Shown here: positions 1-64,000 of the stretch, one piece after another | Position numbering within the stretch: the stretch's first letter is position 1 | How the letters are laid out: each line of letters starts with the position of its first letter | DNA from: a virus | Lineage: Duplodnaviria > Caudoviricetes | Length of the DNA stretch: 64,000 bases | Reading direction: 5' to 3' (one strand) | Virus record (IMG/VR): IMGVR_UViG_3300027845_000349 | Span: 23,805 to 87,804 of that record | Made by a program: the position numbers and the translations under genes | The notes under the pieces: generated by a model | Told to the model about the DNA's origin: nothing | Database searches by the model: none | Seen by the model: the letters and a program-made list of their open reading frames with translations, nothing else

Positions 1-393
1 ACTTGGACTGGTGAAGGTGAAGGGTTAATTGGGGTTGTTTCTGACGGTACAAATTGGAATGTTGTAAATTATTATGATTCAGGTGAATTCAGTAGTATAA
101 GATGGATTAAAGAAATAAATGGAGATCTATTTTTTTCTGGAAGAGACTCAATATCACCTGCTGCTGTAAGTGAAATTTCTGCAAGTATAACATTACCCAT
201 AACAATGAATGATTATACTGTTTTAATCGGTACAGCTACTCTAGAGGCTCTTGTAAACAGTGTACCTTGGTTTTTGTATATATCAATAGGAACTTCATCA
301 ACAGGAGCAACATTTAGTTTTGCTGATAGAGATGGCACAGCAAGAACAGATACAGTTGATTTCAATTGGAGCATACAACAAAAATGGAGATAA
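1..393 (+). CDS. C-terminal part of a tail/virion protein (5' truncated by the window edge)
   Basis: Frame 1 is open from base 1 (TWTGEGEGLIGVVSDGTNW...) into the 205..393 ORF; lies directly upstream of a tail-fibre-like gene. Confidence 0.55.
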   Translation, partial: TWTGEGEGLIGVVSDGTNWNVVNYYDSGEFSSIRWIKEINGDLFFSGRDSISPAAVSEISASITLPITMNDYTVLIGTATLEALVNSVPWFLYISIGTSSTGATFSFADRDGTARTDTVDFNWSIQQKWR

Positions 394-412
394 CAATTAA
401 TAGGAGATTAAA

Positions 413-2041
413 ATGAGTTTATTTAGATCAAGATTTGAAGGCAATGAAATAATATTAACTGATGATCAGAATAATAATGGAGATCTTCTTGTTACAAACT
501 TTGATGAACTATCAAACATAATAGGAGATACAACAATAATTACCGGTATGGATGTAACACAAACTCTTACTCCATCCATGGGAGTAGCTATTTCTGCAGG
601 AGTAACAAGAGATGGAACTCTATCACAAATGTTATCAGGACCTGATTTTGCAAATGTAACAATAACTGCTTCAGATCCTATTCTTGATCGTTATGATATT
701 ATTGAAATAAGAAGACTTGAAGATCCAATAACTCCAGAGACAAGGCAGTTTAAAAATCCTACAACAGGAGCAATTACATCATCTTTAATTGATACAGAAG
801 TAGAGTATACAATCGAAGTAAATGTTCTAGCTGGAACACCTGGAGGGATAGCTCCGTCTACAACTTCAGGATATGTTAAAATAGCTGAAATTCTTGTTCC
901 TAATGCAGCAATAACAATAGTAAACGCAGATATATTTAATGTTGATGCTATAAAAGAAGGGGTATCAAATACAGGATGGACTGCAGATCAACAGTCAATA
1001 TATCGTAATGGAACAATAAGTGAAATGAAAACACTTATTGTTGAAAACGAAGAATTGATAGATGATATTATACAGGGTACTCAACATTTAGTTTCTGTTA
1101 ATACGGATACAATAAATGAATCAACGACTGGTGCAGGAGTTACAGTTGATAGTGTATTACTTAAAGATGAGAATGTTTCATGTAAATATATTAATTTAAA
1201 AGATCCAAATGAATTTTCTTTAGAGGGTTCTGGTCTATCTATTTCTGGAATAGGTATTCCTGCATTAGCTGCATTAAATTCTACAGATGTAGCTTTTGTA
1301 GATACTTCTAATGATGATCTTAGAACTTATAGATTTGATGGTTCAATTTGGTCTTTATTAGGTTCTGAATTATCTATTTCTGGTATATCTAGTCCTGCAT
1401 TAACTAGATTAAATTCTACAGATATAGCTTTTGTAGATGGTGGTTTTGGTCAATTAAGAACTTATAGATTTGATGGTTCAACTTGGTCTTTAGTAGGTTC
1501 TGGTTTAGCTATTACAATAGTTTCTCCTACAATATCTGCATTAAGTTCTACAGATATAGCTCTTATAGATACTAACAATGATGAATTAAGAACTTATAGA
1601 TTTGATGGTTCAACTTGGTCTTTAGTAGGTTCTGGTTTAGCTATTACAGTGGCCGATCCTGCATTAACTGCATTATCTGCACTAACTGTGGCTCTTATAG
1701 ATAGTAATAATAATTCATTAAGAACTTATAGATTTGATGGTTCAACTTGGGCTTTAATAGGTTCTGGTTTATCTATTACAGTAGCTAGTCCAACAATATC
1801 TACATTAAGTTCTACAGATATAGCTCTTATAGATACTAACAATGATGAATTAAGAACTTATAGATTTGATGGTTCAACTTGGGCTTTAATAGGTTCTGGT
1901 TTATCTATTCCTAGTATAGCCGATCCTACAATATCTGCATTAAGTTCTACAAATATATCTTTTATAGATAGTAATTCTGGACAATTAAGAAACTATAATT
2001 TATCTTTTGTAGATTTTCCACCTTCAGCAGCATTTGGTTAA
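413..2041 (+). CDS. Tail fibre / receptor-binding protein with C-terminal beta-propeller repeats
   Basis: 542 aa; N-terminal region resembles phage tail-fibre attachment regions; C-terminal 44-45 aa repeats (LRTYRFDGSTW.L.GSGL.I). Confidence 0.7.
   Translation: MSLFRSRFEGNEIILTDDQNNNGDLLVTNFDELSNIIGDTTIITGMDVTQTLTPSMGVAISAGVTRDGTLSQMLSGPDFANVTITASDPILDRYDIIEIRRLEDPITPETRQFKNPTTGAITSSLIDTEVEYTIEVNVLAGTPGGIAPSTTSGYVKIAEILVPNAAITIVNADIFNVDAIKEGVSNTGWTADQQSIYRNGTISEMKTLIVENEELIDDIIQGTQHLVSVNTDTINESTTGAGVTVDSVLLKDENVSCKYINLKDPNEFSLEGSGLSISGIGIPALAALNSTDVAFVDTSNDDLRTYRFDGSIWSLLGSELSISGISSPALTRLNSTDIAFVDGGFGQLRTYRFDGSTWSLVGSGLAITIVSPTISALSSTDIALIDTNNDELRTYRFDGSTWSLVGSGLAITVADPALTALSALTVALIDSNNNSLRTYRFDGSTWALIGSGLSITVASPTISTLSSTDIALIDTNNDELRTYRFDGSTWALIGSGLSIPSIADPTISALSSTNISFIDSNSGQLRNYNLSFVDFPPSAAFG
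1230..2010 (+). repeat. Intragenic 132-135 bp repeats (propeller blades)
   Basis: Core agaacttatagatttgatggttca at about 1322, 1457, 1589, 1721 and 1853, plus a degenerate copy at 1988. Confidence 0.95.
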
Positions 2042-2074
2042 TAAAAAAGTTATATATCTGTATTACAAGAGTTG

Positions 2075-2635
2075 TCAATTATTAAAAACCTCATCAAATT
2101 TATACAAATATCCTATTTTGGTATTTGTATAAATAAATGCATCTTGTGGATCTAACAAAACGCCGTCTAAGTGACATATTGCATGAGATGGAACCCCTCC
2201 CTCAATAACTGTTCTTTCATCCTTGTAGGTATCATCAAGTACTGCTATATCCCATTTTTCCCCTAAAACAAAATAAGCAGTATTAGAAAATAGTATTGCA
2301 AAATCATCACAATCACCTTTACCTCTTTTTATTATATCTTCAGGTTCATTCCACTCATCAATAAAGTCATCTTCAAAATCAATAACAGAATTACAATATT
2401 GAACTATCCATGAAGGTTTATAATACCTATATTCATACTTTTCAAAGAAATCTTCTTTTGAAAGTTTCTCATTATTTTTCCTATTATAAATATAGTCATC
2501 ATAAATGTCTTTATTATCATATAAATCCATATCTGTAGCCTGGTTCTTTAAGTACAAATCAATTGCCGGATATACAATAGAATCACAGGATGTTAAAGAT
2601 ATTATTACAAGCCCCAAAAGTATTATTTTTTTCAT
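2075..2635 (-). CDS. Lipoprotein with transglutaminase-like cysteine peptidase domain (moron)
   Basis: Likely start ATG 2635 (MKKIILLGLVIISLTSC lipobox); GDCDDFA Cys motif, HAIC His, LLDPQ Asp; has its own promoter. Confidence 0.7.
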   Translation of the reverse strand: MKKIILLGLVIISLTSCDSIVYPAIDLYLKNQATDMDLYDNKDIYDDYIYNRKNNEKLSKEDFFEKYEYRYYKPSWIVQYCNSVIDFEDDFIDEWNEPEDIIKRGKGDCDDFAILFSNTAYFVLGEKWDIAVLDDTYKDERTVIEGGVPSHAICHLDGVLLDPQDAFIYTNTKIGYLYKFDEVFNN

Positions 2636-2656
2636 ATATTCCCCTTTATGTCTTCT

Positions 2657-2684
2657 ATTATACATCCGTTTAGATAATTGTCAA
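2657..2684 (-). promoter_or_regulatory. Sigma70-type promoter for the lipoprotein moron
   Basis: Minus strand TTGACA-16 nt-TATAAT, followed by an AAAGGGGAA SD. Confidence 0.7.
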
Positions 2685-2689
2685 GTATA

Positions 2690-3418
2690 TTATAATATCT
2701 CTAAAATTTCTTTCTCTTCTATAACAGGATCAAAATTAAGTTCTATTATTTCCGGTTCTGTTACTTGTACAATCTCTTCCGGAATTTCTTCATCCTCTTC
2801 TATCCCGGCCATGTCTTTAACAATCTGAACAGCAAGTGCAAGCCTGGCTCTCATCATATAAAAATCTTCTTTTGATACTTCAAAATCATGGATAGCCAGT
2901 CTTTTATTAACATCCAAGAATCTTGGATCATAAGAGATTATAGTACCTTTATTTATCCCGGTGAATAAACATTCTCCCTTACATTGCCATGGATATTCGT
3001 TAAATAACTCTTCTGGATCAAGAAGGTATCTTAAGTGTTGTTTTGATTCTGGACATTTAACCTCAAGAGTACGTTCCATATTTCCTATTATCCGATCAGG
3101 ACTACTTCCAAGAAAATCACCATCTACAAATATTCCACATTCTCTAGCTACAACCATGAATCTATCTTCATATTCGGAGCAAGCAAAAGGCTCTTGTGTA
3201 TTCCCCCATTCCATAGATCTTGATTGATACGAAGATTCTCTTTCTCCAGTCAGTATCTCAGCAGCAACCTTTCTTAGATATGATAGTTGTGTTTTATTCC
3301 AATTATTAATACTTTGTTTGGCTGTAGGCATAAGATCATCAAAATGGGAACCTGTTATCCGGCCAGTTCTGATTTCAAACCAAACATCTGAACCTTGAAT
3401 TACATCTATCTCCTTCAT
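2690..3418 (-). CDS. YqaJ-like (lambda-exonuclease family) recombination nuclease
   Basis: W...R.G.ITGS, MEWG...E..A, GSSPD.I, LEVKCP and Y.WQ motifs. Confidence 0.9.
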   Translation of the reverse strand: MKEIDVIQGSDVWFEIRTGRITGSHFDDLMPTAKQSINNWNKTQLSYLRKVAAEILTGERESSYQSRSMEWGNTQEPFACSEYEDRFMVVARECGIFVDGDFLGSSPDRIIGNMERTLEVKCPESKQHLRYLLDPEELFNEYPWQCKGECLFTGINKGTIISYDPRFLDVNKRLAIHDFEVSKEDFYMMRARLALAVQIVKDMAGIEEDEEIPEEIVQVTEPEIIELNFDPVIEEKEILEIL

Positions 3419-4050
3419 TTCTTATCCTTCAGACCAATTTTTGCTTTTTCACAATCTTTAATTCTTTCTTCAGCTTGTTCTTTAGTTAATCCCTGGCCTA
3501 TCTTTTTCTTAACCCAGTCTGAAGTTTGAGGACTTGAAACTTCAAAATCTTTGATATATCTGTTTAATATTTTCATCTGTTCAGGAGTTACCATTTCTTT
3601 TTCAACAAAAGACTCAATTCCTGAATAATCAGCACCATCGAATTTCCCCATAAATACATCTGCAGAAAATCCAAGTTTAGACAGACCTTTTGTTAAAGCA
3701 TCTGTTGAAGCTTTCTTTGCATAATCTTTATTTTCTACATATCCATTCTTTGTTTTAGAATTTATTCTTGCATCTGAATTTATAGGGAATTCACCTTCTG
3801 GATAATAAAGAACCGCAGTATATATTATGGAAGCAACTGATTTATCACCGGTCATTATAGGTGTAAACTTTTCATCCTTAATACCCCATTTATTCCCAAG
3901 AGGTCCCCATTCAGTTGTTGCTTTAAGTATCTGATAATGTGCATCTATGGCCGTATATTTATAAGTTCCAATTTCTACACGCTTTGTATATTTAGGATCA
4001 GTTTGTTCTACCTTTTCCCATAATTCAATATTCTTATTTTCTTCGCTCAT
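3415..4050 (-). CDS. Single-strand annealing protein, Rad52/Sak-like
   Basis: KKASTDALTKGLSKLGFSADVF resembles the Rad52/Sak core; translationally coupled to the YqaJ exonuclease gene. Confidence 0.6.
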   Translation of the reverse strand: MSEENKNIELWEKVEQTDPKYTKRVEIGTYKYTAIDAHYQILKATTEWGPLGNKWGIKDEKFTPIMTGDKSVASIIYTAVLYYPEGEFPINSDARINSKTKNGYVENKDYAKKASTDALTKGLSKLGFSADVFMGKFDGADYSGIESFVEKEMVTPEQMKILNRYIKDFEVSSPQTSDWVKKKIGQGLTKEQAEERIKDCEKAKIGLKDKK

Positions 4051-5674
4051 TATTCCCCCTTCTTTAGATAGTTATTATATTTTATAGATCCAATTATTAT
4101 ACAAAATAACCCTATAACAACAAATACCAAATCAATAAAATCATTATCTGGTTTATCTCTTATTAAGAAAGCTCCTAAAAGTAATACCAAATAATAAACA
4201 ATATTTATTAATATATCTTTTAATGTATTTCTCATATATTATTCCTCCTGTTAATTTATATAGCCTACTATAACTATTTGTTACCAAGTCCTGAAAGATC
4301 AATACTACCAACAACTTTAAGAAAGCCATCTCTAATCTGATCAGTTCTATAAAATCTTAATTCCATACCATCTACGCCAAGACAATATATATTGTACTTA
4401 TCTGACCTAAGATACATCATTCTTTTATTTGGGTTTACATCTCCAGCAGATTCATTTTCAATAATATCTCCCATTTTAAAAGCATTCATTCTCTACCACC
4501 TTAATATTTATTAGATACTACTTGTTTAAAATTTAAAAAACTCTTTTCTCATCCCATGTGGGAGGTCTAAAAATTTATCATCTCTTGAAGCTGGAAATTG
4601 TTTAATAAAACTATTCAGTGACATAATATCTTTCTGTGGAAGTTTAACAAATCTTACATATTCCATTTTGCCACCAATACAGAACACAGCCCAACTATCC
4701 CCATGAGGATGTACATCTACTCCCAACTGGAAATGATCAACTAAATTTTCAATATTCATTCTTGTTTGGCTTAAATCGCTAATGGTTTTATTAATGTTTT
4801 CTATATTCTCTTGAGGTAATTTACACGCTTTCACTTTTCTCTCAAGTTTTTGCATTCTTTCTTTCATTAAGAATATCGATGAATAATTTTGTCCATGTAA
4901 ATTATAGTTCTCCTTAACTCCAAGCCATTTTCTAAGTTTGCTTCTTAACCATTCTTTCATTTCTTACCACCTTAATTAAGATATTACCTATTTGTCTAAT
5001 TGTCTTAAAAGGCGACTAAGCCCTCTACCGTCTTTTATTGAACTACCAGAAGCCCATCCAGAATATGGAAAATATAGAACAGACTTGCCATTGAATATAA
5101 AATCTATCCTTGTTTCATCATGGGATACTTCAAAACCCCTCTTTTCTAATTCTTTTACAGCTTTATCCATTCTTAACGGCTGAAGTTTATCTTCTCTTTC
5201 CTGATTTATCCTATTACTCATGATGCTCCACCTGAATAGGCTAATTTTACAATTCCTGATTTTTTAAATACTGCCAGAACTTCAAACAATTCAACAGCAC
5301 AAGAATGATCTTCTCTATCAATAGCAATTATTTCACCTTTCTTGAGATCCGGGTTTAATTTTTTCTGAAGATCTCTTAAAATCTGTTTCGATTTTGGATT
5401 ATTTATATCTTCTTTAATCCATGATGTTTCCCAGTCATAACCAAGTATATTTGCTTTCAATATACCCTCCCTAAGAAATACATATCTGATTAGATTGTCT
5501 TGGATTTATATTAATCCTAGAATTATCATCAGAATATTCTTTTGTTATTTCCATGAATCCTTCTTTATCTTCTCTAATAAAATAGACATAACCGTTATTC
5601 ATTTTAATCTCAAGACTTCGATTTACAATAATCTTTTTCTTGTTTGTTCCAACTTCTTTATTTAGAACTTCCAT
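4050..5674 (-). other. Block of six small leftward hypothetical ORFs (4050-4235, 4274-4489, 4526-4960, 4988-5221, 5218-5460, 5471-5674)
   Basis: Head-to-tail ORFs with SD-like motifs; no recognisable family. Confidence 0.7.
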
Positions 5675-5700
5675 ATATCCCCCTATTCTTGATATTTCTA

Positions 5701-5766
5701 AGAATATATTAAATAAAACAAATAGTCAATAAAAACCTTGATAAGTTTTTACTACTGTGCGATAAT
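5701..5766. promoter_or_regulatory. Divergent promoter pair
   Basis: Plus strand TTGATA(5738)-17-GATAAT(5761); minus strand TTGACT(5729)-17-TATTCT; lies at the transcriptional divergence point. Confidence 0.6.
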
Positions 5767-5773
5767 ACTTTTC

Positions 5774-6487
5774 ATGGATAGTATTGTTAAGATTAAAAAA
5801 AACAGATGTTTTATCGATTCTGAAGGAATTGCTTATTTGTCAGAGAATGAACACAGGGCTGTAACTAAGCTAATCAGGACTTACAAGTCTGATTTGGAAG
5901 AGTTCGGGGTTTTAACACTTGTAGTGTCTAAACCTACAAGTAAAGGAGGTAGACCTAAACATACATGGGAGATGAACGAAGAACAAGCAACTCTTCTTAC
6001 TACATTTATGGGCAACAGTAAGAAAGTAAGGGAATTTAAAGTTAAACTTGTAGAAGAGTTTTACAAAATGAAGAGTTCTCTTATAGAGATGTCAACTAAT
6101 AAGAGAAACCAGGAATGGTTAACAAACAGAGAAGATGGAAAGCTTCAGAGAAAATCCACTACGGATGTAATTCATAAATTTGTTGATTATGCAGTATCTC
6201 AGGGTAGTGGATCCGCAAAAATGTATTACATGAACATCTCAAAGCTTGAGAATAAGTCATTGTTTTTTGTTCAGGAAAAATTCCCCAATCTTCGGGAAGT
6301 AATGAATAATAGACAATTATCCTTCATTAAATCTGCTGACATTATTGTGGAAGAGGCAATTATTGAAGGGCTAGAAAAAGAAATGTTTTACAAAGACATT
6401 TATCAACTTTGTAGAAAAAGGGTAGAGGCTTTTTCAGATCTTATACCCAAAACAAATATACCAATGATGATAAAGGATAACAAATGA
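5774..6487 (+). CDS. Rha-family phage regulatory protein
   Basis: H..V.KLIR.Y..DLEEFG, GGRPK...MNEEQATLL.TFM.N...V.EFK..LV.EF; likely start ATG 5774. Confidence 0.8.
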   Translation: MDSIVKIKKNRCFIDSEGIAYLSENEHRAVTKLIRTYKSDLEEFGVLTLVVSKPTSKGGRPKHTWEMNEEQATLLTTFMGNSKKVREFKVKLVEEFYKMKSSLIEMSTNKRNQEWLTNREDGKLQRKSTTDVIHKFVDYAVSQGSGSAKMYYMNISKLENKSLFFVQEKFPNLREVMNNRQLSFIKSADIIVEEAIIEGLEKEMFYKDIYQLCRKRVEAFSDLIPKTNIPMMIKDNK

Positions 6488-7089
6488 AAACTAAACTAAT
6501 TTTAATAATGGCAGCTTTAATCTTAACGGGGTCTTTATTCGCAGATGAAATTACAATCTTTGAAGGTTCATGTTATAGATGGAATAAAACTCTTAAAAGT
6601 TTAAATGGCCATGAATACTGGATAAGGTATGAAACAGAAACTAATAAATTCTATCTTAAAACATATGATTTTATAAATACAATTTGGGTAGAACTTGATC
6701 ATTCAGACATTGAAAAAATGAGAGAGACATTTACTAAATACTTAGAGTGGGAGAGTAAAGCAGTAAGTGAACAGGTTAAAATAGAGAAAGAAATACCAGA
6801 ATCAAACATAAGAACTATATCTATGTGGAAATCTTCAAAATATCATCAATCTAATAGTGCTGAGTTAGCATTTTTATTCTTTTCTCAGACTAAAAATTGG
6901 CATCAATTAGTAATATTTTCAAATAAGATGATATCAAAAGACAATGAATATATAGATTGTGAAATAGAAGGATTGTATATAGACAAAGAAGATGTTGAGC
7001 TTTTATTAAATGGTATTTCCGAAGAAAATATTAAAATTAAGATGGATGAATATAACGAGCTTCAGAAAAAAGAAGATATGTTTAACTAG
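6484..7089 (+). CDS. Secreted/periplasmic hypothetical protein
   Basis: N-terminal signal peptide MKTKLILIMAALILTGSLFA. Confidence 0.6.
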   Translation: MKTKLILIMAALILTGSLFADEITIFEGSCYRWNKTLKSLNGHEYWIRYETETNKFYLKTYDFINTIWVELDHSDIEKMRETFTKYLEWESKAVSEQVKIEKEIPESNIRTISMWKSSKYHQSNSAELAFLFFSQTKNWHQLVIFSNKMISKDNEYIDCEIEGLYIDKEDVELLLNGISEENIKIKMDEYNELQKKEDMFN

Positions 7090-7314
7090 GTAAATATAAA
7101 TGATAGAAATACCTAATCTAAAAGAATATAACAGATTTATAAATGGTAATGATTGTTTGAGAATATCATCTATTAAAAGCTTTATTGATAATCTTCCAGA
7201 GCTACCAGAATATAGCAACGAGTGCTTAATTGTAGTTCGTGGAACAGATGGAATTGATTACAAATCAACAATAAAAGATTTGGTTTTATATTTAAATGGG
7301 ATAGAGGGGGAATA

Positions 7315-8631
7315 ATGGAAGAAATAATGAATCAAGAAGAAAAACAGGTCATTGTTAGACCTAAAGTAAATCAAGCTCTAATTGGTATAGCAGAAGATAA
7401 AGCAACTCAATTGAGAAGAGTATTTATCCCTATGTTAGATACTCTTGATGGTTTTGAAGAGGATTATAATAAAATCCTTGAAATGGAAATAAATGAGGAT
7501 ACTTGTAAAGTTGCAAAACGGTTGAGATTAGACATTGCTAAAATACGAACAGGTGCCAAAAAAGCTAAAACAGAACAGAAAGCGGAATTTATCAGAGCTG
7601 GAAAAGCTGTTGATGGTCTATTTCATATCGTTGAATATGCCGTTGTTAGTAAAGAAGATAAATTAAAAGAGATTGAAACTTATCATGAGCGTATTGAAAC
7701 TGAGCGAAAAGAGAAACTTGCTACTGAAAGAATTGAAGAGCTTAAAAAGTATGAATGTGATGGTGAAAATTTAGGTCTTGGAGAAATGAACGAGACTGTC
7801 TGGAAAAACTTTCTCTCAGGAACTAAAACAAACTATGAGACTGTTAAAGCAGCCGAGGAAAAAGCTGAAGCAGATCGGATTGAAAGAGATCGTAAAGAGA
7901 AGCTAAATACAGCCCGTAGACTGCAATGTTCAAGATTAGTAGACTTTATACCTGATTTCGCCACAAGAGACTTGTCTGATCTCTCAGATGCAGAATACAA
8001 GGCATTAACCGATGAGGCCATTAAGTTAAGAACGTCTAAAGAAAAAGAACAGGAAAAGATTAGGCTTGAAAATGTAAAACTTAAAGAAGAGGCTGACAAA
8101 AAGGAAAAACTTAGATTAAAAGAGAAGGTTGAAAGAGAATCTAAAGAAAAAAAAGAACAGGATGCTAGAGAAGCTGAACAGGAACTTATCATAAAAGAGA
8201 ATCAGAAAAAACTTGACGAAGAGAAAAGAATTTCTGATGAAAAGTTAGAAAAAGAGCGTAAAGAAAAAGCTAAACTTCAGAAAAAGATTGATGATGAAAA
8301 AGCTGTTCAGAAAAAACTTAAACTTGAAGAAGAAAAGCGTATTAGGGATGCTAAACTCGCACCTGATAAAGAAAAGCTTAGGAAAATTCTGATTCAGTTT
8401 GATGGATTAAGAGGCCAATTAGCTTCTAATATAGCGGAAAAAGCTATGGACTCTTCATATAAAATTATAGAAAATGCTATAAAAGAACTGGAAGGAAAAC
8501 CTGCATGGATATCTATAAAATGTCCAAGATGTGGTCGTGTAGGAAATTATCTCCCTTCTATATCGGGAACTGAAACCTGTAGTGGTCCAAGGTGCCGTTA
8601 TGAAATAGAAGTTGGTAAAAAAAATGGATAG
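7315..8631 (+). CDS. Long coiled-coil phage protein with C-terminal Cys cluster
   Basis: E/K/R-rich heptads; CPRC...C...C at the C-terminus. Confidence 0.6.
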   Translation: MEEIMNQEEKQVIVRPKVNQALIGIAEDKATQLRRVFIPMLDTLDGFEEDYNKILEMEINEDTCKVAKRLRLDIAKIRTGAKKAKTEQKAEFIRAGKAVDGLFHIVEYAVVSKEDKLKEIETYHERIETERKEKLATERIEELKKYECDGENLGLGEMNETVWKNFLSGTKTNYETVKAAEEKAEADRIERDRKEKLNTARRLQCSRLVDFIPDFATRDLSDLSDAEYKALTDEAIKLRTSKEKEQEKIRLENVKLKEEADKKEKLRLKEKVERESKEKKEQDAREAEQELIIKENQKKLDEEKRISDEKLEKERKEKAKLQKKIDDEKAVQKKLKLEEEKRIRDAKLAPDKEKLRKILIQFDGLRGQLASNIAEKAMDSSYKIIENAIKELEGKPAWISIKCPRCGRVGNYLPSISGTETCSGPRCRYEIEVGKKNG

Positions 8632-9043
8632 AAGAATATGTGAAGTTGAAGGCTGTAATAATATACATTTAGCTCAAGGTCTTTGCAGGAAACATTATGA
8701 TTATGTAAACAGACCAGAAGCTATTAAAAAAGTAAGAACTATTAGGGAATCATATTTAGAAAAGTCAAAAGAGCTTTTCATAATAAATGGATATACAAAA
8801 ACTTCATTGCGTATGATTGCTAAATCTGTTGGATACAGTGTGGGTAACATTTATGCATACTGGAAGACTAAAGAAGAGCTTTTTAATGAAATAACATCTT
8901 GCGTAAAAGGTATGGATTTAAGGTGTGCATGTGATTATCCTACAGAATATGCTATGGTAGTTGAAAAGATGTTGTCTGAAAAAGGAATTCTGATTAAGAA
9001 ATTATCAGAGTTAAGCCCTGAACTATTAGTAGCAATGCTTTAA
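8624..9043 (+). CDS. Zn-finger plus TetR-type HTH protein
   Basis: CEVEGC..IHLAQGLCRKHY followed by F...GY..TSLRMIAKSVGYSVGNIY.YW.TKEELF (TetR N-terminus). Confidence 0.7.
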   Translation: MDRRICEVEGCNNIHLAQGLCRKHYDYVNRPEAIKKVRTIRESYLEKSKELFIINGYTKTSLRMIAKSVGYSVGNIYAYWKTKEELFNEITSCVKGMDLRCACDYPTEYAMVVEKMLSEKGILIKKLSELSPELLVAML

Positions 9044-9080
9044 AAATGGGGAGCTTAGGCTCCCATCATAAGAGGAACAC

Positions 9081-9845
9081 ATGAAAGAAAAAACATCTAA
9101 TGCTCCTATTTTTTACATAGGATTGTCTTTGCTGGTTATTTTATTTTTTACCTTATTTATGATCCAGGGGGAACATTTAGAATCTGTTGAATTAATTGTT
9201 TCAGAAAGAAATATAACAATCTCAGAAAATGTAATTTTAATTGAATCTTTAAATAAAACAATAGAAGATAAAAATCAGATAATTAAGAACAAAGATATTG
9301 AAATACAAACTATTATTGATAATGCTGAAATTATGGTTGCTTTAAGTCCATTAAAAGATCTTATTTCAGATGATGAAATAGATGAATTGATTAGCCTTAT
9401 ACCCCGGGGTAATCCTTATAGAAATGCTTTTCAAGTAACTGCAGGATTTGGTGAATCTGTAGGATACCATGGAGAACCTAGAACTAACCATAAAGGATTT
9501 GACTCCATACCCGTTAACCCTGGAACTGCTGATTGGTCAATAACACCTATAGGTAAAGGAATTATAAAGAATTATGGGTATGATGCTGTTTTTGGGAAAT
9601 ATATAACTATTAGACATAGTGAAAGAGTTGAAACTTTTTATGGACATCTTGATAAGATTTTTTATTCTGGGACTACCGGAAAAGAAGTTGGTCCTGATAC
9701 TAAAATAGGAATAATGGGTGGAACAGGCCTTGTTTCATCTGACAGAAAAGATGGTGGAGGAAAACACTTACATGCTGAATTAAGAGTTTGGGTATCAGAT
9801 AGATGGGTTCATATTAATCTTTTACCTTTTATAGAAAGATATTGA
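9081..9845 (+). CDS. Membrane-anchored M23 family peptidase
   Basis: N-terminal TM segment, coiled coil, HKGFD (HxxxD), YGHL and HLH motifs. Confidence 0.85.
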   Translation: MKEKTSNAPIFYIGLSLLVILFFTLFMIQGEHLESVELIVSERNITISENVILIESLNKTIEDKNQIIKNKDIEIQTIIDNAEIMVALSPLKDLISDDEIDELISLIPRGNPYRNAFQVTAGFGESVGYHGEPRTNHKGFDSIPVNPGTADWSITPIGKGIIKNYGYDAVFGKYITIRHSERVETFYGHLDKIFYSGTTGKEVGPDTKIGIMGGTGLVSSDRKDGGGKHLHAELRVWVSDRWVHINLLPFIERY

Positions 9846-9974
9846 ATGGAGGAATATTATGAGAAAAGTTAAATTTCTGCAAGATTATGAGAAATGGAAA
9901 AAAGGTGACATAATCAAGATGGATCGTGATAAAGCAAATAAGCTCATGATTGCCGGAATAGTAACGTATTATAT

Positions 9975-10493
9975 ATGAGTAGTATTAAAGGCTTATGTAT
10001 TGGTTCTTCAGAAGGTGTGTATGAGTTCTCTTTTGAAGGTGAAGAACCGGAAGAAGGGAAAAGTTATCTTCTTGAAGATTCTATTAATGGCAGCCTTGCC
10101 CAGAACGGTTTGTTTCATTCACTGGTTTTAGAATATTGGAAATCAGGTAAAAGCTCAAGAAAAGATCTTGAATATGATGATTTTAGAGATAGAATAAAAA
10201 GATGGCTTGGCAAAGGGTTTGATGGTTTCTGGTATTTTGAAGTAGTAGAAAGAAATGGTAAATATTTTCCTAAGAAGACCTTTGTCAAAAAGAAGGAAGA
10301 AATACCAGAAGAAATTAGAAATGATCCTGATCATTCAGAATTCATTTATGGAAGATTGAAGTCCTGGTCTTCATATACTCTAACCCAGAGAAGAAAGACA
10401 ATAGATAATCTTATAATAGAAATGCTAAAAGTTGGAGTAAATTCCAAGAAATTTAATGATATTTTAAAAGGAATAAATTACGAAATAGTTTAA
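9975..10493 (+). CDS. NinB/Orf-like recombination protein
   Basis: SLAQNGLFH motif; lies near NinG. Confidence 0.45.
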   Translation: MSSIKGLCIGSSEGVYEFSFEGEEPEEGKSYLLEDSINGSLAQNGLFHSLVLEYWKSGKSSRKDLEYDDFRDRIKRWLGKGFDGFWYFEVVERNGKYFPKKTFVKKKEEIPEEIRNDPDHSEFIYGRLKSWSSYTLTQRRKTIDNLIIEMLKVGVNSKKFNDILKGINYEIV

Positions 10494-11033
10494 GGGGGAA
10501 TAATTGAACAAAGTAGAAGTATTTAAAATGACTGAGTATGCAGATGATAGAATGCGTGAAATATCATTCTGTGATCCTATTAATCCATTTGGATCTCCAG
10601 ACAGAGGGTTGTCCAGAGATATGGATATCTCTACATACAAAGTAAGGACTATTCATAAAAGTATGGGTATTTCTAATCTGGCTCCAAAAGAATATCAGGA
10701 TGCAGAAATGAAAAGACTTACCATGAAAGGTTTCTCTTTTTATAGTTCTGATCCTTTTATGATTACTATGGTTAAGGAAAAGAAATTTATTATTGCTGAT
10801 GAAATGATAGATTCTGCTTTTAATGATATCGAAAAAAATAATAATTCAGAGGATAAAACCAGATCAGATTTAAATCAGTTGCTTATTACTATGACTTGTG
10901 AATCAAATAAATTAAAACATGAATTGAAATCCACAAATGTTATTTTAGATGAATATAAAAATCAATTAAAATGGAGAAAATCTTTTACTCTGTTTCAAAG
11001 AATATTCCAATGGAAAAGCTTGAGGAGAAATAA

Positions 11034-11432
11034 TTGAAACCAAACGAAAAGAAAGCTAAAGAGCAATTTTCCAGGTATGTAAGGCTTAGAGACTGCATTA
11101 AAACAACAGGATCAACAGATTACGGTAAATGTATAACCTGTGGAGAGATTGTCCCATTTGAAAATTCTCATTGTGGTCATTTTATTTCAGGAAGAGGGAA
11201 TTCTTTATTCTTCGAAGAAACCAACTCTCATTTGCAGTGTCCTAGTTGTAATACATCTCTAGGTGGAAATCCTGAAGTATACCGGATGAAAATGATTAAA
11301 AAATACGGACTTAAAGAGGTTGAACGACTTGAATCTTTAAGACATGTTCCAGTAAAAATAAGAGAAGGTGAATTTGAAGGTAAATTTAACTTTTACAAAT
11401 CTAAATTTAATGATATGATTTCAAACAATTAA
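11034..11432 (+). CDS. ninG: NinG/Rap-like recombination endonuclease
   Basis: F..YVRLRD, CITCG, CGHFISGR...F.E.N.H.QC..CN...GN...YR..MI.KYG...VE.LE. Confidence 0.85.
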   Translation: MKPNEKKAKEQFSRYVRLRDCIKTTGSTDYGKCITCGEIVPFENSHCGHFISGRGNSLFFEETNSHLQCPSCNTSLGGNPEVYRMKMIKKYGLKEVERLESLRHVPVKIREGEFEGKFNFYKSKFNDMISNN

Positions 11433-12067
11433 GGGGGAATTTTGAAATATTATTTATTATCTATTAAATGGACTTATAGAGGAGATTTTGCTCTTAAATG
11501 GTGGGGTAAAAATAGTTCAGGTTATTCAATTTTTAAAAATAATGCTGGTCTATACGAAAAGGAAAAAGCATTTTCAATAAGTAAAGGATGTCATTGGTCA
11601 TCTTTCCCTATACCTCAAAAAGTTGTTGATGATTTATGGACAGAAGTCATTTATGAGCCAAAATATAGCCCTCAAGAGGGAAAAATTGTAATAAACAATA
11701 GACATACTAGAGGATTATTAAGAATTGATCCTTTTATTATGGAAGATGAATGTAGAATTGATCATACATGTTTTATAATAAAAAGTGATTGCCTATGGTT
11801 GAATACGTTCCAAGAGGAATATTCTATAGTTAAAACAGATGTGTGGGATATTATAATAAAAGAACCAGTTGAGCCATGTGAATTTTCTTCTATGGGAGAG
11901 GTAAAAGGTAAAAATTACAGAGAAGCAAGAAAAAATGCTTTTAAAGAAATTGATTATATTTATTCTGATATGGATTTTATTAAAACTATGAGTCGCTTTA
12001 AAGTTGTAAGACAAAAAAAGAAAGTATTGGTAAATCCAATATGTCCTAAATCTTGGGAGGATTATAA

Positions 12068-12808
12068 ATGAATGCTATAGGAACAAGCCGAAACCGATAT
12101 TTTGACAATACCAAGAATCACACAATATTTACACCACCACCAGTATGTAAATGGTTATCTGAAATTCTAAAAGATGAAATTACCGAGGGAGGTATGATAT
12201 TTGATCCTTCTGTAGGCTCCGGAAATTTACTTGATTCATTTGAAAATGTTATAAAACTTGGTGCTGATATTGAAGATTTTAGCCCAAATATTGATAGTTT
12301 CTTTCTAGGAGATTTTCTGGATTGGGAAAAGGGTGATTATCCATCTCCTGATTTAACAATGGCAAATCCACCATATAACCATACTGTAGAATCAAGAAAG
12401 AAATGGGGTAGAAGTACATTATTACCTGAATTGTTTGCTTCTCACTGTTTTAACATATTCGGGAAAAATTCAAAGATGGTTCTATTTACTCCAATGGGGT
12501 TAAGATTGAATACCAGGTGCTATACATCAAAGCAGGGAGATAGATATCGGAATATAAGAGATAATTGGGGTGATATTACATCTATAGTATCTTTACCTCT
12601 CGATGTGTTCCCAAACCCAGATTATGACAATTCAATAGATGAGGTCCGGAGAAATCCCAGGAAAGGTATATTAAAATCAAATATCAAAAGGAAAGAAACA
12701 CAGCAGGAGATTTTATTTTTCAATATGCCTAATCTTAAACCTCATTATTGTTTACCGGATTCTGTAATTGAAGAGCTAAGAGTAATGGATAAAGAGGCAT
12801 GGAGTTGA
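12068..12808 (+). CDS. Orphan DNA N6-adenine methyltransferase
   Basis: FDPSVGSG (motif I) and NPPY (motif IV). Confidence 0.8.
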   Translation: MNAIGTSRNRYFDNTKNHTIFTPPPVCKWLSEILKDEITEGGMIFDPSVGSGNLLDSFENVIKLGADIEDFSPNIDSFFLGDFLDWEKGDYPSPDLTMANPPYNHTVESRKKWGRSTLLPELFASHCFNIFGKNSKMVLFTPMGLRLNTRCYTSKQGDRYRNIRDNWGDITSIVSLPLDVFPNPDYDNSIDEVRRNPRKGILKSNIKRKETQQEILFFNMPNLKPHYCLPDSVIEELRVMDKEAWS

Positions 12809-13511
12809 TAGAATATACAATATCAGAATATTGGAAAACCATATCAACTGAAGCTTTTAAAGCTGGAGAGGAAAATGACAGTAGAAATATACATGAAGAT
12901 TCCAAAGGAGAAATTATCTACCTACAAAACAAACCTGATAGAAGCATATTTGAGCCCTACAGGTGATCCTATAGGACAGGTTGTAAAGGTAAAGGATGAG
13001 GCTGTAGAGGGTGTTTATAGATGTGATGTCCTTATCTACCATAATCATGGGAAAGAAGTTCTTGAAGCTATGAGTGCTGAATCAACACGGCTTTCTAATG
13101 GAGGTTAAACTTGAAATTAGAATTCCTCCAGAAATAACATGGGTAAATATGATCTCTGTAGTAATGGATGATGAAGACATAGGTCATATTAACCATGTAG
13201 TGAAACATATAGACGGAGATTTATTTCTATGTTCTGTTGATGTGTTTGAAAGCAAGAAGGAATTTGTCCAGGAAACAATTAAATAAGGAGAAAAGTAATG
13301 GTAATATTTGTACAGATAGTAGGAAGCTTATTCTTGATAATGTTAACTCTTGGATTTGCAGTAGGAATTTTTAAGGGCCTTATAGAGCTTTATTATGAAA
13401 TAAAAAAAGGTAGGATACAGATAAAACTACTAAAAAGAAAGCATAGAAGAGAATTAAAACTGTGGACTGAGAAATATAAACAGGAGTTGGATAAACACAA
13501 AGCATAACAAC

Positions 13512-13540
13512 AGACCGCCTTTATAGACGGTCTTTTTTAA
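13512..13540. terminator. Intrinsic terminator between convergent gene blocks
   Basis: AGACCG...CGGTCT hairpin followed by a T-tract. Confidence 0.65.
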
Positions 13541-15260
13541 TCTGCTTCTAGGCATTTCTTAGAGCACCAAGCTCCATCAGCTCCTCCAAAAGTTATAGAA
13601 TGCATTACATACCCTCTCTTAAATGTAACCTTATCACCACATTTATTACAGAATGTATAAGGTAATATTGATTCTAACATTTCCTTTTCTTCATAAAACG
13701 CACTTTTAGGATCTCCGAACGATTCTTTTATATTTACAGGGAATATGCTCATATCTTCTCCTTTCAACTACCTTCAGTATAAAGCCTATTTAATTGGTGG
13801 CTCTGGTAATGGTTGCCAGTGTGTTATATTATCAGTATGTAACCCATCTTCTCCATCGGAATCTATTGAATAAAACCCGTTAGAATAATATTCTCTTATT
13901 CCTATCCTTTCTGATATATCATCATAAACAAGATAATTTTCTGGCTCTCTGGGTAATCTATCTTTCACACTTATCCATTCCATTCTTTACCACCTTTAAT
14001 ATTAGTCTATTATATTTTCTTATCTGGAACCGTTAGCCATTCACCACAAACAGGGCAGAAGTTTATTTTAATCTTTTCCCCATGATCCAGACATTGATTA
14101 TCTCCATCTTGAGAAAGTCTCAAATAGCCTCTATCAATATGTACAGAATATGATTCTTCGTGTTTTAATGCTTCATTACCAGTTATTGTACCTTCTCCCA
14201 ACATTGCAAATATTGAGAAACATATAAATTCTTGCGACAATAAGTAATGATCGGTATTATTACAGTATTTACAACTCATCTCTTACCACCTTGTTTAATA
14301 TACTTTATAGTTAATTTATTTAAAATATTGTGGATAATCTTTCTTCCATTTCCTCATCCACTTCTTAACTTTTTTACCATCAATTAACATCGATCCTAAA
14401 GACATCCCATGAAAACCATTTAAAATAATTTTTCTGAAATATTCCTCTTCTGGTAATTCGACATCAATAGAAATCCTATCTTCATGTATTTCATCTGAAG
14501 CATCTTGTATTTTTGCCTTTGGGAATAATTTAATAATATCTTTTTTATATTCATTCCCGCCATAAATCAAATCATTCATATCTTTACCACCTTTAACTAT
14601 CCTTTGCTGAATTATTATTTAATTGCTTCCAGAAATAAAGCCCTCGTCATGTGTAATGCCTTTGCTTCGTCTTCGTGCTCAATATCTACCGTAGCAGGAA
14701 GCCATAAAGATTCTATGGCTAAAGCTCTTTTAATTGTGTCTTTTAAATTATCAATTTTATTATTAGCTTTAATAGTGAGTTTCTTATATTCTTCTAAAAT
14801 GTCGTCTTTTGAGTACTCAAGACCAGTACCGTTACAAGCTCCACATTTCCCGGAGCAATAACACCCAGAACCAGAGCAAGCACTACAAACTTTGTTTTCC
14901 ATCTTTTTTAATATATCCATTCTTTACCACCTTGTTTAATATTAGTAATAAGTAACTTTTCTTTCATAGTATTCATTATGGCAATTATCAATATAAATAA
15001 TATATATTCCTTTTAGCCATAATCTAATTTGCAATTCTTCTAGATTCAAAGCGTCAAATTTATGGGTATATTCCATCTTAATATTATTTTCATCGAACAC
15101 AGCAATTATATCGTTAGGCATATATTGATATTCACATTCATCCATTTCTTTTATTTCATCTTTTACAATTTGAATATGTTCTTTTTTTTCTACAAAGATT
15201 CTACCGTACCCTTTTCTTGTAAATGTCATTCTTTACCACCTTTAATATTAGTCTATTATA
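13537..15260 (-). other. Array of six small leftward ORFs, most sharing a conserved 5' leader
   Basis: ORFs 13537-13767, 13786-13983, 14010-14279, 14316-14579, 14615-14920, 14942-15229; five are preceded by a variant of AAAGGTGGTAAAGA-ATG. Confidence 0.8.
13786..13983 (-). CDS. DUF551-like small phage protein
   Basis: MEWISVKDRLP ... THWQPLPEPP. Confidence 0.8.
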   Translation of the reverse strand: MEWISVKDRLPREPENYLVYDDISERIGIREYYSNGFYSIDSDGEDGLHTDNITHWQPLPEPPIK

Positions 15261-15270
15261 TGCTGGGTTA

Positions 15271-15675
15271 CTAATAATTAAACTTCCACCCATAAAGCAG
15301 GTGTCTTTTATACGCTCTTTTAATTATGCTTCTTTTAATTATTCCTCTCATTTTTAATCTATCAAGTTTATCAGGTACAAGGGCAATAACTTCTTGTTCT
15401 ATTTTTTTGCAAATTATCATACATTCCCAATATTCTCCATATTTCTTTTTTGATAGATATATTTCATCACGTTGTTTTTTTAATGCTCTATATTTATCAG
15501 TTCTACAATATGCAAGATGCTTATCTTTTCTTTTATCTCTGTTTCTCTTAGATGTTGATTTGCCTAATTCCGTCTGATAATAAGTTTTTTTATTTTTCTT
15601 TATTATCTCTTTATGCATACGTCTGTACTCAATATCATACAGACGTTTTTTTTCTTTGTTACTTAGCATAATCAA
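15271..15675 (-). CDS. Basic hypothetical phage protein
   Basis: 134-aa K/R-rich ORF coupled to the 15659-15868 ORF. Confidence 0.55.
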   Translation of the reverse strand: MIMLSNKEKKRLYDIEYRRMHKEIIKKNKKTYYQTELGKSTSKRNRDKRKDKHLAYCRTDKYRALKKQRDEIYLSKKKYGEYWECMIICKKIEQEVIALVPDKLDRLKMRGIIKRSIIKRAYKRHLLYGWKFNY

Positions 15676-15868
15676 TTAATTCTGAAGTTATTCCCTCTTT
15701 AGCCTGAGAAAGAATTGATTGCTGAGTTTTAATTACTCTTACAATTTCTCTTGATTGCTGAGCTATTGCATCGGCTGTACCAACGTCAATATTGTTACTT
15801 TCAAGTTTTTGCAATGTTTCCCATAATACTGTTTTCATTGCTTTTGCTGATAATTTATTATCTTCCAT
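15659..15868 (-). CDS. Small helical hypothetical phage protein
   Basis: 69-aa ORF with SD; first gene of the leftward block. Confidence 0.6.
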   Translation of the reverse strand: MEDNKLSAKAMKTVLWETLQKLESNNIDVGTADAIAQQSREIVRVIKTQQSILSQAKEGITSELIDYAK

Positions 15869-15941
15869 TTATTTCTCCTTGATTAAAAGTAATAGTAGTT
15901 ATACTATATACGTGAATAAGAAAATAAACAAGAGGATAAAA

Positions 15942-16118
15942 ATGATAATAGTAAAGATAAAGAAGAAAGATTTCATAAAAGATTATGAAGCAATGTCAGT
16001 TGATGCACTAAAGAAAAAATATTCACTAAATAACAGATCATTCTATAAGGTTGTAGATGAGTTGGAACTCGATAGAAAGAGGGGAAGCTCAGAACATAAA
16101 AAAATAGTATTGATTTAA
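15942..16118 (+). CDS. Small HTH-like protein (possible Cro-like regulator)
   Basis: 58 aa from ATG 15942 with GAGGA SD; first gene of the replication operon, at a divergence point. Confidence 0.4.
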   Translation: MIIVKIKKKDFIKDYEAMSVDALKKKYSLNNRSFYKVVDELELDRKRGSSEHKKIVLI

Positions 16119-16127
16119 GGAAAGTGG

Positions 16128-16856
16128 ATGTCTGAAAATAAGAGATATTATTGGTTGCAGCTTAAGAAAGATTTCTTCAAAACAAGAGCTATGAAAAAGC
16201 TAAGATCTATTGCCGGTGGAGATACATACACAATTATTTATCTAAAAATGCAATTATTAAGCCTTGAAAATGGTGGTTTACTTTTCCATGAAGGTGTTGA
16301 AGATGACATGCTAGAAGAGGTTGCATTAGATATTGATGAGAGCATAGATAATGTAAGAATAACATTTAATTTTCTTGAAAAATGCAATCTTATAGAGCTA
16401 AAAGATGATGAAATGTATCTTCCAGAAGTAAATGAGAATGTTGGATCAGAAACAGCCTCAGCTCAACGTGTAAGGCGATTTAGAGCTAGGAGAGATGAAA
16501 AAGCGTTACCTAGTAACGATGGTGTAACATCCGGTAACGTAGAGTTAGAGAAAGAGTTATATAATAAGAGTAAGAGTAAGAGTTATAAAGAAGTAAGGCA
16601 TAAATACGGAGAATACAAAAATTGTTTTTTAACTGATGATCAATATTCCAACTTAATAAAAGAATTTGGAGAAAGTGAATGTTTATCAATGATAAAGAAT
16701 TTTGATAATTATGTTGAAAGTACTGGTAAGAAATATAAGAACCATTTACAGACTATGAAGAATTGGAAATCAAAAGATAAAACTAGCAATAAAAAAGATA
16801 AGAAAAGTAATTTTGATAGAGGAGAAGTTAATTTTGAACTCAAAGTCACCGAGTGA
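16128..16856 (+). CDS. Phage replisome organiser (replication initiator)
   Basis: KRYYWLQLKKDFF...MKKLR...GGDTY.IIYLKMQL.SL N-terminal domain. Confidence 0.9.
   Translation: MSENKRYYWLQLKKDFFKTRAMKKLRSIAGGDTYTIIYLKMQLLSLENGGLLFHEGVEDDMLEEVALDIDESIDNVRITFNFLEKCNLIELKDDEMYLPEVNENVGSETASAQRVRRFRARRDEKALPSNDGVTSGNVELEKELYNKSKSKSYKEVRHKYGEYKNCFLTDDQYSNLIKEFGESECLSMIKNFDNYVESTGKKYKNHLQTMKNWKSKDKTSNKKDKKSNFDRGEVNFELKVTE
16490..16590. repeat. Putative replication origin repeats inside the initiator gene
   Basis: Clustered GTAAC(G/A)/GTTAC motifs and AAGAGT x3 in the linker; typical position for lambdoid ori iterons. Confidence 0.4.
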
Positions 16857-17652
16857 AGACAGAATAAATATTCTTAAAGAACCAGAAAAGGATTATGAAG
16901 CAGGGAAAGACTCTTTCAAAAAGTGGCATGAAAAACTTAAGAGTAATAGGGAAGTCAAAGAATCTGATATGGCTAATGAACTGGAAGAAAGAGGAGTTGA
17001 AAAACTATTAAAATGCTCTACTTGTGGAAGAGAGGTTTATCAAGATGAAATAGTTCTTCCTGAAAATAGAATTGTATATGATATGTGTTCTGTTTGCTCA
17101 GATAAGAAAGCAGAAATGATCGATAAACAGACAAGAGAATTAAGATCTAATTATTTTGATTCAATTATACCTCCAAGATATTTGTCGGTTGGAGTGAAAG
17201 ATTCTTCTAATAGCAAAATATTAAATTCAGACGGATGTATTTTATTTGGCGGATATGGCACTGGCAAGACCTGGAACTCATATTCTGTTGCAAAAAAACT
17301 TTATATTGACGGTACTATAGAGGAATTTAAAATAATAACTGAAATTGGAATGATTAACGAATTAAAATCAGGATTCAACGACCAAACATTTGATTCTAAG
17401 ATTTCTAACTTTAAAAGTGTTGATCTTTTGGTTGTAGATGAAATGGGAAAATCTAACGATACCGATTTTAATAAAGCTCAATTATTTGAAATTTTAAATC
17501 ATAGATATGACTGGATGAAAAGAACTATTTTAATATGCAATGCAAAAGAGATTTCAGAACTTCATGAAATACTATCTCCAGCCATACTTGATAGATTTAG
17601 AGAGTGTATAATTGAGATGTCTGGAGAGTCAAAGAGGTATCATAAAACATAA
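16813..17652 (+). CDS. DnaC/IstB-like AAA+ helicase loader
   Basis: Walker A GGYGTGKT, Walker B LLVVDEMG, CxxC pairs; start may be TTG 16834. Confidence 0.9.
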   Translation: MIEEKLILNSKSPSEDRINILKEPEKDYEAGKDSFKKWHEKLKSNREVKESDMANELEERGVEKLLKCSTCGREVYQDEIVLPENRIVYDMCSVCSDKKAEMIDKQTRELRSNYFDSIIPPRYLSVGVKDSSNSKILNSDGCILFGGYGTGKTWNSYSVAKKLYIDGTIEEFKIITEIGMINELKSGFNDQTFDSKISNFKSVDLLVVDEMGKSNDTDFNKAQLFEILNHRYDWMKRTILICNAKEISELHEILSPAILDRFRECIIEMSGESKRYHKT

Positions 17653-18896
17653 AGGATAATAGGGTGAAAGATATTCCAGAAGTAAATAAAACGTATAAAT
17701 ATTTTGATGACGGTAAAATTAGATTGTCTAGAATGGATAATGCTAGAATAAAAGAGGTTATCCCATTCAATGAAATAGACGATGAAACTTTAAAAGAATG
17801 GAAAAAAGAAGTTATTCAATGTGACTGGCTTTATTCTCCTAAAACTGATTTTTTTATCAAGGCATTTTTAGAAAGAAGCGAAGATAATGTTATATTTGTC
17901 AGAACTAAAGATCAATGTTGGTTTAGTTTGGGGTGGTGGGCTGGTGTATTGGACATTGACGGAACTTTGGAAAAGTCAATGTTTTAGGCTGTATAAGTTT
18001 AAGTAACTATAAGAGGGTAGAAGAATGATAATACTGTTAAATATATTAATGATCCTGTTTTTTACGATAGGGTTCTTTTTAATAAGAATGAAAATAGCTC
18101 TGTCTATAAATAATAAATTTGCGATATGGGCCGTTGAAGAGTTGGATAAAAGGATAGGTACTAAAGACATAGATTACCCAGGAAATGTATACCTGCAATT
18201 TAGCCCAGAAGAATTTATTTTTAGGAAAATAAATTGTTGGGATTTTAAATCAGTCCTGGAATATTGTAAACAAAAAAAAATACTTATGGAGGTTTAAATG
18301 ATCCGAGCAAAAGAAGCAGCAAATAAAATAGGATGTACAGTAACAACACTATACAGATACGCCAAACTATACAATTTAGGAAAAACTGCAGGAAACTGTA
18401 ATAACGGTCTTGTTAAATTGCAATTTGATAAAGAGGACATAGTTTTTATTAAGAATATGATGAAAGATCCATCTTTTAAGAAAATTAAACAATGTTCCTA
18501 TTACAACGATGTAACCGGTAGTTACCATAGTTTAACGATGTAGGATGAAAGATGAATAATAAACTATACTCCATGGAAGAGATATTAAGAGCTCTGGATG
18601 TTTCCGGTATAAAATTGGTATCAACCAGGAAGAAATTCTTTGATGCTCTTATCTCTGAAGAAAAAAAGATAACAGAAGAAGAGCAGCAGATTATAAGATG
18701 TTTAAGTGATGGATATTGATAACTAAAAAGGGGGGAATATGAAATATGATAGGTTCCACGTAGGGATAATTTGTGGTGCTTGCTATTCCTGGTCAATAAG
18801 TTTTATTAGAAATTCAGATTGGAGAGGTGCAGTATTTATGGTAGTAGGAACAATACTTCTTGTTTTAGGAACAAGAAACATGCATGAAGAAAATGA

Positions 18897-19208
18897 ATGA
18901 TAAAAATATATATAAGTGGTGGAATGTCTGGAATTCCAAACCTTAACAGAGAATCTTTCAAAACAGCATACTTAAAATTAATTGAACCAGATGTAAAAGT
19001 AATCAATCCGCATGATATAGGAGATTTCCTACATATCCCTGAGTGGATGCCGTCAAAAATATCATGGTGGATGTACATAATTGTCGATGTGCTGGCACTT
19101 CTCACCTGTAATGAGGTTTATATGCTGAGAGGGTGGGAAAGCTCAAAGGGAGCCAATGCCGAGCTTAAAGTGGCAAAATTTCTGAAGTATAAAGTAATAT
19201 TTGAATAA
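18897..19208 (+). CDS. DUF4406-family protein
   Basis: IYISGGMSG.P.LN...F, VINP, ML.GWE.SKGA..E. Confidence 0.85.
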   Translation: MIKIYISGGMSGIPNLNRESFKTAYLKLIEPDVKVINPHDIGDFLHIPEWMPSKISWWMYIIVDVLALLTCNEVYMLRGWESSKGANAELKVAKFLKYKVIFE

Positions 19209-19255
19209 TTAAAAATATTCTTGATTTATAATATTTATTGCATTATATTTATTAT

Positions 19256-19400
19256 ATCAGATTGGATCCTGATCAGAACTAACAATAATCTTTACTGATT
19301 ATGAGACTTGTAATAGTTTTTTGAGAAGTAATACGACATCCTTTTGTTAGTAGGTAGTATTGCTTGATCCAACTCGGAAACTATTACTGGTCTTTTTTTT
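19256..19400 (+). promoter_or_regulatory. Structured leader/attenuator upstream of an antirepressor-like gene
   Basis: Promoter TTGATT-17-TATATT; long hairpin 19304-19393 plus T-tract; upstream boxes complementary to its loop and bulge. Confidence 0.55.
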
Positions 19401-19416
19401 ATTTCTGGGAGGGAAT

Positions 19417-20064
19417 ATGACAATTAAAGAATTATCAATATTCACTGGAAAAACAGTAAGAACTATAAGAACATGGATTTCTAAGTGTGATTCTATACCC
19501 TATGACAAAACTTCACAGGGTAGTGAAGAAACTTCACAGGGTATTCCAATAGATTATTCTATCGATGAAGTTGAGTCTATCCTTAACTCAGGTTCAATGT
19601 CAAAAGATGCCGTTAAAATACTAATGGAAAATGCTAGGAATAAAAATATTCCTGTTGTCCCAGAAGGTGTAAACAGCAATACTGCTATGGTTTTAATGTT
19701 TATGGAAAAGTTGCAAGAACAAAACCAGCAATTTATTAATACGATGTTTGAAAGATTTATAGGTGATTATAAATCAGAAATAAAACCAATAAGAGAAATA
19801 GAGTATGTTCCTGAACCTTCTCCCAGAAGAATATTTGTTAATAAGGTAGCTCAATACGCTGGTGTATCAAAAAAGAACTATTCCAATGCGTATAAGTCTG
19901 TTTATGATGAAATAGGAATGTGTTTAGGTATTAGAGTTTCTGCAAGAGCCAAAACTAGAAAAGTGAAAGGAATTGATGTTCTGGAGCAAGACGGGTATCT
20001 CCTCAAATCCATTGTTGTGATTGACCGTATGATAACTTCAGAAAGAGGTATAAGAAATGAATGA
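19417..20064 (+). CDS. HTH-containing antirepressor-like protein
   Basis: MTIKELSIFTGKTVRTIRTWI HTH after a GGAGGG SD; C-terminal region resembles antirepressor tails. Confidence 0.5.
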   Translation: MTIKELSIFTGKTVRTIRTWISKCDSIPYDKTSQGSEETSQGIPIDYSIDEVESILNSGSMSKDAVKILMENARNKNIPVVPEGVNSNTAMVLMFMEKLQEQNQQFINTMFERFIGDYKSEIKPIREIEYVPEPSPRRIFVNKVAQYAGVSKKNYSNAYKSVYDEIGMCLGIRVSARAKTRKVKGIDVLEQDGYLLKSIVVIDRMITSERGIRNE

Positions 20065-20476
20065 TATAGATATTAAATTTATTAAATGGATGCTTGGTAA
20101 AGATTCTCTTAATAGATGGAAGATATTCGAGAATGAATCTAAACAGACACATGGCCTTATGTACATACCAAAAGAAGAAGAGACCATGTATTCTTCTGAG
20201 TTTTACAAGAATGGATCTGGATTCAAATATGGGATAACTGTTTATCATATTCTTCTCCAGAGAGCTATGGATGGCATAAATAAAGAATCATACTTTGGTT
20301 CTAGCCAAATAGAAATTGTTTCTCATAGATGGGGAATCAAAATAAAAGATTATAGTACCGACAATCATGATAAAAAACATTTTAGATTTGAAAGTTATGA
20401 AAATTACAAAGAATCAGCACTTAAATATATCTATGAACAGGAGACAAAAGATTCTTAATTCAATAAGGGGGAATTT

Positions 20477-20563
20477 ATGAAATATTTTATATTTACAGCA
20501 ATAATAATTATACTTATGTTTTTATTTAATTTATTGTCAAAAGATGTAAACAAAGATGAATAG
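20477..20563 (+). CDS. 28-aa single-TM peptide
   Basis: MKYFIFTAIIIILMFLFNLLSKDVNKDE with GGGGGAAT SD; below the ORF-track cutoff. Confidence 0.55.
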   Translation: MKYFIFTAIIIILMFLFNLLSKDVNKDE

Positions 20564-20572
20564 TGAAAAATC

Positions 20573-20671
20573 GGGGATATGGCAGAATGGAGCCTTTCGA
20601 GGCGAATGCACAATTAGTCAATAATTGATCCATGGTGACACATGGTGGAGGAACAATACCTTCTATCTCCA
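20573..20671 (+). ncRNA. Non-canonical tRNA-like RNA with Ala-type acceptor and TCA at the anticodon position
   Basis: GGGGATA/TATCTCC-A acceptor; D-stem GCA/TGC with an inserted GCCT-TTCG-AGGC hairpin; CAATT-AGTCAAT-AATTG arm; long V-arm; T-arm GGAGG-AACAATA-CCTTC. Confidence 0.7.
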
Positions 20672-21540
20672 ATAGCCCTTGTGGGTGAATAATTTTTTTT
20701 TAGTTTTTTCATTACATCTGAATTATTTAACAGATGGGTGATAGAACTCTTATGCTTTTAGCCGGGAATAGAAGAGGCCTTTGGTTCTCGGCTTTTTTAT
20801 CGGGGGATAAATGGAATGTAGTAAATGTGAGAATATGAAAGATACCTGCTCTGTAGAGAATCTTTATGCTATAGGATATCTAAAAGCATGCCCTAATATA
20901 AAAGAGCCAGTACTGAACGAATATGGATGGCTGCTTAATCCTATGAGTGAGAAATACCAATTATCTAATGGCCATATCTTTTTAATTCCTGAAGAAATAA
21001 ACCAAAAATGGATCATGACTTGGATGATTACTAAAAACGGATCCGGAAGTTGTGGAAAAACAAAACCAGATTTATATATTTTCTCATATAAAAAAGCAAT
21101 TGAAGAAATTTTAAAGCACTACAGATTAAACGAATTAGACATAACCGAAATAAAATATATTTTTGAAAATAAGTTTGATAGTAGAAGAATTTTCATGGAA
21201 AAAGAAATAGATGAAGTTGAAGAAAAACCCGAAGAAATATATGTAAGTCCTTTTGAACATATAGAGTATGGAAATATTGGCGATCAGTTAGATTTATTCT
21301 AAATAAGTTAATAAAGTAATAAAAATAACTATTGATCAAAAGATTAAATGGCTATATTATTGATAATAACAATAATTATAGGAGAACTAAAATGTTCACA
21401 CAAGTTAAATGTACAGGAGAGGTAGAGAAGCTTCTGAAAGAGCATAAAGAAAAACACTTTTCTCATCTTAAATCATGGGCTGCGTATTTTATAGAAATGT
21501 CCAGACAAAGAGCTGAAGAAGATAATAAGGGGGGAGGTAA

Positions 21541-21891
21541 ATGAAGAAATTAAGTCTAATAGTTATTTTTGTAGTTGCTATGTTATCAAATATAAGTGCA
21601 TCAGAAATATCAGAATTAAATTATGATTTTTGGGGGAATATTATATATAAGGCACAATTAGGATATGTAATAGGTTTTATAGCTTCTGCAGAGACTCATT
21701 ATGAATGGTTATTAGAAAAAGATTATAATATCCCAAAAGAGGATTATATTGAAATATTTGATTATCCTGTATTAGCTGGTGAACTTTCTGATGCGATAGA
21801 TCGTTATTACATAAACAATCCAGACAAGAGAAGTGATCCAGTTAATTACGTTATTTTATGGATAATGCAAAAAGATTACTGGAATAAATAA
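21541..21891 (+). CDS. Secreted helical protein (weak resemblance to Rap1a-type immunity proteins)
   Basis: Signal peptide; GYVIGF and DRYY.NNP patterns. Confidence 0.35.
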   Translation: MKKLSLIVIFVVAMLSNISASEISELNYDFWGNIIYKAQLGYVIGFIASAETHYEWLLEKDYNIPKEDYIEIFDYPVLAGELSDAIDRYYINNPDKRSDPVNYVILWIMQKDYWNK

Positions 21892-21901
21892 GGGGGAATA
21901 A

Positions 21902-22666
21902 ATGAATCAAGATCAATTAAAACTAAAATTAGATGAGTATACAGATCATAAAGAATTTTCTGTAATATTTTCAGGGAAGCATTCAAAAAAAGTAGATGGA
22001 CTATATCATCCGGAAAAACAGGAAATTATAATACATAATAAAAATTTCACTACTGATGATCAAATGATGTATACAGCTCTTCATGAATTGTCTCATCATA
22101 TCGATTTTACAGATAATCGGGGAAAGACTACTCGGAATGCTCACGGGGGGGAATTCCGGTCAATATTTCACTCTCTTTTAGAAAAAGCAGTAGAGAACGG
22201 AGATTATAAAGAGTTTTCGGATCCTTTTCTTGATGAAGTAGTTCAAATAAATAAAGATCACACAGTTTTCCTTAAGAAATTCGGGAAAGCTTTAATTGCT
22301 CTTCTGGATAAATGCCAGCAGGAACACTACTCTTTTGAAGATGTAGTTGAAAGGAAATTGTCATTAAAACCAGGTTGGGCAAAAGATATCATGAGAGTAT
22401 ACGTTATGGATGTATCAGAAGAAGTGGGCGGTGAATTTTCCAAAAAGGTAGCGAAAATAAAAGATCCTACCCAGAGAGCAGAAGCTGAAAAAATGGGAGA
22501 AATACCGGTAAAGACAAAACCTATTTCAGGCCCTGAAGATGAAAGAGCAGAAGCTGAAAAGAATCTCAGAAGAATTGAGAAGCAAATCGAAAAACTAGAA
22601 CAGAAAAGAGCAATCTATGAAGAGCAGATCCAGGGATATGAAGATTCAGAGGCTTTAAATGGCTGA
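21902..22666 (+). CDS. SprT-like zinc metallopeptidase with C-terminal coiled coil
   Basis: TALHELSHH (HExxH) and a downstream HG.EF motif. Confidence 0.7.
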   Translation: MNQDQLKLKLDEYTDHKEFSVIFSGKHSKKVDGLYHPEKQEIIIHNKNFTTDDQMMYTALHELSHHIDFTDNRGKTTRNAHGGEFRSIFHSLLEKAVENGDYKEFSDPFLDEVVQINKDHTVFLKKFGKALIALLDKCQQEHYSFEDVVERKLSLKPGWAKDIMRVYVMDVSEEVGGEFSKKVAKIKDPTQRAEAEKMGEIPVKTKPISGPEDERAEAEKNLRRIEKQIEKLEQKRAIYEEQIQGYEDSEALNG

Positions 22667-25019
22667 ATGGAAAGAATTAAAGATAGATAATTTACCACCC
22701 GATATATTAACAGGGGGCTATGAATTTATGCGTAAGTATAATCATAAAGATACATGGAGCGCATACTGGCCTTGTGATTTATCAATAATAGAAATATTTA
22801 AAATATTATATAACGAAAATTCTAACATAGGTTTTAAATACCGAAAACTAGAACCAAAAGTATCAACACATGAAGAGATAATGAAGCCAAATAGATATTG
22901 GAGAGGACTAGATGAAGAATTTCAAATGGTATGGGAGAAAGCAGATATGTATAGGGAAAATGACAATAAATACTTAATTCATGATGATTGGAGAGATAGA
23001 GCCTATTTTTCTGGTCGAAGATTCAAAGATGGTATACCACCGGAGGAAAAATGAAAGACTTAAAATATTATGAAGAAAAGAATAGAAAACTTCTCGAAGA
23101 AAATATAAAACTAGATCTTAAATTAAAACCAGTTAAAATAACAGTAGATTGTACAATATACAAAGAAGAAGATTTAGAAAAATCATTTGTTAAATATACT
23201 CTTAGAAAAACATGGAGAAGAGCTGCACGTGTAGAATTTGAGAAAGCAAAAGTTCCAACACATAGATTTTTAAAATGTTCTCCAGGTGCAAAACTTAACG
23301 GAATTAAACTCGATGATGGAATAATAATACCTATATTTGCACCTGAAGTCCTTGATGATAGTGAATTAACTTCAAATATGATGCGAGAAGGGCTCATTTT
23401 GTCATTACAGAATAAATATGACACTTATTATCATAAACTCTTATTATCGTTTGATCTTAGCGATTTACCAGAACAAATCCAGGATAAAATAAAAGAATGG
23501 GGTATTAATCATGGGCAATGAAAAAGATAAGGGCAAAGATGCTTGTCTGCATATAACGGAATTACCTGTAGGAGATCTTATTATTGTTAAAAATAATATA
23601 AATTGGAAATATTCTCCAAAAGAAGACATAACTCCATTAGAAGTTGCACTAATGTTTCCGATGTTTATGAGCTACCATACAACCGGTTATTTAACTCAGT
23701 ATGATTATTTAGGATATATCATAGAAAATAATCTAGAAAGACATTTTTGTAAGGATACAAATAATGAAAACAATATGTGATAGTTGTAAAAATAAATCAA
23801 CTTGCAACGCTGCTAAAAATATTGATCCTGGGCATGTGAGCTGTTCTGGATGGACTCCATACGAATATACAAATGCTAACGATACAGGAGCTAACAAATG
23901 ACAGATCTTGATAATTTTATAGAGATCTATAAATCTTTAGATATTGAACTAAAAGTGTTTGAGACAAATGAAGGTAAAGCATTTAAAATAGGAGAAGGAT
24001 CATATCAAGAGCAAGATATTACTATAAGTAGTAAATTTGGAGGGTATGGGGGTTTTTATTCTATCGTTAGATTCAGTAGATCAGGTGAATTTTTAGGACA
24101 AGATTTTTTTGAGTAAGGAGATTGATATGAGTGATAAGAAAAGAGAGCCTTTAAGTGGAACGTATGAAACTTCTACATTCAGAGAAATGATATTCTTTGA
24201 GTCACAAGTCAGAGAACTAGAAGCATACACAACACAACTTGAAGAAAAGCTGAAGATATATGAGAACGCATTAAAAGACATTAGAGATAATTATGATTGT
24301 GATGAGGATGCACATAAATACAATACTACATGTCGTTGCTGTTTAGCAGACGAAGCACTAAAAGAAATCAATGGTAACAGTAATGAAAAAACATAAAGAC
24401 AAGCGTAATCCTAATAAAACATCAATCAAGTTTTATACATGGCATTCAGACGGTACTAAAACATTAGTTCTTGAAATACCAAATAAAATATACCGGTCTA
24501 AATATTCAGATAGCAGAATGGAGGGTTATAGATGAAGTGTCCTAAGTGTGGAAGTACCACTATAGATTATGTTGCTTGTGGTTGTTATTGCATAATTTGT
24601 GATTACAATACAGGCAAACAGCCAGAAGAGAAAGACTGTTATACATGTATCAATTTTAATAAATGTGCTCCAGATCCAAAATTACAACTAAGAATAGAAT
24701 GTTGTGGAAATGATAGTTATTGTAACTACATAACCAAAAATGGAGAATCATGATGAAAGATAAACAATGAATGATAAGAAATGTGAAACGTGTTATTACG
24801 ATACAGATAGAATACTCTCGGATTGTTCAAACAACCCAATCGATAGACAAGAAATAGCATGTGATCAATGTGGAGATGAATTGTCTCATTACAGAGAATT
24901 AACAGGCATAGAACCACAAGAGAAGACGGGATTAGATGAACTAAGAAACTTATGTACTATTTACGATAGCATTTCAAGCACTACTATTTTGAAATTGCTA
25001 AAGGAACAGGAGTAAATGA

Positions 25020-25448
25020 ATGAATGATAAATTGAGAGAATGTCCTATATGTGGCAATAAAGAATTGATAATCAAGGATTATGGCCCACAAGACAACGAA
25101 GTGTATAAATATTTCAGTAGAAGATATTCTATACTCTGTGTTTATACAGGCAATGGGGTAGGATGTGGCCTTGAATCAGGACATTACAAAACACCTGAAG
25201 AAGCTATCGATATCTGGAAGACTAGACACCAACCCAACCATGAAACAGTACAAGAGAAGAAAATAAAAGTAAAAAAGGGAGATAAGGTTATTGATGAATT
25301 CGGGAATATTGGAATTGTTAAAAAAGCAAAGGATATACACAATATACTTGTTAAACGAATTGGAGGGGGAAAGGGTTTTTATTGTTTAGATGAGGATTGT
25401 TATATGTTTAGGGATTTGAATATTTTCGAAGATGAGCAAAACAAATGA
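25020..25448 (+). CDS. Lar-like (restriction alleviation) Zn-ribbon protein
   Basis: LRECPICG...C...CG...EEAIDIW.TR. Confidence 0.6.
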   Translation: MNDKLRECPICGNKELIIKDYGPQDNEVYKYFSRRYSILCVYTGNGVGCGLESGHYKTPEEAIDIWKTRHQPNHETVQEKKIKVKKGDKVIDEFGNIGIVKKAKDIHNILVKRIGGGKGFYCLDEDCYMFRDLNIFEDEQNK

Positions 25449-26574
25449 CAGAAGATAGAATAAATGAATTGGTACCTGATGTTAAATGTGTAGGTAGAAG
25501 TGGCTCAGGAATGGGATTGTACTATCATAATAAAGTTAAAAAACAAACAGAGGATTTAAGAAAAGCTGTTGATATAATTAAAAGTTTACTTGAAGATGCT
25601 GAATACCTATATCAGTACTACCCTAATAATTATAGGAAGAAGGCAGAAGGATATTTTAATGAAGCTTATAGTTTTATTAAAGAAATAACGGAGAGTAGAG
25701 AATGAGAGAATATACAGAAAATGAATTAGAAATAATTGAAAATAAATTTATGGATCTAATTGATAATGAATTAAAAGATATTATTAATAAAGAAGATCTT
25801 ATTTGCATGCTTATAGATTCTTTAGAATTGAGGAGTAGAGAATGAAGAAGATAGAAAGGTTTATATCATATAGCGGACAACCTGAAAGAACAATTGTAAA
25901 CAAAAAAGAATTAGATGAGTTAGAATCCAAACTAGATATAGCTATAGGCATCAATGAACTTTCTTTCAAAGCAGTAGATTATAGGAAAAGACATCAGCAT
26001 AAATTGATATATGAAGAAATTGAAATTCTTAAAGCACTCTCTCAACTAAAAGAAATCAATGGAGGGGATGATGATAATTAAAGAACAAGACATAAAAGAA
26101 TTTGCGGAGCAATGTAATTATGATAGAACTAAAACAGTTAAACATATAGCAAAAAAATGGGGTTATTCTTGGGCTGCTGCAGGTAAATATTTTACAAAGA
26201 ATTTTGTATTGAAATATTCAGAAATAACGGAGAGTAGAGAATGAAGAAGATAGAAGAGTTTGAAAAAGAAACAACAATCCCAGAAGATTACGATCCAGAT
26301 GGAGATAGAGAAACAGGATATTATTCAAGAGCTTATATTAGAAAATATGCAGAATGGATAGAAAACAAACTAGATATAGCTGTAGAGGGGGTTGAGGATG
26401 CTTTAAATCAACTATGGATACTAGATCAAGAGAATACAATAAAATATAAAAAGCTTAAAAAAATACTCTCTCAGCTCAAAGACAAAACTAAATAAAAAAA
26501 GAAGGATCTTTTACTTGACCATTACGCTAAATGCGTATATATTTAAAGTAGATCAAGAGTAAAGAGGTATTGAG

Positions 26575-26793
26575 ATGGAAATAGTAAAAATGAAAAACAA
26601 TGTAAACATTGGAGGTCTTAGCTATTACAAAAATACTATTGTGATAATCGCTGACAATGAAATTATGATTCTTAACGACGATTCGGCAATATCGTCAAAA
26701 AGGTTATCTATTGATTGTTTGAAGACTAAAAAAGATGTTCCAGCTAAACGGATAATACGAGAAAATTCAAATCCGTTTGTATTTTGTAGATAA
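26575..26793 (+). CDS. Small hypothetical protein upstream of an XRE-HTH gene
   Basis: 72 aa; own promoter TTGACC(26515)-17-TATATT. Confidence 0.55.
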   Translation: MEIVKMKNNVNIGGLSYYKNTIVIIADNEIMILNDDSAISSKRLSIDCLKTKKDVPAKRIIRENSNPFVFCR

Positions 26794-26826
26794 TAAACAG
26801 CCTCTTCGGAGGCTATAGGAGCAAAT

Positions 26827-26991
26827 ATGACACCGGAACAAATAAAACATCTTCGTGGAGATATGACAACTAAAGAGTTTGCAGAAATATTCATGGTTTC
26901 TCATCGTACTGTTGAAGGATGGGAACAGGGAAGATCTATAAGAGCTCCTGTAAAAAAGAGACTAGAACAGATGTGGGAAGAAAAGGAATAA
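26827..26991 (+). CDS. XRE-family HTH protein (54 aa)
   Basis: MTPEQIKHLRGDMTTKEFAEIFMVSHRTVEGWEQGR; GGAG SD; below the ORF-track cutoff. Confidence 0.8.
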   Translation: MTPEQIKHLRGDMTTKEFAEIFMVSHRTVEGWEQGRSIRAPVKKRLEQMWEEKE

Positions 26992-27564
26992 TAAAACACG
27001 CAATGCGTATATAAAGTAGTTAAGCGAAATAAAAAATGGAGGTTATTATGCACAAGGTTACAATAGATCATTTGAGAGAGATGGCTATTCAGCAAGGGTA
27101 TGTTCCTGCAACATGTACATTAGCAGGTCAAATAGTTATGGGCTTAATGAATAAAGGTGAAGATCCTTGTATCGGTTGCAACGCAAACAGAGGGATTTGC
27201 AAGGGTCGGCCATTTTTGAAATCGCCTAACAACTAATATATAGTTCGCTTCGCTCTCCCAAATTGAGCAAGCTCAACTTTATATATTAGACAAACGTTAT
27301 ATTCAATTTTACAAAGGGGGTTATAGTGTTTGTATGTAAAAAATGCAAAAAAGTATTTAGTTTTATGAGCGACAGGGACTTGCATCAAAGCATTTGCAAA
27401 ACTAAATATAACATTGAATATATGAAATGTAGGTACAATATGGACTCTTGTATAAACGAAGGGACGGTAGAATGTGAAGACTGTGTCCCTAAGTATTATG
27501 CCAGTACATATTGACACTGCATATATTCGCAGAACGTTAGATAGAAAGACAAGGAAGATAAACA

Positions 27565-27879
27565 ATGATTACAGATAAACAGGCTGATGATTTTGTGAAA
27601 GTTATTCATTCCGCAGCAATAAAAACAACCAAACTGCTTGAAGAAGCAGGTATAGAACCACAAGAGAAGATAGAATTATTACCTTGTCCTTTTTGTGGAG
27701 GAACTGAAATTAACACAGGGGCATTTAGTTACTGCCCAGATTGTTTTATTAAGTGTGAAACCTGTGGTGCAAACTTTGAGCTAGAAGTCCCATGGGAAGA
27801 TATGGACGAAAAAGAGCATGATAAAAAATGCTATGAGTTGTTAAAAGAAAAATGGAACACAAGGATAAACAATGAATGA
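27565..27879 (+). CDS. Lar-like Zn-ribbon protein
   Basis: LLPCPFCGG...IKCETCGA...EKWNTR. Confidence 0.65.
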   Translation: MITDKQADDFVKVIHSAAIKTTKLLEEAGIEPQEKIELLPCPFCGGTEINTGAFSYCPDCFIKCETCGANFELEVPWEDMDEKEHDKKCYELLKEKWNTRINNE

Positions 27880-29617
27880 TAGGAAGTGTGAATATTGCAT
27901 AAAAGAAGATGTGTGTATGATTAAGGGAAGTGATAAAAAAGTGATAGGATGTGGTCATTTTACAGGCATAGAACCACAAGGGAAGACAGGAGATAAATAT
28001 ATTCACGAAAAATGTAAAACATGTAGAAATTGCAGATGTTTTGATTGGTGTGGGGATGAGGGAAAAATAGGTAGAACAATACATTGCGATAAATGGGAAG
28101 CAGATAATCAACAGTCTACCAGTGAATATGATATAAAAAAAGATATTGAATACTTAAGCATATTCTTTCAGGGAGTGGATGATTTAAAAGCACATCAATC
28201 ATATTTAAGAGTTATTGCCAAAATAATTGAAAACAAAGCAGCTCTCCAGAAATCCCAGGAGGATATAAGAATTGATATGAACTCAATAATTAAACAGAAC
28301 GAAGAATATAATAAAATGACTCATTTTTCTGCGTTTTACGATGGCGAAGATATTTCTTTTAGAGCTGATATATTTGAAAATAGATTCAAAGATGCCATAG
28401 ATTTAGCATACAAATCAGCTCTCCAGAAATCACAGAAAGAGAGAGAATCCCTTGAGGAATATTGTGATACATGTGGGGGAACCTCAAAAATAGAGAACTG
28501 CGATCCTATTCCACATGAAGATCCATGTCATAATGAATATTGTAGAAACGGGAGAGTGCCATTAGGTGTAAATGACCTATTATCAAAGAATTGTGATTTA
28601 GAAGATAAAGCCAAACAACTAGAGCAACAAATATTAGAAGAAAGAGAAATCCAACAAGTTAAGAAAGCTAAATTTTATGACAAGCTTCAAACTAAGAATA
28701 ATCAAATAGAACTAATGAAATACTGCATTAACTGTAAAGATCACATGGTAGAGTCAAACAACTGTCTGCATAATACCAAAGATGGTGAATGTTGCGGCAA
28801 TTGGACACTAAGGATAACAATTGAAAGATAAAGTTTTACATCTGTCTGAATGTGGCTGTTATAGAATGGTTGCTATAGATGACAAAATTCAATCACAGAA
28901 GCTTGTTAACTCAGAATGGGAAACTAATTATCTAGAAATGCCAGTAGGTTTAATCCCTATAGGTGAATTAACTACCTGGGATGGGAGAACTTCTCTAAGT
29001 CTTGGAGAAGATACGCCTAAAGAAAACTGTAGAAACTGTGGAAGCTCTAAAAAAAGTCATAGAGGTAATTGTGCTTATTGTGGAACATAGGAGATATAAT
29101 TGACTGATAAAAATATCATTTGTAATGATTGCAAAAAAAGAGTAAAATATATTAACACTAGACTCGGGGGAACAGTTAAGTGTGATCCCAATTCTGTAAA
29201 AGCATATCAAGAATCTGGAAGGATAGTAGAGGTATATTTAATTCATGAGTGTAGTAACAATAGATCATCTGATGAAACACTTATCAAAGAAGCTCAAGAA
29301 AGGAAATTATGGACAGGTCCTGATACACATTAAGGATGGTGAAGTTACCGGAGTAACAGATAAAATAGATTTTAATTCTGCAGCATTTGTTGATCATGTT
29401 GCAAGATCAACAACTCGTTATGTAGTAAAGAATAAAAAGACTACTGAAGAAGAAAATAATAAACAAATTGCAGATAATTGCAATAATAGTGAAAAAAGTG
29501 TAATAATAGTGAACAATCCTGTCAGTACAGTATTAGAGGAAAATAAAGAGAAGAGTAAGGAGTGAATATCATTCTAATGCCGATATACTCCTTTAAAAGG
29601 GGGGAAGAGTAGTTATT

Positions 29618-30325
29618 ATGCATAAGGGATATTGTACAGTTTGCAAGCATGAGAAATTTGAGGAAATAAATAAAATGTTGCTCAATAATGCAACTCTTGC
29701 GTCAATAAGTAAAACATATGGGATTAGCTATAGAACTATCAAAAAACATCAAGATAAGTGCTTTTCACGGGTACTAGAGTCTAATAAAAAGGCAAAAGAC
29801 TCCTTTGTATCAAATATTCTTCTTAAAAATGTAGAAGAAAAATTAGCCTTATTAGACAAAATTATATATGGATGTAGCGATTATCTTACAGATCCTGCAG
29901 ATTCAGAGAAATTCTTTATGGGGGCCAGGAGTACAGAGGTTGATATTGTCTATCAGGAAAAAAATGAAAGAAGCGGTAAACTTGGTGCTTTCCAGAAAAA
30001 AGCGACACTTCAATCTTTATTGAACACTGTTGAATCTACAGACCGGTTTGTTATAAGCAATGTACAGATAAAACATTCAGATCCTAGAGATTTATTAATA
30101 AAAGGAGTAAGTGAGCTTAAACAGGTGGTAAAAATGTTAATTGATACCACTCAGGTTGTTGTTGAAAATGAATATAAAAGCAAAGCCCTTGATAAAGCCA
30201 CAAAAGAGGGTGGATCTATCTCATTCGAAAAAGAAATTGCTACAATAACAGAAAGGGTTACAATTGCATTAAAAGAATCAAACACAGAAGAATTATCCAT
30301 TCTTGCTGAACTGCCAGAACTATAA
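29618..30325 (+). CDS. Putative terminase small subunit-like HTH protein
   Basis: CTVCKH...IN..L......IS..YGISYRTI.KH N-terminus followed by coiled coil. Confidence 0.4.
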   Translation: MHKGYCTVCKHEKFEEINKMLLNNATLASISKTYGISYRTIKKHQDKCFSRVLESNKKAKDSFVSNILLKNVEEKLALLDKIIYGCSDYLTDPADSEKFFMGARSTEVDIVYQEKNERSGKLGAFQKKATLQSLLNTVESTDRFVISNVQIKHSDPRDLLIKGVSELKQVVKMLIDTTQVVVENEYKSKALDKATKEGGSISFEKEIATITERVTIALKESNTEELSILAELPEL

Positions 30326-30387
30326 TTGCAAATATAAATTAATTATGCTATTCTTGTTTTAATATATAGGATTTTAAAGGGAATTAT

Positions 30388-32583
30388 ATGGCAACAGGCG
30401 ATATATTATCATGTTCAGTAAACGCTAATGGTTGGACTATTGATATCACTATAGAAGGTCAGGGAATAAGCGGAACTTATGATCCTGGTCTTGGTGTTAA
30501 TAACGACCCAACAAATTCCAAAATAAAGATTTATTGCACAGAACCTGGATTTACTGATATTGGAGGGATTACAACAGTTTCAAAAACTGTTTATTGTACA
30601 GGATCATTAAGAAAACCATATCCTGATGAGTCTACAAAACAAGAGATAGTAAGTGGATCAGATATAATATTAACGGTTAAATTATCTGATTTTATAGGTT
30701 CCGGTGCTACATTAATAACTGCCGATGTTTTATCAGGATTCTATACAGATACTGTTTCAAATAACCAAGTATTAGGTTTAAGTGTAACAAATAATTCAAC
30801 AGCTACATATGGAAAGGTGATAGCAAATTGGTCTTATCCAGGTAATAGCCAAATAGTTGATTCTCTCCAGCTAAAAGCAGTTGCATTTCATAGATCTGCT
30901 ACAGAAGGGGACTCTGTAAAAGCAGTTAAGTTCATATTGACTGATGAATCTTTAAATACTGTTACAAAAATAATCACTACAACAACTCCAACTATTGAAT
31001 CTGTAACAGGAATATGTATTGAAGAATATATTGCTAATTTTGATAGTGTTGAATTGTCAACATTAACAGCAGAAGAAGATATTTCTTGTGATTTCATAGC
31101 CTATCCTATTGTTGGGAATTCATCTTCTATATTGGATACATCAGATTTGGCTCATACAAGTGCTGATTGGAGATACAAGACCCAAATTAATTATTATGAT
31201 CCTTTGGAAGCGTATGATAAAATTTATGCAGTGGTAGACCCAATAAGTGGTAACGATTTAACCGGAGTTGCCAGTTCTACGTTTTCAACAGCAGATTCTA
31301 ATAGATTTGCAACTATATTTACATCTATAAGAGAAATTAGAGATGTAAACAACGGTAATGGAAGAAATAATGCTTCTAATGGAGTAGTTTATCTCGTTGA
31401 TGGAGAACATGAATGGGCTGGGGGTAATGTTTTTACTCCAACAGATAACCTTGAAAAAGTGTGGTTGAATATAATTCCATATCCAGGAGAGAGTAAAAGT
31501 ACTGTTTCAGCAGTACCTAGTTCAGATTCAGGTGATAGATATACTGTGAGTAAATATGTAAAAGTTAGTGATATATCCTTCTCAAGATCAATAAGTGCTT
31601 ATTGGTTTCGAAATAACATAACCGATGGAGAAATATGGGTAGAGGACTGCGATATAGACACATCAGGAGCTAATTATTTTGCGTGGCAATTAGGATATGA
31701 TGTGAGATCTATAACAAATTGTTCATGGGTACTTACAGAAGCTTTAGTTATAGGAGCTGATCTTCTTAGAGGATCAAGTTTTACAGGAGCTGGAGATATA
31801 GAATATGCAACTAATTTCCTAGGGAATTCTTTTAGCTGTGGAGTATCTGAAGAATCTAACCAAATAACCGATTCAACTAATTCTGGAGATTCTGTAGATG
31901 GAGCCATAATTGCCTTCAACAAATTCCTTAATCAAAACAATACCATTATATCGATAGGCCAATACGCTCTTACTCATGGGATGGCTATTATTCAAAATAT
32001 ACTTGAAAGAGCAATAGAAGGTACTGGGACCTATCCAGCTATGATCTTTTATGCGAGTAACCCAGTTGGAATACCAAATATTCTTAAATGGTATAATACA
32101 GTAGCCGGACAACGAGAAAATATGTCATATAACTCTACTGGAACAGTATCTGTAGATTTTGTTAACTGGTCAGAGCGTGGAAACATAGATTTATATAGAG
32201 CATATAAGAGTGATTTATTTGCACCAGCTAGCGGGAATAGAATTGGTAACTGGCCATGTGGTTTTCAAGTTAGCGGTTATGGTAATCTAGTCCAGGATTC
32301 AGCTTTCCCTGTTGAATTTGCGGGAATCAACAGTATATTGAAAGCAGGTGTTATTTGGGGCTATGTAAATGATGCCAGTATTACAGGGACAGGATTGGGT
32401 GATGGAGATTATCATTTAGAATCAAATAGCGAAGCTTTAGGTCTTATGGTAGGAAATTCAATGATGCTATCATATGATTTAGATGGGAATAATAGATTAA
32501 GTGGTGGAGCAGCAGGAGCATATGAATATATTTTTGGGGCTAATATACCAGTATTTATGAATAGTTACAGGAGAAGAATATGA
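30388..32583 (+). CDS. Large beta-rich virion or carbohydrate-active protein (beta-helix-like)
   Basis: 731 aa, S/T/N/G-rich; C-terminal GDYHL...DLDGN.R...GAYE motif seen in beta-helix proteins. Confidence 0.45.
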   Translation: MATGDILSCSVNANGWTIDITIEGQGISGTYDPGLGVNNDPTNSKIKIYCTEPGFTDIGGITTVSKTVYCTGSLRKPYPDESTKQEIVSGSDIILTVKLSDFIGSGATLITADVLSGFYTDTVSNNQVLGLSVTNNSTATYGKVIANWSYPGNSQIVDSLQLKAVAFHRSATEGDSVKAVKFILTDESLNTVTKIITTTTPTIESVTGICIEEYIANFDSVELSTLTAEEDISCDFIAYPIVGNSSSILDTSDLAHTSADWRYKTQINYYDPLEAYDKIYAVVDPISGNDLTGVASSTFSTADSNRFATIFTSIREIRDVNNGNGRNNASNGVVYLVDGEHEWAGGNVFTPTDNLEKVWLNIIPYPGESKSTVSAVPSSDSGDRYTVSKYVKVSDISFSRSISAYWFRNNITDGEIWVEDCDIDTSGANYFAWQLGYDVRSITNCSWVLTEALVIGADLLRGSSFTGAGDIEYATNFLGNSFSCGVSEESNQITDSTNSGDSVDGAIIAFNKFLNQNNTIISIGQYALTHGMAIIQNILERAIEGTGTYPAMIFYASNPVGIPNILKWYNTVAGQRENMSYNSTGTVSVDFVNWSERGNIDLYRAYKSDLFAPASGNRIGNWPCGFQVSGYGNLVQDSAFPVEFAGINSILKAGVIWGYVNDASITGTGLGDGDYHLESNSEALGLMVGNSMMLSYDLDGNNRLSGGAAGAYEYIFGANIPVFMNSYRRRI

Positions 32584-33248
32584 TAAATATAAAACAAAAT
32601 ACGGCTGTTACATTACTAATAGGTCCATTCCTTGATGAAACAGATGGTGTAACTCCTGAAACCGGTTTAACAATAGCTCAAGCAGATATTAGATTATCTA
32701 AAAACGGTGGTAATATGGCTCAGAAAAATGATGCTACAAGTTGTATCCATGATGAGCTTGGTTATTATACTTGTCCTTTAGATGCTACAGATTCAAATAC
32801 ATTAGGAATATTAAAACTTTCTGTTGCTCCTTCAGGATCTTTACCAGTTTGGGTAGATATAATGGTATTAACTGCGGAAGCTTATGACACATTGTATGGA
32901 ACTGATAATTTTACTGTTGATCTATCCGCTACAGCTTTAACTAATGTTAATTCAGAAGTCGATACAGCTTTAACCGATTATGATGGTCCTACCAATACAG
33001 AGATGGAAGCTAGAACCGTTGTATCTGCTAATTATGCTCTTGAAACTTCTGTTCAGACATCTATTGCTAATATAGCAGCTTTACAAGTTGATATAACTGA
33101 AATTCTTGATTATGAAGCTGGAGATTGGGAAATAGTAAGTGATCAGATGATATTTAAAACAAAAGGTGGCTCAACTTTAGCAACTTATGATTTAACCAAA
33201 GATGGAATACCAGATTCAAGTGCTCCTGATAAGAGAGAAAAAGTATGA
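32580..33248 (+). CDS. Putative virion structural protein (Ig-like N-terminus)
   Basis: IGPFLDETDGVTPETGLTI...GYY...LDATD.NTLG.L motif; coupled to the preceding gene. Confidence 0.45.
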   Translation: MINIKQNTAVTLLIGPFLDETDGVTPETGLTIAQADIRLSKNGGNMAQKNDATSCIHDELGYYTCPLDATDSNTLGILKLSVAPSGSLPVWVDIMVLTAEAYDTLYGTDNFTVDLSATALTNVNSEVDTALTDYDGPTNTEMEARTVVSANYALETSVQTSIANIAALQVDITEILDYEAGDWEIVSDQMIFKTKGGSTLATYDLTKDGIPDSSAPDKREKV

Positions 33249-33424
33249 GTCAAATAATTACAAAGGGATATAACTCTGGGAAAATAATAATTTTGGGATA
33301 TGTAGGAAGCACAAGAGCCCCTATAAAACCTGATGATATTGTGACTCCAGGAGTCATACAACGGAATTTGTCAACTTCTGGATATATCCAAAGAACCTTA
33401 ACAACTTCAGGAGATTTATCATGA
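33245..33424 (+). CDS. 59-aa hypothetical protein
   Basis: ATGA overlaps at both ends (MSQIITKGYNSGKIIILGY...). Confidence 0.55.
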   Translation: MSQIITKGYNSGKIIILGYVGSTRAPIKPDDIVTPGVIQRNLSTSGYIQRTLTTSGDLS

Positions 33425-33732
33425 TTTTTACAAACCAACCTATTACACTTTCTACAGCATTTACCGATGATGACGGAATAGTCGATTTAACAGGTGCTAC
33501 AATAAGATATGATTATTGGTATCCTGCCAACACCACAAGTACTCCAACAGGATCAGTAGATGGTATTGTTGTTAATGAATCTTTGGGTCTTGCTTCTGGT
33601 GTAATCCCTGCCAGTATAAATATATGGGCAGCTACTACTTGGAGAGTCCAGGGAGTTGCTATCATATCAGGAGATGAATATGCAGAATGTACAACTACAT
33701 TTGAAGTATCTTCAAGAGGAGATAGTTGCTAA
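33421..33732 (+). CDS. BppU-like Ig-fold putative structural protein
   Basis: VDLTGAT.......P, G.......N.......W.VQG.....G pattern. Confidence 0.45.
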   Translation: MIFTNQPITLSTAFTDDDGIVDLTGATIRYDYWYPANTTSTPTGSVDGIVVNESLGLASGVIPASINIWAATTWRVQGVAIISGDEYAECTTTFEVSSRGDSC

Positions 33733-35366
33733 ATTAATAACAATATGCTTGATTTAATATATAAACAGGTGTATTGTTGTTAACAGGGGGAATAATGATA
33801 AAAAATGAATCAAGAGATCCGTATAATCTAAACAAAATACTTCCGGAATTTTCTATAAAAGAAATAGAAAATATAATAAACCCAATTACCGGGATCCACA
33901 AGAAAGGTATAGTAATAAGATCAAAGCTTGGATATTGCCTGATAAATACCGGTAATGTGACAATACACTCTTCAAATGGTAAATACATCATTGATGACGG
34001 AGTTACTATCGATACAATACCTGTTGAAGAATTAGAATCTTATGAGGTTATGTAGTGAATGAAAAATGCAACTATCAAACCATGAAAATGTGTGATAGAG
34101 CTAAAGACAGTGGAATTATTAGTTTCGGACAGGCTATTAGTGAAGGGTTTAGAGCAACTATAATAGGCTCAGGATTAATAATAGATTTCTGTCCTTATTG
34201 TGGCGAATCACTAAAAGAGATTGAAATCAGAATGATAAACATAAGTGAATATGGAGAAAGTCCTATTGTAGGTTGGTTAAAAAAACAAAATTTAAGAGCT
34301 CCTATTATTCCTATTTCTGCCGGAAAAGTTGATTTAGACTATAAGCCTAATAGAAATCTTTTTATTGACTCGTATTTTGCAAATTATAAATATTCTATGG
34401 AAATGGCAAAATTCCAAGAGCATATAAATGATTTAAAATCAGATAGAGACAAGTTGCCAGGATATGCACAAGATTCTCTTGATGCAATTGTAAACATATC
34501 AATATTTGGGGGTACTTCATGAATTTATCAGAATTAACTATGAGACAATTAATGAAATTAGGTAGAGAACATAATCTTGAAATCTTTAAAAGAACATGGT
34601 TTATATATGCCGGAATATTGGTTATAGCCGGATTAATATTTCTTTATGATCACATTAATAGTAAAGGGAAGTAATTATGAACCATAGGTGTATGTCATAT
34701 ATTAAAAAAACCGGGAAATGTAATTCAATAAAAGGTTCATGTCCTAATAAAAATTTAAATAACTTAGAATGTAAAACATTTGGTATTTATATAGATGGGC
34801 ATAAGCCTCATGATTATTTTCATAATAGAGTTGGAGGAAATGGACAGATATGAGAAAGCAAAAAGCAGATTTTAAAAGTTCTTTAAACAATAGGGCTTAT
34901 AATAGCCTAACAATAAAGGTTGAAGACTATGATCTAGAAGTAACTAGAAAACCTACCGTATATTGGAATAGCGGACAAGGAAAAAGAAAACTAGACAGCC
35001 TAATTCTTAAGGGTTCTGGACATTTATCTGTAAGTCTTCCTAATGGTAATGAGATTATATTATACAATTCTCCCGAAGGATTAAAAGTTAAATAATGGAA
35101 GAAGAAACCAGAATCACAGAAATTGAAAGAAAAGAGCTTCATGAATTATTGGATATTTCTCTTGAAAAATTGAATACTCCTAAGAATATAAAAAAGGTTC
35201 ACTGGTCAAAGCTAAGTATATTACAATTACAGAAGATGTTAATGGTTGAGTCATTTGAATTAGATTTAGCTGTTTGTAATAATTATGGAATAGAAAGTGA
35301 ATGTGACGATATAATTAATATTGCATTATTTATAAAACATAATTTATCTAAACACGGGAAGACTAA

Positions 35367-35669
35367 ATGGAAAAAGAAATAATTGTAGAATATGATGAAA
35401 AAGAATATTCAATAAAATTAGAGGTAGTTAAATATCTTGGAGAATTAACTTATGGACGATATATTCCAGAAGAGAAAAAAATAATAATTGTTGAAAATTG
35501 CCACATATCTACCATATACCATGAATCTATCCATGCAGCTATCGATATGTTTAGAAGCACAAATGAAAACTTTTCTGAAATATTTGATATTAAATGTAAA
35601 TATGGAGAAGAGGCATTTTGTCATTATGTATGTGAAATAGCAAATGGAATCATAGAGGAGATCAAATGA
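35367..35669 (+). CDS. Small HExxH metallopeptidase-like protein
   Basis: STIYHESIHAA and a downstream EEAFC motif. Confidence 0.55.
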   Translation: MEKEIIVEYDEKEYSIKLEVVKYLGELTYGRYIPEEKKIIIVENCHISTIYHESIHAAIDMFRSTNENFSEIFDIKCKYGEEAFCHYVCEIANGIIEEIK

Positions 35670-36476
35670 ATATAATTAATAAATTAGGAAAAATACTTAA
35701 TAAAACATTTTATGATGATAAAATTAAGGATTTTTTATTTAAAACACTTTTAGTATTAACTTTGATATTTTCACCATTATTCTTTCTATGTTATGGGATA
35801 AAGATATTATTTACTAAATCATGGAAAGAGATAAAGAAAATATTATGAATAAGAAGCAATTAATATTAAATACTGTTAAAGAGCTTGTATCTGGATTTTT
35901 ATATTATGATAGAAAAGAGGACGAAGACCTTCTTCTTGGAGATATCGAAGATCATGTAAAAAATACGGATTTACAGATTGAAGACATGGTAGAAGTTTTC
36001 AGAAATTCTTTAATTAAAGGGATCCACAAAAAATAAAACAATATTATAATAGATTTTAGGGGGAATAATGATTTTTAAGAGACAATATTTAGTATCATGT
36101 AGATGTTTAAAAGATAATGTAGCTTCATACTTTTCACAGCATTTAATAATAAGTGGTTGGACTCCATTTAATTTATATGTAGATGAGATAGAAGCAAGAA
36201 GATCAATTCATAATTTACATTATTATGATTCAGTATTTATTGTGAGTATATCAAGAATTAAATTAACTAAGTAATTATTTTTAGGGGGAATAGATGCATC
36301 CAGAAACATATGGTGAAAAATTAGAAACAATACAAGAGGCTAATGAATCCGGGAATTTAGATATTAATGACTGGGAGGTTACATTCTTAGATAGTGTATA
36401 TTTTAAAACTGGTCCTGAGCTTTCGCATAAGCAAAAAGTAGCAATTGACAGAATATATAATAAAATAGGGTGATTT

Positions 36477-36983
36477 ATGAATATGCAAAAAGAAATATTA
36501 AATCTTCTGAAAAAAGAACCAATGAACCGGTTATCTATAATTAAACATTTATGGAGTCATGATCTTGAGGATGTAAAAGCAAGCTTAAATGCTCTTATCA
36601 TAGAAGGTAAACTTACATACGATGGTCATGATTTCTCTGTAGCCAAGAAGAAGAGTAAAATGGGGAATGTAATAACCGAAGTTGATGGAATAAAGTTTAG
36701 ATCTGGGAAAGAGGCTAATCGATATTGTGAACTTAAGATATTATTAAAAGCCGGAGAAATTTCCGATCTACAGCTACAAGTTAAGTTTGAGGCTGCTCCA
36801 GAAGTACAGTGGAACGGAAAGAAGATAAAACCTATCTATTACTATGCTGATTTCGTTTACAAAGACACTGGTACAGGGAAAAAGGTTATAGAAGATTGTA
36901 AAGGAAGATGTCTTCCACTCTATTTGCTGAAGAGGTCCCATGTAATATTAAATAACCCAGATTGCTGGTTTAAGGAGAGTTAA
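36477..36983 (+). CDS. DUF1064-family nuclease-like protein
   Basis: VDGIKFRSGKEANRY.EL......GEISDLQLQV.F, YYADFVY, IED.KG. Confidence 0.85.
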   Translation: MNMQKEILNLLKKEPMNRLSIIKHLWSHDLEDVKASLNALIIEGKLTYDGHDFSVAKKKSKMGNVITEVDGIKFRSGKEANRYCELKILLKAGEISDLQLQVKFEAAPEVQWNGKKIKPIYYYADFVYKDTGTGKKVIEDCKGRCLPLYLLKRSHVILNNPDCWFKES

Positions 36984-37683
36984 ATGGAAGAGGATAAACT
37001 AATTTTTAATTGTCCTGAATGTGGGAAAGAATATTCTACAAGTATAGATTCAACCGGTGATATGTGGAGATGTATTTGTGGGCAAAGATTTTCATGGAGA
37101 AAATTCTCTATTCCAAAGGAATCTTATATTAGATTGACTTCTGAACAGATTGAAGAAATTCATTATAGATATCTTACTGATAAGAGTCTACAGATATTTA
37201 ATTCAAGAATTGTAATGATAATGTCAATGGCTATACCATCATATAGGAAAAATAAAACCGGTAATCTTGAAGTTATATATTCTACTGAAGATATGCGAGA
37301 AATTAAAGGAATAGAGAAATTAAGAGATGATTATATTAAAGATCATTATCCAGAATTAATATATATTGGAGAAATAGATGCCATTAACAAATGATAATTC
37401 AAGGATACATTTCTGTAGATATTGTGGGAAAACTTTAGAAACAAAAAGAGTGGTAATTGGATTCTTTACAAAGACAGTTGAAAAAGCATGCAATTGCTCT
37501 GATTTTGTATTAAATATAGAGATAACAAAGAATATAGACTCCTTGGAAAAGTCAAGACCGAAAGATAAATTTGAAATACGAGAATCTTATTCAATAGAAG
37601 AGATAAAGAATTAATTTGACATATTAAAATAAATGAGATAATCTTTATTTTTTATATTCTATTTATTATTTACAATTTTCCTA

Positions 37684-37712
37684 AAAGCCCTGGTATAAAT
37701 CAGGGCTTTTTT
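37684..37712 (+). terminator. Intrinsic terminator insulating the tRNA operon
   Basis: AAAGCCCTG-gtataaat-CAGGGCTTT followed by a T-tract. Confidence 0.85.
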
Positions 37713-37713
37713 A

Positions 37714-37742
37714 TTGACATAATTATAATATTAAAATAAGGT
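37714..37742 (+). promoter_or_regulatory. Promoter of the leader-peptide/tRNA operon
   Basis: TTGACA(37714)-17-TAAGGT would start at about 37749 (leaderless); an alternative TATAAT at 37724 would give an AAGGT SD. Confidence 0.6.
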
Positions 37743-37749
37743 AATAAAT

Positions 37750-37803
37750 ATGAACAAGAAAAATCTATACAGTTTATATCTCTCGTTGGTAATGCCTGAG
37801 TGA
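37750..37803 (+). CDS. Attenuator leader peptide MNKKNLYSLYLSLVMPE
   Basis: 17 codons; codons 6-13 are CTA TAC AGT TTA TAT CTC TCG TTG (only Leu/Tyr/Ser), matching the downstream tRNAs; TGA then TAG stops. Confidence 0.85.
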   Translation: MNKKNLYSLYLSLVMPE

Positions 37804-37854
37804 TAGAACTATTTTCTTTATTATTCAGGCCATCCATTGTGGGTGGTTTTTTTT
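37787..37854 (+). promoter_or_regulatory. Antiterminator/terminator pair (transcription attenuator)
   Basis: 37787-37807 pairs with 37817-37836; this competes with terminator GCCATCCA-ttg-TGGGTGGT (37829-37847) plus a T8 tract ending just before the first tRNA. Confidence 0.85.
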
Positions 37855-37856
37855 AT

Positions 37857-37930
37857 GCTCCGGTAGCCCAACTGGTAGAGGCATGGGACTTAAAATCCTT
37901 GTGTTGACAGTTCGACTCTGTCTCGGAGTA
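37857..37930 (+). tRNA. trnL: tRNA-Leu(TAA), short variable loop
   Basis: Cloverleaf; anticodon TAA 37891-37893; 5-nt variable loop; A73; no encoded CCA. Confidence 0.9.
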
Positions 37931-37936
37931 ATTCAA

Positions 37937-38010
37937 GCCTTGGTGGCCTAATTGGTATAGGCGCTGGTCTTAGGAACCAGACTTTGAGAGTTCGAGTCTC
38001 TCCCGAGGTA
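37937..38010 (+). tRNA. trnL: tRNA-Leu(TAG), short variable loop
   Basis: Cloverleaf; CTGGT-CTTAGGA-ACCAG; 5-nt variable loop; A73. Confidence 0.9.
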
Positions 38011-38016
38011 ATACAT

Positions 38017-38101
38017 AGAAGAGTATGTTAGCGGCTATACACGCAGTCTTGAAAACTGTTTACACTTAACGGTGTCGTGGGTTCGAGTCCCACCTCTTCT
38101 G
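38017..38101 (+). tRNA. trnS: tRNA-Ser(TGA)
   Basis: AGAAGAG/CTCTTCT acceptor, anticodon TGA 38050-38052, long V-arm, G73. Confidence 0.92.
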
Positions 38102-38105
38102 TTAT

Positions 38106-38189
38106 GGACAAATGCGATAATCGGTATTCGGCTTGATTGCTAATCAAGTGATCTGAAAGGGTTTATAGGTTCGAGTCCTATTTTGTCCG
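38106..38189 (+). tRNA. trnS: tRNA-Ser(GCT)
   Basis: GGACAAA/TTTGTCC acceptor, CTTGA-TTGCTAA-TCAAG, long V-arm, G73. Confidence 0.92.
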
Positions 38190-38193
38190 ACAT

Positions 38194-38277
38194 GGGTAGG
38201 TATGCAAACTGGTGAAGCAAACGGTCTGTAAAACCGTGACGTAAGATACATTGTGAGTTCGAATCTCACCTTACCCA
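38194..38277 (+). tRNA. trnY: tRNA-Tyr(GTA)
   Basis: GGGTAGG/CTTACCC acceptor, ACGGT-CTGTAAA-ACCGT, long V-arm, A73. Confidence 0.92.
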
Positions 38278-38338
38278 CTTCTTCAAGTTCTAAATTCTGG
38301 GGCTTTTTTTATTTGTTAAATATGTATATAATACTATC

Positions 38339-39940
38339 ATGTGGACAAATGAAGAAAAGAAAGTTATAGCTACAACTGCATTAACAAACATGAGGCCGGG
38401 AGCTCATTTAGATTTCTGGCAGGAATGGTATCTATGTCAGAATGTTCGTTTCGGTCATTTGTTGAAATCCAGAAGAATCGGATTCAGCTTTATAAACTCA
38501 ATTAAGATGGTATCGGAAGCTATTTATCCAGGAATAAATAGATACCAAAAAGTAGTACTCTCGTATTCTTTAAATGAGGCCATGGGCAAAATAAAAGACG
38601 CTAGAGAAGCACTTATGAATCTTCCAGAAGGATGGACAAAGGAATTAAAAACAGACTCAAAGACAGCTCTAGAATTTTGGGATGTTGGTAAAAAAAGCGT
38701 TTCGCAAATTATTTCGATACCTGCTAAGTCTGCAAGGGGATTTGGAACAGATAACGATTACGGAGGAGCTATTGCTGATGAAGCAGCCGAAATAAAAGAG
38801 TTTCGTCCCATATATACATCTATTCTTCCTACTCTATCACGAGGTGGTACATTCTGGATGGGTGGAACTCCTAAAGGGAAAGATGATTTATTTTATGATG
38901 TTCACGCCAATAAGGAAAAATATAAATCGTATACAAGAATAGAAATACCGTGGTGGCAAAGTTCTGCGAATTGCACTGACATAAAATCAGCTATAAGATA
39001 TGCAAAAGAAATGGCTACTCATGATAGAGTTGAAAAATATGGCAATGAGATATTACATGAAATATTCAATAATATGGGACTTAAGCAATTCCAGCAGGAG
39101 TACGAATTAACATTCCAGGATGAAAATGATTCGTTCATTACATTAGAAATGATTATGTCCTGTACCCCTCAAGAAGTAGAACAATACGAATATAAAAATA
39201 TATCAGAAATTCTAAAGGGTGTCATTATCCCTGAAATATGCACAGGATTTGATAAAGACGGTCAACCAGTATTTGAATCGGTAACAGCTCCAGCTTATGA
39301 TCCGGAAATACATGGAGCTCTTTACGCCGGTTGGGATATGGGAAGAACAAAAGATGCTTCTATATTTACACTTATCGGAGTAAAAGACGGTAAAAAACAT
39401 GTGTGGATGTCATATGAATTAAAAAACACTCCATTTGATGAACAGAAAGCATTTGCTGAACTGGCTTTATCGGTTCTACCTATCCAGCAATTTTTAATTG
39501 ATAAAAACGGATTAGGTATGGATTTTGCGGAATGGGCAGAAAAGAAATTTCCTACAGTTGCCCATGGTGTACAGTTTTCCAATGAAACTAAAGAAACTAT
39601 GGCTAATAAAGTATACTTAGGATTTGAAAGATTTGAATATGTTCTCCCTATGAATAGAAAACTTCATGCAGACATTCATTGTATAAGAAAAACATTAACA
39701 GCAATGAAGTTTAATAAATATGATGGATCCACAAAAGATTCTCATGCTGACCGGTTCTGGAGTCTTGCCCTGGCCACAATAGCTATAACTGATGGAGATG
39801 CAAATGTTTCAAGATTTTATCAAGGGTACAGAAGAAATAAGGATATTCAGATATCTTCAACTAAGAAAATTAAAAGTTCAGGAAATGCAGATTTAGACCG
39901 GATAAGAAGAATGGCTAGAAGGGGTAAAAGGCGTGGTTAA
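38339..39940 (+). CDS. terL: Terminase large subunit
   Basis: KSRRIGFS Walker A variant, ADEAA Walker B, GGTP.G, GWDMGRTKD and HADRFWSLALA nuclease motifs. Confidence 0.92.
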   Translation: MWTNEEKKVIATTALTNMRPGAHLDFWQEWYLCQNVRFGHLLKSRRIGFSFINSIKMVSEAIYPGINRYQKVVLSYSLNEAMGKIKDAREALMNLPEGWTKELKTDSKTALEFWDVGKKSVSQIISIPAKSARGFGTDNDYGGAIADEAAEIKEFRPIYTSILPTLSRGGTFWMGGTPKGKDDLFYDVHANKEKYKSYTRIEIPWWQSSANCTDIKSAIRYAKEMATHDRVEKYGNEILHEIFNNMGLKQFQQEYELTFQDENDSFITLEMIMSCTPQEVEQYEYKNISEILKGVIIPEICTGFDKDGQPVFESVTAPAYDPEIHGALYAGWDMGRTKDASIFTLIGVKDGKKHVWMSYELKNTPFDEQKAFAELALSVLPIQQFLIDKNGLGMDFAEWAEKKFPTVAHGVQFSNETKETMANKVYLGFERFEYVLPMNRKLHADIHCIRKTLTAMKFNKYDGSTKDSHADRFWSLALATIAITDGDANVSRFYQGYRRNKDIQISSTKKIKSSGNADLDRIRRMARRGKRRG

Positions 39941-41405
39941 TAGAGAAGAATTCCAAAAAGCTTTAAACAAAGCAAAAACTAAACAGAATAGAGATGAGAA
40001 ATTTACATCAAAACTTATCGATCCGAGATATAGAGGATATCAAAGAGGTATTCTTAATCCTCAACAACATTATTCAATGGAGTTATTCCGTAGAATTGCA
40101 GAAAAAGCCTGGTTAATAAATGTGGTTATTGGCCATATAATAGATAAAACAATTCCATATATGAATCCTTTAACAGATAAAGGTAGAAGGGGATTTGAAA
40201 TAGTTTTAAAAGATCCTGATGCAAAAATGGCTAAAGCTCAAAAGAAGAGAGCAAAAGAACTTCAGGAAATGCTTTTAAAAACCGGATGGGACAATTCTCT
40301 TAAGCATGAGGATGATCTACCTACATATACAAAAAAGATACTTAGAGATTTATTAACTCTTGATCAAGTGGCAGCAGAAAAACTTTGGTCAAGAGGTGGT
40401 GATTTATTAGCATTTGAGGCCATTGATGCAGCTACTATTTTAAGATGTACAGAAGAGGGATATGATGGTGATGATTCTATAAGATACGTACAGATGATTC
40501 AATCTCAAGTTGTATCTCAATATCAATCACATCAAATAATACTTGGGTATGATAATCCAAGAACAGATGTTAAAGCTTATGGTTACGGATATTCAAAAAT
40601 AGAGCAATGTGTAGGATTAGTAATTTCTTCAATAAATACATTTGCGTATAATGCCAGTGCTTTCACCGAAGATAAACTTCCTCGTGGTATGCTCCTCCTT
40701 AATGGTGATGTAGGATTTGAAGAAGTAGAAGAGATAGAAGATTATTTAATTGATGTTATGGGACCTGATGGAATAGCAGGAGCGACAAAACGATGGGGAA
40801 TTCCAATAATACCTTCCGGGAAAAGTGATGGAAAATCTTCTATAACATGGCAACCTATGGGATCTTCTAATCAGGAAATGCAGTATTCCAGATGGCAAGA
40901 CTTTCTAAATATGGGAATTGCTGCTATTTATGGTGTAGATATTGAGTCTACAGGAATGAAGAATGAAAAGGGTGCAAAGATCATGGAATCTGGATCTGCA
41001 GAAGCCCATAAATATTCTGATGACAAAGGTATAGGTAATTCTTTAACATTTCTGAGTCGTCATTTCCAGGGTATTATAGATGATGTTGATCCAATATACA
41101 AATGGAGATTTATAGGATTTGAACAGGATGATGCAAAAGAATTAAGAGAAGCTACATCAGCCGAACTATCATCTAATAAATCATTGAACGATGTAAGACT
41201 TGAAAATGATCAAGAACCAGTAGATTTTAAATTTGCAGATGTTCCAGGAATACAGAATCCTCAATATCTTCAGGCATGGATGGCAGAAGCAGGGCTACAG
41301 CAAGAAGGTGAACAAGATCCCGATCAAAACAATAATGAGTTTGACCAAGGATTTGATGATTTTGAGAAATCAGTAAAAGATGATATAGTAACAATTGTAA
41401 TATAG
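39933..41405 (+). CDS. Portal protein
   Basis: 490 aa directly after TerL; YGYS.IEQ, P.GML, W.PM...N.EMQY, IAAIYGV, N..R.E.D.EP motifs. Confidence 0.85.
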   Translation: MVNREEFQKALNKAKTKQNRDEKFTSKLIDPRYRGYQRGILNPQQHYSMELFRRIAEKAWLINVVIGHIIDKTIPYMNPLTDKGRRGFEIVLKDPDAKMAKAQKKRAKELQEMLLKTGWDNSLKHEDDLPTYTKKILRDLLTLDQVAAEKLWSRGGDLLAFEAIDAATILRCTEEGYDGDDSIRYVQMIQSQVVSQYQSHQIILGYDNPRTDVKAYGYGYSKIEQCVGLVISSINTFAYNASAFTEDKLPRGMLLLNGDVGFEEVEEIEDYLIDVMGPDGIAGATKRWGIPIIPSGKSDGKSSITWQPMGSSNQEMQYSRWQDFLNMGIAAIYGVDIESTGMKNEKGAKIMESGSAEAHKYSDDKGIGNSLTFLSRHFQGIIDDVDPIYKWRFIGFEQDDAKELREATSAELSSNKSLNDVRLENDQEPVDFKFADVPGIQNPQYLQAWMAEAGLQQEGEQDPDQNNNEFDQGFDDFEKSVKDDIVTIVI

Positions 41406-41417
41406 TGTTATATTCAA

Positions 41418-41504
41418 TAAGTCAGCGGTCTAATTAACCGGGGGATAATACCTGCCTTTTATCCCCTTACTGACTTAATCTATAGGCAGAAAAGGCAGGG
41501 ACTT
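41418..41504 (+). promoter_or_regulatory. Structured 5' leader of the methyltransferase gene
   Basis: Three-way junction; CCTGCCTTTT (41451-60) is perfectly complementary to AAAAGGCAGG (41490-99) at the RBS. Confidence 0.55.
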
Positions 41505-42470
41505 ATGAAAAATACAATTTTAATTGGAAATGTTCTCGACAAAATTAAAGAAATTCCGGATTGCTCAGTGAATACTTGTGTAACTTCTCCTCCTTACTGG
41601 GGATTAAGGGATTATGGAAGTGATGATCAAATAGGTCTTGAAGAAACACCAGAACAGTTTATTGAAAAAATGGTACAAGTATTTAGAGAAGTTAGGCGAG
41701 TTATACGTGATGATGGGACATTGTGGCTTAATTTGGGTGATAGTTATGCTGGAAGCGGGAAAGGAAGAAATTCTGATGGTACACATCAAGAAGGAGGAAA
41801 ACAAGGAACATCAAGAGGAACAATTGAAGGAACACTAAATAAACTTGAAACTCCATCTTTAAAACCCAAAGACCTTGTAGGTATACCGTGGCGTGTTGCA
41901 TTAGCTTTACAGGCTGATGGATGGTATCTAAGACAAGATATTATCTGGCATAAACCTAATCCAATGCCTGAGAGTGTAAAAGATAGATGTACCAAAGCTC
42001 ACGAATATATTTTCCTTTTGAGCAAGTCACCTAAATATTACTATGATTATGAGGCGATAAAAGAGCCTGCTAATTATGCTGGATGCCAAAGAGGTCTTTC
42101 AAGGAATATAAGTACTAATGGAATATCTGATTTTGGTGGTTCTAAACTTTATGAAACACGAAACAAACGTTCAGTATGGACAGTAGCAACAAAGTCTTTT
42201 CCCGGCTCTCACTTTGCAACATTCCCTCCTGATTTAATTGAGCCATGTATAAAAGCCGGATGCCCTCAAGGAGGAATGGTATTAGATCCTTTTTTTGGTG
42301 CAGGAACAACTGGAGTTGTAGCTTATGGCTTATCAAGAAATTATATAGGAATAGAATTAAATCCTAAATATGCAGAAATGGCAGAAAATAGGATAAAATA
42401 TGGAACAGTCAAAGAAGAAGAGCTAACAGAGGAGAAGAAACAGATGCATTTCTCCGGCTTATCTGATTGA
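41505..42470 (+). CDS. Orphan DNA methyltransferase, beta class (N4-C/N6-A)
   Basis: VTSPPY (motif IV) precedes VLDPFFGAGTT (motif I); W.KPNPMPESV.DR.T.AHEYIFL. Confidence 0.92.
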   Translation: MKNTILIGNVLDKIKEIPDCSVNTCVTSPPYWGLRDYGSDDQIGLEETPEQFIEKMVQVFREVRRVIRDDGTLWLNLGDSYAGSGKGRNSDGTHQEGGKQGTSRGTIEGTLNKLETPSLKPKDLVGIPWRVALALQADGWYLRQDIIWHKPNPMPESVKDRCTKAHEYIFLLSKSPKYYYDYEAIKEPANYAGCQRGLSRNISTNGISDFGGSKLYETRNKRSVWTVATKSFPGSHFATFPPDLIEPCIKAGCPQGGMVLDPFFGAGTTGVVAYGLSRNYIGIELNPKYAEMAENRIKYGTVKEEELTEEKKQMHFSGLSD

Positions 42471-42500
42471 CACTACATAGAATCAACTATAAAATTAATA

Positions 42501-42573
42501 TAAGAATTGAGTTTCGGCTCTTCTTCCCTGGCGTAATATTCCCCCGAATCATTTCTGCCGGGGTTCTTTTTTT
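42501..42573 (+). ncRNA. Candidate small RNA with C-rich loop
   Basis: Own promoter TTGACA(42467)-17-TAAAAT; UUCG hairpin; second hairpin presenting ATTCCCCC; T-tract; no ORF. Confidence 0.55.
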
Positions 42574-43197
42574 ATAATACTTTAAAAAATCCTTGCATTG
42601 CTACATGAACAGTCGTACACTTTAATTATAACAAATATTTATGGGGGAATTAATGAGAAAGAGCGAAGTTTCAGTAGCAGACGTAATCAATCTACATCTA
42701 TTAAAAAATTGTGATGTTTTGAATCAAATGAGAACCTATATATTCTGTATGGATATAGAGAATGTATCTAAAGAGTTGGATATAGAACTTCCAGAGACTA
42801 AGTTTATTGAGGAATTCATGATAGAGATAAGCAAGAGTATAGGATATTTATCTTTTTCTTCTTTCTGTAAGATTAGCATAGATGAATTGAGAGATCTAGG
42901 ACATGAAGCTTATAGTTTATTGAAATAAGGATAGTATATGAAAAAATCAGATATTATTTGTAACCATATAATGCAAAATCCTATTATATGGATAGGCGTA
43001 ATTTTTATTTCTATAATACTTGCTTATATATTTTGTAATTAAATTGGGAAAAAGAGGTTATATATAGATTTATTCAATAACCTCTTTTTTATTGCAAGGA
43101 ATTAAAATATACTTTAATCTAAAACCATGACTAAAACTAATGACAACTATTTAATTGATAGTTGAATTTAAATACTTTTATGGGTTAAACTTAATGT

Positions 43198-44301
43198 ATG
43201 AAAATAGTAAAACTGGAAATTAAGAATATTACCGATGAAAACCGGAAAGAAAAGTTTCAGAAAGCTATAAAAACACTATCTAAAGAATTAAAAATACCGG
43301 CTACAATAGAACATAAAGAACACAATAAAGAAGAATTTCCCTATAAAGCTCAAGAAGAACTCTATGAAATGTATAAAAACCAGTTTGGTTTATTTATGGA
43401 TGATCTTTATTCCCGGATATGCTCTACCCTGGAAATTAGACCTGCTAATACTTTTAGGAAAGCAATAGATCCTAATGCTCCAAAGATAGGTAAAGAAATA
43501 ATATGGAATCCAGAAACAGGAATTCCTATAACAGATAAAGAACTTGACAGGCTTCTTAATTCAATTGATAAATTCATGAACCGGAACAATCCCAAAAAAG
43601 AATTTACTATATCTCAGTCTGCAGTGGCCAGGATAATTGCCAACCTTAAAAAAACCAGTGAAGAAGCAGAATTAAGAGAAAAAAATCTAAATGATATTAA
43701 ATATAAAAACAAAAAATGGGACTATTACGACACTTATGGAAAACTTAATGACTCTTTCCCTTCTGTTGATCTTGAAAGACTTAAATTTAGAGAGCGAGTC
43801 GTTGGAAACTATATTCAGGATATCGGGGAAAAAACCAGAAACGGAATAAGAGACATTCTTGATCAGGGATATCTGGCCGGTAAATCAAAAGGTGAAATAT
43901 CACAAGACCTTTTCTATAAGTTCGGATCTCTAAATAAAGACTGGGATCGGATAGTAGATACAGAAGGTGTAAATATATTTAACTCCGAATATATCGATGA
44001 ACAAAAAGCCGAAGCAGAGCCAGGTGAGCCTATCTATTTTATCCGTAGAGAGTATGGAGATACCAAAACATGTTCTTTCTGTATTCAAGCCGTTAACAAT
44101 CCAATAATAGCCAGATGGAGTGATGTACCTCTTCAGGATGAGAATATAAAAGATCAGTATGCCTCAATTGCTATATGGTCAGGAAAAACGAATTTTGGAA
44201 GATCCCGTTCTGATTGGTGGTGGGCAGAGTCTGGAAATCACCCTTTTTGCCGTGGAGCCTGGGATCGTTACTATGAAGAAATAGGAGATCTAGAATTGTG
44301 A
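43198..44301 (+). CDS. Head morphogenesis (MuF/SPP1 gp7-like) protein
   Basis: DWDRIVDTE...N and C-terminal C..C ... HPFCRG.W; near the portal gene. Confidence 0.8.
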   Translation: MKIVKLEIKNITDENRKEKFQKAIKTLSKELKIPATIEHKEHNKEEFPYKAQEELYEMYKNQFGLFMDDLYSRICSTLEIRPANTFRKAIDPNAPKIGKEIIWNPETGIPITDKELDRLLNSIDKFMNRNNPKKEFTISQSAVARIIANLKKTSEEAELREKNLNDIKYKNKKWDYYDTYGKLNDSFPSVDLERLKFRERVVGNYIQDIGEKTRNGIRDILDQGYLAGKSKGEISQDLFYKFGSLNKDWDRIVDTEGVNIFNSEYIDEQKAEAEPGEPIYFIRREYGDTKTCSFCIQAVNNPIIARWSDVPLQDENIKDQYASIAIWSGKTNFGRSRSDWWWAESGNHPFCRGAWDRYYEEIGDLEL

Positions 44302-44831
44302 AAAAAGAAATGACATGGAAAGAGGTAGAGTGCTATCGATGTGGAAAAAATACAACCGTCCCTACTTGGTTCGACCATAGAGCCGAATGTAACGAATGCA
44401 TTCAAGCGTGTCAAGAAAAAGAATACGATGATTATTTTGATGTTGTTACTTGGGGGATGTCAGAATCTGATTATTTTAGGTGTAGATATAAAAACAAATA
44501 TCCAGGAGAAGAAATTGAAGGTATTTGGGAAGCCACAGGAGATCCAAGATATTTTTTAATGTATAAGGTTAACGGGGTTGGCCTAATTGTAATAAGGCCA
44601 TCACATAAAGACAGTTTTAAAAAATATAAATGCATAAACTACTTTAAAAAGAGTGAAGATGAGATTGGTCTTGATAAAAGTCTTGAGTGTATAAAGAATG
44701 GGGTGTTTAACCCTGAAGAGTTAGAGATTAAATCATGAGTACAAAATGCCCTGATTGTGGAACAACAATGGAAAATATAGCTGGCCTTATGGTATGTCCA
44801 GTATGTGATGAACCAATGAATAAAACCTTTA

Positions 44832-46025
44832 ATGATGATAAATGGGTACAGGAGAGAAAAGATGTTAGTACTGGGAATGAAACAGGCTCACAAAAAGCTT
44901 GCAGATAAACACGAAGTTTCTGTAGCTCAAATTGAAAAAGAAATAAAAATTGGTCAGAAAGAGGAAATGGAACATACTTCAGATCCTCTTGAAGCTCATA
45001 AAATAGCTATGGATCATATCAAAGAAGATCCTCTATATTACACAAAGCTTAAAGACGCCGGTCTAGTAGACTCTGTTGAAAAATCTCTATCTCCTGAGCA
45101 GAAGAAAAAAGTAGATAAATTTCTAAGCAAACAGAAAGGGGAACTTGAAGATGATGACCTCCATTCATTTTCTGAAAGCATAGGAATATCTCCTCATGAA
45201 GTAGAAGAATATATTTACTCTAAAGTAATTAATAAATCCAATGATAAAGTTGCTATTGTTATGAGAGAATTCAAAGAAGGATCTCTTACTTCCCATGGAA
45301 AACCGGTTACTGACCGAAAACAAGCTCTTGCTATAGCTATGTCAGAAGCTGGAATGAGTAAATCTATTGTCATTAAAAATAAGAAAACTGTAAATAAGCC
45401 TTTAATTATTAGGATTAAGAAGGCCATAGACTTTAAAAAAAAACTTATATCCTTGAGAAAAAGAAGAGGAGAGACTAAAAAACAGTTTGACGATAATTCT
45501 AAAAAACTGATGTCTACTATAACCAACCCACAGGCAGATTATGATCGTAAATATAAAATACAAGGCCATAGAAAATGTCATGGTATGGATATTTCAATAG
45601 AAAATAAGAAAGGTTCATATAGAAAAGGAAAAGATCCTGATGGAAAACCATGGAAAGTTAAAATGAACTTTGACTACGGTAGAATAGTCGGAAGTAAGGC
45701 TACTGATGACGAAGCAACAGATGCATATGTTGGTCCAGATGATACTGCAGAAAAGATATTTGTAGTTCATCAAAACGATCCTTTTAACGGTGGAAGGTAC
45801 GACGAGGATAAAGTATTTATGCATATGCCCTCCCGGGAATCAGTTATTGAAGGTTATCTATCCCAATATGACAGGCCTGATTTTTTAGGTGATATTTCAG
45901 AGTTTACTGTTCCTGAATTTAAACAGGCTTTAATAGATAGAAAAGGTAAGATGTTGTATAAATCACCTATTGAATATGATAGTGATGAAATTCGGAAAAA
46001 AAGAATAGTTATTAGAAAGAGGTAA
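44832..46025 (+). CDS. Multidomain head-associated protein with inorganic-pyrophosphatase-like domain
   Basis: GMDISIEN.KGS.R.G.DPDG..W...M..DYG.I......D....D.YVGP ... DE.KV; IAMDH..EDP.YY.KL N-terminal module. Confidence 0.65.
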   Translation: MMINGYRREKMLVLGMKQAHKKLADKHEVSVAQIEKEIKIGQKEEMEHTSDPLEAHKIAMDHIKEDPLYYTKLKDAGLVDSVEKSLSPEQKKKVDKFLSKQKGELEDDDLHSFSESIGISPHEVEEYIYSKVINKSNDKVAIVMREFKEGSLTSHGKPVTDRKQALAIAMSEAGMSKSIVIKNKKTVNKPLIIRIKKAIDFKKKLISLRKRRGETKKQFDDNSKKLMSTITNPQADYDRKYKIQGHRKCHGMDISIENKKGSYRKGKDPDGKPWKVKMNFDYGRIVGSKATDDEATDAYVGPDDTAEKIFVVHQNDPFNGGRYDEDKVFMHMPSRESVIEGYLSQYDRPDFLGDISEFTVPEFKQALIDRKGKMLYKSPIEYDSDEIRKKRIVIRKR

Positions 46026-46027
46026 AT

Positions 46028-46600
46028 ATGCTTTTAAGACCAAACGATTATTATACACAAAGAAATAATAAATTCTCTCCATTCTCTTCATGTATGAATA
46101 CTTCCAGGGTAATGTTTTATAAAGCTGCTGGAATAAAATATAATAATGATAGTGGAATATCAGATGATGATCATTTTTATCTTCTACTTAATTCAGATGA
46201 AGCAAGAATATTTGCAGAAAAGAAATATCCCAATCTTTCAGGAATACCAATTCATGAGCTTCATGGAATTTACGGATCTTGGCTTGATGAAAAGGTCACT
46301 GGAAAAAGAAGAACTAATTTTGTAACTAATATGTCATGGAGTAGTTTTGTAAAAGAATTAAAAGCTGGAAGACCTATTATGACATCTGCTCATTTTACAG
46401 GTCTTTCCGGACATGCTTTTGTCTTTGTTGGTTATGATGAACAGACAAATGAATTAATTGCTGCAGATCCATGGGGGAATCCTCATTTAAATTATAAAGG
46501 TACAGAAGGAACAAAAGGATACGGAATAAGATATTCAGAAGAGTATTTCAATGAACATGTTAAGCCAGGAGTTAAGAAATGGGCTCATATATTACTATGA
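46028..46600 (+). CDS. Peptidase C39-like protein (possible endolysin)
   Basis: SSCMNTS Cys, GHAFVFVGYD His, ADPWG Asp. Confidence 0.7.
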   Translation: MLLRPNDYYTQRNNKFSPFSSCMNTSRVMFYKAAGIKYNNDSGISDDDHFYLLLNSDEARIFAEKKYPNLSGIPIHELHGIYGSWLDEKVTGKRRTNFVTNMSWSSFVKELKAGRPIMTSAHFTGLSGHAFVFVGYDEQTNELIAADPWGNPHLNYKGTEGTKGYGIRYSEEYFNEHVKPGVKKWAHILL

Positions 46601-48300
46601 AAAAAGACCTATCTTACTGGAAAAAGAAAATACTAGAAACTCTAAAGGGTGATGTAATAGCAAAATCACTATCTGAATTTGGAATTTTAGAAAAAGCAAA
46701 AGGTTATCCACCAGGGACTATCCGGGAATGGAGTGGTAAAAAGTATAAGAAACTTTCTTCAGGGAAGTGGATGAGAACCTATACCGGAACAGGGGAACGA
46801 GGAGAACAGCAGGCTATCAGAAATGTAATGAATAAAATTCAAAAAGCTGCATCTATGGAAGAACTTCTCCAAGTTGTAAGAGATAACCGAGAAAGATTTA
46901 GAGATGAATCAGGAAAAGCTATTCCGGTCATTAAAGAATTCCTTGATGCTGCAAGAGCAACAGATATAGGGGAAAGGAAGAAAAAAGAAGTTCCTGAGAA
47001 AATTAAGACTGAAAAAAAAGAAAAGCCATCTAAAGCTAAAGATAAGACTCTTCAAAGTATCAGAGATAATTATGAATCTGGAACAGCTATAACAGGTGAT
47101 ACAGATGATATTTATGTTGGAAAAGAAGAGATAACCGGAAAATGGAAACTGGTTGAATCAACAGCCCCTACTGCCAGTCACGATGAAAAGACATTCAATA
47201 AAACAGAAAATTTTCCTACCAATAAAGATGGATCTACAATCAATGATAGGGATTATGAGAAAGATAAAGCAGCTCAGGAGATGGTAAACTCTATAGCTAG
47301 TGGTTTTGATGGTCGGGCTGTAAGTTTTGATACTCCAGTAATTGTAACCGAAGATGGTGTTGTTGTATCCGGAAATAACCGAACAATGAGCAGCAAGATC
47401 GCAGCCAGGAAAGGAACGGATAAAAAATACATTGAAGCTTTAAAGAAAAGATCAAAGAAGTTTGGATTTTCTTCTGGAGATATTGATAAATTCAAAAATC
47501 CAAGGGTTGTTTTTGAAATAGATAATAAAGAGGGATATTCAACAGATCAGTTTGCTAAATTCAATGATACTCAGCAAAAAACAATGAATCCTATTGAATC
47601 TGCAGTTAAAATGTCTAAGATAATTCATGATGATGTTGTAAAGGAAGTTGGTGATAAGATATCTGAATTCGATACTATTGGCGAGCTCTATGCAAATAAG
47701 AAAGCTGTAAACGATGTTTTTAATTCTCTTCAGAAAGGTGGAATTATAAATGAGTTTACTAGACCTCAATATATTACTGATGAAGGAATAACCGGAGCAG
47801 GAAAAGAATTTCTTGAAACTGTTATGATAGGATCTGTTGTAAATGAGTCAAATATCAGAGGATTGAATCGTGAAGGGGCAAAGTCTATTAGAAAGAAGCT
47901 TGTTAGGGCCATAACGCCATTAGTCCGAAATAAAGGACTTGGAGGATATTCAGTCTCAGATGAGCTTAATAGAGCCATTGACGTATCTATGCAAGTAAAA
48001 TTGAATAAAGATAAATTTTCTTCTATAGATGATTTTGCAAATCAATCCTCTCTGTTTGATGAAAAAGACGATATCGGAATTGAATTGGCAAAAAAAATAA
48101 ATATGAAAGAAAAGGATTTTTCTGATTTCATGCAGAAAATGAATACTAATCTTGAAGTCGGAGCCAGTGGACAAGCTGATATGTTTTTCGGTGATGTAGA
48201 GACAAAAGAACAGGTTTTAGATAGAATACTAAAAATAAAGAAATCTATAATATATGTAATTAACCGTCTTAGAAAGTCTAAAGGAGAGAAAAGTGAATAG
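46579..48300 (+). CDS. Polyvalent-type head protein with DdrB-like ParB domain
   Basis: PPGTIREW.GKKY.K...GKW N-terminal motif; TPVIV..DG.V.SGNNR.M ParB-like core. Confidence 0.65.
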   Translation: MGSYITMKKDLSYWKKKILETLKGDVIAKSLSEFGILEKAKGYPPGTIREWSGKKYKKLSSGKWMRTYTGTGERGEQQAIRNVMNKIQKAASMEELLQVVRDNRERFRDESGKAIPVIKEFLDAARATDIGERKKKEVPEKIKTEKKEKPSKAKDKTLQSIRDNYESGTAITGDTDDIYVGKEEITGKWKLVESTAPTASHDEKTFNKTENFPTNKDGSTINDRDYEKDKAAQEMVNSIASGFDGRAVSFDTPVIVTEDGVVVSGNNRTMSSKIAARKGTDKKYIEALKKRSKKFGFSSGDIDKFKNPRVVFEIDNKEGYSTDQFAKFNDTQQKTMNPIESAVKMSKIIHDDVVKEVGDKISEFDTIGELYANKKAVNDVFNSLQKGGIINEFTRPQYITDEGITGAGKEFLETVMIGSVVNESNIRGLNREGAKSIRKKLVRAITPLVRNKGLGGYSVSDELNRAIDVSMQVKLNKDKFSSIDDFANQSSLFDEKDDIGIELAKKINMKEKDFSDFMQKMNTNLEVGASGQADMFFGDVETKEQVLDRILKIKKSIIYVINRLRKSKGEKSE

Positions 48301-48721
48301 ATATGACAGTGTATATAATTTAGCAACTGGACCAAGTGGATCTTTAATTGCTACTACAATAAGTGTAACAGCAGAAAGTATGGAAGATGGTGTTAGGTTT
48401 ATGACTGTAGAACAGGGAGAAGAGCCAGTATCAATTGAACTGGTGGAAACTGGTGCTATAGTTGTCGGTGTTGACAATGATGTTACGTTCACCACCACTA
48501 TAAGTCCGGCCGGTGCAATAACAGCCGGAGCCGTAGCAACTCCAACAAGTTATAGTGTAATCCCGGGAACAGTTGTTATTTTTGAAGCAACAGAACCGAC
48601 CGGATATACATTTTCAAAATGGACTAAAGATACTGTTGATGCTGGAACAAGTCTTATTCAGGAAATTGAAATTACAACAGATGCAACTGCTATTGTTGCT
48701 GAATTTATAGTTACTCCATAG
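48293..48721 (+). CDS. Small beta-rich protein with InlB-B-repeat-like C-terminus
   Basis: G..V...A..P.GY.F..W........ITT.....AEF. Confidence 0.45.
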   Translation: MNRYDSVYNLATGPSGSLIATTISVTAESMEDGVRFMTVEQGEEPVSIELVETGAIVVGVDNDVTFTTTISPAGAITAGAVATPTSYSVIPGTVVIFEATEPTGYTFSKWTKDTVDAGTSLIQEIEITTDATAIVAEFIVTP

Positions 48722-48730
48722 GGGGAGATT

Positions 48731-49126
48731 GTGAAAAATATAATATTTGTATGGATACCGATGGTATTATTTGCTTTATTTTTATTAGTTCCATTGTTCG
48801 CTGAGTTCGCTGTCCCGTTCTCAGGAGCTATCATATTGCTTGGTGGTAGTATTTCAGGTTATACCGGAGTAAAGAGTTTTGGAGTATACCAGACAGCAAA
48901 GGCTATGCCTTCCGGAGATGGTGTTTCCCGGGATACAAAAGATAAGCTTGTAAAAATATTAATAGGTCTATATATGATTATCTTTGAGGCTTTAATTGTT
49001 CAATATATTAAACCATCCATAGAAATTCCTCTTGATGAGTTGTTTATTATGGCTGGAATTTGTTCTTCTATTGTACTCGGAGGAACACAAGCTATTAAGG
49101 CTGCTGAAAAGGTTAACGGAGCATAA
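48731..49126 (+). CDS. Multi-TM membrane protein (holin candidate)
   Basis: 131 aa with about four hydrophobic segments. Confidence 0.4.
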   Translation: MKNIIFVWIPMVLFALFLLVPLFAEFAVPFSGAIILLGGSISGYTGVKSFGVYQTAKAMPSGDGVSRDTKDKLVKILIGLYMIIFEALIVQYIKPSIEIPLDELFIMAGICSSIVLGGTQAIKAAEKVNGA

Positions 49127-49146
49127 TATTTGATGTTGTAATATTA

Positions 49147-49197
49147 AAGCAGATAAGTAATTACAGATTACCCCTATAATTACTTACTGCTTTTTTG
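49147..49197. terminator. Bidirectional terminator between convergent blocks
   Basis: AAAGCAG.TAAGTAATTA ... TAATTACTTACTGCTTT followed by a T-tract. Confidence 0.7.
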
Positions 49198-50047
49198 ATG
49201 TTATCATAGAATATATCATTGTATTTTCGTTTCATTGATCCATCTTCATTGAAACAGAATTTAGGAATCCAGATCAGATAACCATCTTCTGTCTTGACCC
49301 GATAGGCTTTATCAGACTTTGAATGAAAAGAGAATTCAATATCACATCCTGTATCTTTAAAGCCTATATATTCGGTCACGTTTATTATTTATTCTCCTCT
49401 ATTTGTATTTTAATCTAATCATAAAAAAATAATTTGATAGATTTTCTCCATTTAACAATCAGATAAACAATTGAAACTATATCTAAAACTGATAGGATAG
49501 AACAAAGTAAATGGAATTCTTGGCTTATCTTGCCTTTATCTATATTTATAAATCCACATACAGCTATTGTTAACAAAACAGCAAGAGAACAAATCAAGAA
49601 GAATATTGCAACGATTCTGTATGATGCAAGTTCTAGCGATAGATTATAGTCTTCATAATCACAATCATATTTAGTTTTCATCCTATCTCCTTTTTAATAG
49701 CTTGTGTAATAGCAAAATGTTGCTAAAAATGTTTCACCACAAGCAGGACATTTTATTTTCTCATCTTCTGGATCGTTATTAATATCAGTTATAGTTTCAC
49801 CACAATAAGGACAAGTAACTTCAAACTCAATAACTTGATTTTTGCCAGCTTCTTTCATTCTATCTCCTTATTCTTAAACATCACAATTTAAAATCACGTG
49901 ATTTTTGTTATTAATTAAAGGCAAACCATAAAAAGCAAACATAAACGGGTTATCAAGCCATGGTGTTTTAGCCTGAAATCTAATTTTTAATTTATTTTTC
50001 TGTATTCTCTTTTTAAGATTCTTTTTTCTCTGTCTTTTTCGCATTAT

Positions 50048-51124
50048 TTATCCTTTATATTTTCTTATGTCTTTAGATGCCGGACCATAACTTAAGTATA
50101 CGTTATTCATTTCTGGAATATTACTAATGATAAAATCAACAAATTCCGCTTCTTTTTCAAAAATGACAACTGAACCACCATGAACAACTGGAAAAGCATC
50201 TCCCATCTGATCAAGACAAGTTATAACTAAATTTCTGTTTTGAGAATTCCTAATACCAGAATCTATATTTATAGAATAATTCAGCATATCAAGATCTAAA
50301 ACTCTGGTCTTGAAAACACCTTGAAATCCATCATTAAGATTTGTTTCATTATTATTAAATGGATTGCATTTAATTTCAGAACAATATCCGTTTCCATGTC
50401 TTGTCTGATAGCATCTTGTAACAAGAAATAATTCAGAATCACATAGGCTTACTTCCTGAGTACCTACTCTGGATCTTGTAACATTGGGGAAAATTCCATA
50501 ATCCATGTCCAAGAGAATACCCTGAGAGCTTTCATATATTACATTATCAAGATCTATATCTGTATTTATTAAATCCTCAACAGGTAACGATAAGCATTTT
50601 TCTATAAACCCATCTAATGAAGACCAATCATACCCTTTATAATAATCCATAATACTTGAAATTTTAGCTCTAAATATTTCAGGATACATAAGGTCTTGAA
50701 AATAAAGATGATAATTATCTTGTTCTCTTTGAATTGTCGCTCCAAAACCAACACCAACAGATCCGTGATTATTTGATTCATCTTCAGACATATTCTTTAT
50801 TTTATCAAAAGGAGTTGTAACCGGACACATTGGATTTATTTTAATTACTGGATTTACTCCTTTCTCTTTAAGGATAGATAATTCCTTAATATATCCTACA
50901 GGATCAAAAGTCTTGCAATTCCAATAAGTAGGATTTCCTCTTAGAGTTCCAGACCCGAAGTTTGAATGTATATGGTTTTTGTCTCCTATAACAACATTAT
51001 GAGCTGCCTGATGTCCTCCTGAGTATCTTATTACTGTTGCTTCTGGATTTAAAGAACATCTCCAATCTGTTACAAGTCCTTTACCCTCATCTCCAAATCC
51101 TAATCCTATAACAACCTCTTTCAT
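50048..51124 (-). CDS. Adenylosuccinate synthetase-like (divergent PurA family) protein
   Basis: GLGFGDEGKG, RYSGGHQAAH, ESSQG.LLD, FPNVTRS, TRHGNG, TCLD, SYGP; the canonical TTGR aspartate loop is absent. Confidence 0.9.
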   Translation of the reverse strand: MKEVVIGLGFGDEGKGLVTDWRCSLNPEATVIRYSGGHQAAHNVVIGDKNHIHSNFGSGTLRGNPTYWNCKTFDPVGYIKELSILKEKGVNPVIKINPMCPVTTPFDKIKNMSEDESNNHGSVGVGFGATIQREQDNYHLYFQDLMYPEIFRAKISSIMDYYKGYDWSSLDGFIEKCLSLPVEDLINTDIDLDNVIYESSQGILLDMDYGIFPNVTRSRVGTQEVSLCDSELFLVTRCYQTRHGNGYCSEIKCNPFNNNETNLNDGFQGVFKTRVLDLDMLNYSINIDSGIRNSQNRNLVITCLDQMGDAFPVVHGGSVVIFEKEAEFVDFIISNIPEMNNVYLSYGPASKDIRKYKG

Positions 51125-51146
51125 ATTCCCACCTTATATAACTTAA

Positions 51147-51228
51147 TAAAATAATATTAAAATAATATTAAAATAATAATAGAAATATGTCAACAGTTGT
51201 TGACAGCAAGTTACATCTGTATTATATT
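51147..51228. promoter_or_regulatory. Back-to-back promoters sharing a palindrome, plus three 11-bp direct repeats
   Basis: TGTCAACA-gt-TGTTGACA (51188-51205) supplies TTGACA on both strands, each 17 nt from a TAnnnT; TAAAATAATAT x3 at 51147-51178. Confidence 0.7.
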
Positions 51229-51249
51229 GATTTTTATCAAGGAGTGTTT

Positions 51250-51402
51250 ATGAAGGAAAGATTCGCAATACAATTAAGTGTTGAAAAGGGGGAAAAGAAG
51301 GTAATTAAAGATGTTTATGAAAAACACTCTATAAACATAGCAAGTCGAGTTCTTAAGCTAATAAAAGAGGATATCGAAAAATTAACTTTAAAGGAAAAAT
51401 AA
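51250..51402 (+). CDS. Small ribbon-helix-helix-like regulator
   Basis: About 50 aa from ATG 51250 (GGAG SD); beta-strand then two helices. Confidence 0.4.
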   Translation: MKERFAIQLSVEKGEKKVIKDVYEKHSINIASRVLKLIKEDIEKLTLKEK

Positions 51403-51749
51403 TGGCAGAAGAAGAGAAAAATGAAATAAGAGGAGCATTTGTTGAATCGCTTGAGAGAAACAATAAAGCGATTAAATCAGCACGTGCAGAAGCTATTTTT
51501 GAAGATGCTGAAATGGCTTACAAGAGGAAAGTTGAGAATCTTGACAGAGATCTTAAGAGGTTAAAAAGAGACAGAGAAAACATGCTTGACCTTTCACCAA
51601 CAAATTCTCACAGTCTTATGCTGGCTGATAACTTTGATGATTGCAAGTTTGTTGAAGATGATTTGTCGTTAAGTATTGGGATAAGAGAAACTGAGATAAA
51701 GTTAGAGATTGCACAGAAAAGATATGAATATCTTTTTGGGGGTAAATAA
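51402..51749 (+). CDS. Coiled-coil hypothetical protein
   Basis: 115 aa; TAATG-coupled on both sides. Confidence 0.65.
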   Translation: MAEEEKNEIRGAFVESLERNNKAIKSARAEAIFEDAEMAYKRKVENLDRDLKRLKRDRENMLDLSPTNSHSLMLADNFDDCKFVEDDLSLSIGIRETEIKLEIAQKRYEYLFGGK

Positions 51750-52606
51750 TGGGAGGAGGAACATATTCAGCTACTAGTTCAATTGCAAGAGAAACCACAT
51801 ATTCAACAATGGCTGCTAGTGATATATTCACCAAAAGAGAAATTGATATTAAAATGATACCTTCTGGTACTATTAGAGAGTGCTGTGATTCTGAAGAACA
51901 TCCAGAAACAATTCCTGTTATAATTGCTCTTGATGTAACCGGTTCAATGGGAATGATTCCTGAAAACTTTATAAAAGAGAGTATGTCAAAAATGATGGGA
52001 TCTCTCTATTCTGATGGATTTAAAGATTCTCAGGTCCTTTTTATCGGAATCGGAGATCATGAATGTGACAGAGCACCCATTCAGGTTGGTCAGTTTGAAG
52101 CTGATGATCAGATAATGGATAAATGGTTAAAAAATATCTACCTTGAAGGTGGTGGAGGAGGAAACGATGGTGAAAGCTATCTTTTGGCTTGGTATTATGC
52201 TGCTTTTCACACAAAAATTGATTCTTTTGAAAAGAGAGGGAAGAAGGGATTTTTAGTTACAGTTGGTGATGAGCCTACTCTTAAGACACTTCCTGTAGAA
52301 GTACAGAAAGAAATCTTTGGAGAAAATGGACAATATACTTCAATGACTTCAGATGAGATCCTTAAAAAAGCAGAAGAGAAATATAATGTTTTTCATCTTC
52401 ATATAAAAGAAACAAGATCTGGATCAATGGTTCATGTTCAAGATGGTTGGAAGCAACTACTTAAAAATAATGTTATTATGGTTGATTCCTATAAAGATAT
52501 TCCTGGGATTATATCAGATTTAATATCTGTAAATTCAGAACATAAAAAACCAGAAAACAGTAATTCAGCTAAACCAATTGTAGAAAAAGAAGAGGTTATG
52601 CTTTAA
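51749..52606 (+). CDS. vWA-domain protein
   Basis: IALDVTGSMG MIDAS-like motif, GGGGGN.GESY, VTVGDEP. Confidence 0.85.
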   Translation: MGGGTYSATSSIARETTYSTMAASDIFTKREIDIKMIPSGTIRECCDSEEHPETIPVIIALDVTGSMGMIPENFIKESMSKMMGSLYSDGFKDSQVLFIGIGDHECDRAPIQVGQFEADDQIMDKWLKNIYLEGGGGGNDGESYLLAWYYAAFHTKIDSFEKRGKKGFLVTVGDEPTLKTLPVEVQKEIFGENGQYTSMTSDEILKKAEEKYNVFHLHIKETRSGSMVHVQDGWKQLLKNNVIMVDSYKDIPGIISDLISVNSEHKKPENSNSAKPIVEKEEVML

Positions 52607-53806
52607 ATTAATACGTATATCAATTATAATTTGGTATACGGATTAATACAACTAAATAGGGGGAATTATGGCTGAAAACGACATAACCATATCATTAGAA
52701 GATTTTATGGAATATCAAGAATTAAAAAAACATAAAAAAGAAGTTAAGTTTATAGATGAATTAAAACACACTTGTTCTAATGGTGAAATATGGACAGGCT
52801 CAAGTAATTCATGGGCTAGTGATGGTGCAGCCTGGTTAAAACTTGCAGGAAAAATTAATAAAATAGGGAATAAGCAAAGTCTTATTTATAAATCAAACAA
52901 GAAATTTCTTGAGATGTTATTAGATTTAAACTGGAGAAATTTCAAGTCTCTTCAGAATCGTTTAAAAAAAGATGGAGTTGATGATATTCTTCATGAATAT
53001 ATAAAAGGTTATTAAGTAGATTAGTATCTAATCAAGGTGGTAAAGAATGAAAATAGAAATTGATTTAAAAGATATTTTAGGTGATGAGTATGGAGATATG
53101 GAATCGCTAGCGCAATCTATTGAGAGACAGCTTACAGACACAATTGAAGCCAATTTATCTAAAGGCATTCAGAAAAAGATAGATAGTGAAGTGGTAGAAA
53201 TTATTTCTACAAAAGTAAAAGAGGCAGCTGATAAATTTATTCCTACTCTTATGGACGAACTTGTAGATAAAGAATATCAGCCAGTTGACAGGTATGGTGA
53301 TCGATCAAGCCCAACAACAATGAGAAAACAATTGTTAAAGACTTTAACAGGTGAGATGGTTTACAAAAAATGCAACTATGATTCCGATAAAAATTTCTTC
53401 ACAAGGAATATTGATTCTATTGTAGGCGAACAAATGAAAGAGTTCAAAAAAGACTTTGATAATAAAGTTGATGAAGTTTTCACAAAAGAAGCTTTTGAAT
53501 ATGCGTTTATCAAAATGCAACAAAAACTTAAGATGGTTAAATAGAATATTAAAAACATATACTAATAGGTAACTATATCTATTACTAGATAATTGAAGGA
53601 GATAAGAGAATGGAGACAAAAGAAAACAAAAACACTATATCATTTCATATTGATTCATATCCAGATGAAATATTAAAACTCGAAAAAGGGTTTTTTTGGT
53701 ACAAAGGAAAGAAAATAAAAGATATTAAAAAAGCATACGAAAGATTCTGTAAATGGCTTGAAAGTTCTGAGAAGAATATAAATCTAAATCAATGAAGATT
53801 AAACCA

Positions 53807-54003
53807 ACCACAGTTTAACTGTCAAAGGTTAGCTGTGGTATATCTATAAGACATTATCGACTGATGTTTACGGTACGCTTTAAACTATCTGGACAGCGGT
53901 AACAATGGTTTCGGTAAACCTACAAAGAGTTTCAAGCTTGAGTATCGTCTAATAATAGATAGTACAGATTGTTTGAGATATTTCAACTGTAAAAGAAATA
54001 CTC
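53807..54003 (+). ncRNA. Candidate structured RNA upstream of the second tRNA-like element
   Basis: ORF-free; four or more nested helices. Confidence 0.35.
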
Positions 54004-54008
54004 ATCAA

Positions 54009-54111
54009 GGGAAGTTAGCTCAGTTGGTAGAGCAAGCCAATATAGCATGTTGTGAAAAATCGCAAACTTGTATAATTGGTTATGTCATAGGTTCAAGCCC
54101 TATACTTTCCA
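54009..54111 (+). ncRNA. tRNA-like RNA with Ala-type acceptor and extended (37-nt) anticodon region
   Basis: GGGAAGT/ACTTTCC-A acceptor; canonical D-arm GCTC-AGTTGGTA-GAGC; AGCCA/TGGTT stem enclosing 37 nt; T-arm ATAGG-TTCAAGC-CCTAT. Confidence 0.8.
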
Positions 54112-54745
54112 TATCTCACAAAGTGGGATAAACAACTATAAAAAACGGTGCTTGTGGTTGCATGGCTCAACTGATAGCCTAAATTAAAATTTATGGGGGT
54201 AACCATGGGACTATCAAAAGATGTAGAAGAAGCTATAAAAGCTAATCTTTCCGGACAAACAGCCGGAGTTTTAAAGAAGTATATTGAAGAGCATGAACAG
54301 CTTGTTGAGGATTATGGAGATTTAGAACTAGAGATAGAAAGTCTTAAAAATACTTTAACTCTTATAAAAGGCGAAAATACAACGTTATCTTCTTACAGAA
54401 ACCGTTTAAAAGAGATCGAAAAAGGTGAAACAGAGCTTTCCGAAAAGAAAATACAATTCAGGATTGATTCTGGTATTCAGGAAATAAATGAAAAACACAG
54501 CAATCAGAGAGTAGAAGATCATAAAGCAATGTTTGATACTGTTTTCAGAAATACAGTTTTAAGAGAGAATAAATTAAAAAATGTTGTAGAGTCACAGTAT
54601 TGCACCAATTATGACAATAACAGTAACCCTATAGCAACCAAAATTTCAGATATGACTGTTCCTGTTGTAGACACCAAAGAAATAACCGAAGAATAGTTTA
54701 TATAGCTCTGTTTAACCACAGGGCTATTTTTTTAAAGGAGAAGAT

Positions 54746-55081
54746 ATGCCTATACAATTAATAATTGGATTAATCATAGTAGGAGCTCTAGGGCTTCAGT
54801 TTGGAGCTTTTAAGCTTCAGAAGCACATTAATGACAAGAAGGTAAAAAAGCTCAATGATGATCTATATGAGAAGACTGTAGTAATAGAAAATCTAAAAAA
54901 GGAAAAAGAAATCAGAGTCCGGGAACAGAAAGCCGGTGTTGCTCATCGAGAACGAATAAATATGACCAGAAAAGAGTCTAACGAGATTGAGTTCCAGATA
55001 GACAAAGCTCATACTCCAGCTCAAATAGATGCAATTGTCAGGATGATAGACAAAGATAATAACTTCAGGGTTAGATCATGA
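54746..55081 (+). CDS. Inner-membrane spanin candidate (Rz-like)
   Basis: N-terminal TM plus coiled coil; ATGA overlap with a lipoprotein gene. Confidence 0.6.
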   Translation: MPIQLIIGLIIVGALGLQFGAFKLQKHINDKKVKKLNDDLYEKTVVIENLKKEKEIRVREQKAGVAHRERINMTRKESNEIEFQIDKAHTPAQIDAIVRMIDKDNNFRVRS

Positions 55082-55380
55082 AAAAGATATTATTTTTATT
55101 CCTGATTATAATGATTTCTTCCTGCTGTACTCCTAAATATATTGAAGTTCCTGTTGAAATTAAGCCGGAATTTGAACCTGTTCCAGAAAGAGAAATTTTA
55201 GAACAAAGAGGACCTGATGAAGAACTAGTTAAATTCTTAACTAAAAGAATCAATTATTTTTCAGAATTGGTAAAATTATGGGAAAGTTGGGGAATTTCTG
55301 TCTATGAATCTGTTGACCTACCTCTTCCTGAGAGTCTACAGTTATTAGAAGATCTCGGGGGAAATCCTGAAGATGAATAA
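55078..55380 (+). CDS. Outer-membrane spanin candidate (Rz1-like lipoprotein)
   Basis: Lipobox MKKILFLFLIIMISSC followed by a Pro-rich segment. Confidence 0.6.
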   Translation: MKKILFLFLIIMISSCCTPKYIEVPVEIKPEFEPVPEREILEQRGPDEELVKFLTKRINYFSELVKLWESWGISVYESVDLPLPESLQLLEDLGGNPEDE

Positions 55381-55792
55381 AAATTTACATAATAATATAA
55401 AGAGAGGAAAGAGAAATGAGTGTAAGAGATTTAGTTGGAAAAATACCGTATATGGCCGGATGCAAGGATGCGGATAGATTTTCTGAAAGGAATACTATTT
55501 TATATGATCTTGAAGTAGCTGATCCAAAGTCTATATTTTCGTATCGTAAAGATGATGAAACACAGAATAGATTAGCAGTTGCTGAAATCCCACCTGAATT
55601 TGTTGAAGATTCAAAACTATACAGATATGCTATGGACAGAGTTAAAATAGCAATGTTGTCTTATGATAAAGAAAAGGGAAGAATTTCACCTAAGCAACAA
55701 GACACTTTAGATCTGCTTATTTCTGATCATAAAGAGAATCCTGAACCTATTGTAGATGAAGTATTTAATCTTGAAGCTTCTACTATGGGCGT

Positions 55793-56497
55793 ATGGAACC
55801 CATAAGAAAAGTAGGATTATTGGCCGGAATAGTTTTGTTGGCCAATAATCTAATAATATTCAATATATATAAATCAGGAACAAATATATTGGTTAATATA
55901 TTAATCCCTGCAATAATTATAACTATATCAGGCATAAAGAAGAAGAAAATTAAGAATTTATCTATAGCAATAATATTTATTATTATTGGTTCTTTTGTAG
56001 CTTTAAAAGGAGAGATAGATAACTTTTCTGCAATATCTTTATTCTTTGTTAGCTGGTTCATTATTAAAAATAAAATATATTGTATTGCCTCAGCATTAAT
56101 TTTATTAATACTAACTATTTTAAAGTTCTCAGTTAATGAACTACCTATACCTAATTTTGTAAATATGCTAAATGCATATATTATGATGGGATATGTATTC
56201 TATTATCTTTTTTGGCCTATAACCGAAATAAGATCAGATAAAGATCTTAACCGAGGCCTATCATTTGAGCAAATAGAGACTGTAAAAATGCTAATGAAAG
56301 GCTATAAACACCACCAAGCTGCAAAAGAACTAAACATAGAACGCTCATCGTATTCAGCCAGAGTTTCTTCTCTCCGGGATAGATATGGAGCAATATCTGA
56401 TTTTCAATTAGCTCTAGCTCTTAGAGAAGATGGCGTAATAGGTGAAGATGACTTCACCATGGTGAAACTTATCCAAAGAACAGATACAAACAAATAA
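55793..56497 (+). CDS. Multi-TM protein with C-terminal LuxR-type HTH
   Basis: About five or six hydrophobic segments, then LS.EQIE...ML.KGY.HHQAAKELNIERSSY..RV..LR.RYG.....QLA. Confidence 0.7.
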   Translation: MEPIRKVGLLAGIVLLANNLIIFNIYKSGTNILVNILIPAIIITISGIKKKKIKNLSIAIIFIIIGSFVALKGEIDNFSAISLFFVSWFIIKNKIYCIASALILLILTILKFSVNELPIPNFVNMLNAYIMMGYVFYYLFWPITEIRSDKDLNRGLSFEQIETVKMLMKGYKHHQAAKELNIERSSYSARVSSLRDRYGAISDFQLALALREDGVIGEDDFTMVKLIQRTDTNK

Positions 56498-56533
56498 TAA
56501 GGGTATATAAAGAGACATATCAGGAGGATTGAT

Positions 56534-56842
56534 ATGTCATTTTTAACCTCAGAAAATACAAATCGAATTGCTTCAATAGCAAAAACAACGGTAACTCAGG
56601 CCGACTCATACCCATATAGTATTGATATTGGGACTCCAGCCGTAGGTTTTGGAGCAATGAATGCAGATACAGCAACAACTTTAGTTTTTTCTCTTTTAAC
56701 AAAAACAAATGAAACCATAGGACCTTTTTATGTTCCTGCTGGAGCTTCTTTATCTGAAGAAGTGCCACCATTTTCTCAAATAGATGTAACTACTGCAACA
56801 ACAGCGTTTTATATCGTGATTAGAGGAACATTGGAGGGATAA
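56534..56842 (+). CDS. Putative small virion protein
   Basis: 102 aa, beta-rich, strong GGAGG SD; precedes the giant gene. Confidence 0.5.
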   Translation: MSFLTSENTNRIASIAKTTVTQADSYPYSIDIGTPAVGFGAMNADTATTLVFSLLTKTNETIGPFYVPAGASLSEEVPPFSQIDVTTATTAFYIVIRGTLEG

Positions 56843-56843
56843 T

Positions 56844-59800
56844 ATGAGTACAGGAAAAGGATACACAAGTGCTGGAGCTGGTGGTGGTGGTGGTGGAACA
56901 ACTGATAATACAACAGATACTAGAATACCATATAAGAATATAAGTGAGTTTGATGATTCTCCTTTATATGTAGATGTTCCTAATACAAAAGTAGTTTCTG
57001 ACTGGACTTTTGAAATTCCTGGTGGAACATTATCTATTGGAGAAACAACAAATTTAAGTGCTTGTACAGGTGCTTTAATAGTTGAAGATGAAATAAATGG
57101 AGTATTATCAAATATAATAGGATCTGTTTTTGATGATACAGGTGCAGAATTACCGGTTTATCTTGATTTAGATACGGAATTTTCTTTAGATATACAAACA
57201 ACTTTTACTGAAACAATAACAGACAATCCTCTTACATATAGCCTTACTGGAACTGTAGTATCTCCAGAAGTAAGACAATTCAATACACTTACTTTTAAAA
57301 CTGGTTCTATTTTAACAAATGTAAGAGGAAAATTTACAGACAATACGACTGGTGCTGTAATGCGTTATTTTCCTTCTAAAGCTGAATTTGATGCTGGAAC
57401 AGGGATAACCACAGTAGCAGGGGATAATGTTTTAAATTTTGCCAGCACAGCAGCCGATACCCCAGGTGTTTTTAACTTAGGTATAAACCCTTTTATTGTA
57501 TCAAATGGGCAGCAGATAGATGTTGAAATCGCTGGAGATTCAATTGATTTCTTAGGAAATGTAACTGACATACCGTATATGGTTGCAGAGGTTCAAGATG
57601 GTCCTTATGTTGCATTATCTGATAAAGAAACCGCAGATAGACATCAAACTACTGGAATCCTTGAGGGAGGAGTAATTTCAATAGCCACAACTTCTACAGT
57701 AAACTGGACTTCTGGGCGTGGGATTGTTTCTGATTATTCAGACCCTGAGAACCCAGTAATTACAGATGTTTCGTGGGATGCAGTTTCTGGAAATACGCCA
57801 ACAGCTCTTGCAACCGATGGAACAACTCTTTTTGGATATAATAGTGCAGGAGTATTGCAAGAGAAATTATCAACTGCTGTTACTATAGCAGATTCTCATA
57901 ATATCATTTGGTTTGGTTCTGCATCTCATTTTAGTAGTGTAATAACAAGCGTAATAACAGCACCTGGAAATATAGGATATGATGGGATAGGAAGTTTTTC
58001 AGACTTTATAAATCTAGTTATTGGCCCGGCTAATATAGATGGAAATGTGTATGGATCTAATGGAACTAATCTGAATATAGATGTAGTAGGTGGGAATGCC
58101 TACATGTTAGGTTCAAATTTTAGAACAGATCCAAAACTTTCAGATATTGTAACTCTAGGAAATGTATCAGCTATAAACTTTTTTGATGTTTATAGATCAG
58201 CAGGGGCTGGTCTAAGCGTAATATATAATGGTACTACCGATTTAATAGATCCAACCAAATATGATGATGGTTCAGGTACATTAGCAACAGTAACAACAAA
58301 TTACTGGACTATAATGAGAATATTTAGAAGCAGAACAGGTACAACATTTGTAGCTTATGGACAACAGGAATTTGCAACTAAAGAATTAGCATTAGAAGCT
58401 AAAGGGGATGAGCCTTTTATAGAAAAAGATCCTTTACCGTTTACACTTTATAGATGTTCCTTAGTCGTATCAGAAGCAGCTACTGATTTAAGCGATACAG
58501 GTGATGCAGAATTTTTTGCAGAGTCAAGTTTTAGAGTTGGCGGTGTCCAAAGTTCATCAACTTCAATCCCAGGGGTTACAAGCCCGGGAGGTTCTGATAA
58601 AAGTGTTCAATATAATGACTCTAATACTTTCGGTGGAGATTCTTATTATACATATGATTCATCTACAAGGACAATGGGATTAAAATCTATTGCTGCAAAT
58701 ACTTCAACAATTGAATTTACCAATAGCTCAGATGTTTTTAAAGGTTCAATACAATATAACGAATCAACTGATGTATTTAAAATTACTCCTCCAACTACAA
58801 CTGGAATAGTTCAGATAGGGGAAGGTGTTTATATACACGAAGGTGCAGCAGATGGTCGAATTGACATAGAAGCTATTACCACAGCAGGAACCGCAGAATT
58901 AACACTTTCTGATGCAGCAGGTGGTACTGGTCTAATGATAACATATGATGATGCCACGGATTCATCTGCTATATCTGGTGAAGAAGGAACTCTTACAATA
59001 GAGACTACCACCGATAACGATATAATAATGTTAATCGGTGGTGATACATCTCAATTGGCTATATCTAACACAACTGCACCAGATACAAATGAACTATTAT
59101 CATTAACTACTGGTGGCACAAATGGTGCTGATATTGATCTATATGTCGGTACAAGAAATCCTGAAGGCAATATTACTGCACTTGATGGAGCTTTATATTT
59201 TAGAAAAAATGGTGTTGACTCAAATATCTTCAGACATGAATCTATAGGATCAAGTTCGGCAGGTTGGACTCCTTTAGTTGGAAGCGGTAGTTCTGGTGCT
59301 TCAGTCGCTAATTCAATGGCTGTATTTCTTGACACAACAGGGGAGACTATTGAAAGTATAAACTCAATACTAACCACTGAAACATCTTCAAGTATACAAC
59401 TTGATTTAACACCCGGATTATCCACCGGAAATACTTTCTTTTCATTTAATACCAGCTTATCAGTCCCAACTTTTAGGATATCAAGAGTAAGTGATACAAG
59501 TGATTTGACAATCGAGTCAACGATTGGTGATTTAGTAATAGATAATAGTGTAGCAACTGGTAATATAACATTGAAAGCAAGTAACGCTCCAGATACCCAA
59601 GCACTATTGAATCTAATAACTGAGGGAGCGAATGGCGGTACAGTCGATGTCCATATAGGTTCAAGAACACCGGAAGGAAACGTCACAGCCAATGGTGGGG
59701 CTCTGTATGTTCGAGATGATGGTACAAGCTCAGATATGTATATAAAAAGATCTGAAGGTGGGAATACTGGATGGGTTGATTTTATACATAGTTCAAGTGG

Positions 59801-62800
59801 TGTTAAGGGTCCAGCGTCAAGCACTGATGACGGCATAGTTGTATGGGACGGAACGAACGGTGAGCTTTTAAAATCACCCGCTTTTATAACAATTAATTCA
59901 AACGCTACGGCTACAGACATAATTCTTAAATCACCAAGTGTTAGCGGAATTCCTGCATATTTTCTTGAAGATAGCTCAGGGCTACCAAAAGGTGTTTTTG
60001 AATATTTAGAAAGTACTGATATTACCAGATTACTTGTTAACAGTGCTGATTTTGAACTTGATGCTAATCAGGAAATAGATATATTTACAACTTCTGCTAC
60101 AGGCCAGATAAATTTTGCTGGGACAAACCTGCCTGATACATTGCCATTAATACAATACTTAACTGGTGGAGCAAACGGAACATCTTGTGATACTTTTTAC
60201 GGTACAAGAGATCCGAACAGTAATGTAACAGGAAGTCCTGGAGATCTTTATTTTAGAAGTGATAACGCAAATTCTACAATATACATCCATGAAGGAACTG
60301 GATCATCAAACACAGATTGGATTAGTCTCATAAGTTCTAGTAGTGGCGTAACTGGACCAGCTTCAAACACTGCAAATTCAATTCCTGTATGGAGTGGTAC
60401 AGGTGGTGATACTTTAGCAGATGAACCTAATTTTAGAGTAGTTCTTTCAGGAAACGTTTTTAAACTTGAACTCGAAGCACCAGCGGTAAATGATACTGCA
60501 AGATATGAACTACTTGATAGCTCTAGTGTATCTGCTTCTTATTGGCAATTTAACGATCAGTCAAAGTTAACTTTACTGTTATCTGAAGCTGGTGATCTAG
60601 AAGTCGGATCACAATTTGATAACTTAATATTAAGTGTTAATGCAAACGATGCAGAAATACAACTTCAAGGATATTCACTGCCAGATACTCAGAACTTATT
60701 GAACTTAACAACAGGTGGAGCTAATGGAGCAACTTCAAATATTTTTGTTGGTGGTCGTACTCCTTTTGAGAATGTAACAGGAATACCGGGAGATCATTAT
60801 CTCCGAACTGGTGGTGTTGATTCAGCTGAATATATTCACACTGATAGTGCATCAAGTAATGTTGGCTGGTCTAAAATCATGGTTGATTCTGACACAAACG
60901 CTTTCGGTGGTTTTGGAAGGTATGAAAACCTTTTAACTTATTCTGAAGATATGACAGATGTGATTTGGACTCAGCCAGCAAGCCGAGTTACACTTACTGG
61001 AGACAATGCTACAGCACCAAATGGGGAACTAACTGCTGATACTGTTGAATGGACAGCCGTTGGTCTTGGATTTAGGCACGATGTTACAACTGTTGACACA
61101 TCCGTCTATACCCTTACTTTTTGGGCACAAAGTATTTCAGGTAATAACACGATACGGTTTGACCTTGGTGAGGGTCCTGTAATGGATGTTGTCATTGGCA
61201 CCAATACTTTACGTCGCTATTCAGTTGAATTAACTTCAGGGGCTACTAATCATCTTGATATAACAGTTCAAAGCACACTTGGAACGTTTGTTTTCTGGGG
61301 TTGGAATTTATCTCTTGGAACTGATGTTATACCTTATTCCAAAACAGAAGCTTTTGCTCTTACAACATCAGATTATGGTTTGAGTGTTGCTGGTAATTTC
61401 CGAACTGATTTTACTGAGATAGTAAGCGAATCATCTGGAGCCTTAAATACATTTAGGGTTAAAACAGGTACTTTTGGTTCTTACTTATTACTTGCTGATG
61501 GTTCAGGATTCGATAACGTAACAATAGAATGTTATGAAGATGGAACAGAGTCTAACATTGGACTTGATGCTGGAACATCTTCACGGATACATTCAGCTTC
61601 ACCTCTTTTCAGAATAGAAAGTGACGTTGAGAGTGTTAATGTTGTAACAGGGGGAGCAGATACAAAACCACCTATTACAATAGAAGCTGAAGGAACAAAC
61701 GGAGCTAAGATACAAATATTTAGTAGTGATAGAGATCCTAATGGGAATGTAACCGGATTACCTGGGGATGTGTTCCACACGAAAGATGGTGTTAGTTCAG
61801 GATCATATGAAAGCCTTGAAGCTACAAGTGGAACAAACTGGTTTAAACGTGCATTAAGTCCTCCGGATGAAATTAATATATATTCAGGAGCTCAATTTGA
61901 TGCTCTGGCAACTGCTGGAGTTATCACAATTACACAAGATACAACTTTTGTTGTTAAGGTTGAGGGAGGATTCTCAACAACCACAAGAATTGAAGTCACT
62001 GGCGGTGATTTGATGATGACTTCAGAAGATTATCAATCACCGGGAATAACCTACACAGGTGGAGGGACATTTTTTACAAACCACACTCCCGGTTCTGATA
62101 TTCGAGTAAGAGGTCGCTTGCGTTTCAAAGGGAATGGAACAGGAACTTTCTGCTCAATAAGGGGTCTGTTTGGAACTGGTGATGCAAATCTTGATATGAC
62201 AGATACAACAATACAAGATTGGGCTGATATGGGAACAATCCAACAAGGAGTTTTCTTATCAACAAATGTTTCCTATGTATTATATTCTGCACCATTTAAG
62301 ATAATTCAAACATCTATTACATTAAACAATAATATTTTAGCATTCGGAGGGTTGTTTCTCGATATCACAAGTGAGCGTGCAGGAGCAGAAAGCGACACAA
62401 TTGAAATAGCTGGTATTGTTCCATTAGGATTAAGCGGTTCTCTTTTTAGGATTGATCCTTTTCAAGCAGATGACTCCAGAATATCAGTTTCGTCAGTAGA
62501 TACCGGAGATAGTGCAGTAAATGTTTTTGATGTATCAGGCGGTACAACTGGACTATTTACGGCTGTTGCTGATACTGGTCTACCCATACAAGCGATTACA
62601 TCTGTTGCAAATGACGGAAGCGGAAACGCTGTATTCACAACAACAAGCTCTCCTATTGATGGACAGACAGTAGTTCAAAGTGGCTTTACTGTTAATACAA
62701 ACTACAATGGCACATTCTTTTGTCTTGCAAGAACTGCAACCACGTATGAATTAACAGACGGAGTAAATCAAGTTGCGTTTGGTACAACAGAAATAGGTGT

Positions 62801-63716
62801 ACTTAACGGTGATGGTATACAGGTTACTTCAAATGGGCATGGGTTATCAAACGGAGATACTCTTCAACTTAACTGTGATTTTACAACTGAATATGACGGT
62901 GGATATGTGATTTATAATGTTCAAACAAATACGTTTGATGTTGATGCTGTTTTTGGTCTTACGCAAGCAGGAACATGGGATACAACTGGACTTGATCAAA
63001 CTAATCCTATTGTGGCATCAAGTGGAAATTTTGGTAAACAGCCAAGTAGTGTTAATGTTGAAATATCAGTTTCAGGAAATATAGCTACAACAATAATTCC
63101 AGCAGCCGGTGCAAAGGTGATTATGAACGCAACACCTTGGATTACTCAAACAGCCGAAAGAATTAAAACTGATAATCAAGGTGATGCCATTTACACAGGA
63201 ATAACAACAGCAGCAGCAAAACTTGATGGGAATGTTTTACTTGAACCTACAGGCTCATCAAAGTCATTAAGCTGTCAGTTTGTAAGACAGGACACTGAGA
63301 GATTTGTTGTCAACTTCACCAATGGAACAAATATAATCAATGAGGCTGGTCATAGCTTAGTTAATGGCGATAATATAACCTTCAATGATAGTGTTGGTAC
63401 AATGCCAGTTTTATTGAGAAAAGACATAATTTATTTTGTTATATCTGTTACAGCCGGAACTTTTCAAGTTTCTTATACTCTGGGAGGAGCTGTTGTTGCT
63501 TTTGGTGATGATGGTTCAGGTGTAAATTCGTATGCTATGGCTGATCTACATGGATCAAAGCCTACAAATCCAATAGCAGCAAATAGTCCAAGAACATTAG
63601 TACCGCAAGCATTAGAAGATTTGGACACAAACGATAAAACATTTATCATTATTTCAAATGAAGATGATGCAACCAATGTTGTAGTTACAGATGCATATTA
63701 TAGAGTAGTTGAATAA
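56844..63716 (+). CDS. Giant virion fibre/spike protein with internal repeats
   Basis: 2290 aa, T/S/G-rich; about five L.TGG.NG.....G.R.P.GNVT...G..Y.R modules; NLLTYSED..D.IW carbohydrate-binding-like module. Confidence 0.65.
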   Translation: MSTGKGYTSAGAGGGGGGTTDNTTDTRIPYKNISEFDDSPLYVDVPNTKVVSDWTFEIPGGTLSIGETTNLSACTGALIVEDEINGVLSNIIGSVFDDTGAELPVYLDLDTEFSLDIQTTFTETITDNPLTYSLTGTVVSPEVRQFNTLTFKTGSILTNVRGKFTDNTTGAVMRYFPSKAEFDAGTGITTVAGDNVLNFASTAADTPGVFNLGINPFIVSNGQQIDVEIAGDSIDFLGNVTDIPYMVAEVQDGPYVALSDKETADRHQTTGILEGGVISIATTSTVNWTSGRGIVSDYSDPENPVITDVSWDAVSGNTPTALATDGTTLFGYNSAGVLQEKLSTAVTIADSHNIIWFGSASHFSSVITSVITAPGNIGYDGIGSFSDFINLVIGPANIDGNVYGSNGTNLNIDVVGGNAYMLGSNFRTDPKLSDIVTLGNVSAINFFDVYRSAGAGLSVIYNGTTDLIDPTKYDDGSGTLATVTTNYWTIMRIFRSRTGTTFVAYGQQEFATKELALEAKGDEPFIEKDPLPFTLYRCSLVVSEAATDLSDTGDAEFFAESSFRVGGVQSSSTSIPGVTSPGGSDKSVQYNDSNTFGGDSYYTYDSSTRTMGLKSIAANTSTIEFTNSSDVFKGSIQYNESTDVFKITPPTTTGIVQIGEGVYIHEGAADGRIDIEAITTAGTAELTLSDAAGGTGLMITYDDATDSSAISGEEGTLTIETTTDNDIIMLIGGDTSQLAISNTTAPDTNELLSLTTGGTNGADIDLYVGTRNPEGNITALDGALYFRKNGVDSNIFRHESIGSSSAGWTPLVGSGSSGASVANSMAVFLDTTGETIESINSILTTETSSSIQLDLTPGLSTGNTFFSFNTSLSVPTFRISRVSDTSDLTIESTIGDLVIDNSVATGNITLKASNAPDTQALLNLITEGANGGTVDVHIGSRTPEGNVTANGGALYVRDDGTSSDMYIKRSEGGNTGWVDFIHSSSGVKGPASSTDDGIVVWDGTNGELLKSPAFITINSNATATDIILKSPSVSGIPAYFLEDSSGLPKGVFEYLESTDITRLLVNSADFELDANQEIDIFTTSATGQINFAGTNLPDTLPLIQYLTGGANGTSCDTFYGTRDPNSNVTGSPGDLYFRSDNANSTIYIHEGTGSSNTDWISLISSSSGVTGPASNTANSIPVWSGTGGDTLADEPNFRVVLSGNVFKLELEAPAVNDTARYELLDSSSVSASYWQFNDQSKLTLLLSEAGDLEVGSQFDNLILSVNANDAEIQLQGYSLPDTQNLLNLTTGGANGATSNIFVGGRTPFENVTGIPGDHYLRTGGVDSAEYIHTDSASSNVGWSKIMVDSDTNAFGGFGRYENLLTYSEDMTDVIWTQPASRVTLTGDNATAPNGELTADTVEWTAVGLGFRHDVTTVDTSVYTLTFWAQSISGNNTIRFDLGEGPVMDVVIGTNTLRRYSVELTSGATNHLDITVQSTLGTFVFWGWNLSLGTDVIPYSKTEAFALTTSDYGLSVAGNFRTDFTEIVSESSGALNTFRVKTGTFGSYLLLADGSGFDNVTIECYEDGTESNIGLDAGTSSRIHSASPLFRIESDVESVNVVTGGADTKPPITIEAEGTNGAKIQIFSSDRDPNGNVTGLPGDVFHTKDGVSSGSYESLEATSGTNWFKRALSPPDEINIYSGAQFDALATAGVITITQDTTFVVKVEGGFSTTTRIEVTGGDLMMTSEDYQSPGITYTGGGTFFTNHTPGSDIRVRGRLRFKGNGTGTFCSIRGLFGTGDANLDMTDTTIQDWADMGTIQQGVFLSTNVSYVLYSAPFKIIQTSITLNNNILAFGGLFLDITSERAGAESDTIEIAGIVPLGLSGSLFRIDPFQADDSRISVSSVDTGDSAVNVFDVSGGTTGLFTAVADTGLPIQAITSVANDGSGNAVFTTTSSPIDGQTVVQSGFTVNTNYNGTFFCLARTATTYELTDGVNQVAFGTTEIGVLNGDGIQVTSNGHGLSNGDTLQLNCDFTTEYDGGYVIYNVQTNTFDVDAVFGLTQAGTWDTTGLDQTNPIVASSGNFGKQPSSVNVEISVSGNIATTIIPAAGAKVIMNATPWITQTAERIKTDNQGDAIYTGITTAAAKLDGNVLLEPTGSSKSLSCQFVRQDTERFVVNFTNGTNIINEAGHSLVNGDNITFNDSVGTMPVLLRKDIIYFVISVTAGTFQVSYTLGGAVVAFGDDGSGVNSYAMADLHGSKPTNPIAANSPRTLVPQALEDLDTNDKTFIIISNEDDATNVVVTDAYYRVVE

Positions 63717-63727
63717 AAGGAGAAAAT

Positions 63728-64000
63728 ATGGAATTTACAAAAGAGGAAATGAATTTTATTAGAGATGTTATGGAAAAGCTTACATTTAAAACAGAGGAAA
63801 TATTTCCCCATGCATATGCAAAAAGTGTTTTAAATAAAGTAAGAAAAATCCTTGAGCCTAAGAAACCTGAACCTGAACCTGAACCTGAACCTGAACCTGA
63901 ACCAGAAGTTAAGCCAGAAGTTAAGCCAGAAGTTAAGCCAGAAGTTAAGCCAGAAGTTAAGCCAGAAGTTAAGCCAGAAGTTAAGCCAGAAGTTAAGCCA
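63728..64000 (+). CDS. Protein with (PE)n/(PEVK)n tail, 3' truncated
   Basis: ATG 63728 with AAGGAG SD; frame open to the window end. Confidence 0.75.
   Translation, partial: MEFTKEEMNFIRDVMEKLTFKTEEIFPHAYAKSVLNKVRKILEPKKPEPEPEPEPEPEPEVKPEVKPEVKPEVKPEVKPEVKPEVKPEVKP
63866..64000 (+). repeat. Tandem repeats (CCTGAA)6 then (CCAGAAGTTAAG)8+
   Basis: Perfect copies at 63866-63901 and 63902-64000. Confidence 0.97.

Follow-up and report, generated by a model that had tools for sequence, protein, structure and literature searches.

The window analysed here, a 64,000-nucleotide stretch of an uncultured phage genome, carries a tRNA-like RNA gene of 99 nt (W1; 20573-20671, plus strand) that is, judged from its sequence, a genuine tRNA-shaped RNA element. 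It forms a class II cloverleaf with a 7/5 acceptor/T arrangement, as seen in its MFE structure and in skeleton scans of the genome, and it falls among the irregular tRNA-like genes of phages. W1 probably mimics a tRNA and does not work as one. The explanation that we prefer, and to which we give a little less than an even chance, is that W1 is a maintained, tRNA-derived RNA that would be processed like a tRNA, probably alanylated, and used as a non-decoding mimic.

The source phage record (IMG/VR) is 87,804 bp long, has direct terminal repeats, and has a G+C content of 31%. It encodes myovirus-type particle genes (sheath and baseplate J), a portal, and a terminase whose closest GenBank match is only 32% identical; relatives of the terminase lie on short fragments without tRNAs. 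ARAGORN and Rfam identify five ordinary tRNAs at 37856-38278 of the window, and Rfam has a sixth match at 54009-54111. None of the tRNA genes of this phage encodes CCA. W1 is 17 kb away from the tRNA cluster, on the coding strand, in a 248-nt intergenic gap between a 28-aa ORF and a gene of 163 aa. It is present as a single copy, and its sequence is identical in an independent ENA assembly from another sample.

The W1 RNA reads GGGGAUA-UG-GCA-GAAUGGA-[GCCU-UUCG-AGGC]-GAA-UGC-A-CAAUU-AGUCAAU-AAUUG-AU-CCAUG-GUGACA-CAUGG-U-GGAGG-AACAAUA-CCUUC-UAUCUCC-A, with all parts on the plus strand. The 5' acceptor strand GGGGAUA (20573-20579) pairs with UAUCUCC (20664-20670), the discriminator is A73 (20671), and CCA is not encoded at the 3' end. 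The D stem (GCA/UGC) encloses GAAUGGA, an extra hairpin, and GAA, in that order. This 12-nt hairpin (GCCU-UUCG-AGGC, 20592-20603) follows G18, G19, and A20 and has pair probabilities of 0.71-0.83; a second copy was looked for in the window and not found. The anticodon arm CAAUU-AGUCAAU-AAUUG (20611-20627) is read from the sequence and the MFE structure and has UCA at 34-36 (20618-20620), flanked by G33 and A37; in the MFE structure A32-U38 is closed, which leaves an anticodon loop of 5 nt. The long variable arm CCAUG-GUGACA-CAUGG (20630-20645) has a 5-bp stem and a 6-nt loop, with pair probabilities of 0.95-0.97. The T arm GGAGG-AACAAUA-CCUUC (20647-20663), likewise evident in sequence and MFE, retains G53-C61, C56, and A58 and has A in place of both U54 and U55. 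A sequence-only reading made earlier on this DNA had described the same molecule, and its cloverleaf, coordinates, acceptor, D-loop hairpin, UCA with G33, variable arm, and AACAAUA T-loop all proved correct against the sequence and the RNAfold MFE.

Stability of the fold was compared with that of randomized sequence. RNAfold gives W1 an MFE of -29.4 kcal/mol for a structure that is at once the MFE, the centroid, and the described cloverleaf with its D-loop hairpin. The cloverleaf remains the MFE when 20, 40, 60, or 100 nt of flank are included on each side, with a mean pair probability of 0.70-0.87; the D stem, of 3 bp, and the anticodon stem, rich in A-U pairs, reach only 0.73-0.76. W1 could in principle be a chance fold of intergenic sequence, or the structure of another non-tRNA RNA; the z-score against shuffles of its 99 nt is only -2.17 (5 of 200 shuffles are equally stable), and W1 is without any family match. 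Against this, the 87.8-kb genome was scanned for a strict tRNA skeleton, in which the acceptor had 7 bp and no more than one G.U, the T stem next to it and the anticodon stem had 5 bp each, the T and anticodon loops 7 nt each, and the D stem 3-4 bp. The skeleton occurs at five sites, which are three true long-arm tRNAs, W1, and one weak site. The skeleton energy of W1 is -13.7 kcal, compared to -15 to -21 for the true long-arm tRNAs. Sixty dinucleotide shuffles of the genome gave 0.13 skeleton sites per genome, a figure that somewhat flatters W1 as the skeleton was defined after W1 had been seen, and none of the shuffled sites was below -2 kcal or of similar stability. When only the acceptor, T arm, and D stem are required, no candidate in the genome is more stable than W1 and a second aberrant gene (W2, described below), and candidates at -25 kcal or lower arise 0.05 times per shuffled genome. 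The tRNA core nucleotides are also correctly placed in W1, and relatives have tRNA genes at the same site. We consider a chance fold hardly credible; a fold that is the MFE with every flank and far beyond chance supports the mimic reading.

Numbered as a class II tRNA, W1 retains U8, G9, A14, A15-U48, G18, G19, A21, A26, a purine at 37, G53-C61, C56, and A58, and it has a G13/A22 mismatch beside the 3-bp D stem. These retained nucleotides are the ones that build the L-shape and the elbow of tRNA. All 29 stem pairs are intact (27 Watson-Crick and two G.U), and the only departures from the tRNA consensus are G33 for U33, A54A55 for U54U55, and the 12-nt self-complementary insertion. The D arm (UGGCAGAAUGG...) resembles what we take to be the D arm of bacterial Leu-, Ser-, and Tyr-type tRNAs. 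W1 has the overall plan of a tRNA (cloverleaf with 7-bp acceptor, 5-bp T stem, and D and anticodon arms) and its core (U8, A14, R15-Y48, G18G19, A21, G53-C61, C56, and A58); it lacks U33 and T54-Psi55, having G33 and the T-loop AACAAUA, and it has neither a qualifying RF00005 score nor an ARAGORN call.

ARAGORN makes no call for W1 at its default, 90%, or 80% thresholds. Rfam has no match at the gathering score, and in a 451-nt search the models for tRNA (RF00005, threshold 29 bits), tRNA-Sec, and tmRNA gave none at E<=10. The sequence-only reading had anticipated that tRNA scanners would pass over this gene, and both are silent on it. Deleting the 12-nt hairpin in silico leads ARAGORN to call a tRNA with the exact ends, only at the 90% threshold, and the "SeC" label that it assigns reflects the anticodon only. 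A minus-strand tRNA is ruled out, since ARAGORN and Rfam scan both strands. W1 was also considered as an attP or integration remnant and rejected; no integrase family is among the 93 ORFs scanned, and the entire cloverleaf is present, not the 3' half alone. An intron was rejected for the insertion, which at 12 nt is far below group I intron size; a bacterial host is indicated by the strong GGGGG ribosome-binding sites.

The main rival to the mimic reading is a relic tRNA, that is, a non-functional remnant of a class II tRNA gene in a tRNA hot-spot that folds only because it is young. Such a remnant would agree with the orphan status of W1, which has no homologues in the collections searched, and with the slot being filled differently in close relatives (by W1, by tRNA-Gln, or by an aberrant tRNA-like gene). 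Loss of U33 and U54U55 also fits, and hairpin-deleted W1 is still under the threshold of tRNA detectors at default settings. However, none of the 29 pairs is broken, the cloverleaf is the MFE in all contexts, only functional loops are damaged, and the inserted segment forms a tidy and stable hairpin. The G+C content of W1 is 45%, compared to 29.5% in its flanks and a background of 30%, and W2 has the alanine acceptor set too. According to a rough, post hoc estimate from a single sequence, neutral drift of 2-3 of about 13 loop positions would be accompanied by about eight or more broken stem pairs, and none is present. This pattern favours a fold that was kept while the decoding elements changed. 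We regard a relic as unlikely, though it deserves to be taken seriously.

In bacteria, the AlaRS identity elements are A73, G2-C71, G3.U70, and G4-C69, plus G20 (PMC9976931). The W1 acceptor has G1-C72, G2-C71, G3.U70, G4-C69, and A73, and all four bacterial acceptor determinants are found in it; the AlaRS identity set that had been claimed for W1 (G3.U70 with A73) is borne out by the table of that source (PMC9976931). For G20, a minor core determinant, numbering is ambiguous; position 20 of W1 is A, and next comes the inserted hairpin, which starts with G. Leucine identity depends on A73, A15-U48, G18G19, U54:A58, and G18:U55 (PMC9976931). Charging by LeuRS was rejected, as A73, A15-U48, and G18G19 fit but W1 has lost U54:A58 and G18:U55. 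In E. coli, alanine is the amino acid charged onto irregular long-arm tRNAs with G3:U70, and only a variant with G73 inserted serine (Mukai et al. 2017, PMC5389517). Charging by SerRS was rejected in turn, since long-arm G3:U70 tRNAs without G73 took alanine and not serine (PMC5389517). Alanine is the predicted charge of W1 because the acceptor set is complete, the discriminator is A73 and not G73, and the leucine elements are lost. The alanylation in E. coli of long-arm tRNAs that combine G3:U70 with a discriminator other than G73 (PMC5389517) lends the mimic reading support by analogy. The alanine set of W1 could also be ancestral inheritance and not selected.

Selenocysteine tRNA was considered for W1, with which it shares only the UCA triplet and the long variable arm. 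W1 is 7/5, not 8/5 or 9/4 (it was scored 7/5 and not 8/5 because the eighth pair would be U-C); its D stem is 3 bp, not 6 bp with a 4-nt loop; it has A73, not G73; and there is no tRNA-Sec match at E<=10. The selC assignment was rejected.

UGA read-through had been proposed for W1 in the sequence-only reading and is not supported. The phage uses the standard code and does not recode TGA; coding density is 92% under table 11, TGA is the stop of 43 of the 130 called genes, and past none of these TGA stops does the frame stay open for 40 aa or more. W1 does not belong with the suppressor tRNAs of stop-codon-recoded phages, given that TGA is used as a stop and in-frame TGA extensions are absent. 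W1 might still be a weak alanine-inserting UGA suppressor, or a mistranslating tRNA, that reaches the ribosome. Its UCA at 34-36, A37, 7-nt loop, and alanine identity set would suit that role, and natural long-arm tRNAs with a mismatch between anticodon and identity decode in E. coli (PMC5389517). This is improbable in view of the TGA usage just described, G33 in place of the near-universal U33, an A32-U38 pair that can shrink the loop to 5 nt, and a T-loop without U54 and U55.

Allo-tRNAs and other irregular long-arm G3:U70 tRNAs are found in bacteria and phages and have been proposed to be suppressors and/or regulatory RNAs (Mukai et al. 2017, PMC5389517). Like W1, allo-tRNAs have a long variable arm and G3:U70 with a non-alanine anticodon. 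They differ from W1 in having 8/4 or 9/3 stems (12-bp branch), normal U33 and T-loops, and efficient decoding, whereas W1 has G33, A54A55, and a D-loop hairpin; its 7/5 split, in place of 8/4 or 9/3, places it outside the allo-tRNAs. Canonical phage class II tRNAs (Leu, Ser, and Tyr, including those of this phage's own cluster at 37856-38278) share with W1 the 7/5 split, 3-bp D stem, UGGCAGAAUGG-type D arm, A15-U48, long variable arm, and lack of CCA. Unlike them, W1 has G33, A54A55, the 12-nt D-loop hairpin, and an alanine acceptor, and it fails the covariance model and ARAGORN.

Transfer-messenger RNA is another alanine-type molecule that phages can encode. Mycobacteriophage DS6A has a TLD-only tmRNA, and such molecules inhibit tmRNA (PMC4131195). 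W1 resembles the tmRNA TLD, including that of DS6A, in being phage-encoded (DS6A) and in its alanine identity, GGGG... acceptor, G3.U70, and A73; a non-decoding role is proposed for W1. In the TLD the anticodon arm is missing, the D region is unpaired, and the T-loop is canonical, whereas W1 has four arms plus a variable arm and an atypical T-loop. With its anticodon arm, its T-loop, and no tmRNA match, W1 is neither a tmRNA nor a TLD-only tmRNA. The tmRNA-like rescue function that had been suggested earlier is not supported either; a rescue RNA of that type would require a reading frame and lacks an anticodon arm, whereas in W1 the anticodon arm is complete, the T-loop is atypical, and nothing resembles an mRNA part. 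A mini-tmRNA-like inhibitor, which would titrate SmpB or otherwise disturb trans-translation in the manner proposed for the DS6A molecule, would explain the tmRNA-like GGGG... acceptor with G3.U70 and A73, and a phage precedent with inhibitory activity exists (PMC4131195). It is highly improbable, as W1 matches no tmRNA model and has no ARAGORN tmRNA call, and it carries full anticodon and variable arms at the place that SmpB occupies on tmRNA; moreover, its D stem is paired and its T-loop is not canonical. In function, the DS6A TLD-only tmRNA comes closest to a precedent for a non-decoding mimic of alanine type, even though W1 has none of the structural hallmarks of that family.

Some tRNAs serve outside translation. 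Non-proteinogenic tRNAs evade EF-Tu and supply amino acids for cell-wall synthesis, as in S. aureus tRNA-Gly (PMC7826273) and the Ala-tRNA-dependent FemX (PMC2175331). The likeness to W1 is a functional analogy only, in that these tRNAs are chargeable, depart from the translation consensus, and have an off-ribosome role. The cell-wall donor tRNAs are host genes with partner transferases, whereas W1 is a phage gene without a Fem or MprF-type enzyme and has no link to the cell wall. Among the 93 ORFs scanned for partner enzymes, there was no Fem/MprF-type transferase, CCA-adding enzyme, RNA ligase, RNA repair enzyme, or synthetase. Phage T4 makes small stable RNAs, species 1 and 2 (rnaC and rnaD), that have tRNA-like ends and whose function is not known. 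These genes are located inside the T4 tRNA cluster, whereas W1 is outside the cluster of its phage (17 kb), and the two are likened by description only. The combination of a class II body, an alanine acceptor, and a D-loop hairpin corresponds to no Rfam family, and no counterpart was found in the limited literature consulted.

Directly upstream of W1 is a hydrophobic 28-aa ORF with a GGGGG ribosome-binding site (20477-20563, plus strand), as the sequence-only reading had stated; the closest relative of the upstream gene is P0006 (GCA_024449875.1). A promoter search and inspection revealed no convincing sigma-70 promoter between this ORF and W1, and the two are probably co-transcribed. Immediately downstream of W1 is a small hairpin (GCCC-UUGU-GGGU) followed by GAAUAA and nine U (20675-20701, plus strand); a hairpin followed by GUGAAUAA is seen again in the related contig L003. 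The next gene (20811-21302, plus strand) encodes a Cys-rich protein of 163 aa, which was the synteny anchor in homologue searches. Its leader is about 100 nt long and contains a hairpin with a U-run, then a GGGGG ribosome-binding site. This leader hairpin (20760-20798, plus strand), which may be a terminator or a 5' stem-loop, lies at the end of the leader, bounds the RNA slot, and is kept with compensatory changes in the window, L003/L006, L004, and L002. The immediate neighbours of W1 have no match in Pfam or PHROGs, and the predicted structure of the 163-aa protein has a pLDDT of 41. The 3' acceptor strand of W1 is complementary to 20734-20746 at 11 of 13 positions; this is not kept in relatives and was treated as chance.

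A handful of relatives of the 163-aa gene were found, of which the closest is P0002 (Logan SRR31655986), with an upstream gap of 282 nt. The corresponding upstream slot in L003 and L006 contains a canonical tRNA-Gln(UUG) together with a promoter. In G001, a related phage of 81 kb whose homologue of the 163-aa gene is 58% identical at the protein level, the slot is occupied by an aberrant tRNA-like gene of 72-73 nt; ARAGORN assigns this gene to Leu(AAG), its position 33 is C and its anticodon stem is mismatched, and Rfam does not recognise it. The presence of tRNA-Gln or an aberrant tRNA-like gene in the slot of relatives therefore identifies it as an RNA-gene site, bounded by the terminator-like hairpin that all these relatives share. 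More distant homologues of the 163-aa gene have no upstream RNA slot. As the slot varies in content and is missing in distant homologues, it is a lineage-specific RNA-gene site and the RNA is not tied to the 163-aa protein; a functional link between the two was rejected on this ground.

The arrangement of these genes invites another explanation, in which W1 is a cis-acting module. Its tRNA shape would be only a cleavage signal for RNase P/RNase Z, by which the early mRNAs on either side become separated and stabilised; the RNA cut out would be functionless, and the alanine identity would be incidental. W1 does lie between two same-strand genes without its own promoter, is followed by a hairpin with a U-run and then by the conserved leader of the next gene, and keeps exactly the features needed for end processing. 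The complete four-element AlaRS set and its recurrence in W2 would be unexplained, as would retention of the anticodon arm, variable arm, and extra hairpin, and the element is missing upstream of distant homologues of the downstream gene. A cis-acting role appears quite unlikely.

Homologues of W1 were searched for in several collections. No homologue was found in GenBank phages by blastn with the 4-kb region or with W1 itself, in IMG/VR with three exact or degenerate W1 patterns, in G001 by DNA search, or in G001, L002, L003, and L006 by blastn-short and nhmmer. A W1 covariance model run over 178 kb of related DNA also gave no homologue; its sole other match (18 bits, at 52295) is inside a coding region with many broken pairs and was rejected. 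The sole pattern match in GTDB (L017, a Bacillota MAG) was discarded as well, being G+C-rich coding sequence of which about one is expected by chance, and it fails the model and ARAGORN. For the neighbour genes, single-protein scans of viral contigs and an alignment scan of GTDB genomes returned nothing. That no W1 homologue was found in any collection searched counts against the mimic reading, as do the lack of a recognised promoter of its own, the lack of a partner enzyme among the phage ORFs scanned, and the modest pair probability of the D and anticodon stems.

W2 (54009-54111, plus strand) is a second alanine-type tRNA-like gene in the same phage, detected by the Rfam tRNA model (48.4 bits, 36-nt insert). 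Its D and T arms are canonical, and an extended hairpin of 36-37 nt replaces the anticodon loop. Its acceptor GGGAAGU/ACUUUCC-A provides G1-C72, G2-C71, G3.U70, and A73, whereas G3.U70 is absent from all five canonical tRNAs of the phage and from the tRNA-Gln of relatives. The aberrant gene in G001 is preceded by nearly the same leader as W2 (97.5% identity over the 40 nt upstream of W2), although the homologue of the 163-aa protein in that phage is only 58% identical. The G001 gene has G3.U70 and A73 in one register and G4.U69 in the register used by ARAGORN. In this small clade, alanine acceptor signals appear to be on aberrant tRNA-like genes and only on those. The occurrence of a second aberrant gene with alanine acceptor pairs, unlike the canonical tRNAs, supports the mimic reading. 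W1, W2, and the G001 gene may even represent an unrecognised class of alanine-chargeable tRNA mimics that have a disabled or replaced anticodon region and added hairpins and act off the ribosome, a grouping that we offer as speculative and rather doubtful. If the class is real, its members may bait or titrate a host factor that recognises the acceptor or the elbow of tRNA (tRNA-directed defence nuclease, CCA-end modifier, SmpB, or RQC-type factor), or alternatively alanine may be delivered to a non-ribosomal acceptor.

The sequence of events that we infer for W1, from transcription through processing and charging to any target, would begin with transcription together with the upstream early genes. 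Host RNase P would cut at G20573, and RNase Z or exonucleases would trim after A20671; for these steps only the acceptor/T-arm stack and the G19-C56 elbow are needed, and both are in W1. CCA would be added by the host enzyme, and host AlaRS would then charge the RNA, given that W1 has every acceptor-stem determinant and AlaRS disregards the remainder of the molecule. With G33, A54A55, and a hairpin projecting from the D-loop, W1 would be a poor ribosomal substrate, and for that reason it would work off the ribosome, occupying tRNA-binding host factors. As a decoy or titrant, it may tie up a factor of tRNA-directed defence or of quality control, and a role as alanine donor is less likely; both roles had been put forward in the sequence-only reading.

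Phage tRNA genes are now viewed as weapons against tRNA-cleaving host defences (PMC10264068, PMC11555353). W1 appears to keep all that is needed for excision, CCA-tailing, and alanylation, but not what is needed for decoding. To our knowledge, tRNA-like genes that are rejected by scanners have almost never been looked into, and W1 carries the practical warning that such genes are fully missed by standard annotation. If expressed and charged, W1 would be a natural case of viral aminoacyl-tRNA mimicry outside translation, and it would indicate that a hairpin can be grafted onto the elbow region of a tRNA without loss of the fold.

A second tRNA-like gene with an alanine-type acceptor, W2, lies on the plus strand at 54009-54111 of the window and matches the Rfam tRNA family with 48 bits. 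Its acceptor has G3.U70 and A73, and its anticodon loop is replaced by 36-37 nt that form an extended hairpin. The 40 nt upstream of W2 (53968-54007, plus strand) were compared with the leader of the aberrant tRNA-like gene in the related 81-kb phage (L004:2728-2767), and the two leaders are 97.5% identical. This conservation is far higher than that of the 163-aa Cys-rich gene beside the aberrant copy, which has 58% protein identity.

The canonical tRNAs of the phage are limited to five (two Leu, two Ser, and one Tyr; window 37856-38278), a set that corresponds to the bacterial long-arm tRNA families. They are separated by 2-6 nt in a cluster that sits directly 5' of the terminase gene, and all of them lack an encoded CCA. 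Rfam recognizes no tRNA in the related 81-kb phage. A Pfam scan of 93 ORFs from the whole genome identified peptide deformylase, a PurA-like adenylosuccinate synthetase, an inorganic pyrophosphatase-like protein, two Lar-like restriction-alleviation proteins, and two DNA methylases.

The intergenic RNA-gene slot upstream of the 163-aa gene contains W1, the 99-nt tRNA-like RNA, in the window. In contigs L003 (2760-3010) and L006 (1350-1610), the same slot has an extended -10 promoter (TTGTATAAT) followed by an 8-bp hairpin and tRNA-Gln(UUG), and then a 10-codon mini-ORF preceded by a AGTATCTAATT leader. The region 5' of the slot in L002 (30-215) and L004 (2440-2600) has a CTTGCCCGYATGGGCTG hairpin in common, as well as several G+C-rich hairpins (MFE -53 to -58 kcal), and L002 has an additional T-arm-like GAGGTTCGATTCCTC. 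The region may represent a further structured RNA or the remains of a tRNA.

Downstream of W1, a GGGUGAUAGAA stretch (20734-20746) mimics the 5' acceptor strand and could pair with the 3' acceptor strand of W1 (20661-20673) at 11 of 13 positions. This pairing is not conserved in relatives and is probably due to chance. The 163-aa gene itself is preceded by a conserved leader of approximately 100 nt (window 20704-20810; L003:3040-3161; L004:2880-3000; L002:250-360), which contains a YTGAAYT box and a U-run along with a GGGGG ribosome-binding site. It also has a GCCGG...CCGGC hairpin in which relatives differ by compensatory changes. In appearance, the leader resembles a terminator/attenuator or a 5' stem-loop with a protective role.

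Follow-up and report, generated by a model that had tools for sequence, protein, structure and literature searches.

The leader in front of a small phage tRNA cassette may well be a ribosome-mediated transcription attenuator of the leader-peptide kind, gating an operon of Leu, Ser, and Tyr tRNAs; this is the reading toward which we lean. The promoter geometry, a short open reading frame (ORF) with a run of Leu/Ser/Tyr codons, a hairpin overlapping that run (P), and a terminator-like hairpin (T) are evident both in the DNA itself and from its comparison with homologues. In the window, by which we mean the whole 64,000-nucleotide stretch that was analyzed, the cassette and its borders are laid out as follows:

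37686..37713, + strand: terminator t1, which closes an upstream short unit; the tRNA cassette starts right after its T-run
37714..37742, + strand: promoter, with the -35 box TTGACA (37714-19), a 17-nt spacer, and the -10-like box TAAGGT (37737-42)
37750..37806, + strand: leader ORF of 17 codons, MNKKNLYSLYLSLVMPE, with tandem stops TGA TAG; apparently leaderless
37765..37788, + strand: run of eight Leu/Ser/Tyr codons, in which all five downstream tRNAs are sampled
37770..37811, + strand: hairpin P (the "1:2" helix), 37770-37790 pairing with 37794-37811, -11.0 kcal/mol
37794..37830, + strand: hairpin A (the "2:3" helix of the window), 14 bp, 37794-37807 with 37817-37830, -16.8 kcal/mol
37827..37854, + strand: predicted intrinsic terminator T, core 37830-36/37840-46, extendable from 37827, then T8
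37856..38278, + strand: five tRNA genes (Leu-TAA, Leu-TAG, Ser-TGA, Ser-GCT, Tyr-GTA), from ARAGORN and Rfam tRNA matches
38291..38338, + strand: right cassette edge, a repeat of the 3' half of t1 with a T-run, then the terminase -10 box

Much of this layout had been described in an earlier note on this DNA and was found as described, namely the 17-codon ORF (37750-37803), its eight all-different codons, a terminator-like hairpin with T8 just before the first tRNA, and the five tRNA genes, on which ARAGORN and Rfam agree. When ARAGORN was applied to the whole genome (87.8 kb), these five were its only tRNAs. The phage is small (88 kb), and its single tRNA cassette is restricted to Leu/Ser/Tyr, the class II set; both Leu tRNAs (Leu-TAA and Leu-TAG, 76 and 74 nt) are short-armed, without the long variable arm. 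Terminator t1, at the end of the upstream short unit (37616-37712), aligns with the terminator directly preceding the terminase promoter in relatives that lack tRNAs, and its equivalent also precedes the leader in L024 and L026, the two relatives discussed below. At the right edge, 6 nt separate the terminase -10 box TATAAT (38327-32) from the start codon of that gene, the ATG at 38339. The gaps before two tRNA-like RNAs (~20573 and 54009) held no comparable leader. Only tRNA models passed the Rfam scan, with no curated small-RNA or leader family at the leader; the sub-threshold matches, anti-hemB (E 0.085) and PsrR1 (E 0.023, in the upstream unit), were both far below gathering scores. A T-box search of 37300-38500 at E values up to 1 gave no match, and the leader is only ~105 nt long.

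Codons 6-13 of the leader ORF read CTA TAC AGT TTA TAT CTC TCG TTG, and a second in-frame stop (TAG, 37804-37806) directly follows the ORF. The run draws on codons that the phage's own genes seldom use (CTC, 4% of Leu; TCG, 2% of Ser; TTG, 9% of Leu), and the leu leader of amino acid attenuation is likewise built on rare codons. The chance of ~3e-6 that the earlier note had assigned to the run is a per-position figure and does not hold for a whole leader, but the run is still improbable, with p ~1e-4 to 1e-3 for such a run in an ATG-initiated ORF of a 142-nt leader with the same base composition. Among random 142-mers of the same composition, an ATG-initiated ORF with at least eight consecutive Leu/Ser/Tyr codons occurred in 0.3-1.7 per 10,000, a figure that became 1.3-5.7 per 10,000 with any start codon and 6-15 per 10,000 when a start was not required. 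Six-frame translation of the genome revealed four such runs, and that of the leader is the only one on the plus strand. A homologue search with a spurious 45-aa antisense ORF found none.

The predicted transcript start falls at or beside the A of the ATG at 37750. The -35 box TTGACA is invariant in the window, L024, and L026, at 30, 30, and 29 nt from the ATG, respectively, and the corresponding -10-like boxes (TAAGGT, TATATT, and TAAGCT) end 6-7 nt before it in all three leaders. A simple consensus scan missed the leader promoter, the -10 box of which scores 3/6. An alternative cassette promoter box, TATAAT at 37724-29, was rejected because it is absent from L024 and L026, which share the TTGACA geometry. 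The AAGG that had been taken for a Shine-Dalgarno (SD) sequence proved to sit inside the -10-like TAAGGT and is absent from the relatives, which would make the leader ORF leaderless. Leaderless translation of this ORF is plausible from sequence: in the window, as in 17 of 18 relatives inspected, the terminase gene itself lacks an SD and has its ATG 6-8 nt downstream of a -10-like hexamer.

In the two distant relatives, homologous leaders likewise precede tRNA sets confined to Leu/Ser/Tyr (Leu-TAG, Leu-TAA, Ser-TGA, Ser-GCT, and Tyr-GTA in L024; Leu-TAG, Leu-CAA, Leu-TAA, Tyr-GTA, Ser-TGA, and Ser-GCT in L026). Their terminases (TerL) are 70% (L024) and 64% (L026) identical to that of the window and 73% identical to each other. 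The homologous ORFs are MKRTNLSSLYLSLVLPER in L024 and MKTRKSYYSLYLSLVTNKR in L026; the conserved core sequence is AGTYTATATCTCTCGTTGGTA, and the peptide core SLYLSLV is present in all three leaders. As in the regulatory codons of known attenuators, runs of 8, 8, and 9 Leu/Ser/Tyr codons (LSSLYLSL in L024 and SYYSLYLSL in L026) stand before Leu/Ser/Tyr-only tRNA sets in the three phages. The distance from the ATG to the core is 21, 21, and 24 nt in the window, L024, and L026, always in frame, so that the frame survives a +3 indel. Beside the core, the variable codons encode NLY, NLS, and SYY, with replacements of L to Y, Y to S, and N to S. Between the window and L024, three substitutions fall inside the run and all stay within Leu/Ser/Tyr, for which a hand count (22/72 single-base neighbours stay within these amino acids) gives a chance of ~0.03; identity in this pair is 84% in the short ORF (sORF), 64% in the linker, and only 57% in the promoter zone. 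All three tRNA sets serve the same three amino acids and thus offer no change in amino acid that the leader codons could follow.

The two hairpins of the leader are also kept. Hairpin P belongs to the minimum free energy fold of both L024 and L026, and 90% of its cells are paired versus ~40% in slid controls, in keeping with the 1:2 hairpin of an attenuator. Its covariation rests on a single pair with a double-sided change, 37774/37807 (U-A, C-G, and U.G in the three sequences), and the shuffle control was uninformative (314/500). In each of the three leaders, a hairpin followed by T7-8 stops 2-3 nt short of the first tRNA, as predicted for an intrinsic terminator, with the stems GCCAUCC/GGGUGGU (window), GCCGUCC/GGAUGGC (L024), and ACCGUCC/GGGCGGU (L026). 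Two pairs of this stem are altered on both sides, as read by eye from each sequence's own fold; the MAFFT three-way alignment misplaces the L026 stem, and the automatic pair count therefore understates the covariation of T. Helix A is not conserved, with CAGG becoming GAAG in L024. In L026, it is GCGAUAGGAC that pairs with the 5' arm and loop of the terminator, forming a 10-bp helix between region 2 and the terminator.

In the window, hairpin P, which the earlier note had missed, pairs run codons 8-13 with the ORF end and the stop codons. Helices A and P compete for 37794-37807, A being the more stable, and A also takes C37830, the closing base of T, which itself ends 2 nt before the first tRNA (the tRNA start lies 2-3 nt downstream). 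The antiterminator proposed for the window, in which 37787-37807 would pair with 37817-37836 and hide the whole 5' arm of the terminator, stands in part: the 14-bp helix is strong, but it shares only base 37830 with the core of T, and only three weak base pairs (37787-89 with 37834-36) carry the pairing on to 37836. Structures with A and T coexist at near-equal energy (-24.5 vs -25.1 kcal/mol), with a terminator pair probability of 0.57, and A strips only the closing pair from T, reducing it from 7 bp at -8.9 kcal/mol to 6 bp at -6.0 kcal/mol.

Folding with the ribosome placed at successive positions gave a different prediction for each phage. For L026, the terminator probability, 1.0 in the free RNA, fell to 0.0-0.18 while any of codons 5-12 occupied the A site and was back at 0.9-1.0 for positions between codon 13 and the stop, yielding a switch score of 0.75, which only 1 of 150 shuffles equaled or exceeded. 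For L024, it remained at ~1.0 at every ribosome position (switch score 0.00), with no alternative to T. For the window, stalls on codons 8-13, six of the eight run codons, left the terminator mid-stem formed; its switch score was 0.13 without the closing pair (reached by 16 of 150 shuffles) and 0.63 when the closing pair C37830-G37846 was required (reached by 3 of 200). In these models, L026 behaves as a textbook stall-dependent switch in silico, L024 would have no switch, and that of the window appears marginal, at best graded.

We propose that a host-type promoter (TTGACA, 17 nt, TAAGGT) would start the transcript at or beside the ATG, and that the 17-codon ORF would then be read as a leaderless mRNA. 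Codons 6-13, all Leu/Ser/Tyr, would together sample every downstream tRNA, and this run (region 1) would pair with the ORF end and stops (region 2) to form hairpin P. A ribosome stalled on the run would free region 2 to pair downstream with region 3, a pairing that would weaken or block T and let RNA polymerase continue into the tRNA genes; a ribosome at the stop codons would instead cover region 2, T would form, and transcription would end 2-5 nt before the first tRNA. Without translation, P would hold region 2 and T would form in L024 and L026; in the window this state is ambiguous because A is more stable than P there. Translation of the leader, termination at T, the response to stalling, and negative feedback are all presumed in this scheme. 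The idea of an attenuator, which was the core of the earlier note, gains comparative support from L024 and L026, since the ATG is kept at the transcript start, the frame is kept, replacements are confined to Leu/Ser/Tyr, the terminator is compensated, and L026 has a predicted switch. Its proposed antiterminator fared less well, being not conserved, barely overlapping T in the window, and having no counterpart in L024. Far more tentatively, and with considerable doubt, these leaders could represent a leaderless attenuator family that lets marine phages switch on private class II tRNAs only when Leu/Ser/Tyr decoding slows, serving as a sensor of decoding speed that would answer host attack on long-arm tRNAs or a codon-supply mismatch, with direct negative feedback by the tRNAs. 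Any link between the attenuator and host defences, including tRNA-cleaving ones, is speculation.

The conservation of the leader could also be that of a structured non-coding RNA, consisting of a 5' tail, P, a U-rich linker, and T, with an ORF and a run that fall out as by-products of P having a pyrimidine-rich 5' strand; it might be a small stable RNA made next to the tRNAs, or a constitutive terminator whose leakiness keeps the tRNA level low. We consider this possible and rather doubtful. Conservation in the leader is highest in P and T, and the third positions of codons 8-18 are identical in 10 of 11 cases between the window and L024, which implies a nucleotide-level (structural) constraint able alone to preserve the core of the run. 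The lack of an alternative to T in L024 fits as well, the succession of hairpin, U-rich linker, and terminator is common to many small RNAs, and the annotation of T5 has its tRNA genes interspersed with several stable RNAs whose function is unknown. Such an RNA would nevertheless leave unexplained why the ATG is fixed at the transcript start behind three diverged promoters, why the frame is kept over the +3 indel, why replacements at codons outside P stay within Leu/Ser/Tyr, why the run matches Leu/Ser/Tyr-only tRNA sets in three phages, and why L026 has its 10-bp region 2-terminator helix; moreover, no Rfam family matches at the leader. Conservation at the nucleotide level, and not at the peptide level alone, also speaks against the notion that a 17-19 residue peptide is itself functional and T merely the terminator of its gene. 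The ATG, frame, and core SLYLSLV conserved in all three leaders would suit such a small protein, but its termini are not conserved (N-terminal MNKKN/MKRTN/MKTRK; C-terminal MPE/LPER/TNKR) and its hydrophobic stretch is too short for a membrane span, and we regard it as very improbable.

The space that follows T is too small for a promoter, so some read-through of T is needed for any tRNA to be made, a point that would also suit factor-dependent antitermination. Here, P would be the site for a phage or host factor, or would act on the polymerase like lambda nut or HK022 put, and the passage of T would be timed in infection; in a variant, a polymerase modified at the upstream short unit (37616-37712) would pass both t1 and T and go on to transcribe the tRNAs and the terminase gene. 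The arrangement of promoter, short RNA, and terminator directly upstream of late genes is conserved in relatives and resembles lambda PR'-tR'. Antitermination of this kind is unlikely in our view, however, as no antiterminator protein was found (the three upstream proteins gave only DUF1064), P is far larger than a boxB hairpin, and the codon match and frame conservation would go unexplained. That the ORF arose by chance in AT-rich DNA, or as an accident of cassette insertion, is scarcely credible. Very many windows were scanned, so coincidences at p 1e-3 to 1e-4 are expected, and the Cys-rich T5 ORF T5.070 (zinc-ribbon-like), which lies before tRNA-Cys, shows how such matches arise; yet two distant phages have kept both the ORF and its run. 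An origin of the sORF start as a duplicate of the terminase start was considered and rejected, since the sORF does not resemble the N-terminus of the terminase (alignment score 15 vs a shuffle mean of 16).

Regarding the distribution of the cassette, it is absent from most terminase relatives (L001-L011, L022, L023, L025, L027, and L031-L033), and the whole 81-kb relative G001 gave no cassette match. Exact-pattern scans of viral and genome contig collections returned no relatives, whether the pattern was taken from the terminator, the first tRNA, or the leader core; three 17-mer matches lay inside coding DNA and were dismissed as chance, and tandem-Leu and short-arm-Leu patterns matched only unrelated large tRNA arrays. 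The search for matched leaders at other phage tRNA clusters, as the earlier note had advised, turned up none in five unrelated arrays (L013, L015, L017, L018, and L019) nor in phage T5, and the arrangement is therefore not general. Among the sequencing runs listed for this stretch there was none of RNA; a marine metagenome DNA run with a small share of the stretch contained related contigs at 37762-37882 (~82% identity) and 37794-38016 (~92%), with T>C variants at 37801 and at 37847 and one form that skips Ser-GCT. One metagenome contig matches from 37794 on and not upstream, which we counted against the attenuator.

Leader-peptide attenuation is textbook knowledge for amino acid operons, and our literature search found no paper on leader-peptide attenuation of tRNA genes or of phage tRNA clusters. 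If the proposed attenuator is real, the process that tRNAs serve would itself control their supply, constituting a very short feedback loop and offering a concrete, testable way into the question of what phages carry tRNAs for and when they use them. The role of phage tRNAs is debated, with codon compensation set against the evasion of tRNA-cleaving defences (PMC10264068, PMC11555353). That three phages all confine their cassettes to the three isotypes with long arms in bacteria suggests a specific pressure on this class of tRNA. Three homologous leaders, one of them with a clean predicted switch, are ready experimental constructs.

Several known systems resemble the proposed attenuator in part. 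T4 rnaC and rnaD are stable small RNAs beside phage tRNA genes, for which, to our knowledge, neither a conserved ORF nor a codon match to the tRNAs has been described. RNAI, RNAIII, RNAIV, and RNA2H of T5 are, by annotation, similar to the leader in being structured RNAs of ~100 nt that adjoin and are co-transcribed with phage tRNAs; the T5 record annotates no conserved ORF or codon match, whereas the leader RNA described here would end in a terminator upstream of the tRNAs. T-box riboswitches likewise make a terminator-antiterminator choice within a leader in response to the state of a specific tRNA, but they bind uncharged tRNA directly through a leader of at least ~200 nt with a Stem I and no ORF, compared with ~105 nt in the phage. 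The pheST operon of Escherichia coli (pheM) comes closer, as leader-peptide attenuation there governs a translation component serving the sensed amino acid; it differs in that its target is an aminoacyl-tRNA synthetase, a single amino acid is sensed, and the start has an ordinary Shine-Dalgarno sequence.

The fullest parallel lies with the attenuators of amino acid operons, which include multivalent examples (thrL senses Thr and Ile; the ilvGMEDA leader senses Ile, Val, and Leu) alongside trpL, hisL, leuL, and pheL, and which are represented among the leader families of Rfam. The phage leader shares with them a short 5' leader ORF carrying a codon run for several amino acids, a 1:2 hairpin holding the regulatory codons, a predicted intrinsic terminator before the regulated genes, and, in L026 only, a predicted 2:3 helix that excludes the terminator just when the ribosome is on the run. 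Unlike them, it is apparently leaderless, phage-borne, and without an Rfam leader match, and its antiterminator differs among the phage homologues and is marginal in the window. Its regulated genes would be tRNAs rather than biosynthetic enzymes, so that the quantity sensed, decoding by tRNA, and the product made would be one and the same molecule.

We modestly favor a putative ribosome-mediated attenuator as the best explanation of the leader, a region of about 105 nt upstream of five tRNA genes in this 87.8-kb phage genome (G+C 32%), of which the window forms a part. An earlier note had proposed a leader-peptide attenuator that senses Leu, Ser, and Tyr tRNA supply and gates the tRNA operon, and the elements it described, namely, a 17-codon ORF, an eight-codon run of Leu/Ser/Tyr (L/S/Y) codons, five tRNAs, and a hairpin with T8, were all found in place:

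37750-37803: leader ORF, 17 codons, peptide MNKKNLYSLYLSLVMPE, with a second stop (TAG) directly after it
37765-37788: eight L/S/Y codons, all different, inside the leader ORF
Ending 2 nt upstream of the first tRNA: hairpin followed by T8
37856-38278: tRNA genes Leu-TAA, Leu-TAG, Ser-TGA, Ser-GCT, and Tyr-GTA

No further tRNAs were detected by ARAGORN in the whole genome, and the terminase large subunit and portal genes lie downstream. The cassette (promoter, leader, and tRNAs) occupied the same site in two relatives, L024 (86.5-kb JGI contig; terminase 70% identical; Leu-TAG, Leu-TAA, Ser-TGA, Ser-GCT, Tyr-GTA) and L026 (Logan contig; terminase 64% identical; Leu-TAG, Leu-CAA, Leu-TAA, Tyr-GTA, Ser-TGA, Ser-GCT), and the tRNA sets of all three phages comprised Leu, Ser, and Tyr exclusively.

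Genes of this phage have strong Shine-Dalgarno (SD) sites, and its promoters are of the sigma-70 type (TTGACA/TATAAT). In the window, L024, and L026, TTGACA stands immediately 3' of t1, the terminator closing the upstream short unit, and is followed after 17-18 nt by a -10-like box (TAAGGT, TATATT, and TAAGCT, respectively), with the ATG 6-7 nt further; the TTGACA-to-ATG spacing was 30, 30, and 29 nt, despite 57% identity of this zone between the window and L024. The SD-like AAGG in the window lies within the -10 box, and an SD is missing from L024 and L026; the ORF would therefore be leaderless. This is credible here because the terminase ATG displays a similar geometry: in the window and in 17 of 18 relatives examined, it stands 6-8 nt past a -10-like hexamer and no SD precedes it. 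The terminase start (ATGTGGAC, 38327-38341), preceded by TATAAT, TATACT, or TAATAT in the window and relatives among L001-L033, looks like that of a conserved leaderless mRNA, against the strong SDs of other phage genes. A conserved mini-unit (37616-37713; TTGACA, about 70 T-rich nt, and t1), located after the last early gene and ahead of the terminase gene, was found too in the tRNA-less relatives L002, L007, L009, L011, L022, and L027; it gave a weak Rfam match to PsrR1 (E 0.023, under threshold) and could represent either a small RNA or a late control point resembling lambda PR'-tR'.

Comparison of the leader peptides, MNKKNLYSLYLSLVMPE (window), MKRTNLSSLYLSLVLPER (L024), and MKTRKSYYSLYLSLVTNKR (L026), revealed an unchanged core, SLYLSLV, at 21, 21, and 24 nt from the ATG, so that the reading frame survives a +3 indel. 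The three codons preceding the core (NLY, NLS, and SYY) lie outside hairpin P, formed by the run with the ORF end, and their replacements always yield L, S, or Y. Between the window and L024, all three substitutions within the run remained L/S/Y; by our own count, 22 of 72 single-base neighbors stay within this set, corresponding to approximately 0.03 for three substitutions. Identity between these two phages was 84% in the small ORF, 64% in the linker, 74% in the terminator, and 67-91% in the tRNAs. Third positions were identical in 10 of the 11 codons 8-18, and therefore an RNA-level constraint also acts on the core. An 11-mer of the leader (GTGATAGAACT, 37800-37810) recurs at 20739-20749, just 3' of a tRNA-like RNA (about 20573-20671) and again shortly before a terminator; by our estimate, chance alone would produce such an 11-mer repeat in a genome this large.

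Hairpin P, at -11.0 kcal/mol in the window, pairs codons 8-13 with the last part of the ORF and its stop codons (37770-37790 with 37794-37811); it is also part of the minimum free energy folds of L024 and L026. Across the three sequences, 90% of its cells were paired versus about 40% with slid partners, and one pair was altered on both sides (U-A, C-G, U.G); as only three sequences are available, this comparative support is thin. Terminator T, before the first tRNA, kept its position in the three phages, with 7-8 U after the stem (GCCAUCC/GGGUGGU in the window, GCCGUCC/GGAUGGC in L024, ACCGUCC/GGGCGGU in L026). Manual reading of each sequence's own fold identified two pairs altered on both sides, which the automatic pair count misses because the alignment misplaces the L026 stem. 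The antiterminator proposed in the earlier note, hairpin A (37794-37807 with 37817-37830; 14 bp, -16.8 kcal/mol), is indeed a strong helix, but it overlaps the T core at C37830 alone, coexists with T, and is not conserved in L024; A plus T and an "extended A" over the T 5' arm were about equally stable (-24.5 versus -25.1 kcal/mol).

The pair probability of the terminator was then computed with a ribosome footprint masked, the A site being stepped codon by codon through the ORF. For L026, it was 1.0 in the free RNA, where P and T both form, and with the A site on codons 2-4; it fell to 0.0-0.18 on codons 5-12, where region 2 (GCGAUAGGAC) makes a 10-bp helix with the T 5' arm and loop, and recovered to 0.9-1.0 at all positions from codon 13 through the stop (switch score 0.75, a value that 1/150 shuffles of the run-to-T stretch reached). 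In L024, the scan detected no switch at any ribosome position. In the window, the T mid-stem persists when the ribosome stalls at or beyond codon 7 or 8, depending on the assumed footprint (score 0.13, matched by 16/150 shuffles). For stalls on codons 6-11, hairpin A withholds the T closing pair C37830-G37846, without which the predicted T energy moves from -8.9 to -6.0 kcal/mol; with this pair required, the score was 0.63 (3/200 shuffles).

The main competing explanation, which we consider unlikely, is that the leader is a structured non-coding RNA ending in a leaky terminator and that its ORF is incidental. This accounts for the nucleotide-level conservation and for L024, but leaves the reading-frame-dependent features unexplained. 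The attenuator is preferred on the combined evidence of the promoter geometry, an ATG in frame with the run, replacements confined to L/S/Y, tRNA sets limited to these three amino acids, hairpin P, terminator T, and the clean switch predicted for L026. Factor-dependent antitermination is less likely, as is a micro-protein; the peptide N- and C-termini vary among the three leaders, which argues against a peptide function.

Chance is likewise a less likely source of the run. In the + strand frames, 24% of sense codons encode L, S, or Y, and ATG-initiated ORFs with at least eight consecutive L/S/Y codons arose in 0.3-1.7 per 10,000 random 142-mers of leader composition (up to 15 per 10,000 when no start codon was demanded); genome-wide, there were four such runs over six frames, one on the + strand. 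The coincidence is thus real but not overwhelming, because the run was selected from a very large scan, and comparative data were required; the probability of about 3e-6 put forward earlier is a per-position figure. Another of the four, SLYSLLSLYL (about 37511-37540, minus strand), occurs 200 nt upstream, opposite the coding strand of ORF 37378-37614, and is probably a coincidence of coding-strand composition.

Most relatives found via terminase (57-80% identity) had no tRNAs, and in these t1 is followed directly by the -10 box and the terminase ATG. The window cassette (37714 to about 38290) is bordered by a full t1 copy on one side and a second copy of the t1 3' half on the other; the repeated terminator half and T-run lie at 37696-37713 and 38291-38311. 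The nearest terminase relatives of each carrier do not have the cassette, which suggests that it is gained or lost repeatedly by recombination between the flanking repeats. Searching a marine metagenome run (X1) with window 36000-40000 revealed short contigs with variant leader and cassette sequences: one matched 37794-38016 at about 92% and nothing further upstream, one carried T>C at 37801, which turns TGA into the CGA present in L024 and L026, and one joined 38102 to 38192, skipping tRNA-Ser-GCT. A further terminase relative (L031, 84-kb contig of GCA_050031985.1; 60% identity) has a protein labelled "MAG: Spirochaetales bacterium," a hint at the host lineage of the phage group that is weak because binning of phage contigs is unreliable.

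The L/S/Y-only sets consist exclusively of the bacterial long-arm (class II) isotypes (window 37856-38278, L024 634-1054, L026 1971-2460). The Leu tRNAs of all three cassettes are short (74-77 nt) and lack the long variable arm, which the Ser and Tyr tRNAs retain; short-arm tRNA-Leu genes are also known from several large arrays of uncultured phages and, at 76 nt, from Streptomyces phages. The link to tRNA-cleaving defenses drawn in the earlier note is speculative; papers on phage tRNAs and such defenses name type II tRNAs as the preferred targets of human SLFN11 and give other tRNA targets for the bacterial enzymes. A full-text literature search found no description of a leader-peptide attenuator for tRNA genes or phage tRNA arrays, and no matched leaders preceded the tRNAs in five unrelated phage arrays or in T5; the arrangement is therefore not a general feature of phage tRNA clusters. 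In T5 (10628-10756), T5.070, a 42-residue ORF immediately 5' of tRNA-Cys, carries six cysteines spaced in a zinc-ribbon-like pattern, illustrating that a small ORF may match the amino acid of the next tRNA for other reasons. As modeled in the folding scan, the L026 leader behaves like a textbook attenuator.

Follow-up and report, generated by a model that had tools for sequence, protein, structure and literature searches.

Textbook descriptions give bacterial-type tRNA-Leu a long variable arm without exception. The phage DNA analysed here, a stretch of 64,000 nucleotides that we call the window, holds a run of five tRNA genes whose anticodons serve only Leu, Ser and Tyr, the long-arm (class II) isotypes of bacteria, and both of its Leu genes lack the arm. 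Why should a phage carry this particular set of isotypes, and why should the Leu members alone be short? A first reading of the letters (the sequence-only reading) answered both questions with a single idea, namely that the cluster replaces the targets of a host nuclease that recognises class II tRNAs and that the short Leu tRNAs are escape variants within it. Here we combine gene models, RNA folding and surveys of viral and bacterial tRNA loci to ask how the cluster is built, how far its short Leu tRNAs extend beyond this phage, and what could hold the three isotypes together.

Results

Five tRNA genes within a 0.6-kb insert

ARAGORN and the Rfam model RF00005 concur on five plus-strand tRNA genes within ~37857-38278 (Table 1), which score 49-60 bits against the Rfam model. 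Confirming what had been read from the letters, the two Leu genes are 74 nt long and have a variable loop of 5 nt, within the 4-5 nt that set type I tRNA-Leu apart from forms with an arm of at least 10 nt; both genes align to the full 71-position Rfam model without a long insert, and for Leu(UAA) an alternative ARAGORN drawing adds an eighth pair that brings the length to 76 nt. The ARAGORN cloverleafs show a 3-bp D-stem, A73, a G1.U72 pair and a canonical 7-nt anticodon loop with a Leu anticodon (UAA; UAG) in both genes, as well as, where the anticodon stem of Leu(UAA) begins at its top, a U.U and a G.U pair, so that the unusual pairs described by the sequence-only reading are real features of the models. 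Its statement that the Ser and Tyr tRNAs keep long arms likewise holds, these genes being 85-87 nt long with long variable regions. Together, the five genes decode the Leu UUR and CUN, Ser UCN and AGY, and Tyr UAY boxes.

Table 1. Features of the tRNA cassette and of the additional tRNA-like gene, in window coordinates
Feature	Position	Strand	Source and properties
Whole cassette, ~0.6-kb insert	37713..38300	+	From upstream terminator to TerL promoter/start
Leader ORF, 17 codons + stop	37750..37803	+	Read from sequence
14-bp hairpin, candidate anti-terminator	37794..37830	+	Encloses the leader's last codons and stop
Intrinsic terminator	37827..37856	+	Terminator scan; 10-pair stem, 3-nt loop, T-run
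tRNA-Leu(UAA), short-arm (type I)	37857..37930	+	ARAGORN, Rfam; 74 nt, 5-nt variable loop
tRNA-Leu(UAG), short-arm (type I)	37937..38010	+	ARAGORN, Rfam; 74 nt, 5-nt variable loop
tRNA-Ser(UGA), long variable arm	38016..38102	+	ARAGORN, Rfam
tRNA-Ser(GCU), long variable arm	38105..38191	+	ARAGORN, Rfam
tRNA-Tyr(GUA), bacterial type, long variable region	38194..38278	+	ARAGORN, Rfam
Sixth tRNA-like gene	54009-54111		Rfam, ARAGORN; class I body, ~30-36-nt insert in anticodon loop

Three of the cluster genes resemble tRNA genes of different named phages, the two Leu genes having been aligned with 12 relatives. Leu(UAA) is ~90% identical over 57 nt to a tRNA-Leu of Serratia phage Slocum, in which the stretch from the D-arm through the variable loop, including the U.U/G.U stem, recurs nearly unchanged; Leu(UAG) is 86-87% identical over ~63 nt to tRNA-Leu of T5-like Vibrio phages, and Tyr(GUA) is 87-89% identical over 79 nt to Bacillus phage tRNA-Tyr.

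The virus record is complete (87.8 kb, with terminal repeats), and its tRNA set consists of the five cluster genes and one further tRNA-like gene. Because the body of that sixth gene is of class I, the description "exclusively class II" is true of the cluster and not of the genome. Another tRNA-like RNA, proposed at 20573-20671, was rejected, having no Rfam match at E up to 1. By PHROGs annotation, the cluster is neighboured by a Holliday-junction resolvase on one side and by the terminase large subunit (TerL), portal and a DNA methyltransferase on the other. No LeuRS or any other class Ia synthetase, CCA-adding enzyme, RtcB or RNA ligase was found among the proteins encoded by the phage, which thus depends on host enzymes for these functions.

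Comparison with a relative that has no tRNA genes (G001; TerL 67% identical) delimits the cassette. There, a near-identical terminator-like motif directly joins TerL, which indicates that ~0.6 kb has been inserted in the study phage, and a similar terminator-like motif is found again at the insert's 3' edge. None of the TerL relatives examined (G001 and four others; six contigs in a set 57-66% identical, one of them 92% complete) has tRNA genes, so that the expectation of Leu/Ser/Tyr-only clusters being enriched in related phages fails for close kin. The nearest cultured matches (TerL 32% identical, portal 27%) come from phages of many hosts.

Short-arm tRNA-Leu forms a widespread family

If the short Leu tRNAs were local escape variants, as had been proposed, their shape would be a peculiarity of this phage. 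A sensitive BLAST search with both Leu genes matched 77 phage records annotated as tRNA-Leu, and in four cultured phages ARAGORN finds tRNA-Leu solely in the short form (74-76 nt before CCA) together with long Ser and Tyr tRNAs: Serratia phage Slocum and Vibrio phage vB_ValS_X1 (both T5-like, Demerecviridae), Escherichia phage ESCO50 (FelixO1-like, Felixounavirus) and Streptomyces phage Elmer. The trait is not universal in Demerecviridae, since the tRNA-Leu of T5 has 85 nt. A pattern built on the D-arm and anticodon matches at least 119 IMG/VR contigs, where the other tRNA-Leu genes at the matched loci comprise 73 short and 20 long forms and Ser is long in 93 of 97; among viruses, ~95% of Ser tRNAs keep the long arm. 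Two neutral viral samples, anchored on a class I D-arm and on a Tyr motif and hence independent of Leu, yield 26 short and 70 long unique tRNA-Leu genes, or 27% short.

The short form extends to bacteria, in which the same D-arm and anticodon pattern matches at least 120 contigs, and at least 108 of these carry a short gene. Examples are lone Leu(UAA) genes in Actinomycetes, Verrucomicrobia and Myxococcales and large arrays in cyanobacteria and Deinococcales. The G1.U72 pair, by comparison, is found in 39% of short and 36% of long viral tRNA-Leu, so it is a general trait of viral tRNA-Leu unrelated to the arm, and we discarded it as a sign of arm loss.

With about 27% of viral tRNA-Leu and the genes of more than 100 bacterial contigs short, the idea of local escape variants is not borne out. 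The two Leu tRNAs belong to a short-arm family shared by phages and mobile tRNA arrays of bacteria, and, judged from these comparisons, their arm loss is an inherited family trait and not an adaptation made within the study phage. We found no description in the literature of the missing arm in phage tRNA-Leu, and a single paper on such tRNAs, that of Fan et al. (2019), which we draw on below.

Leucine identity is retained in the short genes

The identity set of E. coli LeuRS comprises A73, A14, A15:U48 and a Leu-type D-loop (Fan et al. 2019, NAR, PMC6614811). Both short genes have A73, A14, A15:U48 and the Leu-type D-loop with its characteristic placement of G18G19. Across viral tRNA-Leu, 92% of the short genes and 94% of the long ones carry A73, and A15:U48 is found, which both study genes share, in 92% and 87%, respectively. 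The Leu-type D-arm, which we define as a 3-bp stem and a loop with A14, A15 and G18G19 in the Leu register, characterises 111 of the 160 short genes of viral tRNA-Leu and 49 of the 90 long ones, and at most 9% of any other isotype. BLAST similarity to a Streptomyces-phage tRNA-Lys had raised the idea that the short genes derive from a class I tRNA by anticodon change; the Leu-type D-arm and A15:U48 make such an origin unlikely. On their sequence features, the short Leu tRNAs are true Leu derivatives.

Whether such tRNAs can be charged is a separate matter, and the sequence-only reading had inferred that aminoacylation of tRNA-Leu tolerates the loss of the arm. The retention of the E. coli identity elements agrees with this view. 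Against it, the LeuRS of E. coli could not charge a type I tRNA-Leu(CAA) from Streptomyces coelicolor (ScotRNA-Leu(CAA)), which the Streptomyces enzyme (ScoLeuRS) does leucylate and whose recognition by LeuRS is not dependent on A73 (PMC6614811). This is the sole type I bacterial tRNA-Leu assayed with the E. coli enzyme, and given that failure tolerance cannot be assumed.

The same failure, together with the weakened anticodon stem of Leu(UAA), could be taken to mean that the short "Leu" tRNAs are uncharged, mischarged or decoys, and that the class II theme of the cluster is an artefact of reading anticodons. We consider this very improbable, because A14, A15:U48, A73 and the Leu-specific D-arm are all there, because hundreds of genes from phages with diverse hosts, among them coliphages, conserve these Leu features, and because even the odd anticodon stem of Leu(UAA) is kept in Slocum. 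Moreover, the leader ORFs described next mix Leu codons among Ser and Tyr codons in proportion to the content of their cassettes.

A leader ORF composed of the cassette's own codons

Upstream of the tRNA genes lies a short leader ORF whose codons 6-13 read L-Y-S-L-Y-L-S-L (CTA TAC AGT TTA TAT CTC TCG TTG). The run consists of eight different codons, all eight specifying Leu, Tyr or Ser; it samples each of the five tRNAs at least once and includes CTC (2.6 per 1000) and TCG (1.9 per 1000), the least used Leu and Ser codons of the phage. The hairpin that closes over the end of the leader has a predicted energy of -19.6 kcal/mol (z=-4.3, RNA fold) and also belongs to the minimum-energy structure of the leader as a whole. 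Behind it, the terminator hairpin (37827-37849) is followed by a T-run that ends one base before the first tRNA. Between the 3' arm of the candidate anti-terminator and the terminator stem, only 4 nt are shared (37827-37830); the mutual exclusion of the two structures is therefore not firm, as this leaves room for a terminator with a 7-bp core. Within the window, no upstream promoter of the sigma-70 type was called. The order of leader, terminator and tRNA genes predicts that the three isotypes are grouped under common regulation. A full-text literature search returned no description of a tRNA operon gated by a leader of its own codons.

Similar architectures recur in unrelated phage contigs. 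On contig L087, a cassette among flanking genes unrelated to those of the study phage is collinear with the one described here: a leader whose run is LYSLSLSLSYS, then a hairpin and T-run (the hairpin seen by eye, its loop being beyond the limit of the terminator scan), then Leu(UAG), Leu(UAA), Ser(UGA), a degenerate Ser(GCU)-like gene and Tyr(GUA). At L465, Leu, Tyr, Ser, Leu and Leu, every Leu being short, follow a promoter, a leader containing LLLSLSYL and then a terminator. Other cassettes widen the isotype set, and their leaders widen with it: L514 carries Phe, Tyr, Leu and four Ser genes behind a terminator, and its leader gains Phe codons; L252 carries three Ser, four long-arm Leu, two Phe and one Tyr, again with Phe codons added in the leader. 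At L168, a leader run QQQYQPQPYP accompanies Tyr, His, Pro and Gln, and L176 has separate leader-terminator units ahead of Asn, Arg plus Ser, and Lys/His/Phe/Trp sets. In bacterial contigs, Leu-rich or Ser-rich leaders stand ahead of Leu-only or Ser plus Leu cassettes. This correspondence exceeds chance: among 351 arrays of 2-4 isotypes, five are preceded by an ORF containing a window in which 8 of 8 codons fit the isotypes of the array, against 0.15 expected from shuffled assignments (300 shuffles, maximum 2 per shuffle).

We found no support for common recent descent of the Leu/Ser/Tyr cassettes. Between contigs, their tRNAs share identities of 0.6-0.75, equal to the background of random viral tRNAs of the same anticodon, and cassettes of Leu, Ser and Tyr, with or without Phe, that are as diverged as random viral tRNAs imply that the grouping is either ancient or convergent. 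A search of 185,579 prokaryote genomes with a pattern specific to the cassette (Leu D-arm, gap, Ser anticodon stem) gave no match.

The grouping looks selected, and codon usage does not obviously account for it

In the neutral viral sample, Leu, Ser and Tyr make up 16.3% of tRNAs, which gives a probability of ~1e-4 that five of five genes fall among these isotypes. Among 77 small viral loci anchored on one of Leu, Ser and Tyr, three are Leu/Ser/Tyr-only against 0.55 expected (P=0.013), a ~5-fold enrichment, and the corresponding bacterial count (2 of 19 small loci against 0.64 expected) is not significant. In 81 de-duplicated large arrays, different class II isotypes are adjacent 28 times against 30 expected (z=-0.5), the excess adjacency in large arrays being that of same-isotype tandems. 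The Leu/Ser/Tyr grouping of the cluster looks selected.

The classical account of phage tRNAs is codon-usage compensation, which here would hold that the isotype set mirrors phage Leu, Ser and Tyr codons poorly served by the host tRNA pool. TTA, TCA, AGT and TAT are indeed common in the phage (30, 24, 14 and 33 per 1000), and Leu, Ser and Tyr together account for ~19% of its codons. Yet AT-rich codons used more than most of those that the cassette serves (ATA 43, AGA 28, AAA 54-73 and AAT ~40 per 1000) are without a cassette tRNA, late genes are no richer in Leu/Ser/Tyr codons than early ones (183 vs 194 per 1000), the tRNA-less relative G001 shows nearly equal codon usage, and the leader picks CTC and TCG, which the phage otherwise uses least for Leu and Ser. 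We regard compensation as a decidedly unlikely explanation. In this comparison, made within the phage, codon bias does not obviously account for the isotype set.

Discussion

Our analysis retains part of the original interpretation and replaces another. The Leu identity of the short tRNAs is kept, Leu/Ser/Tyr-only clusters are modestly over-represented, and the cluster stands behind a leader that would co-regulate it; what falls away is a local escape adaptation. We think it probable, on balance, that leader ORF, terminator and five tRNA genes together form a self-contained tRNA supplement cassette of ~0.6 kb, which moves horizontally and acts as a demand-driven top-up of three isotypes. In such a device, slow decoding of Leu, Ser or Tyr codons would stall a ribosome in the leader, the hairpin at the stop codon would form and weaken the terminator, and transcription would read through into the tRNA genes. 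Conversely, when the tRNAs are plentiful, the ribosome would reach the stop codon and melt the hairpin, and transcription would terminate. The short Leu tRNAs would be charged by the host LeuRS, and we propose that loss of the arm is tolerated in Leu because the bacterial enzyme does not need it. Added tRNA is useless against a shortage of amino acid, so the logic of a top-up presupposes a shortage of tRNA; host shut-off, a defence effector and codon mismatch are the candidate reasons why these three isotypes might run short.

The second of these reasons leads back to the nuclease of the sequence-only reading. In its present form, a host or resident-element effector would recognise or cut the long variable arm of class II tRNAs, the cassette would replace the targets and the leader would serve as a damage sensor, with the arm-less Leu tRNAs intrinsically resistant and the Ser and Tyr copies acting by excess or through altered arms. 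We hold this to be doubtful, although several observations are in its favour. PtuAB of Septu and of retron-Eco7 cuts tRNA-Tyr in its variable loop (PMC13096335), and phages evade it in two ways, T5 tRNA-Tyr resisting by virtue of a distinctive variable loop and T6 escaping by tRNA-Tyr amplification (PMC13096335, PMC11555353). MenT3 requires the long variable loop of tRNA-Ser and touches Leu and Tyr weakly (PMC11162799). The ~5-fold enrichment of small Leu/Ser/Tyr-only clusters points the same way. A sensor that induces tRNA genes would make most sense if tRNA and not amino acid were limiting, and the phage's GC content of 33% probably tracks that of its host, which would make a large codon mismatch unlikely.

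Against this stand both the known effectors and the comparative record. The bacterial Schlafens described to date cleave either class I tRNAs, those for Lys, Ala and Met among them, or the T-loop broadly, and are thus not specific for class II tRNAs. To our knowledge, no bacterial effector hits all three class II isotypes. The short Leu form is frequent in phages with all-isotype arrays and in bacterial chromosomes, different class II isotypes show no preferential adjacency in large arrays, and G1.U72 is not tied to arm loss. Leu copies without the arm next to Ser and Tyr copies with it could pass for counter-defence, and on the Leu side this is also a family trait that bacteria have. Leader-gated cassettes with unrelated isotype sets exist (L168, L176), and sister cassettes hold class I Phe (L514, L252) or long-arm Leu (L252), which leaves a class II nuclease a plausible candidate. 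A bolder extension, that the cassette is an inducible counter-measure to an effector handling long arms (PtuAB/Septu-, MenT/AbiE- or Schlafen-like), whose leader senses lost Leu, Ser and Tyr decoding and switches on the replacements, and whose arm-less tRNA-Leu is immune and has become common in phages since immunity targets the arm time and again, we put forward tentatively, as an unlikely conjecture. Were it true, the recurrent Leu/Ser/Tyr sets, some with Phe, would give a falsifiable handle on long-arm tRNAs as a common target of anti-phage immunity, a role so far demonstrated only for tRNA-Tyr (PtuAB).

Roughly a quarter of phage tRNA-Leu and many accessory bacterial copies are arm-less and have hardly been discussed; if our reading holds, this matters for how LeuRS recognises its tRNAs, for tRNA annotation and for designing orthogonal tRNAs. 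The nearest precedent is the type I tRNA-Leu(CAA) of Streptomyces coelicolor, which like the study genes combines a Leu anticodon with a short variable loop beside class II Ser and Tyr tRNAs; that tRNA is chromosomal, has a CAA anticodon and is leucylated by an ordinary LeuRS of bacterial type, whereas the study genes are phage-borne, carry UAA and UAG and are known from sequence. The tRNA-Leu genes of Slocum, X1, ESCO50 and Elmer are of one family with ours, being ~74 nt long without CCA, with a 5-nt variable loop, a Leu-type D-loop, A73 and often G1.U72. Those phages, in contrast, have large arrays of most isotypes that do not group Leu, Ser and Tyr alone. Animal mitochondrial type I tRNA-Leu also has a Leu anticodon, a short variable loop and A73, but it belongs to an unrelated lineage served by a dedicated mitochondrial LeuRS, and its elbow is often reduced.

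Phage tRNAs with a demonstrated part in counter-defence offer a second comparison, tRNA-Tyr acting against the PtuAB of retron-Eco7 and Septu (PMC11555353, PMC13096335) and T5 tRNA-Lys against PARIS (PMC11464382). In these cases the phage supplies a copy of the host tRNA that the nuclease depletes, and escape comes about through excess copies or an altered variable or anticodon loop. There, nuclease, target and rescue have all been demonstrated, for one isotype each, whereas the study cassette spans three isotypes and is a candidate for such a part.

The leader itself finds its counterpart in attenuation. The trp, his, leu, thr and ilv operons and the pheST leader of E. coli are controlled by leader-peptide attenuators, with which the study leader shares a short ORF bearing a run of regulatory codons and an intrinsic terminator; the alternative hairpin of the attenuators is governed by the ribosome, whereas that of the study leader is a candidate for such control. 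If the parallel holds, gating a tRNA operon through a leader of its own codons would put attenuation to a new use, as a direct meter of decoding capacity. While the classical attenuators gate amino-acid biosynthesis or a synthetase, the genes gated in the study cassette would be the very tRNAs that read the codons of the leader.

Leader-gated tRNA cassettes in other contigs

That leader-gated tRNA cassettes, in which a short ORF rich in the cassette's own codons is followed by a terminator, are a general and modular phage device is indicated most clearly by L176 (IMGVR_UViG_3300008116_000067), a phage contig of 31% GC with three separate tRNA cassettes. These contain two Asn tRNAs, Arg with Ser, and Lys/His/Phe/Trp, and each is preceded by its own leader ORF and a strong terminator. 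The L176 leader ORFs begin with MRTI and are rich in residues for exactly the isotypes of their own cassette.

Short-arm tRNA-Leu genes also occur in small accessory cassettes, with or without Tyr or Ser, in bacterial contigs (L401, L320, L313, L306 and L414/L417) from Planctomycetota, Armatimonadota and other genomes. In several of these bacterial cassettes the tRNAs are preceded by terminators and by leader ORFs with many Leu or Ser codons.

Upstream of the matching leader in L087, a phage contig carrying a collinear Leu/Ser/Tyr cassette, we noted by eye TAnnTTTG-like and TTTG motifs that resemble Bacteroidota promoters; this resemblance in sequence hints at a Bacteroidota host for that contig.

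Cassette edges

A terminator-like motif, AAATCAGGGC followed by a T-run, lies at the upstream edge of the window's cassette, and a near-copy lies at the downstream edge. G001, the relative without tRNA genes, has a single copy of the motif, which may represent an insertion-site mark or a duplicated target.

Coordinates of tRNA-like genes, arrays and motifs
Feature	Location	Strand	Remark
Upstream terminator-like motif	window 37686-37712		
Downstream terminator-like motif	window 38285-38312		
Single terminator-like motif	G001 74640-74660		
Promoter-like motifs	L087 ~4995-5060	minus	
tRNA array	L176 1964-2138	minus	
tRNA array	L176 3516-3682	minus	
tRNA array	L176 4255-5064	minus	
Sixth tRNA-like gene	window 54009-54111	+	Rfam, 48 bits
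Proposed tRNA-like cloverleaf	window 20573-20671	+	
Long TAT-anticodon tRNA	L334 6268-6359		example

Other tRNA-like genes

One proposed tRNA-like cloverleaf in the window matched nothing in Rfam with an E-value limit of 1, and the canonical motif is missing from its T-loop.

Separately, tRNAs of 90-96 nt with anticodon TAT, called as Ile, recur in phage arrays (for example L014, L017, L054 and L068) and appear in a Sphingopyxis contig; their D-arm is of class I type, yet the variable region is very long.

The sixth tRNA-like gene of the window combines a class I body, a 4-bp D-stem and A73 with an insert of ~30-36 nt in the anticodon loop that itself contains a small hairpin. ARAGORN in intron mode labels it Tyr(ata), and any splice point is ambiguous because short repeats are present at both junctions. 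The gene could be a tRNA-like scaffold carrying an insert, or else an interrupted tRNA; as an interrupted tRNA it would possibly serve ATA, which is among the phage's most used codons.

Follow-up and report, generated by a model that had tools for sequence, protein, structure and literature searches.

A phage gene for a tRNA-shaped RNA with an alanine-type acceptor and a closed helix in place of the anticodon loop, a candidate non-decoding tRNA mimic

In this study, we describe a tRNA-shaped RNA gene of 103 nt (54009-54111, plus strand) in a bacteriophage genome, in which a long closed helix takes the place of the anticodon loop and the acceptor stem carries the marks of an alanine tRNA. We propose, with moderate confidence, that this gene is functional and encodes a non-decoding tRNA mimic, and that it is one allele of a swap-prone cassette. 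Its intact shape, its alanine marks and its position in a slot that in related phages holds other anticodon-defective look-alikes suggest that it is probably a working mimic and not a broken or intron-bearing tRNA. The window analysed here, a stretch of 64,000 nucleotides, covers bases 23805-87804 of a record that represents a complete viral genome of 87,804 bp with 96-bp terminal repeats and a G+C content of approximately 32%; unless a relative is named, coordinates refer to this window.

Results

Sequence and structure of the RNA

The RNA has normal D and T arms, a 5-nt variable loop and no encoded CCA. Its acceptor stem is formed by GGGAAGU (54009-54015) and ACUUUCC (54104-54110), contains a G3.U70 pair and is followed by A73 at 54111. 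The D arm (54018-54033) reads GCUC-AGUUGGUA-GAGC and the T arm (54087-54103) AUAGG-UUCAAGC-CCUAU. The anticodon stem, AGCCA (54035-54039) paired with UGGUU (54077-54081), encloses 37 nt (54040-54076), within which UUGUGA-AAAA-UCGCAA (54050-54065) forms an apical hairpin. The preliminary description of this DNA had already listed these stems, the G3.U70 pair, A73, the 37-nt enclosed region and the apical hairpin, and we found all of them at the positions it gave. The bases of the canonical tertiary core, as read from the sequence, are also all present (U8, A14, G15-C48, G18G19, G46, U54-A58 and C56).

In the MFE fold, the cloverleaf is retained and all four stems are fully paired. The "anticodon" arm is extended to 47 nt (54035-54081) and has no 7-nt anticodon loop: a 7-bp stem, AGCCAAU/AUUGGUU, is followed by a 3x3 internal loop, AUA/AUA, by the pairs GCA/UGU and then GUUGUGA/UCGC.AAC, and is closed by an AAAA cap, the long arm stacking coaxially on the anticodon stem. 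The folding energy is -29.6 kcal/mol for the whole RNA (z -3.41) and -12.9 kcal/mol for the arm on its own (z -3.34), and in each case none of 200 shuffled sequences was as stable. With Rfam model RF00005 the RNA scores 48.4 bits over model positions 1-71 (gathering score 29), and the alignment places a 36-nt insertion at the anticodon loop. ARAGORN misses the gene under default settings and, when run with the option -i, reports tRNA-Tyr(ata) with a 30-nt intron and the anticodon AUA. The features on which decoding depends, namely a 7-nt loop on a 5-bp stem, U33 and a purine at position 37, are not found, the loop being replaced by the structured 37-nt insert. The Rfam score and the fold thus bear out the earlier proposal of a well-formed tRNA shape that is unable to present an anticodon.

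The full alanine identity set, G3.U70, A73, G1-C72 and G2-C71, is present in the sequence and paired in the MFE fold. According to the established identity rules of alanyl-tRNA synthetase (AlaRS), G3.U70 is the alanine mark, and charging by AlaRS is independent of the anticodon. An alanine anticodon (NGC) is absent, there being no anticodon loop, and a hypothetical spliced form would carry AUA. Judged by its identity elements, the RNA can probably be charged with alanine.

The 27-nt core of the insert occurs once in the window and once in the genome, and on this ground we rejected a repeated or mobile element as its source. No stretch complementary to the long arm, which could serve as its antisense partner, was found within approximately 600 nt or elsewhere in the genome. 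We also rejected an attP or integration-site reading, as the phage has no tyrosine integrase and the locus contains a whole cloverleaf with a promoter of its own.

A conserved promoter and a conserved 3' leader frame the RNA

Directly upstream of the RNA, a promoter scan identified a conserved block on the plus strand (53969-54008) with TTGAGA at 53973-53978, an 18-nt spacer, AATACT at 53997-54002 and a further 6 nt. This sigma-70-like promoter puts +1 on or beside G1, so that the transcript is predicted to be leaderless. The 35-mer at 53969-54003 is present in a single copy in the genome and is 100% identical in the related phage G001 and in the metagenome contigs L015 and L016, and its 22-mer core is also found in contig L017. 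In four of these five loci, L017 being the exception, the promoter lies 6-7 nt ahead of the GGG start of tRNA-like bodies that differ from each other. A search of reference genomes with the promoter word gave only two matches, both of which are chance matches inside coding sequence.

On the 3' side, an 8-bp hairpin predicted by folding, UAUCUCAC-AAA-GUGGGAUA (54112-54130, plus strand), begins at the base following A73 and opens a conserved leader that reaches the ribosome binding site (RBS) of the gene at 54193. The syntenic locus was reached through homologues of this gene (54193-54696), which are 55% identical at the protein level and are located on contigs L022 and L023. The leader (54112-54192) aligns with L022:2623-2713 and is approximately 88% identical in these contigs over the first ~75 aligned bases. 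Such similarity at the nucleotide level, next to a protein with only 55% identity, suggests that the leader is a constrained regulatory RNA. No terminator is predicted between the tRNA-shaped RNA and the gene at 54193. Searches of Pfam and PHROGs returned nothing informative for the proteins encoded at 54193-54696 and 20811-21302 or for their neighbours.

A second hairpin type was noticed near these loci. At 53808-53838, a hairpin has a conserved loop of 16-19 nt, (U)UAACUGUCA(A/U)AGGUU, which is also found in L017 right after the promoter, in L018 at around nt 14-37 and in L022 at around 2143-2172. The stems of this hairpin vary among the phages yet pair in each (CCACAG/CUGUGG, CUAUUAC/GUAAUGG, CUGGA/UCCAG and CCACCA/UGGCGG). 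The conserved promoter block includes a word resembling this loop, AACTGTAAAAG, and the last hairpin of the leader (54161-54176) has CAACUGAU as its loop. The hairpin with the UAACUGUCA-type loop could represent a so far unrecognised motif, of RNA or operator type, that is associated with the tRNA-like loci.

Different tRNA-like bodies occupy the same slots in related phages

The related phage G001 has a genome of 81 kb and proteins that are typically 50-85% identical to those of the window phage (terminase, 66-67% amino acid identity). It is without the 54009-54111 locus and has the promoter and a tRNA-like body at the slot that matches the 20-kb site of the window. This body is a cloverleaf of 71-73 nt that has C33 in its loop and contains an A.G pair, and it starts 6-7 nt past the promoter. 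At the same distance from the promoter, L015 has a 99-nt RNA with a long insert and L016 a 72-nt RNA without an anticodon stem, and L016 has a second RNA of 95 nt upstream. In L017, the 22-mer core of the promoter is followed by a structured element and then by a regular tRNA-Ser. Two further contigs were reached through homologues of the gene at 20811-21302: L018 has an RNA of 83 nt, in which a 7-bp stem carries a 12-nt loop, and L019 has a regular tRNA. At the true syntenic locus in L022 and L023, a body of 127 nt with the acceptor GGGGGAA/UUCCUCC-A is found in place of the 54009-54111 body.

Among the 11 distinct bodies from the window phage and its relatives, nine miss a standard anticodon arm, the defects being a tetraloop, loops of 6 or 12 nt, a missing stem, a C33 or G33 loop, branched arms or long inserts. 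The tRNA-like bodies of this lineage keep the acceptor/T-arm half, mostly with the alanine marks, and have anticodon arms that are defective or replaced, which shows that the absence of an anticodon is the norm at these slots and not an accident. A GGG start combined with a UCC-A end, and hence G3.U70 and A73, is found in 6 of the 11 (the window RNAs at 54 kb and 20 kb, the G001 body when read in its G-start register, both L016 RNAs and the L022/L023 body). That G1G2G3...U70C71C72-A73 recurs in these otherwise unrelated bodies, at two slots and in related phages, upholds the earlier suggestion of selection on the acceptor end.

The 3' context is likewise shared. None of the 11 bodies has an encoded CCA, all have a U at +1 or +2 past the discriminator, and a small hairpin is located within 1-4 nt downstream of every body. 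The stem sequences of this hairpin differ among members (CCUC/GAGG, CCC/GGG, GCGCC/GGCGU, CCAUU/AAUGG and UAUCUCAC/GUGGGAUA); the compensatory nature of these stems was read by eye, and MAFFT sets the stems of the members in different columns. All three components of the cassette, a leaderless conserved promoter, a tRNA-like body and a hairpin just past the discriminator, are found at the 54-kb locus. We take this arrangement to be a swap-prone cassette, in which the promoter on one side and the 3' hairpin and leader on the other stay fixed and frame interchangeable tRNA-like bodies.

The body at 54009-54111 itself was not found again in viral contigs by an exact DNA pattern with a variable gap, by a pattern for the 3' hairpin or through the neighbouring protein encoded at 54193-54696 or the protein encoded at 20811-21302, nor was it found in phage records by blastn of the region. 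As no orthologue of the body was found, the long arm has no support from covariation. In a custom search for modules made of an acceptor and a T arm, no others were detected in the window phage or in G001 beyond the 54-kb and 20-kb RNAs and the G001 body.

Two further observations were made in the relatives. The tandem RNAs of L016 (reverse strand, 6465-6559 and 6729-6800) are of the alanine type; their best matches are the ends of the Rfam tmRNA model, with 19.2 and 28.3 bits, respectively, both below the gathering score, and they resemble TLD-only mini-tmRNAs. Another conserved type of tRNA-like RNA, with the acceptor GGCAAUG/CAUUGUC-A, is present upstream of the slot in L022 and L023 (L022:2238-2310) and in L015 (reverse strand, 99-173). 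Its anticodon arm ends in a 4-nt loop in L022 and in a 6-nt loop in L015, and ARAGORN labels the members "tRNA-???(cc)" and "Ser(cga)".

A sister RNA in the same phage

A sister tRNA-like RNA (20573-20671, plus strand) with the acceptor GGGGAUA/UAUCUCC-A and G3.U70 occupies the slot where relatives such as G001 have the conserved promoter and a tRNA-like body. It had been noted before as the first of two oddities with an alanine acceptor and indeed has a real cloverleaf-like fold, and it gave no Rfam match at E<=1.

The region 20573-20810 and its counterparts in G001, L015, L016, L018 and L019 contain, past the tRNA-like body, a conserved GUGAAUAAAUUAUU tail, a AACAGGUGAUAG-like box and an intrinsic terminator, all of which are located just ahead of the RBS of a gene for a Cys-rich protein of 163-169 amino acids. 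This downstream unit could be an sRNA or an attenuator.

The phage infects a bacterium

The phage tRNA-Tyr has a G1-C72 pair and a long variable arm and is thus of the bacterial type. A Pfam sweep over the 106 open reading frames of the window identified YqaJ, Phage_rep_org_N, a DnaC/IstB-like loader, NinG, Rha, Lar, TetR, Peptidase_M23 and DNA methylases, and Shine-Dalgarno sites and intrinsic terminators are present in the genome. Based on the tRNA-Tyr, the gene content, the Shine-Dalgarno sites and the terminators, the host is a bacterium, which is probably low in G+C. The terminase is 32% identical to that of Brevibacillus phage Emery and 28% identical to that of Thermus phage MN1, and among 401 genomes sampled from one bacterial phylum, 4 have prophage-like genes with 33-38% identity to it. 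Genes for EndA, RtcB or an Rnl-type ligase (PF01974, PF01139 and PF09414) are absent from the phage, and an smpB gene is absent from both the phage and G001.

Discussion

A non-decoding tRNA mimic

From the promoter, the 3' frame and the fold, we infer that transcription starts at G1 from the sigma-70-type promoter; because of this start, no RNase P step would be needed. The 3' end would be produced by a cut directly past A73 in the manner of RNase Z, with which the U at +1 and the lack of an encoded CCA would agree, and CCA would be added by the host. The RNA would then take the normal L shape, and its G3.U70/A73 acceptor would make it a substrate of the host alanyl-tRNA synthetase. It would not read a codon, because a closed, imperfect helix of approximately 17 bp replaces the anticodon loop. 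We hypothesize that such an RNA acts as a tRNA-shaped competitor that occupies a host factor recognising the tRNA body or the acceptor end; candidate targets are a tRNA-targeting defence nuclease or toxin, EF-Tu, or machinery that uses alanine-tRNA, and the competitor would offer them no anticodon loop that can be cleaved or decoded. Of the roles that we considered for the RNA, that of a competitor seems the most likely one.

A processing module, a relic or an intron-bearing tRNA

The best rival to the mimic is a processing or stability module acting in cis, which we consider unlikely. According to this explanation, the tRNA shape at the 5' end of a late transcript recruits RNase Z, and RNase P as well in loci with several elements, and the downstream mRNA is released with the conserved protective hairpin as its new 5' end. 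Parallels are known from tRNA punctuation, from MALAT1-mascRNA and from the tRNA-miRNA units of herpesviruses. Such a module would account for the unbroken path from the RNA to the gene at 54193, where a terminator is not predicted, for the start of the hairpin 1-4 nt past the discriminator in all members and for a hairpin and leader that are far better conserved (~88% of nucleotides) than the adjacent protein (55% of amino acids). The interchangeability of the bodies would also be expected if only their top half matters, and the flanks, which are more conserved than the body, could be the functional parts, with the bodies as passengers or processing handles. However, 6 of the 11 bodies have G3.U70, which neither RNase P nor RNase Z needs, transcription could simply begin at the hairpin itself if the promoter were placed there, and in its 20-kb slot the family has a terminator between the RNA and the next gene.

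Somewhat less probable in our view is a neutral relic, that is, a captured tRNA that was hit in its anticodon loop by a 30-nt insertion, possibly mediated by a duplication. Short AU direct repeats, AUAUA and UAUAA, flank the insert, the same insert is found in no orthologue, the locus is missing from G001, and ordinary tRNA-Lys and tRNA-Ile genes of phages show 75-80% identity to the exon body. As the 3' T stem and the variable region are like those of ordinary tRNAs, a recent disruption of a tRNA is possible. However, all stems and tertiary positions are intact, and the insert is not disordered but forms a significantly stable helix that is coaxial with the anticodon stem. The gene is also preceded by a promoter that is conserved at 100%, and anticodon arms at these slots are, as a rule, defective. 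Moreover, with the insert taken out, the loop sequence would be AUAUAAU or AUAUAGU, and a tRNA with such a loop and A34 is abnormal as well.

We regard it as very unlikely that the 30-nt excess, placed by ARAGORN -i in the canonical 37/38 register (54046-54075, plus strand; flanks AUAUA(G)/(G)UAUAA), is a bulge-helix-bulge intron which host enzymes cut out and ligate to give a 73-nt tRNA with the anticodon AUA. Group I and II introns had been set aside earlier since 30 nt is far below their size, and we agree. Like a bulge-helix-bulge pre-tRNA of archaea or eukaryotes, the RNA has a short intervening sequence at 37/38, and an arrangement of 3-nt bulge, 4-bp helix and 3-nt bulge can be drawn: positions 32-35 (AUAU) pair 4 of 4 with GUAU at 54070-54073, between the bulges AGC and AAU and with an upper helix beyond. 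This register is matched by 0.7% of composition shuffles (chance ~0.007) and is called by ARAGORN -i. But the AU repeats behind it are self-complementary by nature, and the bulge-helix-bulge fold has -21.8 kcal/mol and is 7.8 kcal/mol worse than the MFE fold, with a pair probability of approximately 0.001. The virus is of the bacterial type and encodes no EndA, RtcB or Rnl-type ligase, and, to our knowledge, no protein-spliced tRNA introns exist in bacteria. The product would be anomalous too, unlike that of an archaeal or eukaryal pre-tRNA, as it would have A34 and a mismatch between identity and anticodon. Any excision of 30 nt yields AUA on an alanine-marked body, which is a tyrosine anticodon without the long arm required by bacterial TyrRS, and this product would misread UAU, the seventh commonest codon (33.9 per 1000). 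In addition, the loop defects of the relatives are not of a kind that splicing could mend. A true intron that is removed from this bacterial-virus tRNA by an unrecognised protein pathway of the bacterium or the phage, with the Ala-accepting AUA tRNA recoding or deliberately mistranslating UAU during infection, seems slightly more far-fetched still.

Relation to tmRNA and other known RNAs

Mycobacteriophage DS6A encodes a CDS-less, TLD-only tmRNA, and a molecule similar to TLD-only tmRNA has been reported to inhibit endogenous tmRNA, perhaps by titration of SmpB (PMC4131195, PMC11915505). Like the DS6A RNA, the RNA described here is phage-encoded, of the alanine type (G3.U70, A73) and non-decoding. 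It differs from it in a complete 4-bp D stem and a prolonged anticodon stem of 5-7 bp, scores as a tRNA and has no encoded CCA, and the phage is without SmpB. In established structures of tmRNA, SmpB fills the space of the D stem and the anticodon stem. A scan of the whole phage with RF00023 hit only T loops of the tRNA cluster (<=15 bits) and gave no match at 54009-54111 or 20573-20671, and ARAGORN -m found no tmRNA in the family loci. We therefore do not follow the preliminary description in its comparison with a minimal tmRNA: the D stem is complete, the anticodon stem is genuine, RF00023 does not match and the phage provides no SmpB. By the RF00023 result and the stems that occupy the place of SmpB, the RNA at 54009-54111 is not a tmRNA.

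Ordinary phage tRNAs, which serve counter-defence or codon supply as does, for example, the tRNA-Lys of T5-like phages, are closer in sequence, as the body is 75-80% identical to them and the D and T arms are canonical. They differ in that the RNA at 54009-54111 lacks the anticodon loop and has G3.U70 in place of the acceptor of tRNA-Lys or tRNA-Ile. In the bacterial Y RNA-like YrlA, too, a long helix at the position of the anticodon stem is joined to a tRNA-like elbow. However, its topology is reversed compared to the RNA described here, which has an open acceptor end and a closed long helix, and in which no Ro-binding motif and no Rfam match to YrlA were found. The architecture, a full cloverleaf with a long closed helix in place of the loop alone, is new, and so is the cassette organisation, with its invariant leaderless promoter and 3' leader.

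Phage tRNAs are viewed mainly as replacements for host tRNAs that are destroyed by defence nucleases. The 54009-54111 locus points to a different class, in which the tRNA shape and the alanine mark are kept and decoding is impossible. Fast exchange of bodies inside an unchanging frame is what characterises an arms-race module. Should the RNAs be charged and also bind a host factor, they would inhibit translation-linked immunity or ribosome rescue at the RNA level or serve as decoys in these processes, and they would add a natural example of design on a tRNA scaffold. The conserved frame, that is, the promoter and the hairpin past A73, provides a handle for finding further members.

Additional features of the phage genome

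The only regular tRNAs of the phage are encoded at 37856-38278 and comprise Leu(UAA), Leu(UAG), Ser(UGA), Ser(GCU) and Tyr(GUA), a set that matches the long-arm families of bacteria exactly. Both Leu tRNAs have short variable loops, and G001 is without any of the five. Human SLFN11 is reported, in work cited by PMC13056530, to cleave type II tRNAs, which is a lead only. Finally, an adenylosuccinate-synthetase-like gene is located at 50048-51124 on the minus strand (PF00709 at 4e-31; PHROG annotation, PurZ-type enzyme) in a block that is missing from G001, and this gene may point to a modified purine metabolism.
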